Source: an uncultured Gemmatimonadales bacterium
GTDB lineage: Bacteria > Gemmatimonadota > Gemmatimonadetes > Longimicrobiales > RSA9
Direction: 5' to 3'
Assembly: GCA_963798085.1 (NCBI GenBank)
Contig: CAWCRS010000008.1
Span: 384,001-448,000, forward strand
Length of the DNA: 64,000 nucleotides
Under the pieces are notes generated by a model, which was given only the letters and a program-made list of their open reading frames with translations, was not told the origin of the DNA and did no database searches. Of the stretch, positions 1 through 64,000 are shown in pieces. Made by a program: the position numbers and the translations under genes. Each line of letters starts with the position of its first letter. The stretch's first letter is position 1.

Positions 1-1
1 G

Positions 2-862
2 GCGGGCGGCGCCGCCATCGCGCTCGCCACCGCCGGCTCACAACACGTCGCGCTCGCCGCCATCATTGGCTTCATCGTGGGCGGCGTCTTCGCCGTTGCG
101 CTGTACGACGTCGTTGTCATCACGGCGATGGCGGTGAACGGCGCACAGCTGATCTTCCAGGCCATCTATGTGCCGTTCCAGACCTGGAACGGGTCGCCGC
201 GCACAGTCGCTACCAGGATGCTGGAGATCTACGCGGATCGCATCACGGCGCTTGCCGTGACGACCCTTCTGTTCGTGGGCTTCGCCGTGTGGTATCAGAA
301 GAGCCTGCGCCGCCGTGCGCTGGCACAGGATCCCGCCGCCCTCGCCACACGCCGCATTGCCGTGCGCCTCGCCATGCTGATCATCGGCGCCTTCGCGCTG
401 ACATCGGTCCTCATGGTGAACGGCACCTGGTCGCTTTCCAGCTTCGAGCTGATCGGCATGCACGCGCTCAGCTGGCCGCTCGTTTGCCTCGCCGCGGCCG
501 CGTTCACCCGCTTTCCCCTGCCCCGGGCCACGAACATGGCAGGCGACCTGCTGCGTCCGCGTTACCGGCGCCAGCGCCGGTGGCTGGGTGTGGCCGCGTT
601 CGGCGCTACCGTTCCACCGCTGATCACCTGCGCACTGTTCGTGCTGTACGGCAGCAGCTGGCAAACACTGCGCCTGTATTACGCAGGCTTCCTGAGTGGC
701 TCGCCACTCGAGCTGTTGCTCAAGTGGACCTGCGCCCTGGCCATCACGCCCATGCTGCTGGCCGGTGCCGCACCTGCGTTCGTGGCGCAGCCCGCGCCGC
801 TGGCGGCACCGCCCGCGCCACCGCCGCCCGCACCCGCGCCACTGGTTGCGGAGGCTGTGTAA
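2..862 (+). CDS. Multi-pass membrane protein of unknown function, 5'-partial
   Basis: Frame is open from the window edge to TAA at 860-862; several hydrophobic helices and a Pro/Ala-rich tail. Confidence 0.65.
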   Translation, partial: AGGAAIALATAGSQHVALAAIIGFIVGGVFAVALYDVVVITAMAVNGAQLIFQAIYVPFQTWNGSPRTVATRMLEIYADRITALAVTTLLFVGFAVWYQKSLRRRALAQDPAALATRRIAVRLAMLIIGAFALTSVLMVNGTWSLSSFELIGMHALSWPLVCLAAAAFTRFPLPRATNMAGDLLRPRYRRQRRWLGVAAFGATVPPLITCALFVLYGSSWQTLRLYYAGFLSGSPLELLLKWTCALAITPMLLAGAAPAFVAQPAPLAAPPAPPPPAPAPLVAEAV

Positions 863-866
863 TGAA

Positions 867-909
867 CTGTCAGGGGTCCGCCGGCACACGACCAGCGGAC
901 CCCTGACAG
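867..909. terminator. Hairpin between convergent genes, probable bidirectional terminator
   Basis: 15-bp perfect inverted repeat CTGTCAGGGGTCCGC / GCGGACCCCTGACAG. Confidence 0.65.
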
Positions 910-928
910 GCTGCAGGACCGCGAACGC

Positions 929-3604
929 CTACTCGATACTCAGCGCCCGCACCGGATCGATCACCGCCGCCCGCCGCGCCGGTACCACGCAGGCCAGCGT
1001 TGCCACCAGCAGCACCAGCGCGCTCACCGCCAGATAGACGTACACGTCGATGCTGGCCACGTTGAACAGCTGCGACTTGATCACGCTGTTCGTGGCCAGT
1101 GCGCCGCCCACGCCCAGCGCTACGCCCACCAGCGCCAGCGTGCCGCCTCGCCACGCCACCTGCAGCGCCACGCGCATGGCGCGCGCGCCCAGCGCCATGC
1201 GCACGCCGATCTCGCGCGTCTGCCGCTCCACGGAATAGGCCAGCACGCCGTAGATGCCCACACAGGCGAGCAGCAGCGCCGTGCCCGCGAATACGCCAAT
1301 GAGCGTCAGCTGGAAGCGGCGGCCCGCCAGTGCGGAATCCACGATCTCGGCCATCGGCTGTACCCGCACCATGGCCACGGCCGGATCGATGTCGTGCGCC
1401 GCCCGGCGCAGCAGATCGGCCACCACGCTCACAGGCTGCGGTGAGCGCACCATCAGGTTGCCGGCGGACGCCGAGGGGAAATACATGGTGGGCCGCGGCA
1501 CCTGGTCCGGACCGAAATCGCGCACGTCATCCACGACGCCGATCACTTCGCACTCCGCGGGCCAGGTGCCCGACAGCTTCCAGCCCATGGGCGAGTCATC
1601 CCCGAAGAGCTGGTGCGCGAGTGTGCGGTTGATCACCACCTGTCTGCTGTTCGCATCCCGCGTTTCCGCCTCCGTGAAGCTGCGTCCGCTCAGCAGCTTC
1701 ATGCCCATCGTGTGGAAGTACGCAGCCGTTACGTTTCTCGCCTCCACGAAGGATGCCTTCGCGTCCCGGCCCAGCACGCCGATCTCCGTGTAGTTGTTGC
1801 CGAACTCGCGCACCGGCACCATGCTCGACATGGCGGAGGACGTGATCTGGCCGTTTGCCGAAAGCGCCGTCATGAGCTGATCCTGGAACGCCTGCACCTG
1901 CGCATTGTCGGGATAGCGGGACGCCGGGAACCAGAAGTTAGCCGCCAGCAGGTGCTCGGGATCGAAGCCCAGGTCGGAGCCCACCGCGGCCGCATAACTC
2001 TTGAGCAGCAGGCCCGCGCCCGTGACCAGCATGATGGCCAGCGCCACCTCGGCCACCACGAGTGCGCGGCCCACGCGCGAGAGACGCGCCGTGCCGCCCC
2101 GACCGCCTTCGCGCAGCACGTCGAAGTTGGGACGGCCGCGCAGCGCGGGCGCGAGGCCCACGAGCACGCCTGTCGCCAGCGAAGCGAGCAGCGTGAAGCC
2201 GAGCACCGGCGCATTGATGCCCACTGCGGAAGAGCGCGGCACCGAGTTCGCGAACGTGGCTTTCAGCACGTGCACGCCCGCCCACGCCACGGCCACGCCC
2301 GCAGCACCGCCCAGTACTGCCGTGATCACGCCTTCTGTGAGGAACTGTCGCGCCAGCTGCCAGCGGCCCGCGCCCAGCGCAGTGCGCACGCCCACCTCAC
2401 GCTGGCGGCGTTCGCTGCGCACCAGCAGCAGGTTGGTCACATTGGCGCACGCTATGAGCAGCACAAAGAGCGCCGACACCGCGAGGATCATGAGCGGCTT
2501 GCGCGTCGCCTGCGTCGAGATGTCGCGCAGCGTGCGCGCCGAGAAGCTGGTGTTCTCGTTGCCTTTCGGGAACTGATCGCGCAGCGGTATCCACGCGGAC
2601 TTCAGTTCGGCGGCTGCGGTCGTGACATCGGCACGCGGCGCCAGTCGCGCGTACATGCGGATGTAGTTCTGCCCGCGCGCCGCGCGCTGCTGTTCGGTAA
2701 AGCGCAGCGGCACCCACACGACCGAGCCGAGGAAGCTGAACTCGCGCGGCATGACACCGATCACCGTCGTCGGCTCGTCATTCAGGCGAAAGTCCCTGCC
2801 CACGGCGCTCGGGTCGCCACCCAGCTGTGTGCGCCAGAAACCGTCGCTCACGATCGCCACCGCGGGCGCACCCTGCTGCCCATCGGCCGCGCTGAAGCCA
2901 CGGCCACGCGCCGGCGCCACGCCCAGCATGTCCAGCAAACCCGTGGTTACCGCGGCGCCCGCGAAGCGCGCCGCATCACCCTGTCCGGACAGCACAAACG
3001 ACTGCGTCGCCACACCCTCGAGCGGCGACAGCGAATGCGCCCGCTCGCGCATGTCGTAGAAGTTGCCCGGCGAGAGCGGCAGCAGCGCACCCGCGATGCT
3101 GGGATGCGTGCGACCCACCATCACCACCCGATCCGCATCGCGGTAGGGGAGGGGCGCGAACAGCGCGCCGTAGAGCACGCTGAATACCGCCGTGTTCATG
3201 CCGATGCCCAGCGCCAGCGTGGCGATCACCACCACCGTGAAAGACGGGTGGCGGCGCAGGAAGCGCAGGCCGAAGCGCACATCCTCGAAGAGTCGCTGCA
3301 TGAATCCTCCGTGCCTTGTCGGGCGACCCGCCCGTTCCACGTATCCGTCGAAAACCGGCGCCGGCGCTCTGTCCATGCGCTCGCGCAGCGCCGCCACCGC
3401 CAGACTCCACGACGTGCGCAGCAGGAACAGCACTGCCGCGCCACGACCGGCCTGCCGGACTTCCACCCACCGCTCCGCGAACGTCTCCCCCATCTCGGCG
3501 CCGTAGCGCTCGCGGAAGGCGGCCGGATACAGCCCTAACATGAGTGTTATAAGGCGGCGCGCCGCCGCGGGCGGCCTGGCACCGCGCTCGCCGGCTGGCC
3601 GCAT
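929..3604 (-). CDS. ADOP-family duplicated ABC permease (MacB/FtsX-like)
   Basis: LYPAAFRERYGAEM prefix, [60 protein letters not shown]. Confidence 0.93.
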   Translation of the reverse strand: MRPAGERGARPPAAARRLITLMLGLYPAAFRERYGAEMGETFAERWVEVRQAGRGAAVLFLLRTSWSLAVAALRERMDRAPAPVFDGYVERAGRPTRHGGFMQRLFEDVRFGLRFLRRHPSFTVVVIATLALGIGMNTAVFSVLYGALFAPLPYRDADRVVMVGRTHPSIAGALLPLSPGNFYDMRERAHSLSPLEGVATQSFVLSGQGDAARFAGAAVTTGLLDMLGVAPARGRGFSAADGQQGAPAVAIVSDGFWRTQLGGDPSAVGRDFRLNDEPTTVIGVMPREFSFLGSVVWVPLRFTEQQRAARGQNYIRMYARLAPRADVTTAAAELKSAWIPLRDQFPKGNENTSFSARTLRDISTQATRKPLMILAVSALFVLLIACANVTNLLLVRSERRQREVGVRTALGAGRWQLARQFLTEGVITAVLGGAAGVAVAWAGVHVLKATFANSVPRSSAVGINAPVLGFTLLASLATGVLVGLAPALRGRPNFDVLREGGRGGTARLSRVGRALVVAEVALAIMLVTGAGLLLKSYAAAVGSDLGFDPEHLLAANFWFPASRYPDNAQVQAFQDQLMTALSANGQITSSAMSSMVPVREFGNNYTEIGVLGRDAKASFVEARNVTAAYFHTMGMKLLSGRSFTEAETRDANSRQVVINRTLAHQLFGDDSPMGWKLSGTWPAECEVIGVVDDVRDFGPDQVPRPTMYFPSASAGNLMVRSPQPVSVVADLLRRAAHDIDPAVAMVRVQPMAEIVDSALAGRRFQLTLIGVFAGTALLLACVGIYGVLAYSVERQTREIGVRMALGARAMRVALQVAWRGGTLALVGVALGVGGALATNSVIKSQLFNVASIDVYVYLAVSALVLLVATLACVVPARRAAVIDPVRALSIE

Positions 3605-3975
3605 CAGCGCGCCTCGCGCGGCTGCATGGGCCGCTGCCCCGCCAGCTCCAGCACCGCCCGCAGCCGCTCCAGCTCCGCCGTCACCACCGCCCGGCCCAGC
3701 GCCGTAATGCGATAGAACCGGCGGTCCCGACCCGGCGCCGGCCCGTCATCCGTCGCCCTCGCCTCCTCCATCAGCCCGTCCCGCTCCAGCCGGTGCACCA
3801 CCCGGTACAGCGAGCCCAGCTCCACACGCAGCGCACCGCCCGACTGCTCCTCCACCGCCTTCATCAGCGCGTAGCCGTGCAGCGGCGCCCGCGAAACGGC
3901 CAGCAGCAGCTGCAGGTCGGCGGGCGCCAGCGGCAGGAACGCGCGCGGGTCGGGCTGCTTTTTCCTGGCAGTCAC
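3604..3975 (-). CDS. PadR-family transcriptional regulator
   Basis: LHGYAL...GSLYRVVHRLERDGL...RRFYRITALG; translationally coupled to the permease. Confidence 0.93.
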   Translation of the reverse strand: MTARKKQPDPRAFLPLAPADLQLLLAVSRAPLHGYALMKAVEEQSGGALRVELGSLYRVVHRLERDGLMEEARATDDGPAPGRDRRFYRITALGRAVVTAELERLRAVLELAGQRPMQPREAR

Positions 3976-4179
3976 GGTCGTCTCTCCTTATCTGGTCGCT
4001 GCATATATGTAGCAAGATAATATAGGACCGACAACCGGGCTGGGGCGAACCGCGCGACGACGCCCGCGACTGGCGTGATTTTCCCTTCGGGCGCGTGAGT
4101 TTTCCCCCGACATGCGGAATCCGGCGAAGCCACAGATTCCTTCCGGGGAGGGCAGTTCCGGGTGCTGCAGGAGGCGCAT

Positions 4180-4866
4180 ATGAAACGCGAATGGACCGTG
4201 CTGGCTGCGGCCTTCGTGGCCGTTGCCGGGTGTCGATCGACGGGCCGCCTGGCGAACTACGAGTTCCCGGGCCGCACGCTGGCCGTGGCGTACGTCAATT
4301 CACCGGGGCCGCGCGTGCTGACCGGCCCGTACTTCCTGGACCGCGGACATGGGCATGACCCTGTGCACGCGGTACTGAAGGTGGGTGCGCGCGTGGTGAA
4401 GGAGATTCAGGCCGCGGAGGTGCGGGCGCGGCTGGACAGCGCGACGCACCAGGTGGATGTGGGCGGACGCATGGCCGATCGCACGCTGCAGCGTGCGGCG
4501 CGCTGGCTGCGCGCGCGGCCCGTGGAGCGCGAAGCCGATGCGGACTTCATCGTCGAAGTCAGGTTGCGCGACTACGGCATTGACGCCAAGGACTGGGACG
4601 CGGCGGCGCACTTCTTCGTCGACGCGGAAGTCTCGCTGATCGATGGAGGGCGCGGCACCGAGGTCTGGCACTCGCACGTGCGCGCCCGCGATCCGATTGC
4701 GCCGGCCATCTTCGGGCCCGGCACGATCGTGCGTGATGTGGTCACGGCCAGCGCACTGGGCAGTCTCGAGGTCGATGAGATTGCCTGTGCGCTCGAGCGT
4801 TTGAGCGACTTTGCGGCGGATCGCATCACGGATCGGCTGCGCGACGCACTGGCGCGCGTCCGCTAG
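4180..4866 (+). CDS. Lipoprotein of unknown function
   Basis: AGGAGG RBS, then MKREWTVLAAAFVAVAGC with lipobox. Confidence 0.7.
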   Translation: MKREWTVLAAAFVAVAGCRSTGRLANYEFPGRTLAVAYVNSPGPRVLTGPYFLDRGHGHDPVHAVLKVGARVVKEIQAAEVRARLDSATHQVDVGGRMADRTLQRAARWLRARPVEREADADFIVEVRLRDYGIDAKDWDAAAHFFVDAEVSLIDGGRGTEVWHSHVRARDPIAPAIFGPGTIVRDVVTASALGSLEVDEIACALERLSDFAADRITDRLRDALARVR

Positions 4867-5032
4867 CAGCCGGCGCCACTGATTCTTCCCGCCGCGGCCT
4901 GCCTGTCCGGCCGCGGCGCTGGCTGCGGCCACTCCTCCGAGATGGCCGGCGGGATGCAGCTCTCGGTCTGGCGCTGTGACGCGCTGTGCAGCTACATCGC
5001 CTCAGCGGTGCGCCGCCGCGAGATCGCGGTGC

Positions 5033-5064
5033 CGAAAACTCTCGCGCGCGCCCGTCCAATCCCT
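5033..5064 (+). promoter_or_regulatory. Putative ECF promoter upstream of the peptidase-emfourin operon
   Basis: CGAAAA-N14-CGTCCAATCCCT; 13 nt (CCGTCCAATCCCT) identical to 7843-7855. Confidence 0.5.
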
Positions 5065-5102
5065 TGTTCCATAATCCGCCACTCGAGGCCGAGAGGAATC
5101 TC

Positions 5103-6473
5103 ATGGACGCCATTCCTGTCAACTTCGTTCCCACCCCAACGAACAGTTATCGCAGTCATCGCAAGCTGATGCAGGCGACGGCCCAGCCGGGCCGGCCGAT
5201 TCTGCCCACGACGAAACCGCTGGCACCGCCCGTGCGCGGGCCACGCGCGCTCATCTGGAAGCAGGACCCGTCCGTCGCAGACATCGGCATCCGCAAGGTG
5301 TTTCTGCCCAACCTGTGCCTCGCCGGCCCGCGCGATGCGCGCATCATGAGCCAGGGGCTGCCCACCGTGAGTCCCAATGCAGACGGTGACTTCATCCAGA
5401 CGCCCGACACGGACGCTTTCAATGCAGTGCACACGTTCGCCGTGGTGCGCATGACACTGAATCTGGCGCAGCGGGCGCTGGCGGCGTTGAAGCATCCCAT
5501 GCCCTGGCAGTGGAGCACGCCGCAGGATGTTTCGCCGCTGCAGGTGTTCCCACACGGTCTGCCCGGCACCATGAACGCCTTCTATTCGCGGAATCAGCGT
5601 GCGCTCCGCTTCGGTGATTTCGACATGCCCGGCAGCAGGCCGCTGCAGCGCGTGTTCACCTGTCGCTCGTTCGACATCGTTTCGCACGAAACCGGGCACG
5701 CCATCCTGGACGGGCTCAAGCCGCAATGGCTGGACAACGGCAATCCCCCGCAGACAGGCGGCCTGCACGAGTCCTTCGGCGATCTGACTGCGATCTTCCT
5801 CACGCTCTCGCAGATGGACCAGGTGGAAGCGATCATCGCCTACACCAAGGCCGACCTCCACGCCAAGACGTTCCTGGCCGACATTGCCGAGCAGTTCGGC
5901 CTGGCGCTGGGCCGGCCCAACGGACTGCGCAACGCGGACAACGATCTGAAGCTGAGCGAAACCGGCACGGAGGTGCACGCCATCTCGCAGGTGTTCACCG
6001 GCGCTGTCTACGATGTGATGGCAGACATCTTCGATCACGAGTGCAGCATCAGCCGGGACGCCAAGGATCCGGCGCAGGTGCTCTTCGAGACCGCACGTTA
6101 TGTCTACAGCCTGCTGCTCCAGGGCATACTCGCCTCACCCGACCAGGGCGCGACCTTCGCCGACGTGGCGCGCGCCATGATCGATCACCTCACGGGCAAG
6201 GACAAGAAGCACGCGACCTATCGCGATTACATCTGGAAGCACTTCGCGGTGCGTGAGGTACTTTCCACCCAGGAGGCCAAACCGGGCATGCGCGCACCTG
6301 CTCGCCTCACCGCCGGCGTGCAGGACGCGGAAGACGCGGAACAGGATCGTCGCACATGCTGTGGCACCATGCGCCTCGGAGAATACCACGACGAGGAGAA
6401 GGCGCTGGCCGATGAAGCGAGACGATTCGCCGCCGCGCTGGGCGAGTTGCAGAGCAACGGGAACGGCCGTTAA
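5103..6473 (+). CDS. Thermolysin-like (M4/M36 gluzincin) zinc metalloprotease, no signal peptide
   Basis: NAFY, HETGH (HExxH), GGLHESFGD (third ligand, cf. thermolysin GAINEAISD), EVHAISQV; GAGAGG RBS before ATG 5103. Confidence 0.85.
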   Translation: MDAIPVNFVPTPTNSYRSHRKLMQATAQPGRPILPTTKPLAPPVRGPRALIWKQDPSVADIGIRKVFLPNLCLAGPRDARIMSQGLPTVSPNADGDFIQTPDTDAFNAVHTFAVVRMTLNLAQRALAALKHPMPWQWSTPQDVSPLQVFPHGLPGTMNAFYSRNQRALRFGDFDMPGSRPLQRVFTCRSFDIVSHETGHAILDGLKPQWLDNGNPPQTGGLHESFGDLTAIFLTLSQMDQVEAIIAYTKADLHAKTFLADIAEQFGLALGRPNGLRNADNDLKLSETGTEVHAISQVFTGAVYDVMADIFDHECSISRDAKDPAQVLFETARYVYSLLLQGILASPDQGATFADVARAMIDHLTGKDKKHATYRDYIWKHFAVREVLSTQEAKPGMRAPARLTAGVQDAEDAEQDRRTCCGTMRLGEYHDEEKALADEARRFAAALGELQSNGNGR

Positions 6474-6482
6474 GCTCCTGTC

Positions 6483-6779
6483 ATGAAACTGAACATTACG
6501 CAGTCGGGCGGGTTCGCCGGAATCACCGCGCCGCTGCTGGCGATCGATGGCGAGGCCCTCGACCCGGCACGCGCGCGCCAGCTGGAAGCACTCGTGCAGC
6601 AGGCGGATCTCGAGCAGCTCGCGGCGGCATCGTCGCAAACGAGGGGTGCGGACCTGTTGCACTACGCACTGGACATCGACACCCCCGAGGGCCACCGCCG
6701 CTTCCAGATCAGCGATGATGGCGGCCCGAATGCGGCCCGCTTCCACGCGTTTCTCGATCAGCTGAAGCGACTGCTCTGA
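6483..6779 (+). CDS. Emfourin (protealysin inhibitor, M4in)-like protein
   Basis: 98 aa, N-terminal QSGGFAGI, GADLLHYALDI motif, directly downstream of an M4-like protease. Confidence 0.85.
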   Translation: MKLNITQSGGFAGITAPLLAIDGEALDPARARQLEALVQQADLEQLAAASSQTRGADLLHYALDIDTPEGHRRFQISDDGGPNAARFHAFLDQLKRLL

Positions 6780-7014
6780 CTGCTAACAGCCTTACGTACA
6801 TGTGCGGACCGGTGCGCATCCGCTCGCCGGTCCGCACCTTTCGTTGTGCCCGCCCCGGCGGCCCTGTAAGTTGTGCGCGTTTCCGAGAATGACCCGACGC
6901 GGCAAACGAGGGGCTGCTACCCGGTAGCAGCAGCCCCGCACTACTGACGCGGGGGAGCTCCTGTCGAAAACCCGCTTGCGGGCGAAAAAACCGTCGTCGC
7001 TGACAGCGTTCGAG

Positions 7015-7821
7015 ATGCATCTGGAACCAGAGGCAGAAGGCATCGGACCGGACAGCTCGGAAGCAGGCGCACGACTCCTCGCCCATCTGGAGGACATCGA
7101 CAGCATCGCGGCCGCCATTGCGCGCCGTCATGCCCTCCGTCGTGAAGAGGCCGAGGAATTCACTTCCGCCGTGCATCTGAAGCTGACGCAGGATGATTGC
7201 GCCGTACTGCGCAAGTTCGAGCAGCGCGCGGCGCTGCGCACGTATCTCACCGCCGTCATCACCAACGTCTTCCGCGACTATCGCAATCAGCGCTGGGGTC
7301 GCTGGCGCAATTCCGTGGCGGCTCGCCGCAGGGGTCCGCTGGCGATGCGGCTCGAGACGCTGCTCTATCGCGACAGCTACACGCTGGCGCAGGCCGCGGA
7401 AATCCTGCGTGGAACGGAACTCAATGTGCCCGGCGATGCCGACCTCGCGCGGCTCGCTGCGATCTTGCCCGAGCGGCCCGGCACGTACGAAGTAGGCGAC
7501 AGCGCACTCGGCGGCGCCGTCGCACCGCAGGCTTCCGATGACGGTCTCTGGCTCACGGAGGCGGAGCGCGTGCAATCGGCGACCGAGCACGCGGTGGCAC
7601 GCGCTCTTGCCGCGCTGCCACATGAAGACCAGCTGATCGTGCGCATGCAGTATTTCGACAACATGACGGTAGCCGACATCGCGCGCACGCTGCACCTCGA
7701 CCAGAAGCCACTGTATCGCCGTTGTGAAGCGATCCGGCGTCAGGTACGCCGCGAGCTGGAGGCGCAGGGCCTCGGGGCGGACGTGGTGGCGAGGTATTTC
7801 GGCGACGAAGGGATGGCCTGA
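7015..7821 (+). CDS. ECF sigma-70 factor with long sigma2-sigma4 linker
   Basis: EAEEFTSAVHLKL, LRTYLTAVITNVFRDYR (sigma2); LAALPHEDQLIVRMQYFDNMTVADIARTL (sigma4). Confidence 0.88.
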   Translation: MHLEPEAEGIGPDSSEAGARLLAHLEDIDSIAAAIARRHALRREEAEEFTSAVHLKLTQDDCAVLRKFEQRAALRTYLTAVITNVFRDYRNQRWGRWRNSVAARRRGPLAMRLETLLYRDSYTLAQAAEILRGTELNVPGDADLARLAAILPERPGTYEVGDSALGGAVAPQASDDGLWLTEAERVQSATEHAVARALAALPHEDQLIVRMQYFDNMTVADIARTLHLDQKPLYRRCEAIRRQVRRELEAQGLGADVVARYFGDEGMA

Positions 7822-7822
7822 T

Positions 7823-7855
7823 GGAATTGTCACAGGCGATGGCCGTCCAATCCCT
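7823..7855 (+). promoter_or_regulatory. Putative ECF promoter upstream of the anti-sigma/CHAT genes
   Basis: GGAATT-N15-CGTCCAATCCCT, matching the ECF GGAAn...CGTC pattern. Confidence 0.55.
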
Positions 7856-7909
7856 CATGGAGTCCGCGCCGTGGGCTCCACCCGCAACCCCGGGCGCGGG
7901 AGAGGCCCT

Positions 7910-8852
7910 GTGAGCAGACCGAATAGACAGACTGTCGATCCGAATCGGCTGGCGGCTTTCCTCGACGGAACGCTGAGCGAGCTCGAACGGCAGGAGGTGA
8001 TGGCGGTCCTGGCCAGCTCGCCTGACGCCTACGAGCAGTTCGTGGAAACGGCGGCCGTGCTGAAGGACCTCGCCGCGACGCAGCCCGCGCCATCGCCTCT
8101 GCCGCGTCCGCGGCCGGTGTTCTCCAGAATGCCACGCTGGGCGCCCGTCCTGCTGGCGGCGACGCTCGCGGGCATTTTCTTCTGGGCGAGGTCGCTGCGC
8201 ACGCGGGCGGCGCCGGACACGGCCGCGCTGCTGGCGCTGGCGCCGGCACTCGGGCCCGCGAGCGGCAGTGGCAGTCTGCGTGCTCGCCTGGGCAATGACT
8301 GGGGAGCGCCGGGCTGGTCGGTGAATCGCGGTGCAGGCGACAACCTGAACCCGGATCAGCGCGCGTTCCGGCTGGGCGCGCGCGTGGCCGATCTCGAGAT
8401 CGCGGCGCGCATCGCGGATCCCGAGGCGATTCGCATTGCGGGCGCCGAGTTGCAGTCACTGGCACGCGCGGAAGTGGCCGGCTCGGTCATCGCCGAGCGC
8501 TACACAGCCATCATCGCGGGCAGCGCCTCGGCCGCTCCCGCCGCTGCGGCCGAGCGCGCCCGTGCGGCCGCGGATCTGCACAGCCTGCTGCAGAACTCAC
8601 CCTGGTTCGACCTCGGCATCTCGGATCGAGCACGCAAGGCTCGCCCTGCTCGCGGACGATCGCGTGTTCTTCGACGCGGGCGCGCCGCAGAACACGCTGC
8701 GGGCGCTGGAGAAGCAGGCGGGCAAGGCAGGTGCTAAGATAGCCCGCAATGTGCGGGCCTTCCTGGAAACGACACGCCTCGGCGGCGCCGCGGCGGAGCA
8801 CGACGCTCTGCGCGACCGCCTCGACGCCATCATCCTCGCCGCGGCGGGCTGA
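7910..8852 (+). CDS. Putative single-pass anti-sigma factor (degenerate zf-HC2-like N-terminus); frameshift near 8621
   Basis: DPNRLAAFLDGTLSELERQEVMAVLASSPDAY, TM WAPVLLAATLAGIFFW; ...WFDLGI continues in the alternative frame as IEHARLALLA...AAAG*. Confidence 0.7.
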
Positions 8853-11800
8853 GCGCCGCCGCACCGGCGGTTCGCTGCTGCTGCTCGCGCTGACCGCCTG
8901 TAACACAGCTGTTAGTGCGCCCACTGACGGCGCCGGCCCGCTGCTCGCGTCCGTACGGGATGCGCTCCGTGGCGACCGGCCCTTCGAGGCGATGCTCACG
9001 CCCGACTGGCTGCCCTGCGCACTCGCTCCCGATACGACACCCGGTGCTCCCGACATCCGCTGCCGCGCGCTGCCGCGGGAGCGCACGCTGACCCGTCTGA
9101 CGCACACCGCTCCGCGCATCCGCGCCGCGCTCAGCGACAGCAGTCCCGACGCACTGCGCTCGCTGGCGCTGCTCGAGAATGGCGACCGCCGGCAATGACC
9201 GGGCTACGCTGGAGCGCGCCGTCGGTCACCTCGAGGAAGCCGGCGCGGCCGGAGCAGGCCCATCGGCCGGTCTGCTGCACCAGCTCGCCATCGCGCAGGT
9301 GCTGCACGCGCACGCAGCGGAGGATGCGTTCGACCTGTTTCGCGCGCTCGACTCCATGGAGCGGGCCGCGGCCCTGGATTCAGGCGACGCAGCCATTCGC
9401 TTCGATCGCGCGCTGCTCCTGGATCATCTCGACCTCACACTCGAGGCGGCCACAGCGTGGAGCGCATACCTGACACGCGATTCGACCTCGCGCTGGGCCG
9501 CGGAAGCACGCGCCCACCGTGCGCGGCTGGACTCGCTGACATCGGCCGTGCGAGACCCCGCGCTGCAGCGCAACCCGCAGATCATCCGTGAGCAGGCAGA
9601 CTCCATGCTCGTGCGCTGGGCGCAGGCGACGCTCGCACACGACGCAGCCGGTGCCCGCGTGCTCCTGGCCGATGCGCTGGCCGCCGGCGAAAAACTGCAA
9701 GCCGCGCACGGCGACCGCAGCGTGCTGGATGCGGCGCAGGACCTGGCGGACGCGAGCGCCGCGCAGCAACGGCGCATGGCGGCCGGCCTCGCCGCATGGT
9801 CCGAGGGCCGTGCCCTCTACGGCGAGGCCAACTACGAGGCCGCCCGCCCGAACCTTGAACAGGCTGTTAGGGCGCTGGCGAACAGCAGCGCCCTTGCCGG
9901 GCCGGCCGGCCTGCTGCTGGCCGGCGTGGACTTCTACGCCGGACGCTATGCCGGCGCTGCGACCGTGCTGGACGTGCTGCGCCGCGCCCCGGATGCCACG
10001 CAGCATCTCTGGATCCGGGGCCGCGCCGAGTGGCTGGCGGGACTCATCGCGTTCAAGCAGGGCCGGCTGAACGCGGCACTCGCGCACTACGCGGCCGGCG
10101 CGGCGTTCTTCCAGCAGGCCGGCGAGACGCCCAGTCTCGCGGCCATGCTGGCGCTGCAGTCCGAGGCGAACTGGGAGTCGAGCCAGGAGCATCGCGGCAA
10201 TGCGCTGGCGGCTGCCTCCCTCGCGCAATTCCGCGCGTTTCCCATGCTTCCTGCGCGCTACAATCTGCTCGCTGTACTCAGCAACACGATGGCCGCCAGG
10301 GGATTGCCCGCCGCCGCCGTCCGCCTGAGCACGGAAGCGCTGCGCGTGGCCGCGCAGACTGGCCGACCGCAGGATGCCGTCGAAGCGCTGTCACGACTGG
10401 TGCGCGCCGAGCTGCGTGCGGGCTACGCGGACAGCGCAGCAGCGCACCTGCGCGCAGCGCGCAGCGCGCTCACCGCCGTGACTGACCGCGGCATGCACGA
10501 TCGCGTGGATGCCGAGCTGGCGCAGGCGGAGGCGGAGATGCAGCGCAACGTCGAGCCGCACCTGGCGCTGGCTGCGCTGTCGCGCGTCGTCGAACGTTTT
10601 CGCACGGAGCCGATCAGCCTGATCCCGGTGCTGCGCACGCGCGGCGAGGTGTCGCTCGGCAATGGCAATGAAGCGGGTGCGCGCGCCGATTTCGAGCGCG
10701 TGCTGGCACTGCTGCGCCAGCAGGCTGCCGATGCCCCGGACGCGGTGGATCGCGCCGCCTTGATCGAGTCCGGCAACACCGCGCTCGATGCACTGCTCGC
10801 CATCCACGTCGACCACGGCGAGGCCATGCAGGCGCTGGCGCTGCTGGAAGACACCCGTGCCGCCGCGTTCCGGCGGGACGCGGGACGCAGCATCGTCGCT
10901 TTGCATGAACCGGACCCCGCGCGTGCCGGGACCGGGTCCACGGACGCCGCGGACGCGACGCCACAGCCGCACCCGGATGAGGCCGTGCTCGAGTACGCGC
11001 TGCTGCCGGATCGGCTGCTCATCTGGGCGATCACCCGCGACAGCGTGGTGCTGCGCCAGGTGGCCCGCCCGCGCGCACTGCTGGAGGCCGCGATCCGGCG
11101 CCTGGACGTGCATCGCCGGCACGTCGAGGACTCGGCGGCGTTCACCCGGCTCGCCGCATCCCTGTACGACGCGCTCATTGCGCCCGTCGCGCCCGTGCTC
11201 GCGGGCTACCACCAGCTCGCCATCGTCGCCAATGGGGCACTGCAGCAGCTGCCCTTCGCCGCGTTGCGCAGCGCGCGCACCGGACGCTGGCTGATCGAGG
11301 ATTACGCGCTGCGCGGTGTGCCTACCGCCGGCTTCGCGCTGCAGGCGCAGTCCGATGCGAAGACAGCGCTGCGAAGCGCATTGCTGGTTGGTGATCCGGC
11401 CTTCAGCACGAGCGCCCTGCCCGATCTCGAGCCGCTGCGCGGTGCGCCGTCCGAGATCAGGCGTATCGCCAGCGACTACGCGCAAGCCGATACGCTGGTG
11501 CACGCGCAGGCCACGCGCGAGGCGCTGCTGCGCGCGCTGCCCGGCCACGACGTGCTGCACTTCGCGGGACACGCGCGCTACCGGCCGGACTCGCCCCGCC
11601 TCTCCTTCCTGGTGCTGGCGCCGTCGCCCGGCCTCTCCGATAATGGGCTGTTATACGCGCAGGACATCGGCCGCCTGGACCTGCGCGCTGTGCGGCTCGT
11701 GGTGCTCTCCGCCTGCTCCACGCTGGACGGCGGCTCGACACGCACCGCCGGCGCTGCGGCGCTGGCCCGCGCCTTCCTCGCCGCCGGCGTCCGCGGCGTC

Positions 11801-11992
11801 GTGGGCAGCCTGTGGGAGGTGCGTGATGTGCCCTCGACCGCTCTCATGATCGCGTTCCATCACTTCCTCGCGGACGGCGCGCCGCCGCCGCTCGCGCTGC
11901 AGTCTGCGCAGCGCGCAGCGCTGGCTTCGGACGATGCCGCGCTGCGTGATCCAGCCGCCTGGGCCGCGTTCCGCTTCGAGGGAGGCTGGTAA
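8850..11992 (+). CDS. TPR-CHAT (caspase/separase-like) protease; probable lipoprotein N-terminus, frameshift near 9180, start uncertain
   Basis: Catalytic DVLHFAGH and LVVLSAC, GSLWEV, PAAWAAF; long helical TPR region; upstream frame has RRRTGGSLLLLALTAC lipobox. Confidence 0.85.
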
Positions 11993-11995
11993 TCG

Positions 11996-12027
11996 GGAAG
12001 TTCGCGAGCCCTGGCCGTCTATTCGGG
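11996..12027 (+). promoter_or_regulatory. Putative ECF promoter upstream of the 282-aa gene
   Basis: GGAAGT-N14-CGTCTATTCGGG. Confidence 0.5.
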
Positions 12028-12076
12028 AAACACACATTTCGCCCACACCGCGCCGCACGCGCGCAGGAGACCCTGG

Positions 12077-12925
12077 ATGGCCACCGATCTCAGCTTCTTC
12101 GGCATCTGCCTCTTCGTCTGGGAATCGAATCGCCTGCGTATCCTGTTGCCCAACGCCACCAGCCCGTCCGGCGCTACGCACCCGGACAAGACCAAACCCA
12201 ACGTGGCGAATGTGCACATGCCTCGCCTTTATCTCGAGGGTCCGAACTCCACCGTGGCCGTCAACCTGAACGGCCATCGCGTCACCATTGATGGCGGAGC
12301 GGGCAAGCCCACGCGGGGTGGCGTGGTCGAAATGATCGGCATCGGCCAGTTCGCGGAGAACATCGAGTTGCGCACCAATGCGACGGCGGGAAGGCCCTCG
12401 CTGGTGGCGGGTGAGGTCATCGTCACGGGCGGCACGCTGAGCACACGGCGCAGCGCGCCGCAGGCCACGTATCGCTTCAATCAGTCGCTGCGCAGCCACA
12501 ACTACGAGCTGACCGCGCCCTCCTGCTCGCTGCTCTGGTCACACTCGGGCACTGTCACCATCAGCGTGCACGCGGATCCGAAAGACCCCAACGGTGATCA
12601 GTACATTCTGGCGCAGGGACCCTACCGCGTGGTGATCGGCAACGTGTGCAACAACCCCATGCCAGCCACCTGGGAATGCGAGGAAGTGTCGTTTCCGCCC
12701 GGCTCCAACGTGCCGGACGAAGACTTCAAGTGGCTGTACCACATGTTCAAGCCCGCCGGCACCAGGCGCTGGAGCGATCTGCTGAAGGGGAAGGAACTGC
12801 CTGTGCCGGAAGCGATCGTGGCCCCGGCCGCCGCCGTCGCCAGCATCAGTGGCGAAGCAAGCATGGGTACGACGTCGTCGTGTTTTCCCGGTGAGTGGTG
12901 TCCGCCGAACGGACCCTGTCCGTAA
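12077..12925 (+). CDS. Hypothetical protein, beta-rich, with Cys/Pro-rich C-terminal tail
   Basis: AGGAG RBS; 282 aa; FFGICLFV N-terminus, DEDFKWLY, ends SCFPGEWCPPNGPCP. Confidence 0.8.
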   Translation: MATDLSFFGICLFVWESNRLRILLPNATSPSGATHPDKTKPNVANVHMPRLYLEGPNSTVAVNLNGHRVTIDGGAGKPTRGGVVEMIGIGQFAENIELRTNATAGRPSLVAGEVIVTGGTLSTRRSAPQATYRFNQSLRSHNYELTAPSCSLLWSHSGTVTISVHADPKDPNGDQYILAQGPYRVVIGNVCNNPMPATWECEEVSFPPGSNVPDEDFKWLYHMFKPAGTRRWSDLLKGKELPVPEAIVAPAAAVASISGEASMGTTSSCFPGEWCPPNGPCP

Positions 12926-13012
12926 GCGGGCATTTGGCGCCGGGCCCCGCCCCGCGATCGGATTTCGCGACCGCGGAAAGCGCTGCAGCTGTGATGCCCG
13001 CCAGCCCTCAGC

Positions 13013-13051
13013 GGGAGGCAGCCCTCCCCGGGTGTTGCCTCCCGGCTTTTT
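13013..13051 (+). terminator. Rho-independent terminator
   Basis: GGGAGGCAGC...GTTGCCTCCC stem followed by TTTTT. Confidence 0.65.
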
Positions 13052-13068
13052 CTCGACGGGCGTGCAGC

Positions 13069-14259
13069 CTACTGCGTGGGCGCGGGCTGAAACTCACCGC
13101 AGAGATTGAGCGCCACCGTCTGCAGCACGAGCTGCCTGGCGCGCTCCACGATATCATCGATCAATGGCGTGTTCGCGAACATGTTGCGCGCGCGACGACG
13201 CATCTCATCGACGCTCGGGATGTGCGGCAGCTGCATCTCCGCCAGCATGGCGGCCGCCTGTGAGCGGGCCGACACCATCCGGCTCTGCAGCTCGGGGAAG
13301 TGCGGCATGTGCGTGAGCGCTTCACGCACCTGCGAGGTGATGCGGTCGACAGGGAAGCTCTCCGCCAGCTGGTGTGCCACCTTTTCGATCGTGGCACGCC
13401 CGAGGCGATGCTCGTTGCGCACCACTTCGACCGGTGGCTCCCCGAGGTCCCACACGATGCCCAGCCAGGACAGCACCTTGAGCGTGTAGAACGTCACGTC
13501 GATTTCCCACCAGCGGAAGCCCTGCCGCGTCGAGCGCTGATACGCATGATGGTTGTTGTGCCAGCCCTCGCCCATGGTGAAGAACGCCAGCAGCCAGTTG
13601 TTGCGCGAGTCGTCGCCGGTCACGTAACGCTGCTTGCCGTAGACGTGCGCCAGCGAGTTGATCATGAAGCTGCCGTGATAGAGCAGTACCGTGCTCCAGA
13701 AGAAGCCCACGATCAGGTACGGCCAGCCACCCAGCAGGAAGATCAGCAGCGCCAGAGCGAACGGTACGACATACTGATGCCGGTCCAGCCACTGCAGCTC
13801 GGGGTACTGCGCCAGATCCTGCACCAGCGAGTAGTCCGTCTCACCGTGCCGCGGTGTGAAAATCCAGCCCACATGCGAGTACAGAAAGCCGCGATGCCGC
13901 GGCGAGTGCACATCCATTTCGGTATCAGAAAAACGATGATGATGACGGTGCTTCGCCGCCCACCACAACACGCCGCGCTGCGCCGCCGTCTGCGTCATCA
14001 CGGCGAGCACGAACTGACCGGCCCGGCTCGTCTTGAACGAGCGATGCGAGAAGTAGCGATGGAATCCCGCCGTCACCGCGATCATGCGGACGACGTAGAG
14101 CGCTACGCACAACAGCACCGCGCCCGCCGGCACGCCCGTCCAGATGGCGGCAAAGCAGGCAAGGTGCACCAGCAGGAATGGAATCGTCGCGGGGTAAATA
14201 ATGTCGTCGTGATCGTCCACTTCCGGGTCAGTGGACGGCGCGACCAGCACATCGGACAT
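13069..14259 (-). CDS. Acyl-CoA/acyl-lipid delta-9 fatty acid desaturase
   Basis: His boxes HRYFSH, HRHHH, GEGWHNNHH; C-terminal helical extension. Confidence 0.92.
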   Translation of the reverse strand: MSDVLVAPSTDPEVDDHDDIIYPATIPFLLVHLACFAAIWTGVPAGAVLLCVALYVVRMIAVTAGFHRYFSHRSFKTSRAGQFVLAVMTQTAAQRGVLWWAAKHRHHHRFSDTEMDVHSPRHRGFLYSHVGWIFTPRHGETDYSLVQDLAQYPELQWLDRHQYVVPFALALLIFLLGGWPYLIVGFFWSTVLLYHGSFMINSLAHVYGKQRYVTGDDSRNNWLLAFFTMGEGWHNNHHAYQRSTRQGFRWWEIDVTFYTLKVLSWLGIVWDLGEPPVEVVRNEHRLGRATIEKVAHQLAESFPVDRITSQVREALTHMPHFPELQSRMVSARSQAAAMLAEMQLPHIPSVDEMRRRARNMFANTPLIDDIVERARQLVLQTVALNLCGEFQPAPTQ

Positions 14260-14573
14260 GAAGGTCCCTTTTTCGCGGGGGCGCGGTGCGCGCCAGTACA
14301 GTCGGGGGCGACGGTAACCTCGAAACCTAGCCGGCTGGCCGGCCGAACTCAAGCCGGATCGTGATTTCCGGGGCGCATTTGTCGCAAAACGCCCGGTCGG
14401 GTCGAACCACGGGCGAACAGGGTTGCGCCGCAGTCGAGCCGCGCGACGCCGGCGCACTCGCCACTGCTACCCGCCCCGCGTTATGCTGGCACCGACTCAC
14501 GCAAACGCGGAAGGGCACAGCACATGGCACTCGCACAGGCAGTCAGCGCCCGCGCTCCTGGCCGGGCAGTCTG

Positions 14574-15632
14574 ATGGCGCTGCGAACAGGCGAGTTCGGG
14601 AACCTGCCGGACGGCGCGGCCGTCACCATCTTCACACTGGACAACCGTCACGGCGTGGAAATCCGCATCATGACGCTGGGCGGCACCGTCGTTTCGCTCC
14701 GCACACCCGATCGCTACGGCCGCCTCAATGACATCGTGCTGGGCTTCGACAGCGTTGCGGAATACCTGCACGATGCCTCCTTCTTCGGCGCCATCATCGG
14801 CCGTTACGCGAACCGCATCGCGCACGGCCGCTTCACGCTCGACGGCCAGCAGTACCAGCTGGCCACCAATCACCCGCCCAATCACCTGCACGGCGGCGTG
14901 CGCGGATTCGACCGCCGGCTCTGGGACGCCGAGCCGATCCGCGACGAGCGCGGTGCTGCGGTCGTGTTCAGCCGCACCAGTCCGGACGGCGAGGAAGGAT
15001 ACCCGGGCACGCTGCACGCGCGCGTCGCGTGCACACTGACCGATCAGAACGAACTGATCTACGAATTCCAGGCGACGACGGATCGTCCGACTCCCGTCAA
15101 TCTCTCCGAGCACAGCTACTTCAACCTTGCCGGCGCCGGCAACGGCGAAATCCTCGATCACGAGCTGACCATCTTCGCCGACGCCTACACGCCCGTCAAT
15201 GCGACGCTCATACCGACAGGCATCGAGCCCATCGCCGGAACGCCCTTCGACTTCCGAACGTCTGCACGCATCGGCGCCCGCATCCACCAGGATGACGCGC
15301 AGCTGCGATTCGGACGCGGGTACGACCATAACTTCGTGTTGCGAGCCGCTCCACCGGGGCTGCGCGCCGCCGCACACGTGTATGAACCGCACTCTGGCCG
15401 TTCGCTCGACATACACACCACCGAACCCGGCCTGCAGCTCTATTCCGGCAACTTTCCGGATGCGGGCCTCGCTGGAAAGGGCGGACGCCGCTACCGGCGC
15501 CGTGCCGGCTTCTGCCTCGAGCCGCAGCACTTTCCCGACTCGCCCAACCAGCCCGCCTTCCCCTCCGCCATCCTGCGACCGGGCGCCGCATACCATTCGC
15601 GCACCGTACTGCGCTTCGGCGTCGTCACGTAG
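14574..15632 (+). CDS. galM: Aldose 1-epimerase (galactose mutarotase)
   Basis: GRYANRI, NHLHGG, EHSYFNL, YDHNF, FCLEPQHFPDSPN. Confidence 0.93.
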   Translation: MALRTGEFGNLPDGAAVTIFTLDNRHGVEIRIMTLGGTVVSLRTPDRYGRLNDIVLGFDSVAEYLHDASFFGAIIGRYANRIAHGRFTLDGQQYQLATNHPPNHLHGGVRGFDRRLWDAEPIRDERGAAVVFSRTSPDGEEGYPGTLHARVACTLTDQNELIYEFQATTDRPTPVNLSEHSYFNLAGAGNGEILDHELTIFADAYTPVNATLIPTGIEPIAGTPFDFRTSARIGARIHQDDAQLRFGRGYDHNFVLRAAPPGLRAAAHVYEPHSGRSLDIHTTEPGLQLYSGNFPDAGLAGKGGRRYRRRAGFCLEPQHFPDSPNQPAFPSAILRPGAAYHSRTVLRFGVVT

Positions 15633-15785
15633 CAGACGGGCCAGCCGCGCGCCGTCGCGGACGGCGCGCGCAGAGCGCGACTCCGGCCCGTGGCGAATGG
15701 CCGGTGCACAGCACAACCCTTGCGTCCGCGTGACGCTCCAACTATATCGTAGTACGGTATTCCCGCCAACGGTATACGAGGCGAA

Positions 15786-16127
15786 ATGAGCCCGAGAAGC
15801 GGCGTGTCCGTCACGCCACAGGTGTTCCAGATCATGCTGTCGCTGGCCGGCGGCGACCTGCACGGCTACGCGCTGATGCAGGACATCGAGCAGCGCACGG
15901 ATGGCGAGGTGACGCTGACCGCGAGTACGCTGTACGGCGCCATCCGGCGCATGCGGGATGCCGGCTGGATCGAAGAACGCAGCACGGATGACGCGGATGA
16001 GCGGCGGCGTGTGTACCGGCTGACACGCGCGGGCCGGGTCGCGGCCGGCGAAGAAGCGGTGCGGCTGGAGGCCATGGCGCGCGAGGCCAGGCGCCGTCGC
16101 CTGTTTCCTTCCCCTCGCCGGTCCTGA
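15786..16127 (+). CDS. PadR-family transcriptional regulator
   Basis: LHGYAL, STLYGAIRRM, RRRVYRLTRAG. Confidence 0.92.
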   Translation: MSPRSGVSVTPQVFQIMLSLAGGDLHGYALMQDIEQRTDGEVTLTASTLYGAIRRMRDAGWIEERSTDDADERRRVYRLTRAGRVAAGEEAVRLEAMAREARRRRLFPSPRRS

Positions 16128-16136
16128 GGAGGCCAA

Positions 16137-18797
16137 ATGCGCAACGCGCTGCGGTGGCTGTGCGCGCTGTGGATCCGCGCGCTGGTGCGCTGCCTGCCGC
16201 CATCGTTCCGTGCGGCGTACGGCAGGGAAATCGTGGCACTGTATCGCGCGTCGCAGGGCGGGAGCGCGGGCACTGCCGCCGTGCTGCGTCGCTTTGTGCG
16301 CGAGCTGGGCAGTCTGCTGCGGCTGCTGGTTCGGGAGTGGGGCACAGCGCTGGCCGCGGTGCTGCACGGGGCGCGGCGGGCGCCATGGCTGCTCGACGCC
16401 CGCCATGTGGCGCGTACACTCGCGCGCTCGCGCGCCTACGCGATTGCAGTCGTGAGCACGCTGGCGCTGGGCATCGCCGGGCTGGCGGCGCTCAGCGTCG
16501 TGGTGCGGATCACGTTGCTGCGTCCGCTGCCCTATGCAGCGCCGGGCCAGCTGGTGCGCATCGTGGAAAACGCGCACGGTGCCTACAGCGGCGAGACGAC
16601 ATCACTGCCCAACATGGTGGCGTGGCAGGAGCGCGTGCACACGCTCGAGCACATTGCCGCGGTTTCCGCCGGTGGCGGCGTCAATGTGAGTCTGGGCGAG
16701 CGGACGGTTCGCGTCCGCTCGGCGCAGGTATCCGCGGAGACGTTCGCGCTGCTGGGTGTGCAGCCGCTGCGGGGCGGGGTTCTCGTCGGTGATGATTTCA
16801 AGCCGGGCGGTGCGCGCCGCGTCGTGCTCAGTCATGGGTTCTGGCAGCAGTTCCTGGGCGCGGACACGACGATCATCGGGCGCACGCTGCGCATCAATGG
16901 CGCGCCCGTCGAGGTGGCGGGCGTGATGCCTGCCGGCTTCTCCTTTCCCGACGGCACCACCGCGCTGCTGCTGCCCCTGCAGATAACACCGGGTTTGGGC
17001 CTGGCGTCGCCCAATGGCCGCTGGGCGAGGCTGTTCCAGGCGTACGGCCGCGTGCGCGCGGGAGGGACGCTGCAGAGCGCGGCACGCGAGCTGGCGGTGG
17101 TGTCGGCGGACCTGCAGCGCGAGTTCGGGCCGCCCAACGAAGGGATGCGTGCGCGGCCCCTGCCGCTGGCGGACACCATGATGGGCAGCTCTCGCCGGCT
17201 GATCGAGCTGCTCACGGGGGCGGCCGTCATCGTGCTGCTGGTCGCCTGCAGCAACATCGTCGCGCTGACAGCCGTGCGCGCAGCGCAGCGGCGCCGGGAA
17301 CTGGCCATCCGCATGGTTCATGGCGCGACGCGCGGCGCGGCACTGCGCCTGTTCGGCCTGGAGCTGGCTGTCCTGGGCGTGGTGGGCACGAGCGTCGGCG
17401 CCTGGCTCGCGGTGCTGCTGGGACCCGCAGCCAGCCGGCTGATCCCCAATGCGCTGCCGCACGCGCCGCTGCGCGTCCCGGAGCTGCTGGCCAGTGCCTC
17501 ACTCCTGGGCGCGCTGACGGTGATGTTCCTGCTGCTGGGTCTGCTGCGTTCGCCGGTGGCAGCCGCGGCACTTTCGCAGGCCGTGAGCGGAGGCACGCGT
17601 ACCACCATGAACCGGCACCAGCGGCGCTGGCGCAGTCTGATGGTCGCCGGACAGATCGCGGCCGCCATCACACTGCTCATCGCAGCCGCCGCGCTGGTGC
17701 GCAGCTTCCTCGGCGTGGTGCGCACACCCACCGGATTCCAGCCCCAGGGCATCGTCACCATGGCTGTGAATCCCGGATTCATGCAGCCGGCGCAACTCGA
17801 GCAGTTCTACGCAACGCTGGAAGCGCAGGTGCGAGTGCTGCCCGGTGTGCAGGGACTGGGCATGGTGGACGGCCCGCCGCTCTCGGGGGGCGGCATCGGG
17901 TGGACCTACGTGCCGGAAGGAAATGGCATTGCGGGCGGGCAGGAGCCGGCTGCCACAACGCATCTGATCGACGACGACTATCCTTCCACCATCGGCATCC
18001 CGCTGCTGGCAGGCCGGCTGCTGCAAGCCGCCGACACGTTCGCGCAGGCGCCCGGTGTGCTGGTGAGCGCGACACTCGCGCGCGCCAGCTTCGGCACGCC
18101 GGCTGCGGCCGTCGGCGGTCGCATCACGCTGGGCAGCGTGAGCTCCGGCAACGTGCCCATGACGATCGTGGGCGTCCTCGGGGATGTGCGCGACGGTTCC
18201 CTGCGTGATCCGCCCGGCTCTCTCATCTATCAACGCTACGCCGCGTCGACCCCGAGCAGCCGCATGGTGCTGGTGGTGCGCGCGGACGGCAATGCCAGTG
18301 AGCTGGCCGCCCGCGTGCAGACCATCGTCCGGGCGCTGAATCCGGACGTCCCCATATCCAGCGTGCGCGCCCTTGATGCCATTGTGGCCGACGCCGCCGC
18401 GCGCGAGCGCGTGACCGCCGCCATCGCCGGGGCGCTGGGCGCGCTCACTCTGCTCCTCGCCGCGGTGGGAATCACAGGACTGTTCGGCCAGCTCGTCATG
18501 GACCGCCAGCGCGCGCTCGCCATTCGCCTGGCCATGGGTGCCACACCGGCACGCGTCATCGGGGAAACCCTGGGCAGCGCCCTGCTCATCATCAGCGCCG
18601 GCGCTGCGCTCGGCCTGGGCGCGGCGCTGGCCCTGCGCGGCGTACTGCGCCCCTTCCTGGTGCGCGCCGCGCCCTTCGACGCCGGCGCCGCGGCCCTGAC
18701 TATCCTGCTGTTAGGCGGCATCGGCCTGCTGGCGGCGCTCATCCCCGCCCTGCGCAGCACGCGCCGTTCCCCGCTGCGCGCACTGGCCGGCGACTGA
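16137..18797 (+). CDS. ADOP-family duplicated ABC permease (divergent)
   Basis: LPPSFRAAYGREI prefix, TLALGIAG, LLVACSNI, RELAIR, LAIRLAMGA, PALRSTRRSP. Confidence 0.9.
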   Translation: MRNALRWLCALWIRALVRCLPPSFRAAYGREIVALYRASQGGSAGTAAVLRRFVRELGSLLRLLVREWGTALAAVLHGARRAPWLLDARHVARTLARSRAYAIAVVSTLALGIAGLAALSVVVRITLLRPLPYAAPGQLVRIVENAHGAYSGETTSLPNMVAWQERVHTLEHIAAVSAGGGVNVSLGERTVRVRSAQVSAETFALLGVQPLRGGVLVGDDFKPGGARRVVLSHGFWQQFLGADTTIIGRTLRINGAPVEVAGVMPAGFSFPDGTTALLLPLQITPGLGLASPNGRWARLFQAYGRVRAGGTLQSAARELAVVSADLQREFGPPNEGMRARPLPLADTMMGSSRRLIELLTGAAVIVLLVACSNIVALTAVRAAQRRRELAIRMVHGATRGAALRLFGLELAVLGVVGTSVGAWLAVLLGPAASRLIPNALPHAPLRVPELLASASLLGALTVMFLLLGLLRSPVAAAALSQAVSGGTRTTMNRHQRRWRSLMVAGQIAAAITLLIAAAALVRSFLGVVRTPTGFQPQGIVTMAVNPGFMQPAQLEQFYATLEAQVRVLPGVQGLGMVDGPPLSGGGIGWTYVPEGNGIAGGQEPAATTHLIDDDYPSTIGIPLLAGRLLQAADTFAQAPGVLVSATLARASFGTPAAAVGGRITLGSVSSGNVPMTIVGVLGDVRDGSLRDPPGSLIYQRYAASTPSSRMVLVVRADGNASELAARVQTIVRALNPDVPISSVRALDAIVADAAARERVTAAIAGALGALTLLLAAVGITGLFGQLVMDRQRALAIRLAMGATPARVIGETLGSALLIISAGAALGLGAALALRGVLRPFLVRAAPFDAGAAALTILLLGGIGLLAALIPALRSTRRSPLRALAGD

Positions 18798-19068
18798 CGG
18801 CAACGAGACGGTTACGCCGGCCGGCGGCCGCGGCACCATCCTGGAGGCGGCCAATCTGCACCGTACGGTGCAGAAGCTGATCCGCGACGGTCTGGTCGAG
18901 GTGACGACGAAGCGGCCGCATCCCACCCGGGACGATCCCCGCCGCCGCGACTACGCGATCACGAAGCTGGGTCGTGCCGTGGCGGCCGCGGATGCCGTGC
19001 GCATGCGTTCGCTGGCGGAAGCGGCGGAGGCGAGGAAGCTGGTATCGCGGCCCGGTCGGGTGACATGA
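18798..19068 (+). pseudogene. 5'-truncated PadR regulator
   Basis: ANLHRTVQKLIRDGLV...DPRRRDYAITKLGRAVAAADA is the PadR C-terminal half; N-terminal helix absent. Confidence 0.7.
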
Positions 19069-19454
19069 GCGTGCCGGATCCTCGCTTCCGCTTCGTGACG
19101 CGTGCGTATCGCCTGCTGCTGCGCGCCTTTCCGCGGGCGTACGCGAGGCGCACGCGCCCGAGCTGGTCGAGTTCTTCCTCGAGCGCCACGCCGCGGAGCG
19201 CGCGCGTGGTCGTGCCGCGGGTTTGCGCTGCGCCCCACGTCGCCGTGGCGGTGGGCATGGGCCTGGCGGCAGGCCTCGCCGCGGCGATTGCGGGTGGCCG
19301 CCTGATCCGGAGGCTGCTGTTCGGCGAACGGGCCCGCGATCCCCTGACACTCGTCGCCGTGACGCTGGTCCTGGCACTGGTGGCCGCCCTCGCCTGCGTC
19401 GCCCCCGCCCCCCGCGCCGCCACCGTCCACCCTGCCGACGCCATCCGGACCTGA
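19065..19454 (+). pseudogene. Internally deleted ADOP permease remnant (N-terminus joined to C-terminus)
   Basis: YRLLLRAFPRAY (ADOP prefix) followed by RLLFGERARDPLTL...ACVAPAPRAATVHP (ADOP C-terminus) within 129 codons. Confidence 0.72.
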
Positions 19455-19477
19455 CTCTCTCCACCGGCCTCACTCTG

Positions 19478-19711
19478 CACCGCAGCGAATGCGGAGAGCG
19501 CGGAGGAACGGCGTCAGAGGTTAACAGATTGTTATCCTTTACGGATAGGGATGTGGCTTTCGCTCAGCACGACGATCGCCGCCAATGGAATCCCGGATCG
19601 AGCAGCCGCAGCCACTATCCTCGAGCAGGAAGCTCCTGCAGGCAACGAAGCATGCTTCACCGCGGATAAGCACGCAGCGCCTCCCCCGCGTCCTCCGCGC
19701 TCTCTGCGGTG
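19478..19711. repeat. REP-like inverted repeat pair
   Basis: GCGGAGAGCGCGGAGGA (19491-19507) vs TCCTCCGCGCTCTCTGCGGTG (19691-19711); CACCGC arms at 19478 and 19658. Confidence 0.5.
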
Positions 19712-20235
19712 AGAGGAAGAGGCCGGCCGCTGAGGAGTAACCAGGCGTGGCGGGCCTCGGCGGCCACGCGCTGATTGGCGCGGCCGGCGGCGTCGCGGAA
19801 CCAGCGGCCCAGGCCGGTGGGCGGCACCACACCCATGCCGACTTCGTTGGTGACGACAATGAGCGTGCCGGCGCGCGCGGCGGCGGACCGGAGCAGCGCG
19901 CTGATTTCGCGGTCGACGGCGGCGTGCACGGCCTCTTCGCCTTCCGGTTCCAGCCGTAACACGGTGTTGGAGACGAGGAGTGTCAGGCAGTCGAGCAGCA
20001 GGACGGGCGTCGTCGCCTGCTCGATACACTGGCCGGCACCGGCGGTCAGCTCAATGGTGTGCCAGGCGGCGGGGCGGCTGGCGCGGTGGCGGGCAATACG
20101 TGCCTGCATCTCGGGATCGCTGGCCCGGGCCGTGGCGAGAAAGGTCACAGCGTCGCCGCCCATGCGCACGGCCAGCCGCTGCGCAAAGTCGCTCTTGCCG
20201 CTGCGTGCGCCGCCGGTCACGAACAGGATGTCCAT
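19657..20235 (-). CDS. cobU: Adenosylcobinamide kinase / adenosylcobinamide-phosphate guanylyltransferase
   Basis: GGARSGKS P-loop, EMQARIARH, LLDCLTL, VTNEVGMGVVP, FRDAAGRANQ. Confidence 0.95.
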   Translation of the reverse strand: MDILFVTGGARSGKSDFAQRLAVRMGGDAVTFLATARASDPEMQARIARHRASRPAAWHTIELTAGAGQCIEQATTPVLLLDCLTLLVSNTVLRLEPEGEEAVHAAVDREISALLRSAAARAGTLIVVTNEVGMGVVPPTGLGRWFRDAAGRANQRVAAEARHAWLLLSGRPLPLTAESAEDAGEALRAYPR

Positions 20236-20243
20236 GATGATTC

Positions 20244-21332
20244 TCAGGCGTCGTCGGATCTGGCCGAGACGCCCGCCGACGCGAATGTGGCCATCTCGCG
20301 CAGAATCGCGGCGGCCGCTTCCAGCAACGGCAGCGCCAGCAGTGCGCCGGTGCCTTCACCCAGGCGGAGACGCAGGTCGAGCAGCGGCTCGAGGCCGAGC
20401 GCGTGCAGCTGCACGGTGTGGCCCGGCTCGACCGAGCGGTGGGCCGCGAACAGCCACTCGCGGGCAGCGGGCTGCATGCGTACGGCGGCGAGCGCGGCAG
20501 CCGTGGCGATGAAGCCATCGGTCACGACGACTCGCTTCCGCGCCGCGGCCGCCAGCGTGGCGCCCGCGAGCGCCGCGATCTCGAGGCCGCCCACCTCACA
20601 GAGCGCCTGCAGCGCACTCGGCGCACGCCCGCCATGTGCGCGCTCCACCCGCGCCAGCGCGGCCTCCACCGCGACGCGCTTGCGACAGAGGCCGGCATCG
20701 TCGAGGCCGGTGCCACGGCCCAGCACGGCCGCGACCGGTGCGCCGGTGAGCAGCACGGTAAGAGCCGCAGCCGAGGTGGTGTTGCCAATGCCCATCTCGC
20801 CCAGCGCGAAAATGTCCGTGCGTCGCGCCAGCTGGTCGACGATCGCGGCGCCCGCAGCCATGGCCGCGGCGACCTCGGCAGGCGTCAGTGCGGGCTGTTC
20901 CACGAAATCGCGCGAACCGGGACGCACCTTGCAGTGCAACACGCCGGTAGTGCCGGCCAGATCCGCGGCCACACCCACGTCGGCCAGCACCACATCGGCG
21001 CCCACGGCGCGCGCGATGGCACACACGGCGGCGCCGCCCGCGGCGATATTGCGCACCATCTGCGCGGTGACTGCGGGCGGATAGGCGGAAACCCCGTTTC
21101 GGGCGACGCCGTGATCGGCCGCGAACACCAGCACGGCACGCCGGCGCAGCGGCGGCGGCGGGTCACCCAGCAGCAGGGCCAGCCGGTACGCCAGATCCTC
21201 GAGCACCCCGAGACTGCCGGGCGGCTTGGTCAGGGCATCGAGGTGCGCGCGCACGGCAGCGTCGCTGGCGGCGGACGCGGGGACGACACTGTCGAGAGGA
21301 AGCGCCGGTGCAGCAGCGCCAGTCGCGTTCAC
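20244..21332 (-). CDS. cobT: Nicotinate-nucleotide--dimethylbenzimidazole phosphoribosyltransferase
   Basis: LTKPPGSLG, FAADHGV, GEMGIGNTT, GGLEIAA, LRLGEGTGA. Confidence 0.96.
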   Translation of the reverse strand: MNATGAAAPALPLDSVVPASAASDAAVRAHLDALTKPPGSLGVLEDLAYRLALLLGDPPPPLRRRAVLVFAADHGVARNGVSAYPPAVTAQMVRNIAAGGAAVCAIARAVGADVVLADVGVAADLAGTTGVLHCKVRPGSRDFVEQPALTPAEVAAAMAAGAAIVDQLARRTDIFALGEMGIGNTTSAAALTVLLTGAPVAAVLGRGTGLDDAGLCRKRVAVEAALARVERAHGGRAPSALQALCEVGGLEIAALAGATLAAAARKRVVVTDGFIATAAALAAVRMQPAAREWLFAAHRSVEPGHTVQLHALGLEPLLDLRLRLGEGTGALLALPLLEAAAAILREMATFASAGVSARSDDA

Positions 21333-22006
21333 GTGGCGGGCTCCTGGTCAGTTCGTTCACGGAACCGCAGCACTGCGGCAGGTGGGATTTCCATCAGCCG
21401 CGCCTGCCGGAATAACACGCCTGTCAGCAGACCGAGCAGCACACGCATCGGTCCGCCGTGCGTGAAGGCAATGACGGACCGGGCGGTTGCAATGTCGTGC
21501 AGCCAGTCCGCGCAGCGCCCGGTCAGCCGGCTCAGCGACTCGCCTTCCGGCGGCGATACCGCTTCCGGCTGACTCAGCCATGCGCCGTAGCAGTCAGCGA
21601 ATCGTTCCGCGCATTGCGCGTGCGTGAGGCCTTCGAAGCGGCCGAAATCCAGTTCACGCAGGCGAGAATCGGGCAAGCTGACGCAATCCGGCAGCGCCAG
21701 CGCCGCCGTCTGCCGCGTTCTCGCCATATCGCTCGTGAAGACAAGAGCGCCGGCAGCGGCCAGCGGTTCCAGCACGCCTTGCAGCGCCGCCGCCTGCGTC
21801 CGGCCTTCCGGGAGCAGCGCACCATCGGTTGCGCCCTGGTAGCGGCGATCGGCGTTGAGCGCGGTGGTGCCGTGGCGCACGAGTACAATGCTGCGCAGCG
21901 TCGGCCTTGCGAACTCCGGTGTCAGCAACCAGCCGCCGCCCGTTGCCGTCGGCGCCAGGCTGCCCGCCGCCGGGCGGGGCAGGGATCGCGTTCCGCGCGG
22001 CGTCAT
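21329..22006 (-). CDS. cobC: Histidine phosphatase, probable alpha-ribazole phosphatase
   Basis: LVRHGTT, LRELDFGRFEG, PPEGES, THGG; lies between cobS and cobT with overlapping start/stop codons. Confidence 0.82.
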   Translation of the reverse strand: MTPRGTRSLPRPAAGSLAPTATGGGWLLTPEFARPTLRSIVLVRHGTTALNADRRYQGATDGALLPEGRTQAAALQGVLEPLAAAGALVFTSDMARTRQTAALALPDCVSLPDSRLRELDFGRFEGLTHAQCAERFADCYGAWLSQPEAVSPPEGESLSRLTGRCADWLHDIATARSVIAFTHGGPMRVLLGLLTGVLFRQARLMEIPPAAVLRFRERTDQEPAT

Positions 22007-22716
22007 TGGAGGCACGCGAAGACCAGGAGTACGGTGCTTTCCGCGGCCAGTCCTGCGGCGCCGTGCACATCGCCGGTGACGCCGCCGAAGCGACGCGAAA
22101 GCCACCCGGCGAGCAGCACGCCTGCCGCGCTGCCGATGGGCGCCGCAACCAGCTCGCGCGGACCGGCCAGCGGCAGCAGTCCGCCGAGGCACACGAGAGC
22201 CACGACGGTTGCGGGCAGGAGGCGCGCATCACGGGCAAAGGCCGCACCCAGTCCATCCCTGCGCGCGGGTCGCAGGCGGGCGACCGTGAGGGTCATGGTC
22301 CAGCGCCCGGCGATGGCGGCGATGGGCGCCGCGACTGGCGGCACCTGTGCGAGTGCAGAGAAGCGCACCAGCAGCAGCACTAACAGCGCGTTCACAGCGT
22401 GGGCGCCCACGTGCGGATCGCGCAGGATCGCGAGTCGCCGCTCGCGGCCGGCAACGGCGAAGGCCGCATCCGCGCAGTCCATCCAGCCATCCTCGTGCAG
22501 CCCGCCGGCCAGCAATGCCCACACGCCCACGGCCAGCGCCGCGCGTGGCAGCGCGGGAACGGGCAGCAGCAGGACGCCGGCCACGAGGCCGCCAACGCCC
22601 AGGCCCACGAGCGGGAACCACATCAATGCAGCGGCCGGCGCGAGCGCAGCCTCGTGCTCGCTCCACGCCAGGGGCAGCACCGTCAGGTGTCGGATTGCGC
22701 CGCGCAGCGCACTCAC
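22003..22716 (-). CDS. cobS: Adenosylcobinamide-GDP ribazoletransferase (cobalamin synthase)
   Basis: GGLHEDGWMDCAD, ILRDPHVGA, FGGVTGDVHGA. Confidence 0.93.
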   Translation of the reverse strand: MSALRGAIRHLTVLPLAWSEHEAALAPAAALMWFPLVGLGVGGLVAGVLLLPVPALPRAALAVGVWALLAGGLHEDGWMDCADAAFAVAGRERRLAILRDPHVGAHAVNALLVLLLVRFSALAQVPPVAAPIAAIAGRWTMTLTVARLRPARRDGLGAAFARDARLLPATVVALVCLGGLLPLAGPRELVAAPIGSAAGVLLAGWLSRRFGGVTGDVHGAAGLAAESTVLLVFACLQ

Positions 22717-23765
22717 GGCAGGTGTGTGAACGCGATGGCGATAGGACAGATGCCGGTCGTGATCTCCCGATCCACGAGCAGCGCGCTGTTCAGCCGGTAC
22801 ACCGACGCCGGCCCGTGACATTCCGGCAGCGCCGTGTACACGCGGCCCTCGGCGTCGATGGAAACGGCGGAGGACGACGGCACACCGCCGGCCGCCACCG
22901 CATTCGCAGGCGAGCGCACGAAGCTGCCCGTCAGCGCATCCCACACGGCCAGCCCGTAGCTGAACGACGCGCTGTACACGCGTCTGTCATCACCGTATGC
23001 GACGCCGCCGGGAAACTCGCCGAAGCCGGAGACGCGCTGCGTCTCGGCCAGTGTGTGGCGATCGATGATGGACAGTGAGCCATCGCCCGCACCGAAGCTG
23101 CCGGAATCGAGTACGTAGAGGCGGCCGTCGCTGCCCGCCCAGGCCGCGCCGGCATTGTTGCCGGTAAGCGGAATCGTGGCGACGACGTGCGGCGGCGCGC
23201 CGGTGATCACGCTGACCGTGGATGGCCCTGCCGGCGAAAACGTCTGGTCCAGATTCGCGTTCAGCACGAACACCGTGTCATGTGCGGACGCTGCGGCCTG
23301 CGGATACATGCCCACCGCCAGCTCGGCGCCCGCCGTGCCTCGCCGCGCGTTGATGAGGCTCACCGAGTTGCGACCGGGGTTGCCCACCACCGCGATGGAA
23401 TCGTTGAGGAACGCGACTCCCGTGGCGCCCGAGTTCGCGGGCAGCGGAACGGTGAAGAGCAGCGTGCGTTGCGCAAGGTCGACGACGGCGGCGCCGGGCA
23501 CGACGCCGAGAGGCACGACGGCCAGTGTGCCCCGTACGGCGATGCTCACCGGACTGCCATCCGGCCCCAGGCCAATGGTGGCGGCCGGGGCGGCGGCATC
23601 GACATCGAACACAGAGAGCGTGCGGTCCACGCTGTTGACGACGACGCCCACCTCGGTGCCCTGCGGCAGCGTCACCTGCATGCCATCGTCCGTGCAGGCG
23701 GCGGCTGTCAATGCGATTAACAGGCTGTACGCGAACGTGCGTCGGCGGGCATGTAGCGGTCTCAT
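22713..23765 (-). CDS. YncE-like beta-propeller lipoprotein (possible BtuG analogue)
   Basis: LTAAAC lipobox, repeated beta-blade motifs (GMYPQAA, TVSVI, SLSIID); follows the TonB receptor gene. Confidence 0.72.
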   Translation of the reverse strand: MRPLHARRRTFAYSLLIALTAAACTDDGMQVTLPQGTEVGVVVNSVDRTLSVFDVDAAAPAATIGLGPDGSPVSIAVRGTLAVVPLGVVPGAAVVDLAQRTLLFTVPLPANSGATGVAFLNDSIAVVGNPGRNSVSLINARRGTAGAELAVGMYPQAAASAHDTVFVLNANLDQTFSPAGPSTVSVITGAPPHVVATIPLTGNNAGAAWAGSDGRLYVLDSGSFGAGDGSLSIIDRHTLAETQRVSGFGEFPGGVAYGDDRRVYSASFSYGLAVWDALTGSFVRSPANAVAAGGVPSSSAVSIDAEGRVYTALPECHGPASVYRLNSALLVDREITTGICPIAIAFTHLP

Positions 23766-25924
23766 GACTGAAGCACTCCTGCGATGGAAGCGGCTGCGGC
23801 AAAATCCGGGGTCAGGCGTACGCCGAGGCGCAGCACCCGGCCCGGTTCGGGGAATCCGAAGATCAGCGAGGCCTTTTCGTCGAGCAGGCGGTCGACGCGC
23901 AGCTCGAAGCGGGCGCGCCAGGCACCCAGGGGAACCGTGTGGGCGAGCGCGCCGTCCAGCGTAAAGAAGCCGGGCAGCAGGTTCACAGGCGTGGGCGCGG
24001 TCGTACGTTCGCCGGTGTAGCGCAGGTCTGCCTGCAGCTCGCTCGCGGCCGGTCGGAAGGCGAGGCTCAGCGACCCGGTGTGCCGCGGACGGTACGCGAT
24101 CTGCACGCCGTCATCGCCTGCGCCGCGGTCATACGTGGCGCGCGCCAGCGTCCACGCGCCCGTGAAGCGCAGCCTGCGATCGCGCGAGTCCAGTGTGCCA
24201 CCCAGCTCGAGGCCGGCCCGCTTTGCATCGGCGTTGTACGGCCGCCATATGAACCGGTAGTCGGGTGCCCAGAGGATCATGCCGTGCACGTCGCTCCGCC
24301 ACGCGCTGGTACGCAGCGTCAGCAGCCAGCCGCGCGCATTCGCGATGAGCTGCGCGCCGGCCTCCACTTCGCCGGGCACGCGCTCGGCGCGCAGGTCGGG
24401 GTCCGGCTCCACCCCCACCGCATCGCGGAAGAAGCGATCCGCCATGGTGGGTGGCGTGAAGCTGCTGCGCTGCGTCACGTGCAAGGCGAGACCGCCGCGT
24501 GCGAACGCCAGTGTCAGCGCATGGCTGAAGAACCAGGCACCGCCCAGCGCAGCGCGGTCCGTGCGCAGCTGCGCCTCGAGACTGAGCCCACGCACTCCCG
24601 CCAGCGCGCTCGCGCCACGCAGGTAGAAGCCGGCATTGAGCAGGGAAGTGGGCGCGTTCTGCGCGAGTGCTGTGCTGCGCAGCGCCTCATGTCGAAGCTC
24701 GCTGCCCAGTCCCAGAGACCGGCCGTGCGGCCATTGTCGTTCACCCGTGGCACGCACCAGCAGCGCTGTCACACGGGTGGTGTCGTCGTACGGCTGGCCG
24801 AAGGGCGGCTGCGCGTCGTGGTGGCGGATGCGCTCGCGCGCGCCGCTCAGCAGCAGCGACAGGGCGAGGTCGCTGGTGGCGCGCCGCCAGGAGGCGGAGG
24901 CGCGGTCGTCCAGCACATCCTGGCGCGCCGCGGGCGACGTCGCGTAACTGCGGCCGGGCAGGCCTCGCCGCAGCACGTCGTGTCCGCCGCGCACATCCAG
25001 GGCCCCACCAAGCAGGGTGCCACGGACGCCACCGTGCGCCTGGAGTGCGCGAACATCTGCGTTAGCACGCCGGGCGGCGCCGCCGCCGGCTTGCGCCGGC
25101 AGATCGAAATCGAAGGCACCACTCTGCCGCCGCCCACCCGCGCCCAGTGTCCACGACGTGCGCGTGCCGCCGCTCCACGAAAGCGCAGCGTCCGCCGTGC
25201 CCAGTGTGCCGCCGCCCAGGCTCAACTCGCGGTCCATGCCGGCGGCGCCGCGCGATTCGATCAGCACCACGCCTCCGCTGGCGCGGCCGCCCCACGCGGC
25301 GGAGCGCGCGCCGGGCAGCACTGTGATGGAAGCAATGCTGGCGGCACTGACGCGCGTCAGATCGGCCTGGCCGGTCACGGGATCGTTGAGCGGCACGCCG
25401 TCGACGAGCACCAGAACCGAGCTTTCATTGGCGCCGCGGATGGAGAGGTACTGCGGGCCGCCCGGCCCCGTCGTGTGCAGCACCACACCGGGCAGACTCT
25501 TCAGCGCATCGGCCGCCGTGCGCGCTCCCGCCCGCTGCAGGTCGGCGCGCTCCAGTCTGTAACCGTCAGTTAGAGAAGCGGCGGCGCGGGCGACGACGCC
25601 GGGCAGCGTGACCGGCTGCGGATCGAGCCGCACGTCCACGCGGACTTCCTCGCCCGGGCGCACATCCACGCTCACTTCGCGCGCGGCGTAGCCGAAGCCC
25701 TCGACACGCAGTGGGCGCGTGCCCGGGTCCATGGCGGGCAGCCGGAAATGTCCGGCGGCATCCGTGCGCACGCCCGGCTCATCGCCCAGCCGGACACTGG
25801 CGCCGGCGACCGGAAGGTGCGTCGTCGCATCGACGACGGTTCCGGTCACCACGCCCGGCTGCTGCGCGCGCAGCGGTGCGTGCAGCAGCAGAAGCAGCAG
25901 ACCGAGCGTGCGCGCGGGTGTCAT
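23762..25924 (-). CDS. btuB: TonB-dependent cobalamin receptor with N-terminal CarboxypepD_reg-like domain
   Basis: VTGTVVDA, SIRG...VLVLVDGVPLND, GARSAAWGGRASGGVVLI plug; PEPGR near C-terminus; in a B12-riboswitch operon. Confidence 0.82.
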   Translation of the reverse strand: MTPARTLGLLLLLLHAPLRAQQPGVVTGTVVDATTHLPVAGASVRLGDEPGVRTDAAGHFRLPAMDPGTRPLRVEGFGYAAREVSVDVRPGEEVRVDVRLDPQPVTLPGVVARAAASLTDGYRLERADLQRAGARTAADALKSLPGVVLHTTGPGGPQYLSIRGANESSVLVLVDGVPLNDPVTGQADLTRVSAASIASITVLPGARSAAWGGRASGGVVLIESRGAAGMDRELSLGGGTLGTADAALSWSGGTRTSWTLGAGGRRQSGAFDFDLPAQAGGGAARRANADVRALQAHGGVRGTLLGGALDVRGGHDVLRRGLPGRSYATSPAARQDVLDDRASASWRRATSDLALSLLLSGARERIRHHDAQPPFGQPYDDTTRVTALLVRATGERQWPHGRSLGLGSELRHEALRSTALAQNAPTSLLNAGFYLRGASALAGVRGLSLEAQLRTDRAALGGAWFFSHALTLAFARGGLALHVTQRSSFTPPTMADRFFRDAVGVEPDPDLRAERVPGEVEAGAQLIANARGWLLTLRTSAWRSDVHGMILWAPDYRFIWRPYNADAKRAGLELGGTLDSRDRRLRFTGAWTLARATYDRGAGDDGVQIAYRPRHTGSLSLAFRPAASELQADLRYTGERTTAPTPVNLLPGFFTLDGALAHTVPLGAWRARFELRVDRLLDEKASLIFGFPEPGRVLRLGVRLTPDFAAAASIAGVLQS

Positions 25925-26844
25925 CGCGGCGTCCAGCCGGGATGCAGCGCCCCGGCCAGCAGCCGGGCCGCATCGGCCAGGCGTGGGCCGGGGCGGCTGA
26001 ACAGATCGGTGTCGACGATGATGATGCGGCCGCTGCGCAAACCGCGCAGGCCGCGCCAGCCGGGCAGCTGCGCGAGCGCCGCGGGGGAAACGACCGGCGT
26101 GCTTCCGCGGCTCGGGATGACCAGAACATCCGGATCGCGGCGCACGATTTCCTCCATGGAAACTTCCGGCCATGGCGTGTGCGCATTGGCGAACACATTG
26201 CGTCCGCCCGCGATCGTGATCAGCTCATCGACGAAGCTGCCGGCGCCGGCCGTCTGCGCCGGCGAATGCCACAGCAGGAACAGCACGGAGGGACGGGGCC
26301 TGCCGGCCACGCGGGTGCGCACGCTGTCCAGGCTGGCGCGCAGCGCAGCTGCCAGCGAGTCGGCGCGCCGCTCGACACCGAGCAGCACGCCCAGCCGGCG
26401 GACGGTGGTGAAGACATCCTCAATGCATTGCGGATCGCTGATGTACACAGCGGCGCCGCTGGCGTCTAACACGTTTGTTAGGGCAGGGGTGCGCGCTTCC
26501 GGCCCCAGCACCACCAGATCGGGCTGCAGCCGCAGCACCGCCTCGGGTGTGGGTGACAGCGCGCTGCCGAACGATGGCAGAGGGAACAGCGCCGGGTCGG
26601 GATCGAATGCGGTGCGCGCCAGGAGCCGCGAGGACGCGCCCAGGCTTGCGAACAGCTCGGTTACGGATGGCGACAGCGAAACCACGCGTCCTGCCGGCGC
26701 CGCGAGCTGCACTCGCCGCCCCGCATCGTCCGTAACCTGCAGCGGCGGCACGCCGCCGTGGGCCGCGTCCGCACACGAGACTGTCAGCGCCAGCAGCAAC
26801 CACAGCTTCCCGCCCGCAGAGAAACGGAATCCCCGTTCCTCCAC
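25921..26844 (-). CDS. btuF: Cobalamin-binding periplasmic protein (helical backbone); start uncertain
   Basis: VTDDAGR, RVVSLSPSVTELF, EAVLRLQPDLVV, AGGRNVF, RPGPRL. Confidence 0.85.
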   Translation of the reverse strand: MEERGFRFSAGGKLWLLLALTVSCADAAHGGVPPLQVTDDAGRRVQLAAPAGRVVSLSPSVTELFASLGASSRLLARTAFDPDPALFPLPSFGSALSPTPEAVLRLQPDLVVLGPEARTPALTNVLDASGAAVYISDPQCIEDVFTTVRRLGVLLGVERRADSLAAALRASLDSVRTRVAGRPRPSVLFLLWHSPAQTAGAGSFVDELITIAGGRNVFANAHTPWPEVSMEEIVRRDPDVLVIPSRGSTPVVSPAALAQLPGWRGLRGLRSGRIIIVDTDLFSRPGPRLADAARLLAGALHPGWTPR

Positions 26845-26863
26845 GAGGGGAAGAACGGGGATT
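26828..26863 (-). promoter_or_regulatory. Hairpin, probable riboswitch expression platform
   Basis: AATCCCCGTTC / GAACGGGGATT 11-bp stem whose loop holds the candidate GTG start of btuF. Confidence 0.5.
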
Positions 26864-26927
26864 GCGCCGGCATGATTTCGCCGGTAAAGCATCGCCCCCG
26901 GATCCTTCCCTCGAAGGACAGCATCGG

Positions 26928-27097
26928 GAACGAACGGGGCAGGTCTCCTGGCTCGAGGCAGCCGCGCTCACCTTCCCGGAACCGACGTCGTTCCAGTGGT
27001 CAATCGAGCGGGCATCACGCGCGACGAACGTCGCGCGACCTCTCACAGTGGCGGGGCCGCGTCGGCTTCACACCGACTTCCCTCGGCCTCGTTCGTC
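26928..27097 (-). ncRNA. Cobalamin (B12) riboswitch
   Basis: Minus strand: AGGGAAGTCGGTGTGAAGCCGACGCGGCCCCGCCACTGT...CCACTG...GGGAAGG...GAGCCAGGAGACCTGCC (B12 box); upstream of the btu/cob operon. Confidence 0.95.
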
Positions 27098-27151
27098 TAT
27101 GTCCGCGCCGAAGGTAGACGCGTCATCGTCGGCACGCAAGGCCCTGCCTGT

Positions 27152-27523
27152 TCAGGCGCGCTCCAGCAGCTGGCGGGCGCGCGCGTCCGCGACCAGCTCC
27201 TCCAGACGCCTGGCCTCCACCTTCGCCACACGACGACCCAGCGCACTAACACGCACATACAGGCGCCGCCCATCTTCTTCTTCTCCCCGCGGACTCGCGC
27301 TCTCTTCGATCAGTCCCTTCTCCAGCAGATCGCGTATGCGACGGTACAGATTCGCCGGATAAATGGCCGCGCCTCGTTCGCGCGCCTCGATCTGCTTCAC
27401 AATGCGATAGCCGTGGCTGGGCCCATCCAGCAGCACCAGCAGAATGCGGAATTCCAGCGGGTGCAGCGGCAGGAATTCCTCGGGCTGTGGTGTCGCGTCC
27501 GCGCCGACCTTGCGTTCCACCAT
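27152..27523 (-). CDS. PadR-family transcriptional regulator (no adjacent permease)
   Basis: LHPLEFRILLVL, SHGYRI, ANLYRRIRDL, RRLYVRVSALG. Confidence 0.9.
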   Translation of the reverse strand: MVERKVGADATPQPEEFLPLHPLEFRILLVLLDGPSHGYRIVKQIEARERGAAIYPANLYRRIRDLLEKGLIEESASPRGEEEDGRRLYVRVSALGRRVAKVEARRLEELVADARARQLLERA

Positions 27524-27887
27524 GCGCTCTCCTTTGCGGTACGTCTCGATAGTATCAGGTTGACAGTACCGGCCGCAAGACCGGGTTGGCAGGGATGGGC
27601 TGGGGCTCGGGCCGGGGCCGGGAACGACACTGCGCGCAGGGTTCGGCCATTTCGGTGCGGGCCTCTTCGACAACACGGATCGCGCACCGGAGAGCGGACG
27701 TCGCAGGCGTCGTGCAACGGCAAGCCTGTGGCGCGCATCGATTGGCCGGTCGTCGGCGCGGCAAGCCGCCGAACCCAGCCCCAGCCCGAGCCCCAGCCCG
27801 TCGTCAGAAACCCCGTTCGCCGCAACGGTGCGCCCGGCGTATCATTGCGGAGCGGGCGTAGGAGCAACCGGCAAAGCGGAGGGAGAC

Positions 27888-28759
27888 ATGAAGTACGCGT
27901 GGGGCGTGGTGGTGTGCGCGGCAGCGGTGGCAGCGGCGTGTGGCGAGAAGCCGGCGCCGGCAGGGCAGAATGGGGCGGCGCAGGGCGGCGCCATGCAGAT
28001 GGAGCCGCGCATTGCACTGCAGCCGACGGCGGCGGACTCGCTGCCGCCGGCGGTGCTCGGGCTGGCGGCGCCGCCGCAGGGGAAGGCGGTGCACTACTTC
28101 CCGCAGGATTCCCTGACACAGGGTTATCTGGCGCTGCCGGAGGGTGCGGGTCCGTTTCCGGCGGTGATCCTGATTCACGAGTGGAACGGTCTGGTGGATC
28201 GCGTGCGGCAGGTGGCGGATGCGCTGGCAGCGGAAGGCTACGTCGCGCTGGCCGCGGACCTCTACTCGGGGAAGACGGGCGGCAATCCCCAGGAGAATGT
28301 GGCGTTGATGAACGCCGTGTGGGCGGATTCGACGCGCATGATCGAGAATCTGAATGCGGCGGTTCAGTTCCTGCGTGCGCGTTCCGATGTCACGGGCAAG
28401 ATCGGCGCAATGGGCTGGTGCTTCGGTGGCGGCATCGCGCTTTCCTTCGGGCTGGACGGTGTGAACCACGAGGCCACGGCGATGTTCTACGGCCGGCTGG
28501 TGGATGATCCCGCGCGGCTGAAGAGGATCACGCACGAGGTGTACGGCACGTTCGCGGGCAAGGACCAGAGTTTCCGCCTGACAAGGTGCGGCAATTCGTG
28601 GCCGCGCTGCGGGCCGCGGGCATTCCCAACGACGTGCACATCTACGACGACATGCAGCACGGCTTCTGGCTGTGGGTGGACCAGGATTCGACGCGACGCG
28701 CGCCGGCGCTGGACGCGTGGCAGCGGCTCAAGACCTACCTCAAGCGGACGCTCAGTTAG
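27888..28759 (+). CDS. Dienelactone hydrolase-family lipoprotein; frameshift near 28572
   Basis: AAAC lipobox, LIHEWNGL, GWCFGG nucleophile; alternative frame gives PPDKVRQF...HIYDDMQHGF...DAWQRLKTYLKRTLS*. Confidence 0.85.
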
Positions 28760-28837
28760 GCGCGTCTGCGGCCGTTGAGTGGTGGCCCCGGGCGGTCGAT
28801 ACTGTGGACACCCGGGGTACCACCCGACACCGCAGGA

Positions 28838-30205
28838 ATGCAGAGCAGCCTTCTCAGGCTCCCGATTGATGCGGAGCTGCACGAATATCGCCTTTCCGAG
28901 GTCATCTCCGCGCTTTCGTACGCCCTCGATCTGACGGAAGGACAGCCGCCGGGGCACACGCTTCGGGCCACGGCCATCGGCATGCGTTTCGCCGATGAGC
29001 TGGGGATGACCGATGGCGCGCGCGCCTCGCTGTTCTACGCGCTGCTGCTCAAGGATGCCGGCTGTTCCGCGAATGCGGCGGACGTCGCGGACCATTTCGG
29101 TTCGGATGATCGGGTGCTCAAGCGCGACATGAGCACGATGAACTGGTCCAGCACACCGCAGTGCGCGGTATACGCGTGGCGCAACGCGGCCCGGGGCCGT
29201 TCGCTGCTCAGCCGGCTGCGCCACTTCACACGCATCGCATCACGCGGTCACGGGCTGGTGCGCGAGCTGCTGCGCGTGCGCTGCTCGCGCGGCGCCGACA
29301 TTGCCATGCGCCTCGGTTTCCCCGAGACGACGTCGGAAGCGGTGCGCTGTCTGGATGAGCACTGGGATGGCCGGGGTGGTCCTGTGGGCATGGCAGGCGA
29401 CGAGATTCCGCTGGCCGCACGCATCGCCAACCTGGCGCAGACTCTCGAAGTCTTCCTCACCGCGAAGGGTCCGGAAACCGCGCTCGCGGTGGTGCGCGCA
29501 CGCCGCGGCGCGTGGTTCGATCCCGCGCTGGTGGATCGCTGCCTCGACTGGCGGCGCGATCAGGCGTGGTGGAACGACCTGCTGGACGAAGAGCTGGCAG
29601 CGCGTGTGCAGGCGCTGGAGCCGAGCGAGCACGCGCGCATCCTCGATGACGCGGGACTCGAGCGCGTGGCCGAGGCTTTTGCGGAAATCATTGACGCCAA
29701 GAGTCCGTTCACGTGGCACCACTCGACCAATGTGGCGCACTTCGCCGTCGGTGTGGGCGACGAACTGGGCCTCGACCCACGTTCGCTCCGCCTGCTCAAG
29801 CGTGCCGGCCTGCTGCACGACGTGGGCAAGCTGGGCATCTCGAGCCGCATCCTGGACAAGGCGGCGCCGCTGACTGCGGAAGAGCGGGCCGAAGTGGAGC
29901 AGCACCCGCGCTTCACGTGGTCGATCCTGCGACGCGTGGGCTCGTTCCGCGAATTCGCGTGGACTGCGGCGCTGCACCACGAGCGCATCGATGGCTCGGG
30001 CTATCCGTGGGGTCTGGGTGGCGAGGATCTGGACGTGGAGGCGCGCACGCTGGCCATCGCCAATGTCTGGGAGGCCCTGACCGCTCGGCGGCCCTATCGG
30101 GACGGCCTGCCTGTCGAGGACGCGCTGCGCATCATCCGCAAGGATGTAACGCTGCGCTATGATAACCGCGTGTTCGAGGCGCTCGAATCCTGGGTGGGAT
30201 ACTGA
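28838..30205 (+). CDS. Tandem HD / HD-GYP domain protein
   Basis: SYALDLTEGQP, LLKDAGC, EHWDG; LHDVGK, HHERIDGSGYP, RPYR. Confidence 0.9.
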   Translation: MQSSLLRLPIDAELHEYRLSEVISALSYALDLTEGQPPGHTLRATAIGMRFADELGMTDGARASLFYALLLKDAGCSANAADVADHFGSDDRVLKRDMSTMNWSSTPQCAVYAWRNAARGRSLLSRLRHFTRIASRGHGLVRELLRVRCSRGADIAMRLGFPETTSEAVRCLDEHWDGRGGPVGMAGDEIPLAARIANLAQTLEVFLTAKGPETALAVVRARRGAWFDPALVDRCLDWRRDQAWWNDLLDEELAARVQALEPSEHARILDDAGLERVAEAFAEIIDAKSPFTWHHSTNVAHFAVGVGDELGLDPRSLRLLKRAGLLHDVGKLGISSRILDKAAPLTAEERAEVEQHPRFTWSILRRVGSFREFAWTAALHHERIDGSGYPWGLGGEDLDVEARTLAIANVWEALTARRPYRDGLPVEDALRIIRKDVTLRYDNRVFEALESWVGY

Positions 30206-30223
30206 CGCGGCGGGGAGCGCCGT

Positions 30224-30463
30224 TCAGTGAATCGTGTCCAGCGCCGCCGCTCGCTTTTCCGCCATACCCGCCACATCCAGCGCCTTGCCGACGGCCTGCG
30301 AGCCGGGCAGGCCGCTGCGCGCCACCACACTGTCCAGCTGACGTCGTGTAGGCCCGCCGCCAGCGGGCGCCGCGGCGGTAGCGGCTGCGGCCGGCCGGTC
30401 GACCGGCTGCGCGCACCCCGCCATCAGCAGTGTCAATCCGAGCAGCAGCATGCGATGCGACAT
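30224..30463 (-). CDS. Small lipoprotein
   Basis: MSHRMLLLGLTLLMAGC lipobox; GGAGG RBS. Confidence 0.65.
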   Translation of the reverse strand: MSHRMLLLGLTLLMAGCAQPVDRPAAAATAAAPAGGGPTRRQLDSVVARSGLPGSQAVGKALDVAGMAEKRAAALDTIH

Positions 30464-30712
30464 TGAAGCCTCCAGCGACGGGTCACGGGATCCTGCATCG
30501 AGTTTCGGTCCGGGTGCCGGGCACATTGAATGCCTGCGGCTTGCCGTTGCGCCCGCAAGAGACGAGCATCCGGTCGGGTCGGCGTAAGCGGGTCTTCCAG
30601 AACCGTTTTCTCGCGCCCGGGACGGGGCTGGGTCCGGGACTGAATTGCCCGGATGGATGTGGATATCCGTGCGCGACCAGCGCTACTCGAACACACAGAG
30701 GCTGAGCAGGGG

Positions 30713-31477
30713 ATGCTGACTGCGATCACGCGGGCGGTGAGCCGATCGCTGGCGGAATGCGAGCTGACCTGGCTCGAGCGCGTGCCCATCGACGTGGCGC
30801 TCGCCATGCGCCAGCACGACGCCTACGCGCAGGCGCTCGAGCGACAGGGACTGCGCGTACTGCGCATGCCGGCCGAGGATGGGCTGCCTGACGCCGTGTT
30901 CGTGGAGGACCCGCTGCTGGTGCTGGATGAAGTGGCGGTCGCGCTGCGCATGGGTGCAGTCAGCCGGCGCGCGGAGGTAGACTCGCTGCTGCCCGTGATC
31001 GGCGAGTACCGCGACGTCATACGCATGCAGCCGCCGGGCACGATCGATGGCGGCGACATCGTGCGCATCGGACGACAGCTGTTCGTGGGGCAGTCGAGCC
31101 GCAGTGATGCGCCGGGAACGGCGCAGCTGGCCGCCATCGTGGCGGGCTTCGGCTACACGGTGGTGCCCGTCGCCGTGCGCGGCTGCCTGCACCTCAAGTC
31201 GGGATGCACATCGCTGGGTGATCGCGTGCTGCTCAATGCCGGCTGGATCGATGCCTCGCCGTTTCAGTCATTCCACCCGCTGCACGTTCCCGCCAGCGAG
31301 CCGGCCGCCGCCGACGTGCTGACGCTGCCCCACACGCTGCTGCTGCCCGCATCCTTTCCGGCCACCGCGGAGCTGCTCCGCGCGACCGGCCATTCCGTGA
31401 CGACAGTGGATGTCTCGGAGCTGCAGAAGGCCGAGGCAGGTGTCACCTGCATGAGTGTGCTGTTCGACGCCAGCTGA
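30713..31477 (+). CDS. Dimethylarginine dimethylaminohydrolase (amidinotransferase family)
   Basis: PDAVFVED, DGGDI, LHLKSG, KAEAGVTCMS. Confidence 0.92.
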   Translation: MLTAITRAVSRSLAECELTWLERVPIDVALAMRQHDAYAQALERQGLRVLRMPAEDGLPDAVFVEDPLLVLDEVAVALRMGAVSRRAEVDSLLPVIGEYRDVIRMQPPGTIDGGDIVRIGRQLFVGQSSRSDAPGTAQLAAIVAGFGYTVVPVAVRGCLHLKSGCTSLGDRVLLNAGWIDASPFQSFHPLHVPASEPAAADVLTLPHTLLLPASFPATAELLRATGHSVTTVDVSELQKAEAGVTCMSVLFDAS

Positions 31478-31562
31478 GCGCACCACCGCGAACCGGCGAG
31501 ATCGCACGCGCCGGCTTCGCCGCGCCGGAACTAACAGTCTGTCAGGTGACGGCCCGCGCGCG

Positions 31563-33398
31563 TCAGCGTCCGGCGGTAGGTGACCGGCCCTCGAGGCGCA
31601 CGCCCAGATGGAAAGCCTGGCCGGCAGCGGGCAGCGCCGACACGTCCAGGTAGCTCGCATCCGTGAGGTTGGTGGCGTCGAGGTACAGCGTCACGCCGCG
31701 GCGCGTGTAGCCGAGTCGCGTGTCCAGCAGTGTGTAGGCGTGCTCCCCGACGCGCCGCGCGCGCCCCGCCCGCGCCCACAGCGACACGTGGCCGGGAAGC
31801 AGGAACGACGCCTCCGCGGATGCGGTTTCCGTGAGCGGCCGCAACGCGTACTTCGATGTCAGGCCGGATGTCTCGTCATCACTGAAGGAGAGTGTGGTGG
31901 CGCGCAGGGTCCAGTCGGCGCCCAGCAGCGCTGCCAGCGTGGTGCGCAGCTCGAGACCACGAAACGTCGCATTCTCGATGTTCGTCGTTTCCCATGGTGT
32001 TGTGGCACTGGCGCCGGCGGGCTTGCCCCAGTCGATCAGCCGGTCGGCGTGGCGCAGGAACGCCGCCAGGTCGATGCTGACCCGACGCTCGGGCGCCAGC
32101 GTGAAGCCGGCCTCGCCGCTCCAGAAGCGCTCCGGCTGCAGATCGGGATTGCCAATGTTCGCGGGATCGCGGTAGAAGCGCTCGGTCCAGGTGGGCGCGC
32201 GAAAGCCGCGTCCCGCGGACGCGCGCAGGCGCAGCGCCGGACGCACCCGCCATGCGCCCGCCACGGACGGTGACACGAATGAGCCGAACACGGAGTGCCA
32301 GTCCAGGCGGGCGCCCGTCGTGAGCACGGCGCGCGCGGGGTCGCCTGCCGTAAGCTCGCCGAACGCGGCAGCACGCGATTCATCCAGATGCCCCAGGCGC
32401 TCGCTGCGCAGAATCATGCGGTCCGCGCTGCCTCCCGCGGCCAGCCGCACGGCAGGCGAGGCCAGATAGCGCGCCACCACTTCCGAGGCCACACGCCAGT
32501 TGGTGTGCAGATTCTCGTAAACGGAAGGATCATTGCGCAGCAGGATGAAGTCGTCGTGATGGCGACGCAGGCTCAAACCCGGTGTTATGGAGAAGCGGCG
32601 GCTGGCCGGCGGCTGCCAGCGCAGCGACGCCGTGAGCGCGCGCGTTTCCTCGTACGAATCCCAGGGGCCGTAGAAATCGTTGGCGCCGAAATCGCGCGCG
32701 CCGTACCCGAGGTCGCCGCGCAGCTGGCCGCCGCCCACCGGCAGATCGCCGCCGCCACGCGCCAGACGGACGCGATAGTCGGTGCCCGCGCGATGGCCAT
32801 CGGAACGCGACCACGTGCCGCCGCCGTGCACCCGGGCGGAGCCCGCCTGCGCCGAGCCATCGCCTTCCACCAGTGCCGTGCCGAAGCTGCCGCCCTCCGC
32901 GTGCAGCCGCGAATTCGTCACCGGCGCGGTCACGATGTTGATGGTGCCACCCACCGCATCCGGCCCGTACAGCGCGGAGCCTTCACCGCGCATCACCTCA
33001 ATGCGCTCCACCGACTCGAGCGGCACGGCCAGATCCAGATCGAAATGCCCGGTCTGATCGTCGCTCACATTCACGCCATCCACCAGCACCACCACCTGCT
33101 CGAAGCTCGAGCCGCGCAGCGCCAGGTCCGCCAATGCAGGCGAGCGCGCGAGCACGTCGGCACCCGTGATCCACGCCAGCAGCTCGGGCACGGTGCGCGC
33201 AGGAATGCGCTGCAGCGCGGCCCGGTCCAGTACCTCGACACTGCGCGCCACCGCAGGCAGCGTGGCCAGCGTGCGCGTGCCCACGGCCACCTGCACCGTG
33301 TCGAGCACAATGCCTTTCTCCTGCGCGGCCAGTGTCCCGTGCGCCACCGTCGAGAACAGCAGAATCGCCAGCAGTCCGGGGGTGATTCGCTCGGTCAC
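31563..33398 (-). CDS. TonB-dependent receptor (BtuB-like size, substrate uncertain)
   Basis: LRGSSFEQVVVLVDGV, DQTGH, ERIEVMRG.GSALYGPDAVGGTINI, GNPDLQPE; AGAGGAG RBS. Confidence 0.88.
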   Translation of the reverse strand: MTERITPGLLAILLFSTVAHGTLAAQEKGIVLDTVQVAVGTRTLATLPAVARSVEVLDRAALQRIPARTVPELLAWITGADVLARSPALADLALRGSSFEQVVVLVDGVNVSDDQTGHFDLDLAVPLESVERIEVMRGEGSALYGPDAVGGTINIVTAPVTNSRLHAEGGSFGTALVEGDGSAQAGSARVHGGGTWSRSDGHRAGTDYRVRLARGGGDLPVGGGQLRGDLGYGARDFGANDFYGPWDSYEETRALTASLRWQPPASRRFSITPGLSLRRHHDDFILLRNDPSVYENLHTNWRVASEVVARYLASPAVRLAAGGSADRMILRSERLGHLDESRAAAFGELTAGDPARAVLTTGARLDWHSVFGSFVSPSVAGAWRVRPALRLRASAGRGFRAPTWTERFYRDPANIGNPDLQPERFWSGEAGFTLAPERRVSIDLAAFLRHADRLIDWGKPAGASATTPWETTNIENATFRGLELRTTLAALLGADWTLRATTLSFSDDETSGLTSKYALRPLTETASAEASFLLPGHVSLWARAGRARRVGEHAYTLLDTRLGYTRRGVTLYLDATNLTDASYLDVSALPAAGQAFHLGVRLEGRSPTAGR

Positions 33399-33493
33399 GT
33401 GCGCAGCTCCTCTGCGGTTTCGGGTGGCCGCCAAGCTGAACGCGCATGTTCGCGCCGTCAATGCGTGCGTCTACGGATTCATTCGGCTCTTGC

Positions 33494-33517
33494 GCATGTC
33501 ATGTTTACCTGACATGC
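33494..33517. promoter_or_regulatory. Palindromic operator, probably for the adjacent XRE regulator
   Basis: GCATGTCA-N8-TGACATGC in a divergent intergenic region. Confidence 0.55.
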
Positions 33518-33576
33518 TGTCCATCGGGCCTCACGGCGCCACAACGGAACAATGGCGGGAAAGGAAGGACCAGGCG

Positions 33577-34317
33577 ATGAAGACAGTGTTAGTCGCGAGT
33601 CTCGGTCTCAGCGTGGCCGCGGGAGCGCTGCGCGCGCAGGGCACGGAGCGGCCCACAGCCGACCAGGTGGTGGAGCGTGCGCTGACGGCGGCGGGCGGGC
33701 GTGCCGCGCTCGGCAAGCGCAAGTCGCTGCACATCGTGGCGGCGTTCGAGATCCCGGCGCAGGGGATAACCGGGACACTGGAGACGTGGCGGCGTCGCCC
33801 CAGCCTGTTTCGTTCGAAGCTGGTGATCCCGATGCTGGGCACGATCGAGAGCGGTTACGACGGCAAGGTGGGCTGGAGCCTGAATCCTTCGACGGGTGCG
33901 CGCGTGCTGGACGGTGCCGACCTGGCGTCGGCGGAGCAGGATGCGCTCTGGTCCGATGATCCGACGGCCACGCGCTCGCGCACATTCGTGGGGGACACGA
34001 CGTTCGACGGTCGTGCGTGCTGGGTGCTCAAGGTCGTGGTGAAGAGTGGCGAGGAGCGCACCAACTACTACGACAAGGAGACCGGTCTGGCCGCGGGCAG
34101 TGAGTTCACACGAACGACCGCCGCAGGTGCAGTGCCGGTGACCGTGGTGGTGAGCGACTACCGGGATGTGGGGGGCATTCGTCTGGCGTTCCGGAATGTG
34201 CAGCACCTTGCCGGCGCCGAACAGGTGATTACGGTGCAGCAGGCGGAGTTCGACGCGAATGCGGAAGCGGCCGTGTTCGAATTGCCGAAAGAGATCAAGG
34301 CGCTCGTCGCAAAATGA
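33577..34317 (+). CDS. Exported LolA-like / outer-membrane lipoprotein-sorting-like protein
   Basis: Signal peptide (LRA|Q), AAGGRAAL, GYDGKVGW, YYDKETGL, SDYRDVGG. Confidence 0.7.
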   Translation: MKTVLVASLGLSVAAGALRAQGTERPTADQVVERALTAAGGRAALGKRKSLHIVAAFEIPAQGITGTLETWRRRPSLFRSKLVIPMLGTIESGYDGKVGWSLNPSTGARVLDGADLASAEQDALWSDDPTATRSRTFVGDTTFDGRACWVLKVVVKSGEERTNYYDKETGLAAGSEFTRTTAAGAVPVTVVVSDYRDVGGIRLAFRNVQHLAGAEQVITVQQAEFDANAEAAVFELPKEIKALVAK

Positions 34318-34517
34318 TGAAGAACCGGCTGCGCGTGCTGCGGGCGGAACGGAGCTGGTCGCAGGCGGAGCTGGGCATTCGCGTCGGTGTTTCGCGGCAG
34401 GCGATCAATGCCATTGAAACGGGCAGGTTTGCGCCCAGCCTGCCGCTCGCGCTGAGGCTGGCGGACCTGTTCCGCTGCCACGTGGAGGAGCTTTTCGAAC
34501 TGGAAAAAGGGGAGTAG
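34314..34517 (+). CDS. XRE/Cro HTH transcriptional regulator
   Basis: MKNRLRVLRAERSWSQAELG...VSRQAINAIETGRFAPSLPLA. Confidence 0.93.
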   Translation: MMKNRLRVLRAERSWSQAELGIRVGVSRQAINAIETGRFAPSLPLALRLADLFRCHVEELFELEKGE

Positions 34518-34770
34518 TGGGAGGCGTGGCCGGGCTGGAAATCCCCGCCGCGCTATGCGAATCGCCGCGTGGCCGGTTGTGCAAGTGACGCAGGCCCATG
34601 CGAATGCAGGGGCGCGATCCTTCTGCGCACTGTGGGGTACATCATTGTACGCATTTCGCGGGGTGCCAGCGGCACCGTACTGCTTCGCCGCCTCCCGCTT
34701 TCTCCTGATCGGCGCTTGCCGGACGCCGAGATGCGCAGCCGGTGGGCGCGTGACCCACGAAGGGAGACGC

Positions 34771-34959
34771 ATGTCCAGAAATATCTACGAAGTAGTTCCG
34801 TCGGGCGAATCCTGGCTTCTGCGCGAGCACGGCAGCAAGAAGGGTCGCGTTTTCGCGACGAAGGTCGAAGCGGTGGAGCGTGGCCGCGTGGAGTGCAGCA
34901 ATCACCGGCCCAGCACGCTGCGCATCGCGCGTGACCCGGAGCCTCGCCGCGGCAAGTAG
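34771..34959 (+). CDS. DUF2188-like small protein
   Basis: YEVVPSGESW...FATKVEAVERGR...STLRI; GGGAG RBS. Confidence 0.7.
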   Translation: MSRNIYEVVPSGESWLLREHGSKKGRVFATKVEAVERGRVECSNHRPSTLRIARDPEPRRGK

Positions 34960-35352
34960 GCGCCGCCGCCGCAGAGGTTCGGTGGGCGCAGCATTCGAGC
35001 AGGGAAGCCTCGACAGGATGTGGTGAGGGCAGGGCCGGGTGGAAACAGGAGAGTTAGCAGGCCTGCGCCAGAACGTCGCGTGAATGGCGCGACTCGCGCA
35101 ACCGCGATCGCGGCGCAGGCCATTCGCTGGGCGAGCCAGCCGGTTATCGGATGCGCCGGGAGTGGATCGGGAGATCCGCTTCCGGCGCATTCGCATTGGG
35201 CGCCGGTGCGGTCATGGCGAGCTTGACGGCGCGCGGCCTGCGCGCCTATCTGATGAGACCAGCCATTGCGCGGGGCAGTGTGCTGACCCGGCATGCGGGC
35301 GAATTCGTCGGACGCCGCGCCTCGTGCGGCCATGATCGGGAAAGGTGACGGC

Positions 35353-35925
35353 ATGGCGCTTCTGTCTGACCGGAGCCTGAGGTCGCTGCTGCATGCGGGC
35401 GTGCGTGGCCTCGGTGCCGGCGCGCTGGCGGCCGCACTGCTGCTGGGCGGCAGGCCAGCTGCCGCACAAACCACGACGGTGATCCTGGTGCGCCACGCGG
35501 AGCCCGAGACCGGCTCGCAGGATCCGGGACTCAGCGCCGCGGGTCACGCCCGCGCTGATTCGCTGCTTGCCGCCGTGCATGCTGCCGGCATTTCCGCCAT
35601 CTACCACACACAATACCGGCGCACGCGCGAGACGGCGCAGGCGGTAGCTGACGGCCTGCACCTTGCGCTCACGGACTTCCCGGTGCGCGCAGGGCAGACA
35701 GCCACGCAGCACGCGGCCGATCTCGCTGCCGACATTCTGGCGAAACACGCGGGACAGACCGTTCTGGTTGTGGGTCACAGCAACACAGTACCGTTGATTG
35801 CGGCCGCGCTGGGTGTCGTGGATCCGCCGTCGATCAGCGAGCGCGAGTTCGACGCGTTCTTCGTCGCCATCAAGGATGGGACGCAGCCGGCTCGACTGCT
35901 GCACAGTCGTTATGGCGTGCGCTGA
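35353..35925 (+). CDS. Exported histidine phosphatase (SixA/PGM-like)
   Basis: Signal peptide, ILVRHAE, RTRETA, VVGHSNTVP. Confidence 0.85.
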   Translation: MALLSDRSLRSLLHAGVRGLGAGALAAALLLGGRPAAAQTTTVILVRHAEPETGSQDPGLSAAGHARADSLLAAVHAAGISAIYHTQYRRTRETAQAVADGLHLALTDFPVRAGQTATQHAADLAADILAKHAGQTVLVVGHSNTVPLIAAALGVVDPPSISEREFDAFFVAIKDGTQPARLLHSRYGVR

Positions 35926-36011
35926 GGCTCTGTCAGCGATGCGTCGTTGCGCGGGCGCGGGCTGTTCCGCAGCGTGCCGCGATCTCTGCGACTCTGACAG
36001 GAAGTGAGCGC

Positions 36012-38291
36012 ATGAGCGTAACCCCCGGCTTTTCTGTCGCGGTGTGGGCCGCCGCCGCCGTCAGCACGGTCCTGCTCACGAGTACGCCCATCCGTGCGCA
36101 GGAACCCGCCGCGTTGCGTGATTCATTGCGCACGGTAGTCGACACCGCTGCGTTGCGTTCGCGGCTGGCATCCTCGCCTGCGCGCACGGCCTCCGAGTTT
36201 GTGACGCGCGGCCTCATCGCGTTCCGCAGGTGGGAGCTGACGCACACCGCTGACGACCTGGACGCGGCGAAGCACGAATTCGAGCGCGCGCGCGACAAGG
36301 ATGGCAAGAACGTGTGGGCTGTCTACGGCGTGGGACTCTGTGTCGCGCGCAGTCCGAAGGTCCGATCGAACGGACCCACGCTGGTGCGCACGGGTCGCTC
36401 GCTTTCGAAAGAGCTGAAGATCGACGATTTCGCGGATGCGCGCCGAGCCATGGAGCGCGCGCTGAAGCTGGATGCGCATTTCGCGCCGGCCGCGATCGTG
36501 CTGGCGCAGCTCGCGGTAAAGGAGCGCGACCGCGACCAGCTCTACAAGGCGATGGACGCGCTCCGGCCCATCGCCATGGACCCCGCGGGTCCCGAGGATG
36601 CGAAGCTCGCGTTCGCGCAGGTGTACCTCGCGATGGGCGAAACGCGCGCTGCGGGCAATGTGGCGGGGCCGCTCGCGAGCCCGCCCGATGCATTGGCGGA
36701 AGCAAAGCACACCTTCGCCGTGGCACTGTTGAACTCGCCGGGCGATGAAGCGAAGGGCGCCGCGATGTACTTCCAGACGGTGGCGTCCATGACGCCGGCG
36801 GTGGAAGCGAAGCTGTTCGAGGAAGTGCGCTACATTGCCACGCCGCGTGAGCTGGCGGCGTGGGATTCGGCGGGCTATGCGCAGCGTCAGCTCTGGTTCC
36901 GCGACTTCTGGGAAATGCGCGCGGGCCTGTCCGGCGTGACGCTCGCCGAGCGCCTGGCAGAGCATTATCGGCGGCTGAGCACGGCGCTGGACCGCTATGC
37001 GCGTGTCAGCGACGGACCGCAGCCGGGCTACACGCTCGAGGACAAGCGCGATCCTGCGCCGCTCGACGATCGCGGCGTCATCTACCTGCGCCACGGCGAG
37101 CCCTTCCGCGTGATCAGCACGAAGGACTATCCGATGCGCACCAGCGCCTGCCAGATCTTTCTGCCGAAGCGAGGCACGAGAGTCTCTGGCGACACCTCGC
37201 GGCAGCGCGGGCAGAAGTGGGAGGCCGGCGAAGCGGAAGGCACCGCACTGGAAAACGAGTCCTGGGTCTACGTGAACCTGGACGGCGGCTATGAGATGTA
37301 CAACTTCTTCCGCTGCGACGGTCTTCCCGACTGGGTCATCCCGTACGACATCCCGTGCGATGCCGGACAGGTGCCGCTCTACGTCAACGACCGTCAGTAC
37401 TTCGAGAGCGAGATCCGCAACTGCGGGCACAACACCCGTGAGCGCATCCGCGAGTACGCACGCGAGGCCCTGCACTCGGACACGTACGCGCCCACGTTCT
37501 CACGCAAGGTGCCGGTCATCTTCGACCTGCTCGCGTTCCGCGGTGAGAACGGGCGCACGGACCTGACCACGCCGCTCGTCATCTCCGCCGATTCGCTGCA
37601 GCCGGATCGCGGCACGGACAATCAATACCGTGTAGGACTCACGGTCACGATCGTGGACACGGCCACGCGGCGGGTGGCGCGCAGCGAGACGAACTTCCTG
37701 GCGCGCACCACGGCGAGGGCCAATGGCGGCAGCTGGTTCGACACGTTCGTGCAGCTCTCCGCCCTGCCCACGAAGCGGGCGGAGCTGCGCATTGTGGTGA
37801 AGAACAGCGTCGCTTCCGACGGCAGTTTCTTCGGCTCGCCCATCAGCGTGCCCGACTACGGCGGCGACTCGCTCATGGTGAGCAGCATTGTGCTGGCGCT
37901 CCCCGTGGATGGCGGCAACTGGCGGCGAGGTAACACGACATTGCGGCTCATGCCGTACGGCGAGTACGCGGGCGGCGAGTTCCGCGCCTACTACGAGATC
38001 TACAACCTGCCCGAGAACCAGCCTTACAGTACGGAGCTGGTGGTGGAGCCGTGGCGCCAGGGCGCGAACGATCCCTTGCGGCCGCCGCCGGGCACGCCCA
38101 CCATCCGGCTGCAGTTCAACGGCCAGGCGCAGCGCGAGGCGGATGGTGCGGTGCGCGAGCTGCGCTCGGTGGAGAGCCACCTGCCGGCCGGCCGCTATCG
38201 TGTGACCGTGACCATAGTGGATCAGGTTACGGGCAAACGGGCCTCGAGCTGGCGCGCTTTCGTGGTGCCGCCGGCAGCAGGTGGCCGCTGA
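36012..38291 (+). CDS. Exported TPR + GWxTD-domain protein
   Basis: Signal peptide, TPR helices, FRDFW...EHYRRL...DDRGVIYLRHGEP...NESWVY; C-terminal Ig-like LPAGRYRVTV. Confidence 0.78.
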   Translation: MSVTPGFSVAVWAAAAVSTVLLTSTPIRAQEPAALRDSLRTVVDTAALRSRLASSPARTASEFVTRGLIAFRRWELTHTADDLDAAKHEFERARDKDGKNVWAVYGVGLCVARSPKVRSNGPTLVRTGRSLSKELKIDDFADARRAMERALKLDAHFAPAAIVLAQLAVKERDRDQLYKAMDALRPIAMDPAGPEDAKLAFAQVYLAMGETRAAGNVAGPLASPPDALAEAKHTFAVALLNSPGDEAKGAAMYFQTVASMTPAVEAKLFEEVRYIATPRELAAWDSAGYAQRQLWFRDFWEMRAGLSGVTLAERLAEHYRRLSTALDRYARVSDGPQPGYTLEDKRDPAPLDDRGVIYLRHGEPFRVISTKDYPMRTSACQIFLPKRGTRVSGDTSRQRGQKWEAGEAEGTALENESWVYVNLDGGYEMYNFFRCDGLPDWVIPYDIPCDAGQVPLYVNDRQYFESEIRNCGHNTRERIREYAREALHSDTYAPTFSRKVPVIFDLLAFRGENGRTDLTTPLVISADSLQPDRGTDNQYRVGLTVTIVDTATRRVARSETNFLARTTARANGGSWFDTFVQLSALPTKRAELRIVVKNSVASDGSFFGSPISVPDYGGDSLMVSSIVLALPVDGGNWRRGNTTLRLMPYGEYAGGEFRAYYEIYNLPENQPYSTELVVEPWRQGANDPLRPPPGTPTIRLQFNGQAQREADGAVRELRSVESHLPAGRYRVTVTIVDQVTGKRASSWRAFVVPPAAGGR

Positions 38292-38356
38292 TTCGGGCAG
38301 CCCGCGGCCGCCGCGGGCGACCTTAACATACCGTTAGAGAGAGACCCGGAGCAGGG

Positions 38357-40384
38357 ATGCGACTGGTCGTGCAGTACCCCGACGATGCCGGGGTGCAGGT
38401 GGACGGCGAGCTAGTGGGCCGCACCAACAGCGTGCTGCGGCTGGGCCCGGGCACGCACCGGATCCGCCTGGCGGATGCGGGGGCCGCGCAGCCGGAAGAG
38501 CACCAGGTCACGGAAGACCCGTCGTCGCCTGACGCCGTCTGCTTCGTGCGCTTCGTGCCCCAGAATGCGGTGCTGGACCGCTTCTCCCCGCTCTACTGCT
38601 GCTACAACGGCTTCCTGCTGGGCCAGTTCCTGGCACTCAGTTTCGCCGCCTATGCGCGCGAAGGTTACGGCATTCGCCGGGCGCGCATGCAGGAATTCCT
38701 GCAGGAAATCGGCGTCGCGGAAACGCTGCCGGAAGAGCCGATCCCCTTCGGCTCGGACGCGTACGACACGCTGGTGCAGCGCATCCTCACGGCCGTGCAC
38801 GGCGCGAGCGAAGTGCTGGCCGATTACGCCTTCCTCGGCTTCGAAGCCATCTTCTACGGCCACCTCGCCGCCGTCCAGGATCCCACCGCGGAGCAGATGG
38901 CGGCGCACATGGAGGAGCTGCGCACGCGCCGGGGGCTGCCGCCGCTGGACCTGGCGACGCTGGTGCCGCAGCGGCACGGTGATAACGACACATTATCAAT
39001 CGACGACGTGCTCTCGCCCTCGCTGGCATGGCTGGCGGAAGTGGTGCAGGGCATGGAGCCGGAGCCGGACACGGCGTTCGTCATCATGCCGTTCGCGCCG
39101 CCCTGGGCCGGCTATTTCGCGACCTTCTACCGGCCCGCGCTGGAAGCCGCCGGCTGCCGCGCGTTCCGGGCGTGGGGCGGGCTCTCCAACGAGCAGTACG
39201 CGGACCTGCTGCTGGCGCTGATCGCGCGCTCGGGTCTGGTGTGGGCGGACATCTCGGAGCGCAATCCCAACGTGCTGTACGAAATCGGCGCGGCGCACGC
39301 GTTCGGCCGCATGGCCGTGCTGCTGGTGCACGAGGATCAGGCGGCCCTGGTGCCGGCCAACATTGGGCACGATGCGGTGATCACGTACTCGCCGTCGGCG
39401 GAAGATTTTCCGGACGGGATGGTGCGCCTCATGGGCATGCTCATTGGGGCCATGCGTCTCTCGGCGAAGCACGGCGAGCACTTCCGTGTGGGGCGCGGCG
39501 ATCTCGAGACAGCGATCGATGCAGCAGGCGAGCGGCTGAAGCAGATCCTGGTTCCGCCGGAAGCGCGCGAGGCGCTGCAGCACGGCCAGGAACTGCTGGA
39601 CAGCCAGCAGTTCGAGGCGGCGGAGACGGCCTTCACTGACGCCATCGAGCTGGGTCTGGACGATGCCGAGGCCTACGCCTGGCGAGGCCTGGCGCGCGTC
39701 GGGCGCGAAGAGTACGCGGCCGCGGCGACGGACCTCACCGAAGCGATCGAGCGCGGCTACCAGAAGCCGCCGCTGTTTCGCATGCGGGGCCTGGCGCGCA
39801 ACCAGATCGATGACAACGAGGGCGCGGACGCCGACTTCACGGCCTATCTCGAAGGCGCGCCCGACGACGCCGAGGTGTGGTACTTCCGTGGCGCGGCAAG
39901 GCAGTCGCTGGGGCGCTGGGCGGAGGCGGACATGGATTTCAGCGAGGCGCTGGCACGCGGCTTCGACAGCGCGGAGCTGCAGCAGTGTCGCACGTGGGTG
40001 AATATCCGGCTGGGTCATGCGGACGCCGCGCGGCACGCCTGGGAGCGGGCTGCGGCGCAGGCGCCGGATGCGGCCGCCACGGTAGCGCGGCAGGGGGACC
40101 TGCTGCTGGCGGATCACGAATACGGCGAAGCGGTTGCGGCCTACGAGCGGGCGCTGGCGGCCGAGCCACTGGCCGAGCGCCAGTTCGAGCTGGGTGTGGC
40201 GCTGCTGCTGGACGGCCGGGCGGGAGAAGCGCAGCCGCATTATGCGCAGGGCCTGACCACTGCCACGCCGCTGGAGGTCCGGCACGCGCTGGAAGAGCTG
40301 CGGTTCTGGGCCGAACAGGCGCCGGGTGCGGACCTGCTCCGGCAGGAGCTGGAAGCCACGGCCGGCGCTCCGGTTGCGGAGTAG
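38357..40384 (+). CDS. PEGA + nucleoside 2-deoxyribosyltransferase-like domain + TPR protein
   Basis: VQVDGELVGRT...LGPGTHRI (PEGA); AFVIMPF...ADISERNPNVLYEIGAAHA (NDT/TIR-like fold); C-terminal TPRs. Confidence 0.78.
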   Translation: MRLVVQYPDDAGVQVDGELVGRTNSVLRLGPGTHRIRLADAGAAQPEEHQVTEDPSSPDAVCFVRFVPQNAVLDRFSPLYCCYNGFLLGQFLALSFAAYAREGYGIRRARMQEFLQEIGVAETLPEEPIPFGSDAYDTLVQRILTAVHGASEVLADYAFLGFEAIFYGHLAAVQDPTAEQMAAHMEELRTRRGLPPLDLATLVPQRHGDNDTLSIDDVLSPSLAWLAEVVQGMEPEPDTAFVIMPFAPPWAGYFATFYRPALEAAGCRAFRAWGGLSNEQYADLLLALIARSGLVWADISERNPNVLYEIGAAHAFGRMAVLLVHEDQAALVPANIGHDAVITYSPSAEDFPDGMVRLMGMLIGAMRLSAKHGEHFRVGRGDLETAIDAAGERLKQILVPPEAREALQHGQELLDSQQFEAAETAFTDAIELGLDDAEAYAWRGLARVGREEYAAAATDLTEAIERGYQKPPLFRMRGLARNQIDDNEGADADFTAYLEGAPDDAEVWYFRGAARQSLGRWAEADMDFSEALARGFDSAELQQCRTWVNIRLGHADAARHAWERAAAQAPDAAATVARQGDLLLADHEYGEAVAAYERALAAEPLAERQFELGVALLLDGRAGEAQPHYAQGLTTATPLEVRHALEELRFWAEQAPGADLLRQELEATAGAPVAE

Positions 40385-40494
40385 CGCCGAATGTGTCGAT
40401 CCTGAATGCAGTCGATTCTCCCACATCCAGGCCGGCAGGCCTCGCCTGACCGCCGACGGTCGGCGGCGGCCGCGGACAAGCCCGAGGTAGATTC

Positions 40495-41734
40495 TTGAGC
40501 GGAAGCACGCCGGTGGCGGAGGCTTTTTTTGCCCGGCAGCCCATCTTCGACCAGCAAGGCAACGCGCTCGCGTATGAGCTGCTGTACCGACCCTCGCCGG
40601 ACGCGACCAGTGCGGCGGGCGGCGATCCCATCGCGATGGCCATCCAGGTTGCGACCGATGCCATGCTGGGGATGAACCTGGAGACCGTGACGGATGGCCT
40701 GCCCGCATTCGTGAATGCGACGCGCGAGATCCTGATCGACGGACCGCTCGAGGGAATGGACCCCGCCAGGATCGTGATCGAGGTGCTGGAAACGGTCGAG
40801 CCGGACGAACAGGTGATGCGCGCCATCGCGAATCTGTCGAAGCGCGGGCATCGCATTGCACTGGACGACTGGTTCGAGAACGATCCGCGCACGCCCATGC
40901 TCGAGTACGCGTCCATCATCAAAGTCGATGTGCTGGACCGCACGGTGGCGGCGGCCGCGGAACTCGTGCGGCCGCACAGCGGCCGCAAGCTGAAGCTGCT
41001 CGCCGAGCGCGTGGAGACATCCGAGGTGCATGACGAGTCGGTGGCCGCGGGCTTCGAGTGGTTCCAGGGCTACTTCTATCGCAAACCCGAGATCGTGCGG
41101 CAGCGCGACCTGCGTCCCGAGCAGCTGTCCGTGATCCAGGCCATGAACCTGGTGCAGGATGACTGCGGTGCCGGACCATCGCATTGGCGCATTCTTCAAG
41201 CAGGATCCGTCACTCACGTACAAGCTCGTGCGCATGGCCAACGTCGCGCCGATGGGTGTGCGGCAGGTGGAATCGGTGGAGCACGCGGTGGCGATCGTGG
41301 GTCGCGCGGCGATCTTCCGCTGGCTGGCACTTCTGCTCGCGGGTTCCTTCCAGCGGGGCAGCGGCGTCAAGCGTGAGCTGCTGCGCGAGGCGCTGATCCG
41401 TGCAAAGGTCTGTGAGCTGCTCGCACCGGCGGCGCGCATCGGGCAGTCCGGTCACATGTTTCTGGTGGGGCTCTTCTCACGCATCGAAGCGCTGCTGGGC
41501 GTGCCCATCGAGTCGATCGTCAAGCACGTGGTGCTGCCGCAGCCGGTATCGGAAGCACTGACCAGTTCGGCGGGTCGCTACGGCGCCGTGCTGTCGTTAG
41601 CCGAAGCGTATGAGGATGCGCGCTTCGGAGAGATCCTCAAGCTGGCGGAAGCGGCGGGACTGGCGGCCGCGGAAGTGCCGAACGCCTACAGGCAGGCGCT
41701 CGAATGGTCGCTCGAGGTCAGCCGCACGATCTGA
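40495..41734 (+). CDS. EAL-HDOD (YuxH/CdgJ-like) signalling protein; frameshift near 41164
   Basis: FARQPIFD, AYELLYR, IALDD, LLAERVET, FQGYFY; second frame KQDPSLTYKLVRMAN...FLVGLFS. Confidence 0.85.
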
Positions 41735-41738
41735 TCAC

Positions 41739-43271
41739 TCAGCGGAAGATGCTGCGTTCGCCGCTGATGCTGCGGGGACGGCTGGCCGACTGTGACGCAG
41801 CCAACTGGTCGAGCTGACGTGTCAGCTCGGGTGCGGAGTACCAGCGACCCTTCACCAGCACGCCGGACCTCGCCTTCACGTTGTGCACGTCCGCGAGCGG
41901 ATTGGCGCTGAGCAGCAGCAGATCCGCGCGCAAACCTTCCGCAACGGTACCGAACTCACCGGTCCGGCCCAGGAACTCGGCCGCGTTGCGCGTCGCCATC
42001 TGCAGCACCTGCGCGGGCGTCAGGCCGGCGGCCGCGAGCATCTCGAGTTCTTCATTGATGGCGAAGCCCGGCAGCACGTAGGGGAAGCCGCCATCCGTGC
42101 CCACCATCATACGCACGCCGGCATCGAAGAACGCCTTCGTCGACTGATTCTCGTTGGCGATGGTGGCGGCGCGCGCGGTGCCGCTGGCCCAGGGTCCCCG
42201 GCCTACCCAGTCGAAGATCAGGTCCTGCGGCAGGTAGCGCATTTCGGGTCTCGACTGGAACGCGGCCTCTTCCGCGGGCGTGAGCATGGCGCGCAGTGTG
42301 ACCAGCGTGGGCGTGCTCCACATGTGTGCGCTGACGAGTCGCTGTGCCAGCTGCCGCATCTTCGAGACGTCCAGTGATGTGTCCCAGCCGCCCTGCGCGT
42401 TGCCCGCGCTGCGCACTTCCGGAAGATAGGCGCCCGCCATGTGCTCGATGGACAGCTGACCCGACGCGAGCACGCGCGTGACGCCTGCCGCGAAGGGTGC
42501 GTGCCCGGCGAAGGCGATGCCACGACTGCGAGCGGAAGCCGCGACCGCATCGAATACGGGCGCAGAAAGATGCTCGTACACTTTCAGGAAGTCGTAACCC
42601 GCGGACTTCAGTAATGCGACGTTGGTATCGGCCTTGGCGGGATCGGTGATCAGGATCGTGCGCGGCCATTGCACGATGCCATCGATGCCGGGACTGGAGA
42701 CGAACATGCGCGGTCCGAGGATCTCGCCGGACTCGACGCGCGTGCGAAAGGCGAGATGACCGGTGGATCCCCACATCTCGCGCACGGTGGTGACACCGTT
42801 CGCCACGTAGAGCAGCGCTTCCAATGTGTAGACCATGTGCACGTGCATGTCGGCCAGGCCGGGCATGAGGAAGCGGCACGTGCCGTCGATCACCGTAGCC
42901 GTGGCCGGAGCCGCGAGCGTCGCGGCGCTGCCGATCCGCTCAATGACGCCGTGATCGAGCAGCACCGTGCGGTCGCGCTGCACAGCCTCGCCCGTCATGG
43001 GAATGATGTTGACGTGCGTGATGGCGATCTCGCCGGTGGCCGTGGTGGGCAGCACCTGGACCGGCGGATCGCAGTTGAGGTCCACGCTCATGGGATCGTC
43101 GTGACACGCGGCCAGCGCCAGCCATCCCACGAGCGTCACGGATTGCAGGCGACGACGCCGCGTCGATCTCTGCTTCCTGCTGTCTGACAATGTGTTTGGG
43201 CCGGCGGCACGCGCGGCCGGGCTGGCCGGTGGTGGCGCGCAGGCGGATGCGGGCAGGATGGTCGCTCTCAT
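41739..43271 (-). CDS. Amidohydrolase-family lipoprotein; start uncertain
   Basis: LAAC lipobox, PGLADMHVH, ANGVTTVR, SIEH, VGTDG, GLRADLLLL. Confidence 0.88.
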   Translation of the reverse strand: MRATILPASACAPPPASPAARAAGPNTLSDSRKQRSTRRRRLQSVTLVGWLALAACHDDPMSVDLNCDPPVQVLPTTATGEIAITHVNIIPMTGEAVQRDRTVLLDHGVIERIGSAATLAAPATATVIDGTCRFLMPGLADMHVHMVYTLEALLYVANGVTTVREMWGSTGHLAFRTRVESGEILGPRMFVSSPGIDGIVQWPRTILITDPAKADTNVALLKSAGYDFLKVYEHLSAPVFDAVAASARSRGIAFAGHAPFAAGVTRVLASGQLSIEHMAGAYLPEVRSAGNAQGGWDTSLDVSKMRQLAQRLVSAHMWSTPTLVTLRAMLTPAEEAAFQSRPEMRYLPQDLIFDWVGRGPWASGTARAATIANENQSTKAFFDAGVRMMVGTDGGFPYVLPGFAINEELEMLAAAGLTPAQVLQMATRNAAEFLGRTGEFGTVAEGLRADLLLLSANPLADVHNVKARSGVLVKGRWYSAPELTRQLDQLAASQSASRPRSISGERSIFR

Positions 43272-43390
43272 GGTCCCGCCCTTCCAGCAGGTGTGCGAGA
43301 AGCAGATCCGTCAATCAGGGGAACGCATCGTCAGGATCGAACGAAACGCGCCGGCGCGCAAGTCACGCGAGCGCGCAACAAATCGTCGCA

Positions 43391-45100
43391 TCAGCGATTG
43401 TGCTCGAAATCGCGATGGGCGTTCTCGCGCCGATAGGCGGCGACGGCGGCGCACGACGCGTCGGCCTGCTCTGGTGTTACCTCGGCGGGCACGCGGAAGA
43501 GCCATGTGCGCGGCGGAAACACTTCCGCGACAGCGAGCTGGCGGCAGTTGGCCGCCACGAGATCCACCAGGCGAGCGGGCTCCATCAGCTCGAGGCTGCC
43601 CAGCAGGATCCACGCGGCCCCGCGCTGCTGCAGCCACGGCAGGAACGACGCACTGTCCTGCGAGAGTGCGCGCGCCCAGGAAACGGCCTGCCGGCCCGTG
43701 TAGCGATAGAGCGCACCCGATTTGACGGCGAGCAGGTGCGCATCGGGTGGTGTGTTCGCGCGGATCCAGCGCAATGCCTCGAAGTAGCTCTTCTGATCCG
43801 TGAACAGACAGGAAGCGGGCGGGAGGTCGCCGCTGCGGTCACACACCATGTTGGTGCGTGCCTGCGCGACGGAGCGCGCACCACCACTGATGCCCAGGAG
43901 CAGCGCGAGTGCCAGGGCCGCGGGTAACGCGAATGTTTGGCGCACGCGGCCGGCCAGCCACGCGGCACCGAGCAGCATGGTGACGATGAGCAGCGGCACC
44001 ACAGGCAACAGGAAGCGCTCGACGGCCCACAGCCACACGATCATCAGCAGCGCATAGCACAACAGATACAGCGCAGCCGGCCGCCAGCGCCGCCAGAGCA
44101 CCCACGCACCGGCACCGAGCGTCGCAGCCAGCAGCATGGCGAGGGCCACGTTGTCGATGGGCGTGCCCGCGACACTGGGCAGAGACAGCTCCCAGGGCAG
44201 TGCACGGGTGGCATAGAACGCGAGCGCATCGAGCGAGCGGCGAGGCAGTGGTGGCATGAAGGCGCTGCCGCTCCACAGCGAGCGCAGTTCCGCTGCATAG
44301 TTGGAGCCCACGGCGAGCGTTGGGCCGAGCGCGAGCGACACGAGCCACGCGCCCACCGCGCACACGCCGATGGTCGCAATGGGCACAACCATGCGCCAGC
44401 GTTTCTCCAGTGCCCAGTGCAGCAGCAGCGCAGCCAGCAGTGTGACGCCCACCATGCGCGTGAGGGAGGCATAAAGCGCTGCGACGGCGGCGAGTGCCAG
44501 CCAGCGTTGCGCGTGATGCGTGGGCAGGCGCGAGGCATTCGCGCCGAATGCGCCGGCGGATTCGCCCTCGCCTGGAGCGCCCGCCGCGCGCAGCACCGCG
44601 TAGAGCGCGAGCAGTGACAACAGCGTGTATGCGGCTTCCGAGCGGATGGCGCCGCCGAAGTGCACGAACTCGGGATTGAGAGCGGTCACGAGCGCGGCGG
44701 CCGCAGCCAGGCGAGGATCGGCAACGCGGCGTACCGCGAGGAAGATCACGATCAGGCTGCCCAGCGAGAGCAGCAGGCTGAGCGCGACGAGCGCATCGTA
44801 GCCATCGCCCAGCACGCCGCCCCAGAGCGCGAGCAGCACGGGATACCCGGGTGGGTACTGCGCCCTCGCCGGCGGATCGGAGCGGAAGAGGAGGTGGTAG
44901 CCGCCGTGTCGCAGCGACTGGCCGAGCACAATGTACTCGACGTCGTCCTGGCCGGTGAGAATACCGGGATCACGCGCGAGCCAGGCGAGCAGCGCGTGCG
45001 CGACGAGCGCGGCCAGGAGCAGGGCGAAGGCAATGCGACGCGCAGCCCAAGCCGCGTCGTCGCCTCGATCCCGGATCGCGTGAGCCGCCCCCATCATCAC
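43391..45100 (-). CDS. GT-C type (ArnT/PMT-like) membrane glycosyltransferase
   Basis: DDVEY, YPPGYPVLL, RSEAAY, ERFLLPVVP, WIRANTP; many TM helices. Confidence 0.75.
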   Translation of the reverse strand: MMMGAAHAIRDRGDDAAWAARRIAFALLLAALVAHALLAWLARDPGILTGQDDVEYIVLGQSLRHGGYHLLFRSDPPARAQYPPGYPVLLALWGGVLGDGYDALVALSLLLSLGSLIVIFLAVRRVADPRLAAAAALVTALNPEFVHFGGAIRSEAAYTLLSLLALYAVLRAAGAPGEGESAGAFGANASRLPTHHAQRWLALAAVAALYASLTRMVGVTLLAALLLHWALEKRWRMVVPIATIGVCAVGAWLVSLALGPTLAVGSNYAAELRSLWSGSAFMPPLPRRSLDALAFYATRALPWELSLPSVAGTPIDNVALAMLLAATLGAGAWVLWRRWRPAALYLLCYALLMIVWLWAVERFLLPVVPLLIVTMLLGAAWLAGRVRQTFALPAALALALLLGISGGARSVAQARTNMVCDRSGDLPPASCLFTDQKSYFEALRWIRANTPPDAHLLAVKSGALYRYTGRQAVSWARALSQDSASFLPWLQQRGAAWILLGSLELMEPARLVDLVAANCRQLAVAEVFPPRTWLFRVPAEVTPEQADASCAAVAAYRRENAHRDFEHNR

Positions 45101-45231
45101 GGCAGAAACATACGCGCTTCGGGCCGGGTCCGCCGCCCGGATCGCGCGCGGCCTTGACCGCGAGGCCCCACGGGGCCAAGCATCAGGCGCGACGACGGGG
45201 TGTGCGTCGCTGTACTACCGTTGCGTCAGGC

Positions 45232-45954
45232 ATGAACACGCGGCTCGAGCTGGAGATAGAGGGGCAACCCGACGACGCGTCCTGCGGGCCCGCCTGCCTG
45301 CACGCGGTCTATCGCTTTTTCGGCGACGACATCGCGCAGGAGCGGGTGATCGCCGAAGTGGAGCTGCTGGACACGGGCGGTACGCTCGCGGTGCTGCTCG
45401 CGCTGCACGCGTTGCGCCGCGGCTTTCGTGCGACCATCTACACGTACAACCTGCAGCTCTTCGATCCGACGTGGTTCCACGGCGGCGGTGTGAATCTGGC
45501 CGAGCGGCTGGAGGTGCAGGCGGCGGAGAAGGAGGACAACAAGCTGCGCTTCACGACGCAGGCGTACATCGAGTATCTGTCGCTGGGCGGCGTGGTCCGG
45601 TTCGAAGAGTTGAATCCCGGTCTGATCCGTTCCTTCCTCGAACGGCGCCTGCCGGTGCTGACGGGGCTTTCGGCCACATACCTGTACGACTGTGCCCGGG
45701 AGACCGGCTGGGCCAAGCTGGAATACGATGATGTGCGTGGCCACCCGACCGGTCATTTCGTGGTGCTGAGCGGGTACGACGCGGCACGCGACGAGGTGCG
45801 CGTCGCCGATCCGCTGAAGGACAATCCCGGCTACGGCACGCATGACTACGCCGTCGGCATGCAGCGCCTGCTGGGCGCGATCCTGCTGGGCGTGCTCACC
45901 TATGATGCGAACATCCTGATTCTCGAGCCCGGTCGTGGAGGCAGGCGCGCGTGA
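45232..45954 (+). CDS. Peptidase C39-like protein
   Basis: QPDDASCGPACL (Gln/Cys), GHFVVLSGYD, VADP (His/Asp). Confidence 0.87.
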   Translation: MNTRLELEIEGQPDDASCGPACLHAVYRFFGDDIAQERVIAEVELLDTGGTLAVLLALHALRRGFRATIYTYNLQLFDPTWFHGGGVNLAERLEVQAAEKEDNKLRFTTQAYIEYLSLGGVVRFEELNPGLIRSFLERRLPVLTGLSATYLYDCARETGWAKLEYDDVRGHPTGHFVVLSGYDAARDEVRVADPLKDNPGYGTHDYAVGMQRLLGAILLGVLTYDANILILEPGRGGRRA

Positions 45955-47426
45955 GAACGTTGCTGGTGGTGGAGAAACCGGAGCGCTGGCCGTTCGATGT
46001 GCCGGGCGCGCAGATCGTCTCGGGGTGGGACTACCTGACACGGGCACAGTACGCGGAAACGCGGCGCATTGCGGTCTACAACGCGTGTCGCGTGTACGGC
46101 TATCAGCGACTTGGCTATTACGTGTCACTGCTGGCCGCAGCGAGAGGCCATCGCGTGATGCCCGACGTGGAGACGCTGCAGGCGTTCGGCGTCGGACCCC
46201 TCGCGCGCATCGCATCAGAAGAACTGGACGAGATGATCCAGCGCGCGCTGGCGCCGCTCACCGAGAGCGAACTGGAGCTGAGCATCTACTTCGGGCACAA
46301 CGTGGCGCCGCGCTTCGAAACACTGAGCAAGGCGCTGTTCAATCAGTTTCCCGCCCCGTTCCTGCGCGCCATGTTCGCGCGCGGCAAGCACGAATGGCGG
46401 CTGGAATCGATCCGCCCGCTGGCGGGACACGATGTACCGGAAGAGCATCGCGATTTCGCCATCGAGAGAGCCAGTGCGTTCCTGGCGAAAGGCGGGCGCA
46501 CGCCGCAGCCGCCGCAGCCCGAACCCTGGGATCTGGCGATTCTCTGGGATGAGAAAGCGCCGGACAGCGCATCCGATGAAGCCGCCATCCGCCGATTCAT
46601 CCGCGTGGCCAAGAAGGTGGGCATTGATGCCGACATCATCGAAGCCGACGACTATCAGCGGCTGGCCGAGTTCGATGCACTGTTCATTCGCGATACCACG
46701 AGCGTCAACCACTACACGTATCGCTTCGCGCAGCGCGGCGTGGCGGAAGGCCTGGTCGTGATCGACGACCCGCAGTCCATCATCCGCTGCAGCAACAAGG
46801 TCTATCAGGCCGAGCTGTTCGTTCGCTACGACATCCCGCACCCGCGCACGCTCATCGTGCACGCCGAGAACGTGGACCGCGTGGTTGCCGAGACAGGCTT
46901 TCCCTGCGTGCTCAAGCGACCCGATGCTTCTTTCTCCGCGGGCGTGGTCAAGGCCGAGGACCAGGCCGCACTGGCGCAGCACTTGAAGTCGTTCTTCGAC
47001 TCCTCCATGATGGTGGTCGCGCAGGAGTACCTCCCCTCGGAATTCGACTGGCGCATTGGCGTGCTGGACGGCCGCGCACTGTACGCGTGCCGCTATTTCA
47101 TGGTGCGCGGACACTGGCAGATCGTGCACCGCCGCGATGGCGGAATGCACCGCTATGGCAAGGTGGAGACCGTGCCCATCGAGGAGGCGCCCGCGGTGGC
47201 GGTGCAGCTGGCCGTGCGCTGCGCCCGCCTGATCGGCAACGGCCTGTATGGCGTGGACATCAAGGAAGCGGACGGCAAGTTCTACGTGATCGAGGTCAAT
47301 GACAATCCGAACATCGACAGTGGTGTGGAGGACGAAGTGCTGAAGGACGATCTCTACCTGGCGGTGATGCAGCTCTTCCGCGATCGCCTGGATGCACGAC
47401 GCGCACCCGAGGAGGCCGTGAAGTGA
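45951..47426 (+). CDS. RimK-family ATP-grasp ligase with N-terminal RLAN domain
   Basis: YNACR.YGYQ..GYYVSLLA.ARGH (RLAN), FPCVLK, QEYLP..FDWRIG, YGVDIK, IEVNDNP. Confidence 0.92.
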   Translation: MRTLLVVEKPERWPFDVPGAQIVSGWDYLTRAQYAETRRIAVYNACRVYGYQRLGYYVSLLAAARGHRVMPDVETLQAFGVGPLARIASEELDEMIQRALAPLTESELELSIYFGHNVAPRFETLSKALFNQFPAPFLRAMFARGKHEWRLESIRPLAGHDVPEEHRDFAIERASAFLAKGGRTPQPPQPEPWDLAILWDEKAPDSASDEAAIRRFIRVAKKVGIDADIIEADDYQRLAEFDALFIRDTTSVNHYTYRFAQRGVAEGLVVIDDPQSIIRCSNKVYQAELFVRYDIPHPRTLIVHAENVDRVVAETGFPCVLKRPDASFSAGVVKAEDQAALAQHLKSFFDSSMMVVAQEYLPSEFDWRIGVLDGRALYACRYFMVRGHWQIVHRRDGGMHRYGKVETVPIEEAPAVAVQLAVRCARLIGNGLYGVDIKEADGKFYVIEVNDNPNIDSGVEDEVLKDDLYLAVMQLFRDRLDARRAPEEAVK

Positions 47427-48295
47427 AACGCGTGCTGCGCTGGGGCGCCATCGGGCTCGCGGGCCTGGTGGTGCTGGTGCTCATCGCCGCGTGCACGCTC
47501 TGGATCCGTTCGCTGATGATCCGGCGCCACACGTACACGCTCGCGCTCGAGCCCTTCAGGGTGCCCACGGATTCCGCTTCCATTGCGGCCGGTGAGCGGC
47601 TGGCCACGATACACGGCTGTTATCACGGCTGTCACGGCACGCAGATGCAGGGGGACAGCGTGTTCATCAACGAGCCCATGCTGGCAGTGGTGGGCACGCC
47701 GAACCTCACGCGTGCGGTGCGTGAGTATTCCAATGGCGAGCTGGAGCGTGTGATCCGTCACGGCGTGCGCCGGAATGGCCGGTCGGTGTTCGTCATGCCC
47801 TCACAGACCCTGGCTCGCCTGACCAACGACGACCTGGGCAGGATCCTCGCCTTCATCCGCAGCAAGCCGGAACGCGAAGGTCCCGCGTTCCGCATGCGGC
47901 TGGGGCCGCTGGGCATCCTGGGTGTAGCCACGGGCCAGTTTCCGGCTGCGGCGAAGGTGATTCCGCCCAACACCCAGCACATCGCGCCCGATCTGTCGCA
48001 GCCGGCGGCGCTGGGCGACTACCTGGTGCACACCATCTGCTCCGAGTGCCACGGCCAGGACCTGCGGGGCAATGCGCAGTTCCCATCACCCAGCCTGGCT
48101 CTTGCCAGCACGTACCCGCTCGAGGATTTCCGCGCCTTCATGCGGACAGGCATTGCGGCCGGCGGCCGCGAGCTGAAGACCATGACGCCGGAGGCAAAGC
48201 AGAATCTGTCGGCGCTCACCAATGCGGAGATCGACGCCATCTACGGGTACCTGCGCTCGATCACGGGAGCGCTGGCGCGCATGGCGCAACGCTGA
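47423..48295 (+). CDS. Membrane-anchored dihaem cytochrome c
   Basis: N-terminal TM, CYHGCH, PNLT, IRHGV, MPS, CSECH, AIYGYLRS. Confidence 0.82.
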   Translation: MKRVLRWGAIGLAGLVVLVLIAACTLWIRSLMIRRHTYTLALEPFRVPTDSASIAAGERLATIHGCYHGCHGTQMQGDSVFINEPMLAVVGTPNLTRAVREYSNGELERVIRHGVRRNGRSVFVMPSQTLARLTNDDLGRILAFIRSKPEREGPAFRMRLGPLGILGVATGQFPAAAKVIPPNTQHIAPDLSQPAALGDYLVHTICSECHGQDLRGNAQFPSPSLALASTYPLEDFRAFMRTGIAAGGRELKTMTPEAKQNLSALTNAEIDAIYGYLRSITGALARMAQR

Positions 48296-48302
48296 CGGTG
48301 GC

Positions 48303-49544
48303 GTGAGCGAAGCAGCGCGCTACGGGCTGTTCGAGCGCTACGGCGTCGAACTCGAGTATATGATCGCGGACCGCGACACGCTCGCGGTGCGTCCCATTGC
48401 CGACCGGCTGCTGGTCGACGGGCAGGGCCAGCCGCAGTCAGAGATCGCGCAGGGTGCGCTGGCCTGGTCCAACGAGCTGGTGCTGCACGTGCTGGAACTG
48501 AAGACGGCGGAGCCGGCCGCGTCGCTGCACGGACTGGCGGACACCTTCCAGGCCAGTGTGGGCCATGCTAACGCGCTGTTGGAGGAACAGGACGCCTGCC
48601 TGCTGCCCACGGGCATGCACCCGCGCATGGACCCGGCCCTGGAGATGCGGCTCTGGCCGCACGAGTACGGCGAGGTGTACGAGACGTTCGACCGCATCTT
48701 CAACTGCAGCGGTCACGGCTGGGCCAACCTGCAGGCGGCGCACCTGAACCTGCCCTTCGCCGGTGCTGATGAGTTCCGGCGCCTGCACGCCGCTGTCCGC
48801 GTGGTACTGCCGCTGCTGCCCGCGCTGGCCGCCAGCTCGCCCATCATGGAAGGCCGCGTCACGCGTCTGCTGGACACCCGGCTGGAAGTCTGCCGCCACA
48901 ACGCCGACCGTGTGCCCTCTGTAAGCGGACTGTTAGTGCCGGAGCCGGCGCGCAGCGAAGGCGAGTATCAGGACACCATCCTGCGCCGCATCTACCGTGA
49001 TCTGGCGCCCCTCGATCCGGGCGGCGTGCTGCAGGAGGAATGGGTCAACGCGCGCGGCGCCATCGCGCGCTTCACGCGCGGCACCATCGAGGTGCGCGTG
49101 CTGGACGTGCAGGAGTGCCCCCTGGCCGACCTGGCCATCGCCGCCGCCATCACGGCCGTGGTGCGGCGACTGGCGGAGGAAGCCACGGCGCCGGTGCGGG
49201 CCATGGACAGCATGTCCACAGAGCAGCTCGCCGCCATCCTCGACGCCACCATCGAAGCAGGCGACGATGCCCGTCTCAATGCGCGTCCCTACCTCGACCT
49301 CTTCGGCTGGCCCCGCGGCTCCTGCAGCGCACGCGACCTGTGGAGCTTCCTGATCGAACAGGGCCTCGACGACGGCCCCGACCGCGCCCGCTGGGAGCAC
49401 GCGCTCGAACACATCCTCTCGCAAGGCTGCCTCGCCCGCCGCATCCTGCGCGTCATCGGGCCGGTCGTGGACGCAGACCGGATTGATCGGGCGTGGCGCG
49501 AGCTTGCGGATTGTCTGGAGCAGGGAGCGCAGCTGGCGACTTGA
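48303..49544 (+). CDS. Glutamate--cysteine ligase-like carboxylate-amine ligase (GCS2 family)
   Basis: GVELEYMI, SNELVLHVLELK, GMHP, HLNLP, NARGAIARF, IEVRVLDVQE. Confidence 0.88.
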   Translation: MSEAARYGLFERYGVELEYMIADRDTLAVRPIADRLLVDGQGQPQSEIAQGALAWSNELVLHVLELKTAEPAASLHGLADTFQASVGHANALLEEQDACLLPTGMHPRMDPALEMRLWPHEYGEVYETFDRIFNCSGHGWANLQAAHLNLPFAGADEFRRLHAAVRVVLPLLPALAASSPIMEGRVTRLLDTRLEVCRHNADRVPSVSGLLVPEPARSEGEYQDTILRRIYRDLAPLDPGGVLQEEWVNARGAIARFTRGTIEVRVLDVQECPLADLAIAAAITAVVRRLAEEATAPVRAMDSMSTEQLAAILDATIEAGDDARLNARPYLDLFGWPRGSCSARDLWSFLIEQGLDDGPDRARWEHALEHILSQGCLARRILRVIGPVVDADRIDRAWRELADCLEQGAQLAT

Positions 49545-49707
49545 ACGGCGGGCTGGTTGCGTCGGAGCAGTCGGCTCGCGTCAGCGTAGCCGGACTTGCC
49601 CGCCGGGTCGTACTCGACGAGCCCGGCAACATCGCAGTTCCATCCACTTCCCGCCAACCTGGGCGTAAGACGGACAATACAAACACGGTCACCCGGATGG
49701 AGGTTGC

Positions 49708-50370
49708 ATGTCAGACTCGTTTGAGACAGATCTGCGAATCCGTGCGCTCGAACGGCAACTTCAGTGGCATCGGCGAGTCGGTGGCGTAGCGGCGATCGTC
49801 GGAGCAATGCTGGCCTGGGCAGCGTTCCAGGCACCTGAACAGAGAGCGCGATTCACAGAAGTCAATGTGGAGCGGCTGAACGTTGTCGAGCCTGACGGCC
49901 AGCCGGTTCTCTCCATGGCGAATACAGCCAGGCTGCCCGCCCCGCTTCATGACGGCAAGACGGTGGCGACAGATCGAACCGGGCCCGGGATGATCTTCTT
50001 CAATGGGAAGGGGGAAGAAGTAGGCGGCCTGATTTATGGCGCCCGTCAGACCGCCGACGGATACGCTGCCGGCGCGCACTTGTCGTTCGATCAATTCCGT
50101 AGCGATCAGGTCGTGTATCTGGACTATCAGGACAATGGTACTACGCTCAAGGCAGCGGGGCTTTACGTCGTGGACCGCGACCGCAACGATCCATTGCGTA
50201 TTCCCAGCGCGCAACGGATCTTTGTCGGCTCCGTAAACGAGACGGCCATGGTTCGTCTGCGCGATCGTGGCGGCAAGGATCGCATTCGTTTGTCGGTGAG
50301 TCCTGAGGGCGTCGCAAGCCTGGAGTTCCTTGATGCGAACGGCAGGGTGGTTGATCGCCTTCCGAAGTAG
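49708..50370 (+). CDS. Membrane-anchored hypothetical protein
   Basis: GGAGG RBS; coiled coil, TM, VERLNVVEPDG, LRDRGGKDRIRL, LEFLDANG. Confidence 0.75.
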   Translation: MSDSFETDLRIRALERQLQWHRRVGGVAAIVGAMLAWAAFQAPEQRARFTEVNVERLNVVEPDGQPVLSMANTARLPAPLHDGKTVATDRTGPGMIFFNGKGEEVGGLIYGARQTADGYAAGAHLSFDQFRSDQVVYLDYQDNGTTLKAAGLYVVDRDRNDPLRIPSAQRIFVGSVNETAMVRLRDRGGKDRIRLSVSPEGVASLEFLDANGRVVDRLPK

Positions 50371-50386
50371 CCCCCACTGGCAGCAT

Positions 50387-51466
50387 TTGAATCCATTCGA
50401 TCTGACTCCGCGCGGTACCCGTCGGCCGCGGTGTCGCTGCGGAGCGGCCGCGGGTAAGGCTCTACGGGTCATCTCTCTGGGCCTGCTCGGTTCGCTCCTG
50501 GCCGCGCCCCGGGCTGGCTCGCAGAACGTGACATGGCCCGCGCCGCGGGCGCGGCATCACATGGTCTACGATCCGGGAACCCATCAGGTGCTGCTGTTCG
50601 GCGGGGCACGGCGCATGCCGGACGGGACTGGCCGCGACAGCACGCTGTGGAGCTGGAACGGCTCCAGCTGGTCATCGCAAACGACGGCACTTGCCGAGCC
50701 CGCGAATGACGCGGCGGCCTATGATCCGGAACGCAATCGGCTCGTCATGCATGGGGGCTCCGGGCTGGGTGCCGGTGTTGAGCTCGACGAAACGCTGGAA
50801 TGGGATCACCATGCATGGCAACTCATCCGTTCCGCCGGTCCAGGCGCGCGGGCGCATCACGCCATGGTTTACGATGCCGTGCGTAAGCAGATCGTGTTAT
50901 TCGGCTCCAGTGATGACACGCCAGACACCGATACGTGGGGTTGGGACGGCCATGCCTGGAAGAAGCTCGCAAGCGATGGGCCGCCTGCGCGGGGTGTGTA
51001 TGGCGTTGCGTTCGACACGCAACGCGGGGTGACGGTCATCTTCGGCGGCTGCTGTGCCCGGGGCGTCGGGCTTCTTGGCGACACGTGGGAATGGGATGGC
51101 CAGCGCTGGACACACATCCTCACGCCGAACGCACCTTCGCCGCGCTTCGATACGAACATGGCGTATGATCCTTTGCGCAGGCGCGTGGTGCTGTTCGGTG
51201 GACGAAGTGGCAATACCAATGTCGGCGACACGTGGGAGTACGACGGACGGGCATGGACGAAGCTCAATGTCGCCGGACCATCGCCCCGTAACGGCCACGC
51301 GCTGGTCTACGACCCCGACGCGAAGGCCATCCTCCTGTTCGGGGGCCGCAATGAGCCCACGTATTTCAACGACTTCTGGGCTTTCGACGGGGCCTGGAGG
51401 CAGATCCCGGAACGTCGAGCGGCACAGTCGCATCACGACCCGACCCTGACGATCGTTGAACCCTGA
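50387..51466 (+). CDS. Exported Kelch-repeat beta-propeller protein; start uncertain
   Basis: About six repeats of R..HAMVYD...VLFGG...DTWEWDG..W. Confidence 0.85.
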   Translation: MNPFDLTPRGTRRPRCRCGAAAGKALRVISLGLLGSLLAAPRAGSQNVTWPAPRARHHMVYDPGTHQVLLFGGARRMPDGTGRDSTLWSWNGSSWSSQTTALAEPANDAAAYDPERNRLVMHGGSGLGAGVELDETLEWDHHAWQLIRSAGPGARAHHAMVYDAVRKQIVLFGSSDDTPDTDTWGWDGHAWKKLASDGPPARGVYGVAFDTQRGVTVIFGGCCARGVGLLGDTWEWDGQRWTHILTPNAPSPRFDTNMAYDPLRRRVVLFGGRSGNTNVGDTWEYDGRAWTKLNVAGPSPRNGHALVYDPDAKAILLFGGRNEPTYFNDFWAFDGAWRQIPERRAAQSHHDPTLTIVEP

Positions 51467-51582
51467 CGAACGATCCGCGGTCGGCTGCGGCGCTCAGTGA
51501 ACCCATCAGCGGTCAGGCGTCATGACTTCCGCGTTCTGCAGAACAGAACGCTTCTAACAGAATATTACAGAAGGCCGGTGCG

Positions 51583-53082
51583 CTACGCCGCTCCGGGCGG
51601 TCCGAACCAGGTGGTCAGCGCGTCAGCGAGCCCCAGCCGGGTTCCTTCTCCCACCCAGGCCACATATCCGTCGGGCCGAATCAAGACGGCGCCCGGAGGC
51701 GTGACCGCCCCGAGTACCGGAAGCTCCCACAGGCCAGTGTATTCGGCGTCGATGAGTCCAACCCGATCTGCCCATGGACGGATGTCGAAGCTGCCGGGCT
51801 CACCGAAGTTGAGCAGCACAGGCCGCGCATCGTGCAGCAGCGTGAAGACTCGCAGCGCGCCGTTCGTGGTGACCAGGTCGAGATCGGGCATGCGCCGCCC
51901 GAGCAGCGGGTGTCCCTCGCCCAGGTCGTAATGAATGTCGAGACCCGACATCATCGCGGCGACCCGCTTGCGAGGCTCGTCCATGCCGAGCAGCTCGGAG
52001 ATGATATCGCGCAAGGCGTTGGTGCGATCATCGGTGCGGAGCAGCGCGACTTGCGCCATCGTATCGCGCAGCACGCGGGCCGCAATGGGATGCCGCTCGG
52101 CATGGTACGTATCGAGCAAGCTTTCTGGCGACGTCTTCCTGACGACCTGGGCCAGCTTCCAGCCCAGATTCACGGCATCCTGCACACCGATGTTGAGGCC
52201 CTGTCCGCCCACCGGGTAATGCACGTGCGCGGCGTCGCCGGCCAGCAGCACCCGACCCTTGCGGTAGGACGCCGCCTGCCGAGCCATGTCGGTGAAGCGC
52301 GAAATCCAGGCGGGCCTGTGAATCCCGAAGTCGGTCCCGTAGGCGGCGATCAGGGCCTCGCTCAGATCGCGCAGCGTGGGTTCGTCGGTGCGGCCGACGT
52401 GCGCTTCGGTCACCATGACGCGTACTGGCCCGCCATCCTTGAAGACCACCACGCCGTCGCGGATCTCGTACTCCAGCTTGCCGAGCGAATGGATGCCGGT
52501 GGCGTCGCGACGGACGCCCAGTTCCGGCTTCTCCGTCATCTCGACCTCCGCGATCACGTTGCTGATCGTCGCATCCCACCCGGGGAACTCGATGCCGGCG
52601 GCCTTGCGGATCAGACTGCGTCCGCCATCACAGCCGACGAGATACTCCGCTCGCAGTGAGGCGCCATCGGCCAGCTCTACGTCGACGCCGGTGTCGTCCT
52701 GCGCGAAACCCGTCACTTCGCGTCCGCAATGAATCGGCACCGCGAGTTCGCCGACCCAGTCGGCGAGTATGCGCTCGATGCGGTTCTGCCACAGCCCGAG
52801 GCCGTAGGCGTGGCGCGTGGGAAAGTCGCTGATGTCCAGACGGATCCAGCCGAACCCCGCGACCTGGGCCACCTGCCCCTGCGCGAGGAAGCGATCCGCG
52901 ATGCCGCGTTGATCGAGGACCTCGATCGTGCGTGCGTGCAGACCGCCTGCGCGCCCCCCGGGGAGGTCCTGACTCTCGCGTCGCTCGACAATCGCCACGT
53001 CGACGCCTGCCAGCGCCAATTCGCCCGCCAGCATCAGCCCTGTCGGACCTCCACCGGCGATCACCACGGCATGCCCGGTCAT
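51583..53082 (-). CDS. FAD-dependent monooxygenase, rifampicin monooxygenase (Rox)-related family
   Basis: GGGPTG, VGCDGGRS, GTDFG...SRF, LAGDAAHVHYPVGGQGLN, RPDGYVAW. Confidence 0.88.
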   Translation of the reverse strand: MTGHAVVIAGGGPTGLMLAGELALAGVDVAIVERRESQDLPGGRAGGLHARTIEVLDQRGIADRFLAQGQVAQVAGFGWIRLDISDFPTRHAYGLGLWQNRIERILADWVGELAVPIHCGREVTGFAQDDTGVDVELADGASLRAEYLVGCDGGRSLIRKAAGIEFPGWDATISNVIAEVEMTEKPELGVRRDATGIHSLGKLEYEIRDGVVVFKDGGPVRVMVTEAHVGRTDEPTLRDLSEALIAAYGTDFGIHRPAWISRFTDMARQAASYRKGRVLLAGDAAHVHYPVGGQGLNIGVQDAVNLGWKLAQVVRKTSPESLLDTYHAERHPIAARVLRDTMAQVALLRTDDRTNALRDIISELLGMDEPRKRVAAMMSGLDIHYDLGEGHPLLGRRMPDLDLVTTNGALRVFTLLHDARPVLLNFGEPGSFDIRPWADRVGLIDAEYTGLWELPVLGAVTPPGAVLIRPDGYVAWVGEGTRLGLADALTTWFGPPGAA

Positions 53083-53480
53083 CGCCAGACTCCGGTCGGC
53101 ATCACGCTGGTCGGGATCGGCGCATCCCATTTCTCGTCAGCCGCGGCGACGGTGTCGAACCCGCACCCGTACGCCGGCCACAATACACGCATTGTGCGCC
53201 TCCTGTCCCGCACGTTCTGCATTTCTCCGGCCGGCAATCATGCCGGACGACCCGGGCTTGATACAAGCCCCCCGGTACCCACTACATTGGGGTGGAGCGG
53301 CAGGTACTTTCGCTGGTGCTCGGGCACCGGCGCGGATTTCGGCTAACACGTCATTTCAGGCTGGGGCCCCGAGCTGGCGAACCGCTGGGCGGCGGATTCG
53401 GCGTGGCGCTACGGCGTGTCGTGGGGTTGATCGCGTTCCTGCAGCCGGGTTGGCTTCCGGGCTGAACCCGCGTGCTTTGC

Positions 53481-54138
53481 TCAGGGCGGGTTCTTGCGTT
53501 TCGCGATAGCGAGAACGATCGGGGATTCGGCATAGTCCCTTCCGCCCGGCCCGGTGCCGGTCGGTACGCTCCCGAAACGCATGATCGTCCCATTGCGGAG
53601 GACACACATCGTGCGGGCGGTGCTCGCCGCGACCCATTGCACGTGGGTCAGTCCACGAACCGGCGCCGGCATCCCGCCCGGATGCCCCACTTCGCCCACC
53701 CTCGTGTCTCCCCACGAGACGACCGTGCCGGCCGAAGTGATCGCGACAATGTGCTCGGATCCCATGGCGAGCCGGGTGATCCCTTCGACGTCCCAACTCG
53801 CCCCGGAAGTTCGCACCCCAGGCGAGCACCTGCCCACCTCTGCTAAGCGCATACGTCGAATTGCCGGAGCACGCCATGGCGGCGATGTCACGCAGAGCCG
53901 GGATCTCGAACGCGGTGTACGCGGGCACCGGGTCCCTTGCGCCAAGGCCGAATCGACCACTGAGGCTCCTGCTGAGCGCCCATGCCTTGACCGTGCCGTC
54001 CGCTTCGATCAGGTAAGTGCTCTCCCCTGCCGTGATCAGCTGACCGCCGGGCGCCGCCCGCGCACGGCTCCGCAGCACCAGCGGCATGAGTCCCAGCACC
54101 GCCAGCGCCTCGCGCCTGCTGAGAACCGATCGGCTCAT
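53481..54138 (-). pseudogene. Disrupted RCC1-repeat protein with Tat-like signal
   Basis: SRREAL signal; TYALSRGGQVLAWGANFRGELG in one frame, HIVAITSAGTVVSWGDTRVGEVG in another; too few blades for a full propeller. Confidence 0.6.
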
Positions 54139-54812
54139 GGCTGCATCAGCAGACGTCGAAATGGGATTGGGATCCGGCGGCAAGCCCTCCACAGCGGCCG
54201 GCACCGCCTGCAGAGCGGTCCTGCAACGGGGCCTGGCCGCATCATGGATTACCGTGAAATATGCGCCGGTTGCCGGGAGAGAGACAGTCTGACTGTTAGC
54301 AGCAAGGCGGCCCGAGCGCGCTTCCAGCGCATCGCCTGCATGCGGTCGAGGCGGGTGGCACCAGTCGCCTGCCGCGGCGCGTGGCCCCGCCCCGCGATTC
54401 GCCGCGCGGGGGTCATCGACAGCCCTGCTCCTTCGTTGACGACTCCATCACGCCCGACGTCGGGCCAGCCGGCAGCTCCCGGCTCGCGCGTCGACAGGAA
54501 TGCCCTTTGTCCCTAACCGAGCGTTAGAGCGGTGCGGTCCGGACGCGCATCGGGTGACTCCTCGGAACACCCGCATGAAGAGCAGGAGGAGCCGGGTCGG
54601 GAAGTTCGCCCAGAGTGGCCGCGGGATCACCTGCGCGCCATAGTTCTGCGCAGACTGGCGGGCGCGGGATCGTGGCGGGTGGGCTGACGCGTGGCCGCGT
54701 TGTCGTGAGCCGCCGCGACTGGCGCAAACCGCCCGCCGAGCGTTTCTTGGATGCATCAGGGTCGAACTGGTTCGACGCCACCCAGCAGCACAGCAGCCAC
54801 GCGGAGCCTGCA

Positions 54813-56225
54813 ATGCATTTGCGCGTCCGGTCATTCAGCGTTCTCATCGCCGCACTGATCGCTTCGCCCCTCAGCGCCCGGCAGCTCACGTCCGCGGAGC
54901 AGGCGCGTGTGGACAGCGCCGCCGAGGCCGTGCTCGCGGGCACGGGTGCGCCGAGCGCGTCCATCGCCATCGTGCGTAACGGCCGGATCGTGTACGAGCA
55001 CGCCTGGGGGCGCGGCCGGGTTGATCCCGACGTGCCGGCCACGACGGCAATGCGCTACGCGATCGGGTCCAACAGCAAGCAATTCTGCGCCGCCGCCATC
55101 CTCATGCTGGCCGAGCAGCACAAGCTGTCACTCGACGACCCCGTGTCGCGGTGGTTTCCGCGGCTCACCCGCGCCAACGACATCACCATCCGCGAGCTGC
55201 TGTCGATGACGTCCGGCTACCAGGACTTCTGGCCCCAGGACTACGTGATGACGGTGGACCCCGACATGCGCAAACCGGTGAGCGCGGACGACGTGATGCG
55301 ACGCTGGGCGATGATCCCGCTGGACTTCGAGCCCGGGACCCAGTGGCAGTACAGCAACACGAACTACGTGATCGCGGCAGCCATCGTAGAGAAGGTCAGC
55401 GGCATGAAGTTCATGGATTTCCTGCGGCAGCACATCATCACGCCGCTGCACATGACGTCGGTCGCCGACTTCGACGCGGGATGGATGAACGCGCAGGACG
55501 CGCAGCCGCTGCTGCGCAATGGTCTGGGCTCGCTGCGGCCGGCGCCCGACGGCGGCCCCGGGTGGATGTGGGGCGCCGGCGAGCTGGCGATGACGGCGCA
55601 TGACCTGGCGTTGTGGGACATCGCCATGATCCGGCAGTCGCTGATGCAGCCGGCGTCATACCGCGCACAGCAGACCGACATGCTGCTGACGAATGGCCTC
55701 GCCACGGGCTACGGTCTGGGAATCAACGTCGGCCGGTTCAACGGGCATCGCATGCTCTCGCACGGCGGTGCGGTCTCGGGCTACACCTCGCGCAACACGG
55801 TCTTCCCCGACGACTCGGCGGCAATCGTGGTACTGACGAACATCTATCCAGGCGCCGCCGGCGCGCCCGACCAGATCGCGGGCCGCATCGCCAGCATCAT
55901 CCTGCCCCAGGCGGATACGGCGGAGTCCGCGGCGCTTGCGCAGGTGCGTGCCATCTACACCGGGCTGATGCGCGGGACCGTGGACCGGTCGCTGTTCACG
56001 CCGAACTGCAGCGCCTACTTCGACGCGACCACGCTCCGGGACTACGCGGCGAGCCTCGGCCCGCTCGGCGAGCCCACGGAGATCACGCCGAGCGGCTACT
56101 CGCTGCGCGGCGGTATGGCGATCCGCTCCTATCGCATCCGGGCGGGCAATGTGGTCATGGGACTGACCACAATGACGATGCCGGACGGAAAGATCGAGCA
56201 GTACATCGTGTCGCGCGCCGGGTAG
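54813..56225 (+). CDS. Exported serine hydrolase, beta-lactamase/AmpC-like family
   Basis: Signal peptide, SNSK (SxxK), LLSMTSG, QYSNTNY, HGGAVSG. Confidence 0.9.
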   Translation: MHLRVRSFSVLIAALIASPLSARQLTSAEQARVDSAAEAVLAGTGAPSASIAIVRNGRIVYEHAWGRGRVDPDVPATTAMRYAIGSNSKQFCAAAILMLAEQHKLSLDDPVSRWFPRLTRANDITIRELLSMTSGYQDFWPQDYVMTVDPDMRKPVSADDVMRRWAMIPLDFEPGTQWQYSNTNYVIAAAIVEKVSGMKFMDFLRQHIITPLHMTSVADFDAGWMNAQDAQPLLRNGLGSLRPAPDGGPGWMWGAGELAMTAHDLALWDIAMIRQSLMQPASYRAQQTDMLLTNGLATGYGLGINVGRFNGHRMLSHGGAVSGYTSRNTVFPDDSAAIVVLTNIYPGAAGAPDQIAGRIASIILPQADTAESAALAQVRAIYTGLMRGTVDRSLFTPNCSAYFDATTLRDYAASLGPLGEPTEITPSGYSLRGGMAIRSYRIRAGNVVMGLTTMTMPDGKIEQYIVSRAG

Positions 56226-56337
56226 CGCCGCGTGACGGGACTGGCGCGCTGGACTTCGAGTCGAGTTGCGCGTTCCCAGCTCGAGCCCGAGAAACGATTC
56301 TCGAGAGGCCCGCGCACTCCGCAAGGGAGCGTGAACG

Positions 56338-58203
56338 CTATTCCTGCTCAGCCCGGCCGAGGATGCGAAAGCGGAGATTGAGCAGGCCCCGGCGGTAGCG
56401 GGTGCCCTCGCGGAACGGCTGGGGATCGCGCAGATGGAAGACGAGCGTCTTCGTGCGTGTGCGCTCGCCAAGGGACAGCACGCCGCCTGCTGCGGTCTCG
56501 AAGTAGAACTCCCCACCGGAAGCAGCGCGGCCATCGGCGTTGGCGACACTCACAGCGCCCAGTTCGGACTGGAGACTGCTCAGCTGCAGTGCGAACGGGC
56601 CCACCAGCGGTGCTTTCGACGCACTCAGCAGGCGGGTGCGCACGGTGATGGTGCGGCTGGCGCGATCGTACTGCGCGTCGAAGCTCTCCAGCGTGACGCG
56701 GCTTGTGATGTCGATGAGCGGGCTTCCCAACCCTGTGTTATAAGGCGAAGCGGGCGGTGCGTCCGCCATGGCGCGCACCAGGCGAACCGGGGCGGTCCAG
56801 ACCTGCGGGATGCCGCTGGAATTGTCGACCCAGACGGGATGGAACGTGCCCGCGGCATCAGCCACCAGGCCGGCGGTGTCGCCACCGAGGAACGTGAAGG
56901 TGTTGAGCGCCACTTCGAGCGTCCCCGCCTGGCCGGCCGGCTGGGCGGTGCGTGTCTCGAGGATCCAGCGATCGTCCGCGCCGAAGGTGGTGCCATGCTG
57001 CGAAACGGCCACGCTGGGCTGGAAGGTGTCGCCACCATCGAACGATGCGGCGAAGCGCACGTCCCAGCCCAGATCATCCGCGCGGTCGCGCCGGTCGTAC
57101 CAGCTCAGGCCCACCACGCCATCGCGGTTCACGTCAATGGCGGGCATGAAATCGTCGGCTGCACTCTGTACCGGTGCATCACGCACCGCGTGCGGTGCCG
57201 ACCAGGTGCGCCCGCGGTCCCGCGACACGCTCATGCGGATCGACGTGTGACCATCCTTGTACTCGGGCCAGACCACATACAGCCGGTCGCGATACGCACT
57301 GCTCGAAGGGTCCACCGCCAGCACGGGCAGGTTGCTGGTGTTGTTGTGCCCGCCCTTGCGACCGGAGACGAGAGCCACCGGCGCAATGTCGACCGGTGCC
57401 TCGAAGCTGGCGCCTCCGTCGCGTGAGACCGCAATGCGCAGCAGCGCGTGCATGGCGTCGTCACCGGGAGCGGCACCGGTGCGCTCCACAATGGCGCTGA
57501 ACAGCGCGACCACGGTGCCGTCAGAGAGTAATACCGTGTTACCCATGACGGGTGTGGCGGGCAGGCGCGGCACGCGGGAATCGACGAAGGTGCTGCCGCC
57601 ATCGGTCGAGTAGAAGCCCGCGAGGCTGCCCGCGCCCGGGCCGACGCGGCCATTGCCGACCACATAGACGCGTCCCCGGCGCGCGCCCGCTGACTGATCG
57701 ACGGCGATGTACTCGCGATCTGAATAGGTGAAGGGCAGCGGCCCGGTCCAGCTGTCGCCGCCATCGGCCGAGCGGTAGAGCAGCATGCGCCGGTCGGCGG
57801 CCACGGAGCCGGGCGCGAGGAGCGAGGCGACGAAGTACGCTTCACCATCCGGCCCGTACGCGACGGCTGGATCGCCGCTGAAGCTGCCCGCGAATGCCGC
57901 GGGCGGGGTCTCGAGCGTCGGCGTCCAGGTGTCGCCGCCATCATGCGAAACGTATGCAATGGAGCCGCTGGCACCGGGTGCGCCGCCGGGCTGGAACATC
58001 GAGCCCACCAGCAGGCGGGAGGCGTCTGTGGGATGCGCGGCCACCAGTACTTCGTAATGCGCATCGCCGCCGCGCGCGCGGCTCACGAGCACGTTCGGTC
58101 CCACGCTGACACGCCAGTTCGCGGCTGTTCCCTGTGCCGCGAGCGGGAGCGCGCACCGTAGCAGGAGCGCGGCGGTCAGAACGCCGGTGTCATGTTTTTT
58201 CAC
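56338..58203 (-). CDS. Exported BNR/Asp-box repeat (sialidase-like) protein
   Basis: SHDGGDTW, SADGGDSW, STDGGSTF, SRDGGASF, SRDRGRTW, SFDGGDTF. Confidence 0.82.
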   Translation of the reverse strand: MKKHDTGVLTAALLLRCALPLAAQGTAANWRVSVGPNVLVSRARGGDAHYEVLVAAHPTDASRLLVGSMFQPGGAPGASGSIAYVSHDGGDTWTPTLETPPAAFAGSFSGDPAVAYGPDGEAYFVASLLAPGSVAADRRMLLYRSADGGDSWTGPLPFTYSDREYIAVDQSAGARRGRVYVVGNGRVGPGAGSLAGFYSTDGGSTFVDSRVPRLPATPVMGNTVLLSDGTVVALFSAIVERTGAAPGDDAMHALLRIAVSRDGGASFEAPVDIAPVALVSGRKGGHNNTSNLPVLAVDPSSSAYRDRLYVVWPEYKDGHTSIRMSVSRDRGRTWSAPHAVRDAPVQSAADDFMPAIDVNRDGVVGLSWYDRRDRADDLGWDVRFAASFDGGDTFQPSVAVSQHGTTFGADDRWILETRTAQPAGQAGTLEVALNTFTFLGGDTAGLVADAAGTFHPVWVDNSSGIPQVWTAPVRLVRAMADAPPASPYNTGLGSPLIDITSRVTLESFDAQYDRASRTITVRTRLLSASKAPLVGPFALQLSSLQSELGAVSVANADGRAASGGEFYFETAAGGVLSLGERTRTKTLVFHLRDPQPFREGTRYRRGLLNLRFRILGRAEQE

Positions 58204-58289
58204 GCAAACTTTCCGGTTGAGGCGGCCCGCGGGGATCGAGGCAAGATGGCTGCGCACCCCGGCCGCGGCCAATGGTCAAGGCATGGCTA

Positions 58290-58557
58290 TCGGACCGTCT
58301 TGGCATCCTTGGGTTTTGCTCCATGCCCCCATGATCGCGTCCCAGATGCACAGATGTGCCCCGCTTTCATGCTGTGCTGAGCCTCGTGGATAGTGGTTCC
58401 GGCCGAAACCCAAGAACGCCAGGACGGTCCGAACACAGGTTGGACTGAGCCGCGGGGATAGCCGTTCCCGCCAAGTCCCAGGAACGCCAGGACGGTCCGA
58501 ACACAGGTTGGCCTGAGCCGCGGGGATCGCGGTTCCGGTCGCGGCCAGGAATGCCGC
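58290..58557. repeat. 68-bp tandem repeat (~2.7 copies) plus an inverted partial copy
   Basis: Units start CTGAGCC at 58377, 58445, 58513; core GAACGCCAGGACGGTCCGAACACAGGTTGG; inverted match at 58290-58318. Confidence 0.8.
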
Positions 58558-58737
58558 ACCAGACCGCATACGTCGGAGAGGGGCAGCCCGTGCGCACGTG
58601 TCCGGCGCGGGGAACGGTCGTCCCGCATGCGGTCGGCGACGGTCCCGGCGGCCCAGCGCGCATGGCCCTGCAAGCGCCAATGCAGCTTGCGCTTCAGGCC
58701 TGTGCTGCGGCGCGGTACGGCACTTGTTGGTGAGCGT

Positions 58738-58785
58738 TCTGGCTCTGGCGCTCTGGCGCTCTGGTGCTCCGGTGCTCCGGTGCTC
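58738..58785. repeat. 8-bp short tandem repeat
   Basis: TCTGGCGC/TCTGGTGC/TCCGGTGC, 5-6 copies. Confidence 0.7.
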
Positions 58786-58928
58786 ACCGCCACCTTGATC
58801 ATCACGATCACCGTGGTGCGGCGCTCGGTGCGCGAGGACCCTGACCCGCAGCACTCATGACCGGGAATGGTGCCGCAGCTGAGCGTCGCGACCGGCGGCC
58901 GAACGCGTTGAACCACGGGAGATGGACC

Positions 58929-61316
58929 ATGGAGCACCTCTGGCAGGATGTGCGCTTCGGCGCACGCGTGCTGATACGCAACCCGGCGCTGACACTGGTC
59001 GCGGTACTCACCCTGGCGCTGGGCGTGGGTGCCAACGCTGCGATCTTCACGGTTGTGAATGCCGTGTTGCTGCGGCCGCTGCCGTACCCGCACGCAGAGC
59101 AGCTCGTGCAGGTGTGGGAATCGGATCGCCAGCGCGGCGAGAACGGTCCGGTCTCGCCGCTCAATTATCGCGACTGGAAAGAGCAGAGCCGCACGGTCGA
59201 TCTGTCCGTCTACGAGTACGCGCGTTTCGTATTGACGGGCGAGGGCGAACCGCAGCCGCTGGTCGGGATTCAGGCGCCGCCGGATTTCTTCCGCATCATG
59301 CAGACGACGCCCGCGCTTGGACGCCTGCCGGACGGGCCGGACGATGCGCCCGAACCTTCCGTCGTGCTCTCGAACGGGCTGTGGCAGCGGCAATTCGGCG
59401 GCCGCGCGGATGTGATCGGAAAGAACATCACACTGAGCGGTCGCAGCTACACCGTCACGGGCGTGATGCCGGAGAGCTTCGTGCTGGGTGGCAACGTCAA
59501 TGCGTGGGCCACGCTGCAGATCGACTATGCGAACGAAACGCGCGGCAACCACTACCTCTACGGCATTGGCCGCCTGCGCCGGGGCGCCACGCTGGCGGGC
59601 GCGAGGAGCGAACTGGCCGCGCTGGCGCAGGCCATGTCGGAGAAGTATCCGGACACGAACCTGCGCTCGACCATCAAGCTCGTGCCATTGCGCGACCAGG
59701 TCGTGGGTTCGGCGCAGAATGCGCTGATCGCACTGCTCGTGGCCGTCGGCTTCGTTCTCCTGATCGCTTGCGCCAATGTCGTGAACGTGCTGCTGGCGCG
59801 CGCGTCGGGGCGCGCCACGGAAGTGGCGGTGCGCCGGGCGCTGGGCGCGGACACGCGACGCCTGGCCGGCCAGTTCCTGACCGAGGCGCTGCTGCTCACG
59901 ACGGTGGGCGGCGTCGCGGGCATGCTGCTCGCCGACTGGGGCGTGGAGCTGCTGGTCCGCCTCGCCGGCGGCGCATTGCCGCGCGCCGGCGAAGTACACA
60001 TCGACACCCGCGTGTTCGTTTTCACGCTGGCCTTGCTTACGTTGATCGCGCTGGTGCTGGGCCTGGCACAGGCGGCCGCGCTGGCGCGCACGGAACAGGG
60101 TGTTATCCTGCGCGACAGCAGCCGCAGCAGCACCGCGAGCCGCGGCAGACAGCGCACGCGTGCGCTGCTCGCGGTCGCGCAGCTGGCGCTGGCCCTGCCG
60201 CTGCTCACCGGAGCGACGCTGCTGCTCCGCACCGTATACGCACTGCAGCACGTGACGCCGGGATTCCAGGCGGGTGGCGTGCTCTCCCTGAACGTGTCGC
60301 TGCCGGCCGCACGGTACCCCAATGGCGCGCAGCAGGCAGCGTTCGTGCGCCAGGCCCTCGAGCGCATCAACAACATTCCCGGCGTTACCGCAGCGGGCAT
60401 GGTGAGCGATCTGCCGTTCGCCGGCTCGCGTTCAACCAGCTCGTTCGAGATTGACGGACGGCCGGAGGCGGAGGGTGGCAACGGGCCGGTCGCCGACTCG
60501 CACCGCGTAAGCCCGGGTTATTTCGCGGCCATGAACATCCCCGTCGTGCGCGGCCGCGGCATCCTGGACAGCAATGGCGCCAGCGCGCCCCGCACCATTG
60601 TCATCGACCAGGCCCTGGTCGCACGCTATTTCCCGGACGAAGAGGCGCTGGGCAGGACGATCGTGCTGTACGGCCAGAAGTGGCAGGTCGTCGGCATCCT
60701 GGGAAACGTGCTGCACGACGACCTGGAAGCACAGCCGGCACCCGAGTTCTATATCCCCATCCAGCAGATGCCACTCACACGGCTGTTTCTGGCCGTACGC
60801 ACCACCGGAGATCCGCTGCAGCTCAGCGAGCCGGTCAAGACAGCCGTGCGCGAAGTCGATCCCCAGCAGCCCGCCTTCTCCATTCGCACCATGTCGCAGC
60901 GGCTGGAGCAGTCGATCGCGCCGCAGCGGTCGACCCTGGTGCTGCTCGCCGTCTTCGCCAGTCTCGCCATCACGCTGGCTCTGGTGGGGTTGTACGGTGT
61001 GATTTCGTACGCCGTCGCACAGCGCATGCGCGAGATGGGCATCCGCGTGGCGCTGGGCGCGCAGCCGCGCGACCTGGCGCGCATGGTATACCGGCAGAGC
61101 ACACGCATCATTGCGACGGGCCTGGGCATCGGGCTGGCACTGGCAGTCGGCGTGTCCCGGGCGCTGCGCGGTCTGCTATTCGGCGTCAGGCCTGCCGATC
61201 CGCTGACGCTCGCGGGCGTGACCGTGCTGCTGGCGGCAGTCGCGCTGGTGGCGTGCGGCATCCCGGTGCGACGGGCCACCCGGGCCGACCCGATGGCCGT
61301 GCTGCGCCACGATTGA
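58929..61316 (+). CDS. ADOP-family duplicated ABC permease (no prefix domain, no PadR)
   Basis: [55 protein letters not shown]. Confidence 0.94.
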   Translation: MEHLWQDVRFGARVLIRNPALTLVAVLTLALGVGANAAIFTVVNAVLLRPLPYPHAEQLVQVWESDRQRGENGPVSPLNYRDWKEQSRTVDLSVYEYARFVLTGEGEPQPLVGIQAPPDFFRIMQTTPALGRLPDGPDDAPEPSVVLSNGLWQRQFGGRADVIGKNITLSGRSYTVTGVMPESFVLGGNVNAWATLQIDYANETRGNHYLYGIGRLRRGATLAGARSELAALAQAMSEKYPDTNLRSTIKLVPLRDQVVGSAQNALIALLVAVGFVLLIACANVVNVLLARASGRATEVAVRRALGADTRRLAGQFLTEALLLTTVGGVAGMLLADWGVELLVRLAGGALPRAGEVHIDTRVFVFTLALLTLIALVLGLAQAAALARTEQGVILRDSSRSSTASRGRQRTRALLAVAQLALALPLLTGATLLLRTVYALQHVTPGFQAGGVLSLNVSLPAARYPNGAQQAAFVRQALERINNIPGVTAAGMVSDLPFAGSRSTSSFEIDGRPEAEGGNGPVADSHRVSPGYFAAMNIPVVRGRGILDSNGASAPRTIVIDQALVARYFPDEEALGRTIVLYGQKWQVVGILGNVLHDDLEAQPAPEFYIPIQQMPLTRLFLAVRTTGDPLQLSEPVKTAVREVDPQQPAFSIRTMSQRLEQSIAPQRSTLVLLAVFASLAITLALVGLYGVISYAVAQRMREMGIRVALGAQPRDLARMVYRQSTRIIATGLGIGLALAVGVSRALRGLLFGVRPADPLTLAGVTVLLAAVALVACGIPVRRATRADPMAVLRHD

Positions 61317-61371
61317 GGCGAGGAAGCGGGTCAGAGGTGGATGGTCCGGGCCGCCACCTTTTAACGACTGG

Positions 61372-61791
61372 TTAGGACGGTGCGTGCCGCGGCAGGGCGG
61401 CCGCGGCTATGGCGCCATCCGGGCGGAAACGGGCGAATTCCACGCGACAGCCGCGTTCATCGGTCACGGCCAGCATCTCACCCGCAATGACAAAGCGATA
61501 GCCCGCCAGCTCGTGCGAGGCCGTGAACAGCACGAGGATATCGGGCGCATCCAGACGGTACATGCCACCGTCCCAGATGCTGAAGCGCTGGTCGGCCGCA
61601 CGCTGCGCCCGGTAGGTCTCCTCGAGGAACGCAATCTCTTCCGGATAGATGGCGGCACACGCCGAGCGCGTTTGCTTGCGCCAGTGGCCGCGCAGATCGG
61701 CGAGACCGATTTCACCTGCTGCGCTTTCGGTTGCCCGGTCGACGGCGCCGGACGCCAGCGGGTGCTGATTCACGGCATCACGCCCGCTCAT
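61372..61791 (-). CDS. Hypothetical protein
   Basis: Globular-looking ORF (GHWRK...CAAIYP...WDGGMY...DERGC), preceded by an ECF-like promoter. Confidence 0.6.
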   Translation of the reverse strand: MSGRDAVNQHPLASGAVDRATESAAGEIGLADLRGHWRKQTRSACAAIYPEEIAFLEETYRAQRAADQRFSIWDGGMYRLDAPDILVLFTASHELAGYRFVIAGEMLAVTDERGCRVEFARFRPDGAIAAAALPRHAPS

Positions 61792-61845
61792 GCTGCCAAG
61801 ACTTCCACGTATCGTGCACTCCGCACGGGATGCCACGAGCCGACG

Positions 61846-61878
61846 CCCGAATGGACGCCAGTCTGGGTCAGCGGTTGC
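61846..61878 (-). promoter_or_regulatory. Putative ECF promoter
   Basis: Minus strand GCAACC-N15-CGTCCATTCGGG. Confidence 0.4.
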
Positions 61879-62100
61879 ACCATCGCAGCCTGTCTGGAAT
61901 CAGAGGTCGCAGGTGAGCGGCGCGACCCCGTCCACCCGGCGGTGGGTGGTGGCGACGCGAATCTCTGCACCATGCGGTCGGTTGTCAAGCGGTTGGCCTG
62001 AGCGGAGCAAGCGGGCGCGCGCGAGGCGAGCGTGTGGCCGGCGGCAGCGGGCTTGCGTGCCGGGCCGGGCCGTACTATGTAGAAGTCAAAGGTAGGGACA

Positions 62101-62430
62101 ATGCCACCAAGAAACCTCGGCACCACCACCATTGCCGTGCTGCAGGCCGTCGCGGCCGGACAGCGCTACGGCTTCGAGATCATCGAGCGCACCGGCCTGC
62201 CCAGTGGCACGGTGTACCCGGCGCTGTCATCGCTCGAGCGGCGGGGTCTGCTGGCCGCGCGCTGGGAAGGGCAGGCGAGTGCGCGTGCCGAGGCCAGGCC
62301 GAGGCGCCGCTATTACCGTGTTACCGGTGCCGGCCAGGCGGCGCTGGATGCGGCGCTGGCGCGGCTGGAGGCGCTGGGTCTGGGTACGCCGGCGAGTCTG
62401 CGCGCCCGCCTGCGCGGGGCGCAGGGATGA
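62101..62430 (+). CDS. PadR-family transcriptional regulator
   Basis: [31 protein letters not shown]. Confidence 0.92.
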
Positions 62431-62509
62431 GCGGGGCGCAGCTGCGCAGGTGTGCGTACGCCCCGCCGTACACGCCGCGAGCTCGTGCGGGCGGGCGCGT
62501 AAGCACACC

Positions 62510-64000
<1,491 letters not shown>

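Follow-up and report, generated by a model that had tools for sequence, protein, structure and literature searches.

What frees the ECF sigma factor encoded here, in a gene cluster that also holds a caspase-clan protease, and what does this sigma factor switch on? In the window, i.e., the whole 64,000-nucleotide stretch of DNA analyzed, six plus-strand genes encode in this order a zinc metalloprotease, an emfourin-family inhibitor, an ECF sigma factor, a single-pass anti-sigma factor, a TPR-CHAT protease, and a protein of an unnamed family, here called X. All six genes are real and stand in the order given by the original prediction, which we otherwise confirmed in part, with its M4 label and gene ends corrected. 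We lean towards reading the module as the DdvA/DdvS envelope switch divided over two proteins, in which the CHAT protein would act as site-1 protease on the anti-sigma factor. Four parts make up its conserved core: ECF, anti-sigma, exported TPR-CHAT, and X. The host is a soil-type bacterium.

The six genes probably do not form one transcript, because a 13-bp hairpin follows emfourin (6802..6837, RNAfold) and three separate promoter-like sites are present on the plus strand. P1 (5032..5059) lies 71 nt 5′ of the metalloprotease start, P2 (7822..7850, spacer one base longer) precedes the anti-sigma/CHAT operon, and P3 (11995..12022) is found 82 nt 5′ of X. The hairpin is a possible terminator, judged from its predicted fold, and would end the cargo operon ahead of the ECF gene. 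At the module end, where a terminator was expected, a terminator-like hairpin with a T-run (13028..13053) is seen, although it is weak by itself, with eight such sites against 5.9 expected.

A second promoter matrix, trained on other genomes only, ranked P3 first (21.0 bits), P2 third (19.8 bits), and P1 fourth (19.5 bits) genome-wide. With the first matrix, P1 reached 16.0 bits and rank 14, and the genome held 13 sites of at least 16 bits versus 10–25 in spacer-shifted controls, which is no excess. The motif occurs at 49 of 89 ECF/anti-sigma junctions, versus one when the reverse strand is scanned and 1.7 on average over 30 shuffles. It is a promoter type defined by conservation only, with a GGAA-like −35 and a GTCCGTC[T/C]AA-like −10 element; an AA...CGT core is described in PMC6061681 as common to several ECFs. 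The predicted control by the ECF of its own module and of the protease/inhibitor pair thus agrees with the shared promoter at P1–P3 and with the conserved core, but no site of this type precedes the ECF gene.

The ECF sigma factor (7015..7821, 268 aa, long sigma2–sigma4 linker) matches the sigma70-ECF model TIGR02937 above cut-off and shares 39% identity with a paralogue that lies shortly upstream of the window. A scan of genome contigs with the single ECF gave only six loci. The ECF adjoins the anti-sigma across the loci mapped. The same genome also has an orphan ECF/anti-sigma and, on contig C3, an orphan CHAT-X. As predicted, the gene directly after the ECF (7910..8852) encodes a single-pass anti-sigma factor, in which a zinc-less three-helix N-domain is followed by one membrane helix (from ~8138), a periplasmic loop with a W-x3-R-G motif, and a helical bundle. 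The zinc-binding CHCC motif (H-x3-C-x2-C), held by part of the family only, is absent, and VLASSPDAY stands at that place. The N-domain of an intact relative, taken from a model, matches RsiW, MucA, RslA, and PupR (Z 5.5–6.5, rmsd 2.8–4.7, 53–60 residues). For the periplasmic domain, a fold search yielded generic helical-bundle matches only (Z ≤ 7.9), and no profile likeness was found to a CHAT alignment that was without the extreme N-terminus. The Arg of the periplasmic linker (codon at 8327) is kept in 55 of 58 anti-sigmas and placed in the loop of the predicted model. Its conservation makes the Arg-Gly loop a candidate cleavage site, and we call it a candidate only because CHAT specificity varies, with cleavage at Arg in separase and at Met or Leu in craspases (PMC11506125, section 8).

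The TPR-CHAT protease (8850..11992; CHAT domain match E 2.6e-56) has the predicted His of HFAGH (11570) and Cys of LSAC (11714) intact, as have 37 of 37 aligned CHATs. Its reading frame shifts at ~9178 and that of the anti-sigma at ~8627. Intact relatives match both frames of each gene; hence the 937-aa CHAT ORF is without ~110 N-terminal residues, which include RRR-hydrophobic-LTAC. This missed N-terminus is a lipoprotein signal (lipobox Cys at 8899), and the protease therefore works outside the cytoplasm, a location read from its signal sequence only. Of 34 CHATs, 28 showed an N-terminal hydrophobic stretch that passed the set threshold, and 21 a lipobox pattern; ATG, GTG, or TTG was found near the hydrophobic stretch in 32 of 35, so that a non-canonical start as a conserved feature of CHAT was not supported. 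CHAT, here a separate gene with its own lipobox, is split off likewise in the intact loci L022, L023, L043, and L049, and fused ZAS-TM-TPR-CHAT forms follow ECFs of the same family in L007 and L145. For the window, we considered a single fused anti-sigma–CHAT gene with three frameshifts and rejected it: in the paralogue and in intact relatives, the anti-sigma ends at this place too and CHAT opens with a signal sequence. An isoform of CHAT without signal, made from the 5′ internal promoter, was also rejected; a consistent start or ribosome site was not found.

We propose the following switch. At rest, the sigma factor would very probably be held at the membrane by its single-pass anti-sigma. 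An outside cue would activate the lipoprotein TPR-CHAT, which as site-1 protease would cut the periplasmic linker of the anti-sigma, most likely after the Arg of W-x3-R-G. RseP, whose gene is present in this genome with a match above cut-off, would complete the release, as shown for truncated DdvA. The freed sigma factor would then transcribe from one promoter type: P1 would give the metalloprotease with its inhibitor, P3 protein X, and P2 more anti-sigma and CHAT, and the switch would hence reset.

The metalloprotease (5103..6473, 456 aa) carries no signal. Its label as M4 was right in that the zinc-site motifs HETGH (H195–H199) and GGLHESFGD (E223) are conserved across 21 relatives and an emfourin gene is the neighbor, but it is not a clear M4 member. 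M4 was matched weakly in 15 of 21 close relatives (best E 9e-4), M36 matched below cut-off, and PDB sequences gave no match, so that we describe it as a gluzincin-type, M4/M36-like enzyme. Relatives at E ≤ 1e-60 number 1709 among 8000 scored, with ~60% identity across phyla. The emfourin assignment (6483..6779, 98 aa) is borne out by Pfam PF20242 (E 4.5e-14). In related loci, the gene order is conserved for the ECF–anti-sigma–CHAT–X core; it fails for the metalloprotease/emfourin pair, found in 0 of 122, but the shared promoter restores the link. Among the close relatives, G313 alone also carries the pair, there on another contig and with no strong promoter site directly upstream; emfourin lies directly 3′ of the metalloprotease in the window and G313, not in G489. 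Other loci hold S8, S53, C14, or M1 proteases at this place. Because P1 ranks fourth in the genome, yet the pair was found in none of the 122 related loci, the pair is swappable regulon cargo and not core. As the cargo can be exchanged and in many cases is a protease without signal, the module output is likely a proteolytic stress or conflict response. Proteases also make up seven of the 28 other promoter targets scanned; the remaining 21 are non-proteases, 14 of them without family.

Protein X (12077..12925, 282 aa, mostly beta) lies directly downstream of CHAT in 30 of 46 CHAT ORFs by HMM, and an X-like gene does so in eight more by eye; in five, X stands at another position of the locus, and three lack it. 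The X family travels with this CHAT clade. Its Cys tail, noted in the original prediction, is a family trait, with C269 as well as H47 and D/H216 kept in 84 of 84 members. P0018 and P0031, both repeat proteins, were dropped as members. X folds confidently as a predicted model. Sequence searches in Pfam, NCBIfam, PDB, and ESM Atlas found no match, the best fold-search result was VIA at Z 2.2 (rmsd 4.1, 91 aligned), Foldseek at E ≤ 0.001 returned nothing from PDB and BFVD, and Csx30 was not among the fold matches listed for X or the anti-sigma. Missing fold and family matches do not prove a new fold. X is most likely a dedicated partner of CHAT that bears a His/Asp-His/Cys metal site and serves as an induced inhibitor, as a ligand, or as a substrate. 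The window's X is without an export signal, whereas CHAT is exported; judged by eye, about ten X or X-like proteins carry a Tat, Sec, or lipoprotein signal.

X might replace the anti-sigma as the CHAT substrate. The sigma factor would induce X, CHAT would cut the linker before the tail Cys and unblock the metal site as in a cysteine switch, and another site-1 protease would open the anti-sigma. Such a route appears unlikely to us. X does follow CHAT in 38 of the 46 cases, and CHAT-X pairs occur without an ECF in the 19–20 kb fetched (own contig C3, L020, L021, L024, and L027). The three invariant residues are accompanied by a variable linker of low pLDDT (61–64), but within this linker the residue at the P1 cleavage position is not conserved, and the alignment may force a single tail Cys into one column. 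X proteins with export signals indicate that X can share the compartment of CHAT; most, the window's included, have none.

It is rather improbable that CHAT is regulon output only, an induced envelope protease next to an anti-sigma that senses the cue via its own helical periplasmic domain. CHAT stands behind the sigma-type P2 in the window gene order, and cargo often is a protease, but within the 330 nt ahead of the signal sequence a site of at least 13 bits was found for only four of 35 CHATs, fused anti-sigma–CHAT forms exist in the same family, and CHAT is conserved while cargo proteases are swapped. We give equally little credence to a lysis-gated, caspase-clan alarm for cell damage. In this reading X, a latent metalloprotein of new fold that its tethered C-terminal Cys keeps closed, would serve the exported TPR-CHAT as ligand. 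Most X proteins are cytoplasmic, so X would meet the protease only on inner-membrane breach or sibling lysis; sigma-induced X would give positive feedback, and interchangeable intracellular proteases would be switched on, here an effector-immunity-type protease/inhibitor pair. That this copy is decaying, with real frameshifts and signalling lost, is very improbable, for besides the two frameshifts, the absence of a canonical start codon 5′ of the CHAT lipobox, and a short contig covering 8811–8963 gap-free (contig and assembly may share one data set), rpoB is likewise broken over several frames in this assembly, every piece of the locus has a GC3 of 0.76–0.86, and the CHAT dyad and all three promoter sites are intact. 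The frameshifts, which short contigs do not span, are probably assembly errors.

The module is spread widely through two soil phyla and did not turn up in the literature searched; the main text of the 2021 ECF re-classification (PMC7826278) does not contain the words "CHAT," "caspase," or "TPR." X is a good structural target: the family is widespread, its model is confident yet without fold match, and a metal site is likely. The promoter motif provides a means of reading the regulon of each module copy and reveals the swapping-in of protease cargo.

Several known systems share parts of this design. In RseA/DegS/RseP and RsiW-type regulated intramembrane proteolysis, a single-pass anti-sigma is cut by site-1 and then site-2 proteases. 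The anti-sigma N-domain fold, in the relative's model, matches RsiW and MucA; the candidate site-1 protease here, however, is a module-encoded caspase-clan TPR-CHAT. The protealysin–emfourin operon of Serratia proteamaculans also encodes a signal-less HEXXH metalloprotease with the emfourin gene directly after it (PMC9505478). The window's protease has the downstream Glu zinc ligand but belongs to a divergent family with weak M4/M36 scores and stands behind an ECF module promoter.

Of the original interpretation, a protease-gated ECF module that would drive its own anti-sigma, CHAT, and X genes and the metalloprotease/emfourin pair was supported, whereas neither Csx29/Csx30 as its nearest model nor the claim that no characterized system has this composition was. 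In type III-E Craspase, as described in PMC10028731, a cytoplasmic Csx29 is switched on by Cas7-11 with target RNA, and Csx30 is a soluble protein. Both systems have several sigma sites within the locus, and in both a TPR-CHAT protease frees an ECF-like sigma from its inhibitor, as proposed here. Yet the CHAT in the window is exported by its lipoprotein signal, the anti-sigma spans the membrane, and no Cas7-11/crRNA or other cas gene was found in the locus and flanking ORFs.

Searched against the PDB, the CHAT profile found DdvA (8ROT) as best natural match (E 8.8e-24; other CHAT-domain entries ~2e-5). The closest known system, DdvA/DdvS of Myxococcus xanthus, is described as an ECF/anti-sigma pair with a periplasmic TPR-CHAT and as a phage-defense regulator (PMC11506125, PMC6061681; PDB 8ROT, 8RW5), and the Discussion of PMC11506125 reports DdvA-like proteins only from Myxococcota and one Comamonas. 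Both systems have an ECF adjoining a single-pass anti-sigma with class I three-helix N-domain, an extracytoplasmic TPR-CHAT with a His-Cys dyad (here located by signal sequence), available RseP, and several promoters or promoter-like sites of AA-n-CGT type per locus. The AA..CGT core of the DdvA/DdvS promoter GTAA-n16-CGT is common to the window sites, whereas flanks and spacing differ. Here, CHAT is a separate lipoprotein and not fused in one chain, the anti-sigma comes with a helical periplasmic domain of its own and lacks zinc ligands in the N-domain, and X is a conserved partner. The cargo is metalloprotease/emfourin or other proteases; genes of CBASS/CRISPR-Cas defense, which form the DdvA/DdvS regulon, were not found among the six (PADLOC: weak CHAT-domain match only) or the 28 scanned targets elsewhere. 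Autoproteolysis by the CHAT of DdvA is no more than a proposal in PMC11506125 (section 9) and was not set off by phage Mx4; a CHAT acting as site-1 protease on an anti-sigma is still unproven there. In the present module this can be tested in trans, because enzyme and substrate are separate genes, the W-x3-R-G Arg is a candidate site, and the reporter promoter is defined.

An ECF sigma factor, an anti-sigma-like membrane protein, a TPR-CHAT protease and a 282-aa protein, here called X, form a real and conserved module. As the original prediction had it, this core is part of a run of six forward-strand genes, borne out by ORFs and profile matches in the window, a stretch of contig C8 in a 6.2-Mb assembly of 12 contigs (G000). 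A signal-less HEXXH metalloprotease read from its ORF (456 aa, 5103-6473) is followed by emfourin (PF20242, E 4.5e-14), the ECF gene (TIGR02937, above cut-off), the anti-sigma gene, TPR-CHAT (PF12770, E 2.6e-56) and, last, X (12077..12925). The terminator-like site after X (13028, +) is weak evidence alone, because eight such sites were seen versus 5.9 expected.

Within the window's phylum, X profiles matched 8 of 301 genomes; they also matched 8 of 41 close relatives (G000 counted in both) and 10 of 251 in an acidobacterial sample. The ECF profile matched 16/301 genomes and 220 metagenome stretches, the best 80 of which were taken further. Across the compared loci the ECF gene adjoins the anti-sigma gene, with CHAT and X close by in varying order; L022, L023, L043 (same genus) and L049 share the window's own order. 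X lies immediately 3' of 30 of 46 CHAT ORFs by HMM, and an X-like gene follows eight more by eye; for five, X lies at another place in the locus, and three lack it. CHAT is immediately 5' of X in 9 of 11 short acidobacterial loci. The expected conservation of gene order does not extend to the metalloprotease/emfourin pair: even with the threshold relaxed, it was found in none of 122 module loci, although the same queries recovered it in another genome, G313.

Two loci carry fused anti-sigma-TPR-CHAT genes downstream of same-family ECFs. Both (L007:10840-14870 and L145:852-4364) have the zinc anti-sigma-TM-TPR-CHAT architecture of DdvA, and in each case X or a gene resembling it comes next; the source of the L007 gene is labelled as outside Myxococcota. 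G000 itself holds a second, dispersed set. A same-family ECF/anti-sigma pair just upstream of the window (C8:381500-383400; L001:9503-11330, -) has no CHAT in the 12.5 kb covered, and the promoter site ahead of its anti-sigma gene is a weaker one (12.2 bits). Contig C3 carries, without an ECF in the 19-20 kb covered, an intact lipoprotein TPR-CHAT with an 18.6-bit site within its 3' end, an X paralogue and an S8 subtilase (C3:250400-255700; L002:7388-12723, -), possibly the partner of that orphan pair.

A promoter-like motif was first spotted by eye, in the window and 5' of stand-alone X genes. A matrix from eight hand-picked sites upstream of X, all in other genomes, found sites of at least 10 bits at 49 of 89 de-duplicated ECF/anti-sigma junctions; the reverse strand gave 1, and 30 shuffles averaged 1.7 (maximum 4). 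With a second matrix, retrained on 68 of these junctions, none from G000, the first-ranked site of the whole genome is at 11995, before X (P3), the third at 7822, before the anti-sigma gene (P2), the fourth at 5032, before the metalloprotease (P1), and the seventh within the CHAT gene on C3, ahead of the second X. The window's ECF gene has no motif site upstream, and a 13-bp hairpin lies 3' of emfourin. Judged from this motif, a predicted common promoter ties the metalloprotease/emfourin pair to the module, restoring the link that gene order fails to show. Against this link count the lack of a genome-wide surplus of the first matrix over spacer-shifted controls, the lack of a strong site directly upstream of the G313 metalloprotease, and an AA..CGT core that, according to PMC6061681, is common to several ECFs.

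At other loci, 41 sites of at least 16 bits are aimed at non-core genes. The 28 targets scanned comprise seven proteases (one S8, two S53, two C14, two M1, the S53 and M1 pairs each being near kin), five that are regulators or a kinase, two other named proteins and 14 without family; of five neighbours added by hand, three belong to S8 and one to C14, and the fifth is a CHAT-only protein. A site of at least 13 bits lies within 3.4 kb upstream of 24 of the 38 X genes; ten have none and four are truncated, the close sites overlapping the first training set. X-coupled CHAT genes have an internal site near the 5' end in 7/35 cases (0/60 synonymous shuffles reach its score) and near the 3' end in 6/35 (0-3/60). 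These two fixed positions, above synonymous-codon controls in all loci except L081, where none were applied, are seen in L024, L046, L048, L079, L081, L096, L114 and L122 (5') and in L002, L020, L049, L088, L092 and L126 (3'). More intergenic high-scoring sites in G000 (C1:271447/271656, C3:525398, C8:114842, C8:38225) are possible remote regulon members. Near the locus, a predicted lipoprotein without Pfam match (4162-4866) lies immediately 5' of P1 and lacks a module promoter, PadR-like regulator and ABC permease pairs, the permeases presumably ADOP-like, stand on both sides (929-3975, 15786-18797), and a fatty-acid desaturase (13069-14457) is convergent with the module; a desaturase in L085 (10625-11764) lies downstream of a 17-bit module-type site.

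The metalloprotease/emfourin pair is cargo. The metalloprotease family is large and spans many phyla (1709 matches at E<=1e-60 among 8000 scored), and it is rare among kin of G000: 2/61 relatives (G000 counted), 1/251 acidobacterial genomes and partial matches only (29-40%) in a 300-genome sample. Emfourin was correctly named; the enzyme scores weakly as M36 and 15/21 relatives weakly as M4, therefore 'M4/M36-like' is a fairer label than M4. G313, a same-family genome, has a second example of such a pair at L184:1079-2925 (contig C93) and its ECF-CHAT-X module on other contigs.

We lean somewhat towards a two-protein version of the DdvA/DdvS envelope switch, built on directly observed gene content, conservation, signal sequences, catalytic dyad and shared motif. 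The anti-sigma would sequester the ECF sigma, CHAT would be the site-1 protease, RseP, whose gene is found in G000, would perform the subsequent step, the sigma factor would transcribe from P1-P3, and X may have a role in the switch. CHAT probably acts outside the cytoplasm, on the membrane side of the anti-sigma C-domain, because of its N-terminal signal (RRR-hydrophobic-LTAC); 28/34 related CHATs pass the hydrophobicity threshold close to the N-terminus and 21/34 have a lipobox pattern. The predicted His/Cys dyad is present and retained in 37/37 aligned. In the predicted structure of an intact anti-sigma relative (pLDDT 83.5), the N-domain resembles RsiW, MucA, RslA and PupR (Z 5.5-6.5); zinc ligands occur in part of the family and are absent from the window's protein. 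A W-x3-R-G motif in an extracytoplasmic loop (Arg 55/58, Gly 50/58) offers a candidate cleavage site, tentative since CHAT-type proteases differ in cut residue: according to PMC11506125, separases cleave after Arg and craspases after Met or Leu.

Family, PDB sequence and fold searches gave no match for X, the last with a confident AlphaFold2 model (pLDDT 88.4, pTM 0.89). Across 84 aligned sequences, H47 and C269 in the tail never vary and position 216 holds either Asp (57) or His (27), a pattern suggestive of a metal site; the linker leading to the tail Cys is variable. We consider it unlikely that X, so often encoded next to CHAT, is its substrate. Judged by eye, Tat, Sec or lipoprotein signals are present in some ten X or X-like proteins, which could thus share the compartment of CHAT; the window's X has no such signal, whereas CHAT is exported. 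That CHAT is merely a regulon output seems improbable. Decay of the window copy is highly improbable. The anti-sigma gene switches frame at ~8627 (real C-terminus at 8852) and the CHAT gene at ~9178, its ~110 N-terminal residues with the signal lying in a different frame, which corrects both gene models, and intact relatives align to both frames of each, while rpoB (C5:436158-440305) is likewise in several frames, marking an assembly prone to frequent indel errors, so both frameshifts are likely assembly error; the short contigs checked span neither site.

Neither X nor a split module with an exported CHAT turned up in the literature we searched, which left out most subscription papers. What the window copy adds is a promoter well tested at the sequence level, protease cargo that can be swapped, a candidate site of cleavage and, in X, a partner family that lacks a fold match. 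The best natural PDB match of the CHAT profile is DdvA (8ROT). The claim that no characterised system compares is not supported: DdvA/DdvS (PMC11506125, PMC6061681) would work similarly, but the window locus is not a member, as it has no anti-sigma-CHAT fusion, no zinc ligands and other cargo. Type III-E CRISPR (Csx29/Csx30), proposed as the nearest model, gives way to DdvA/DdvS, from which the locus is less distant than from Craspase (PMC10028731).
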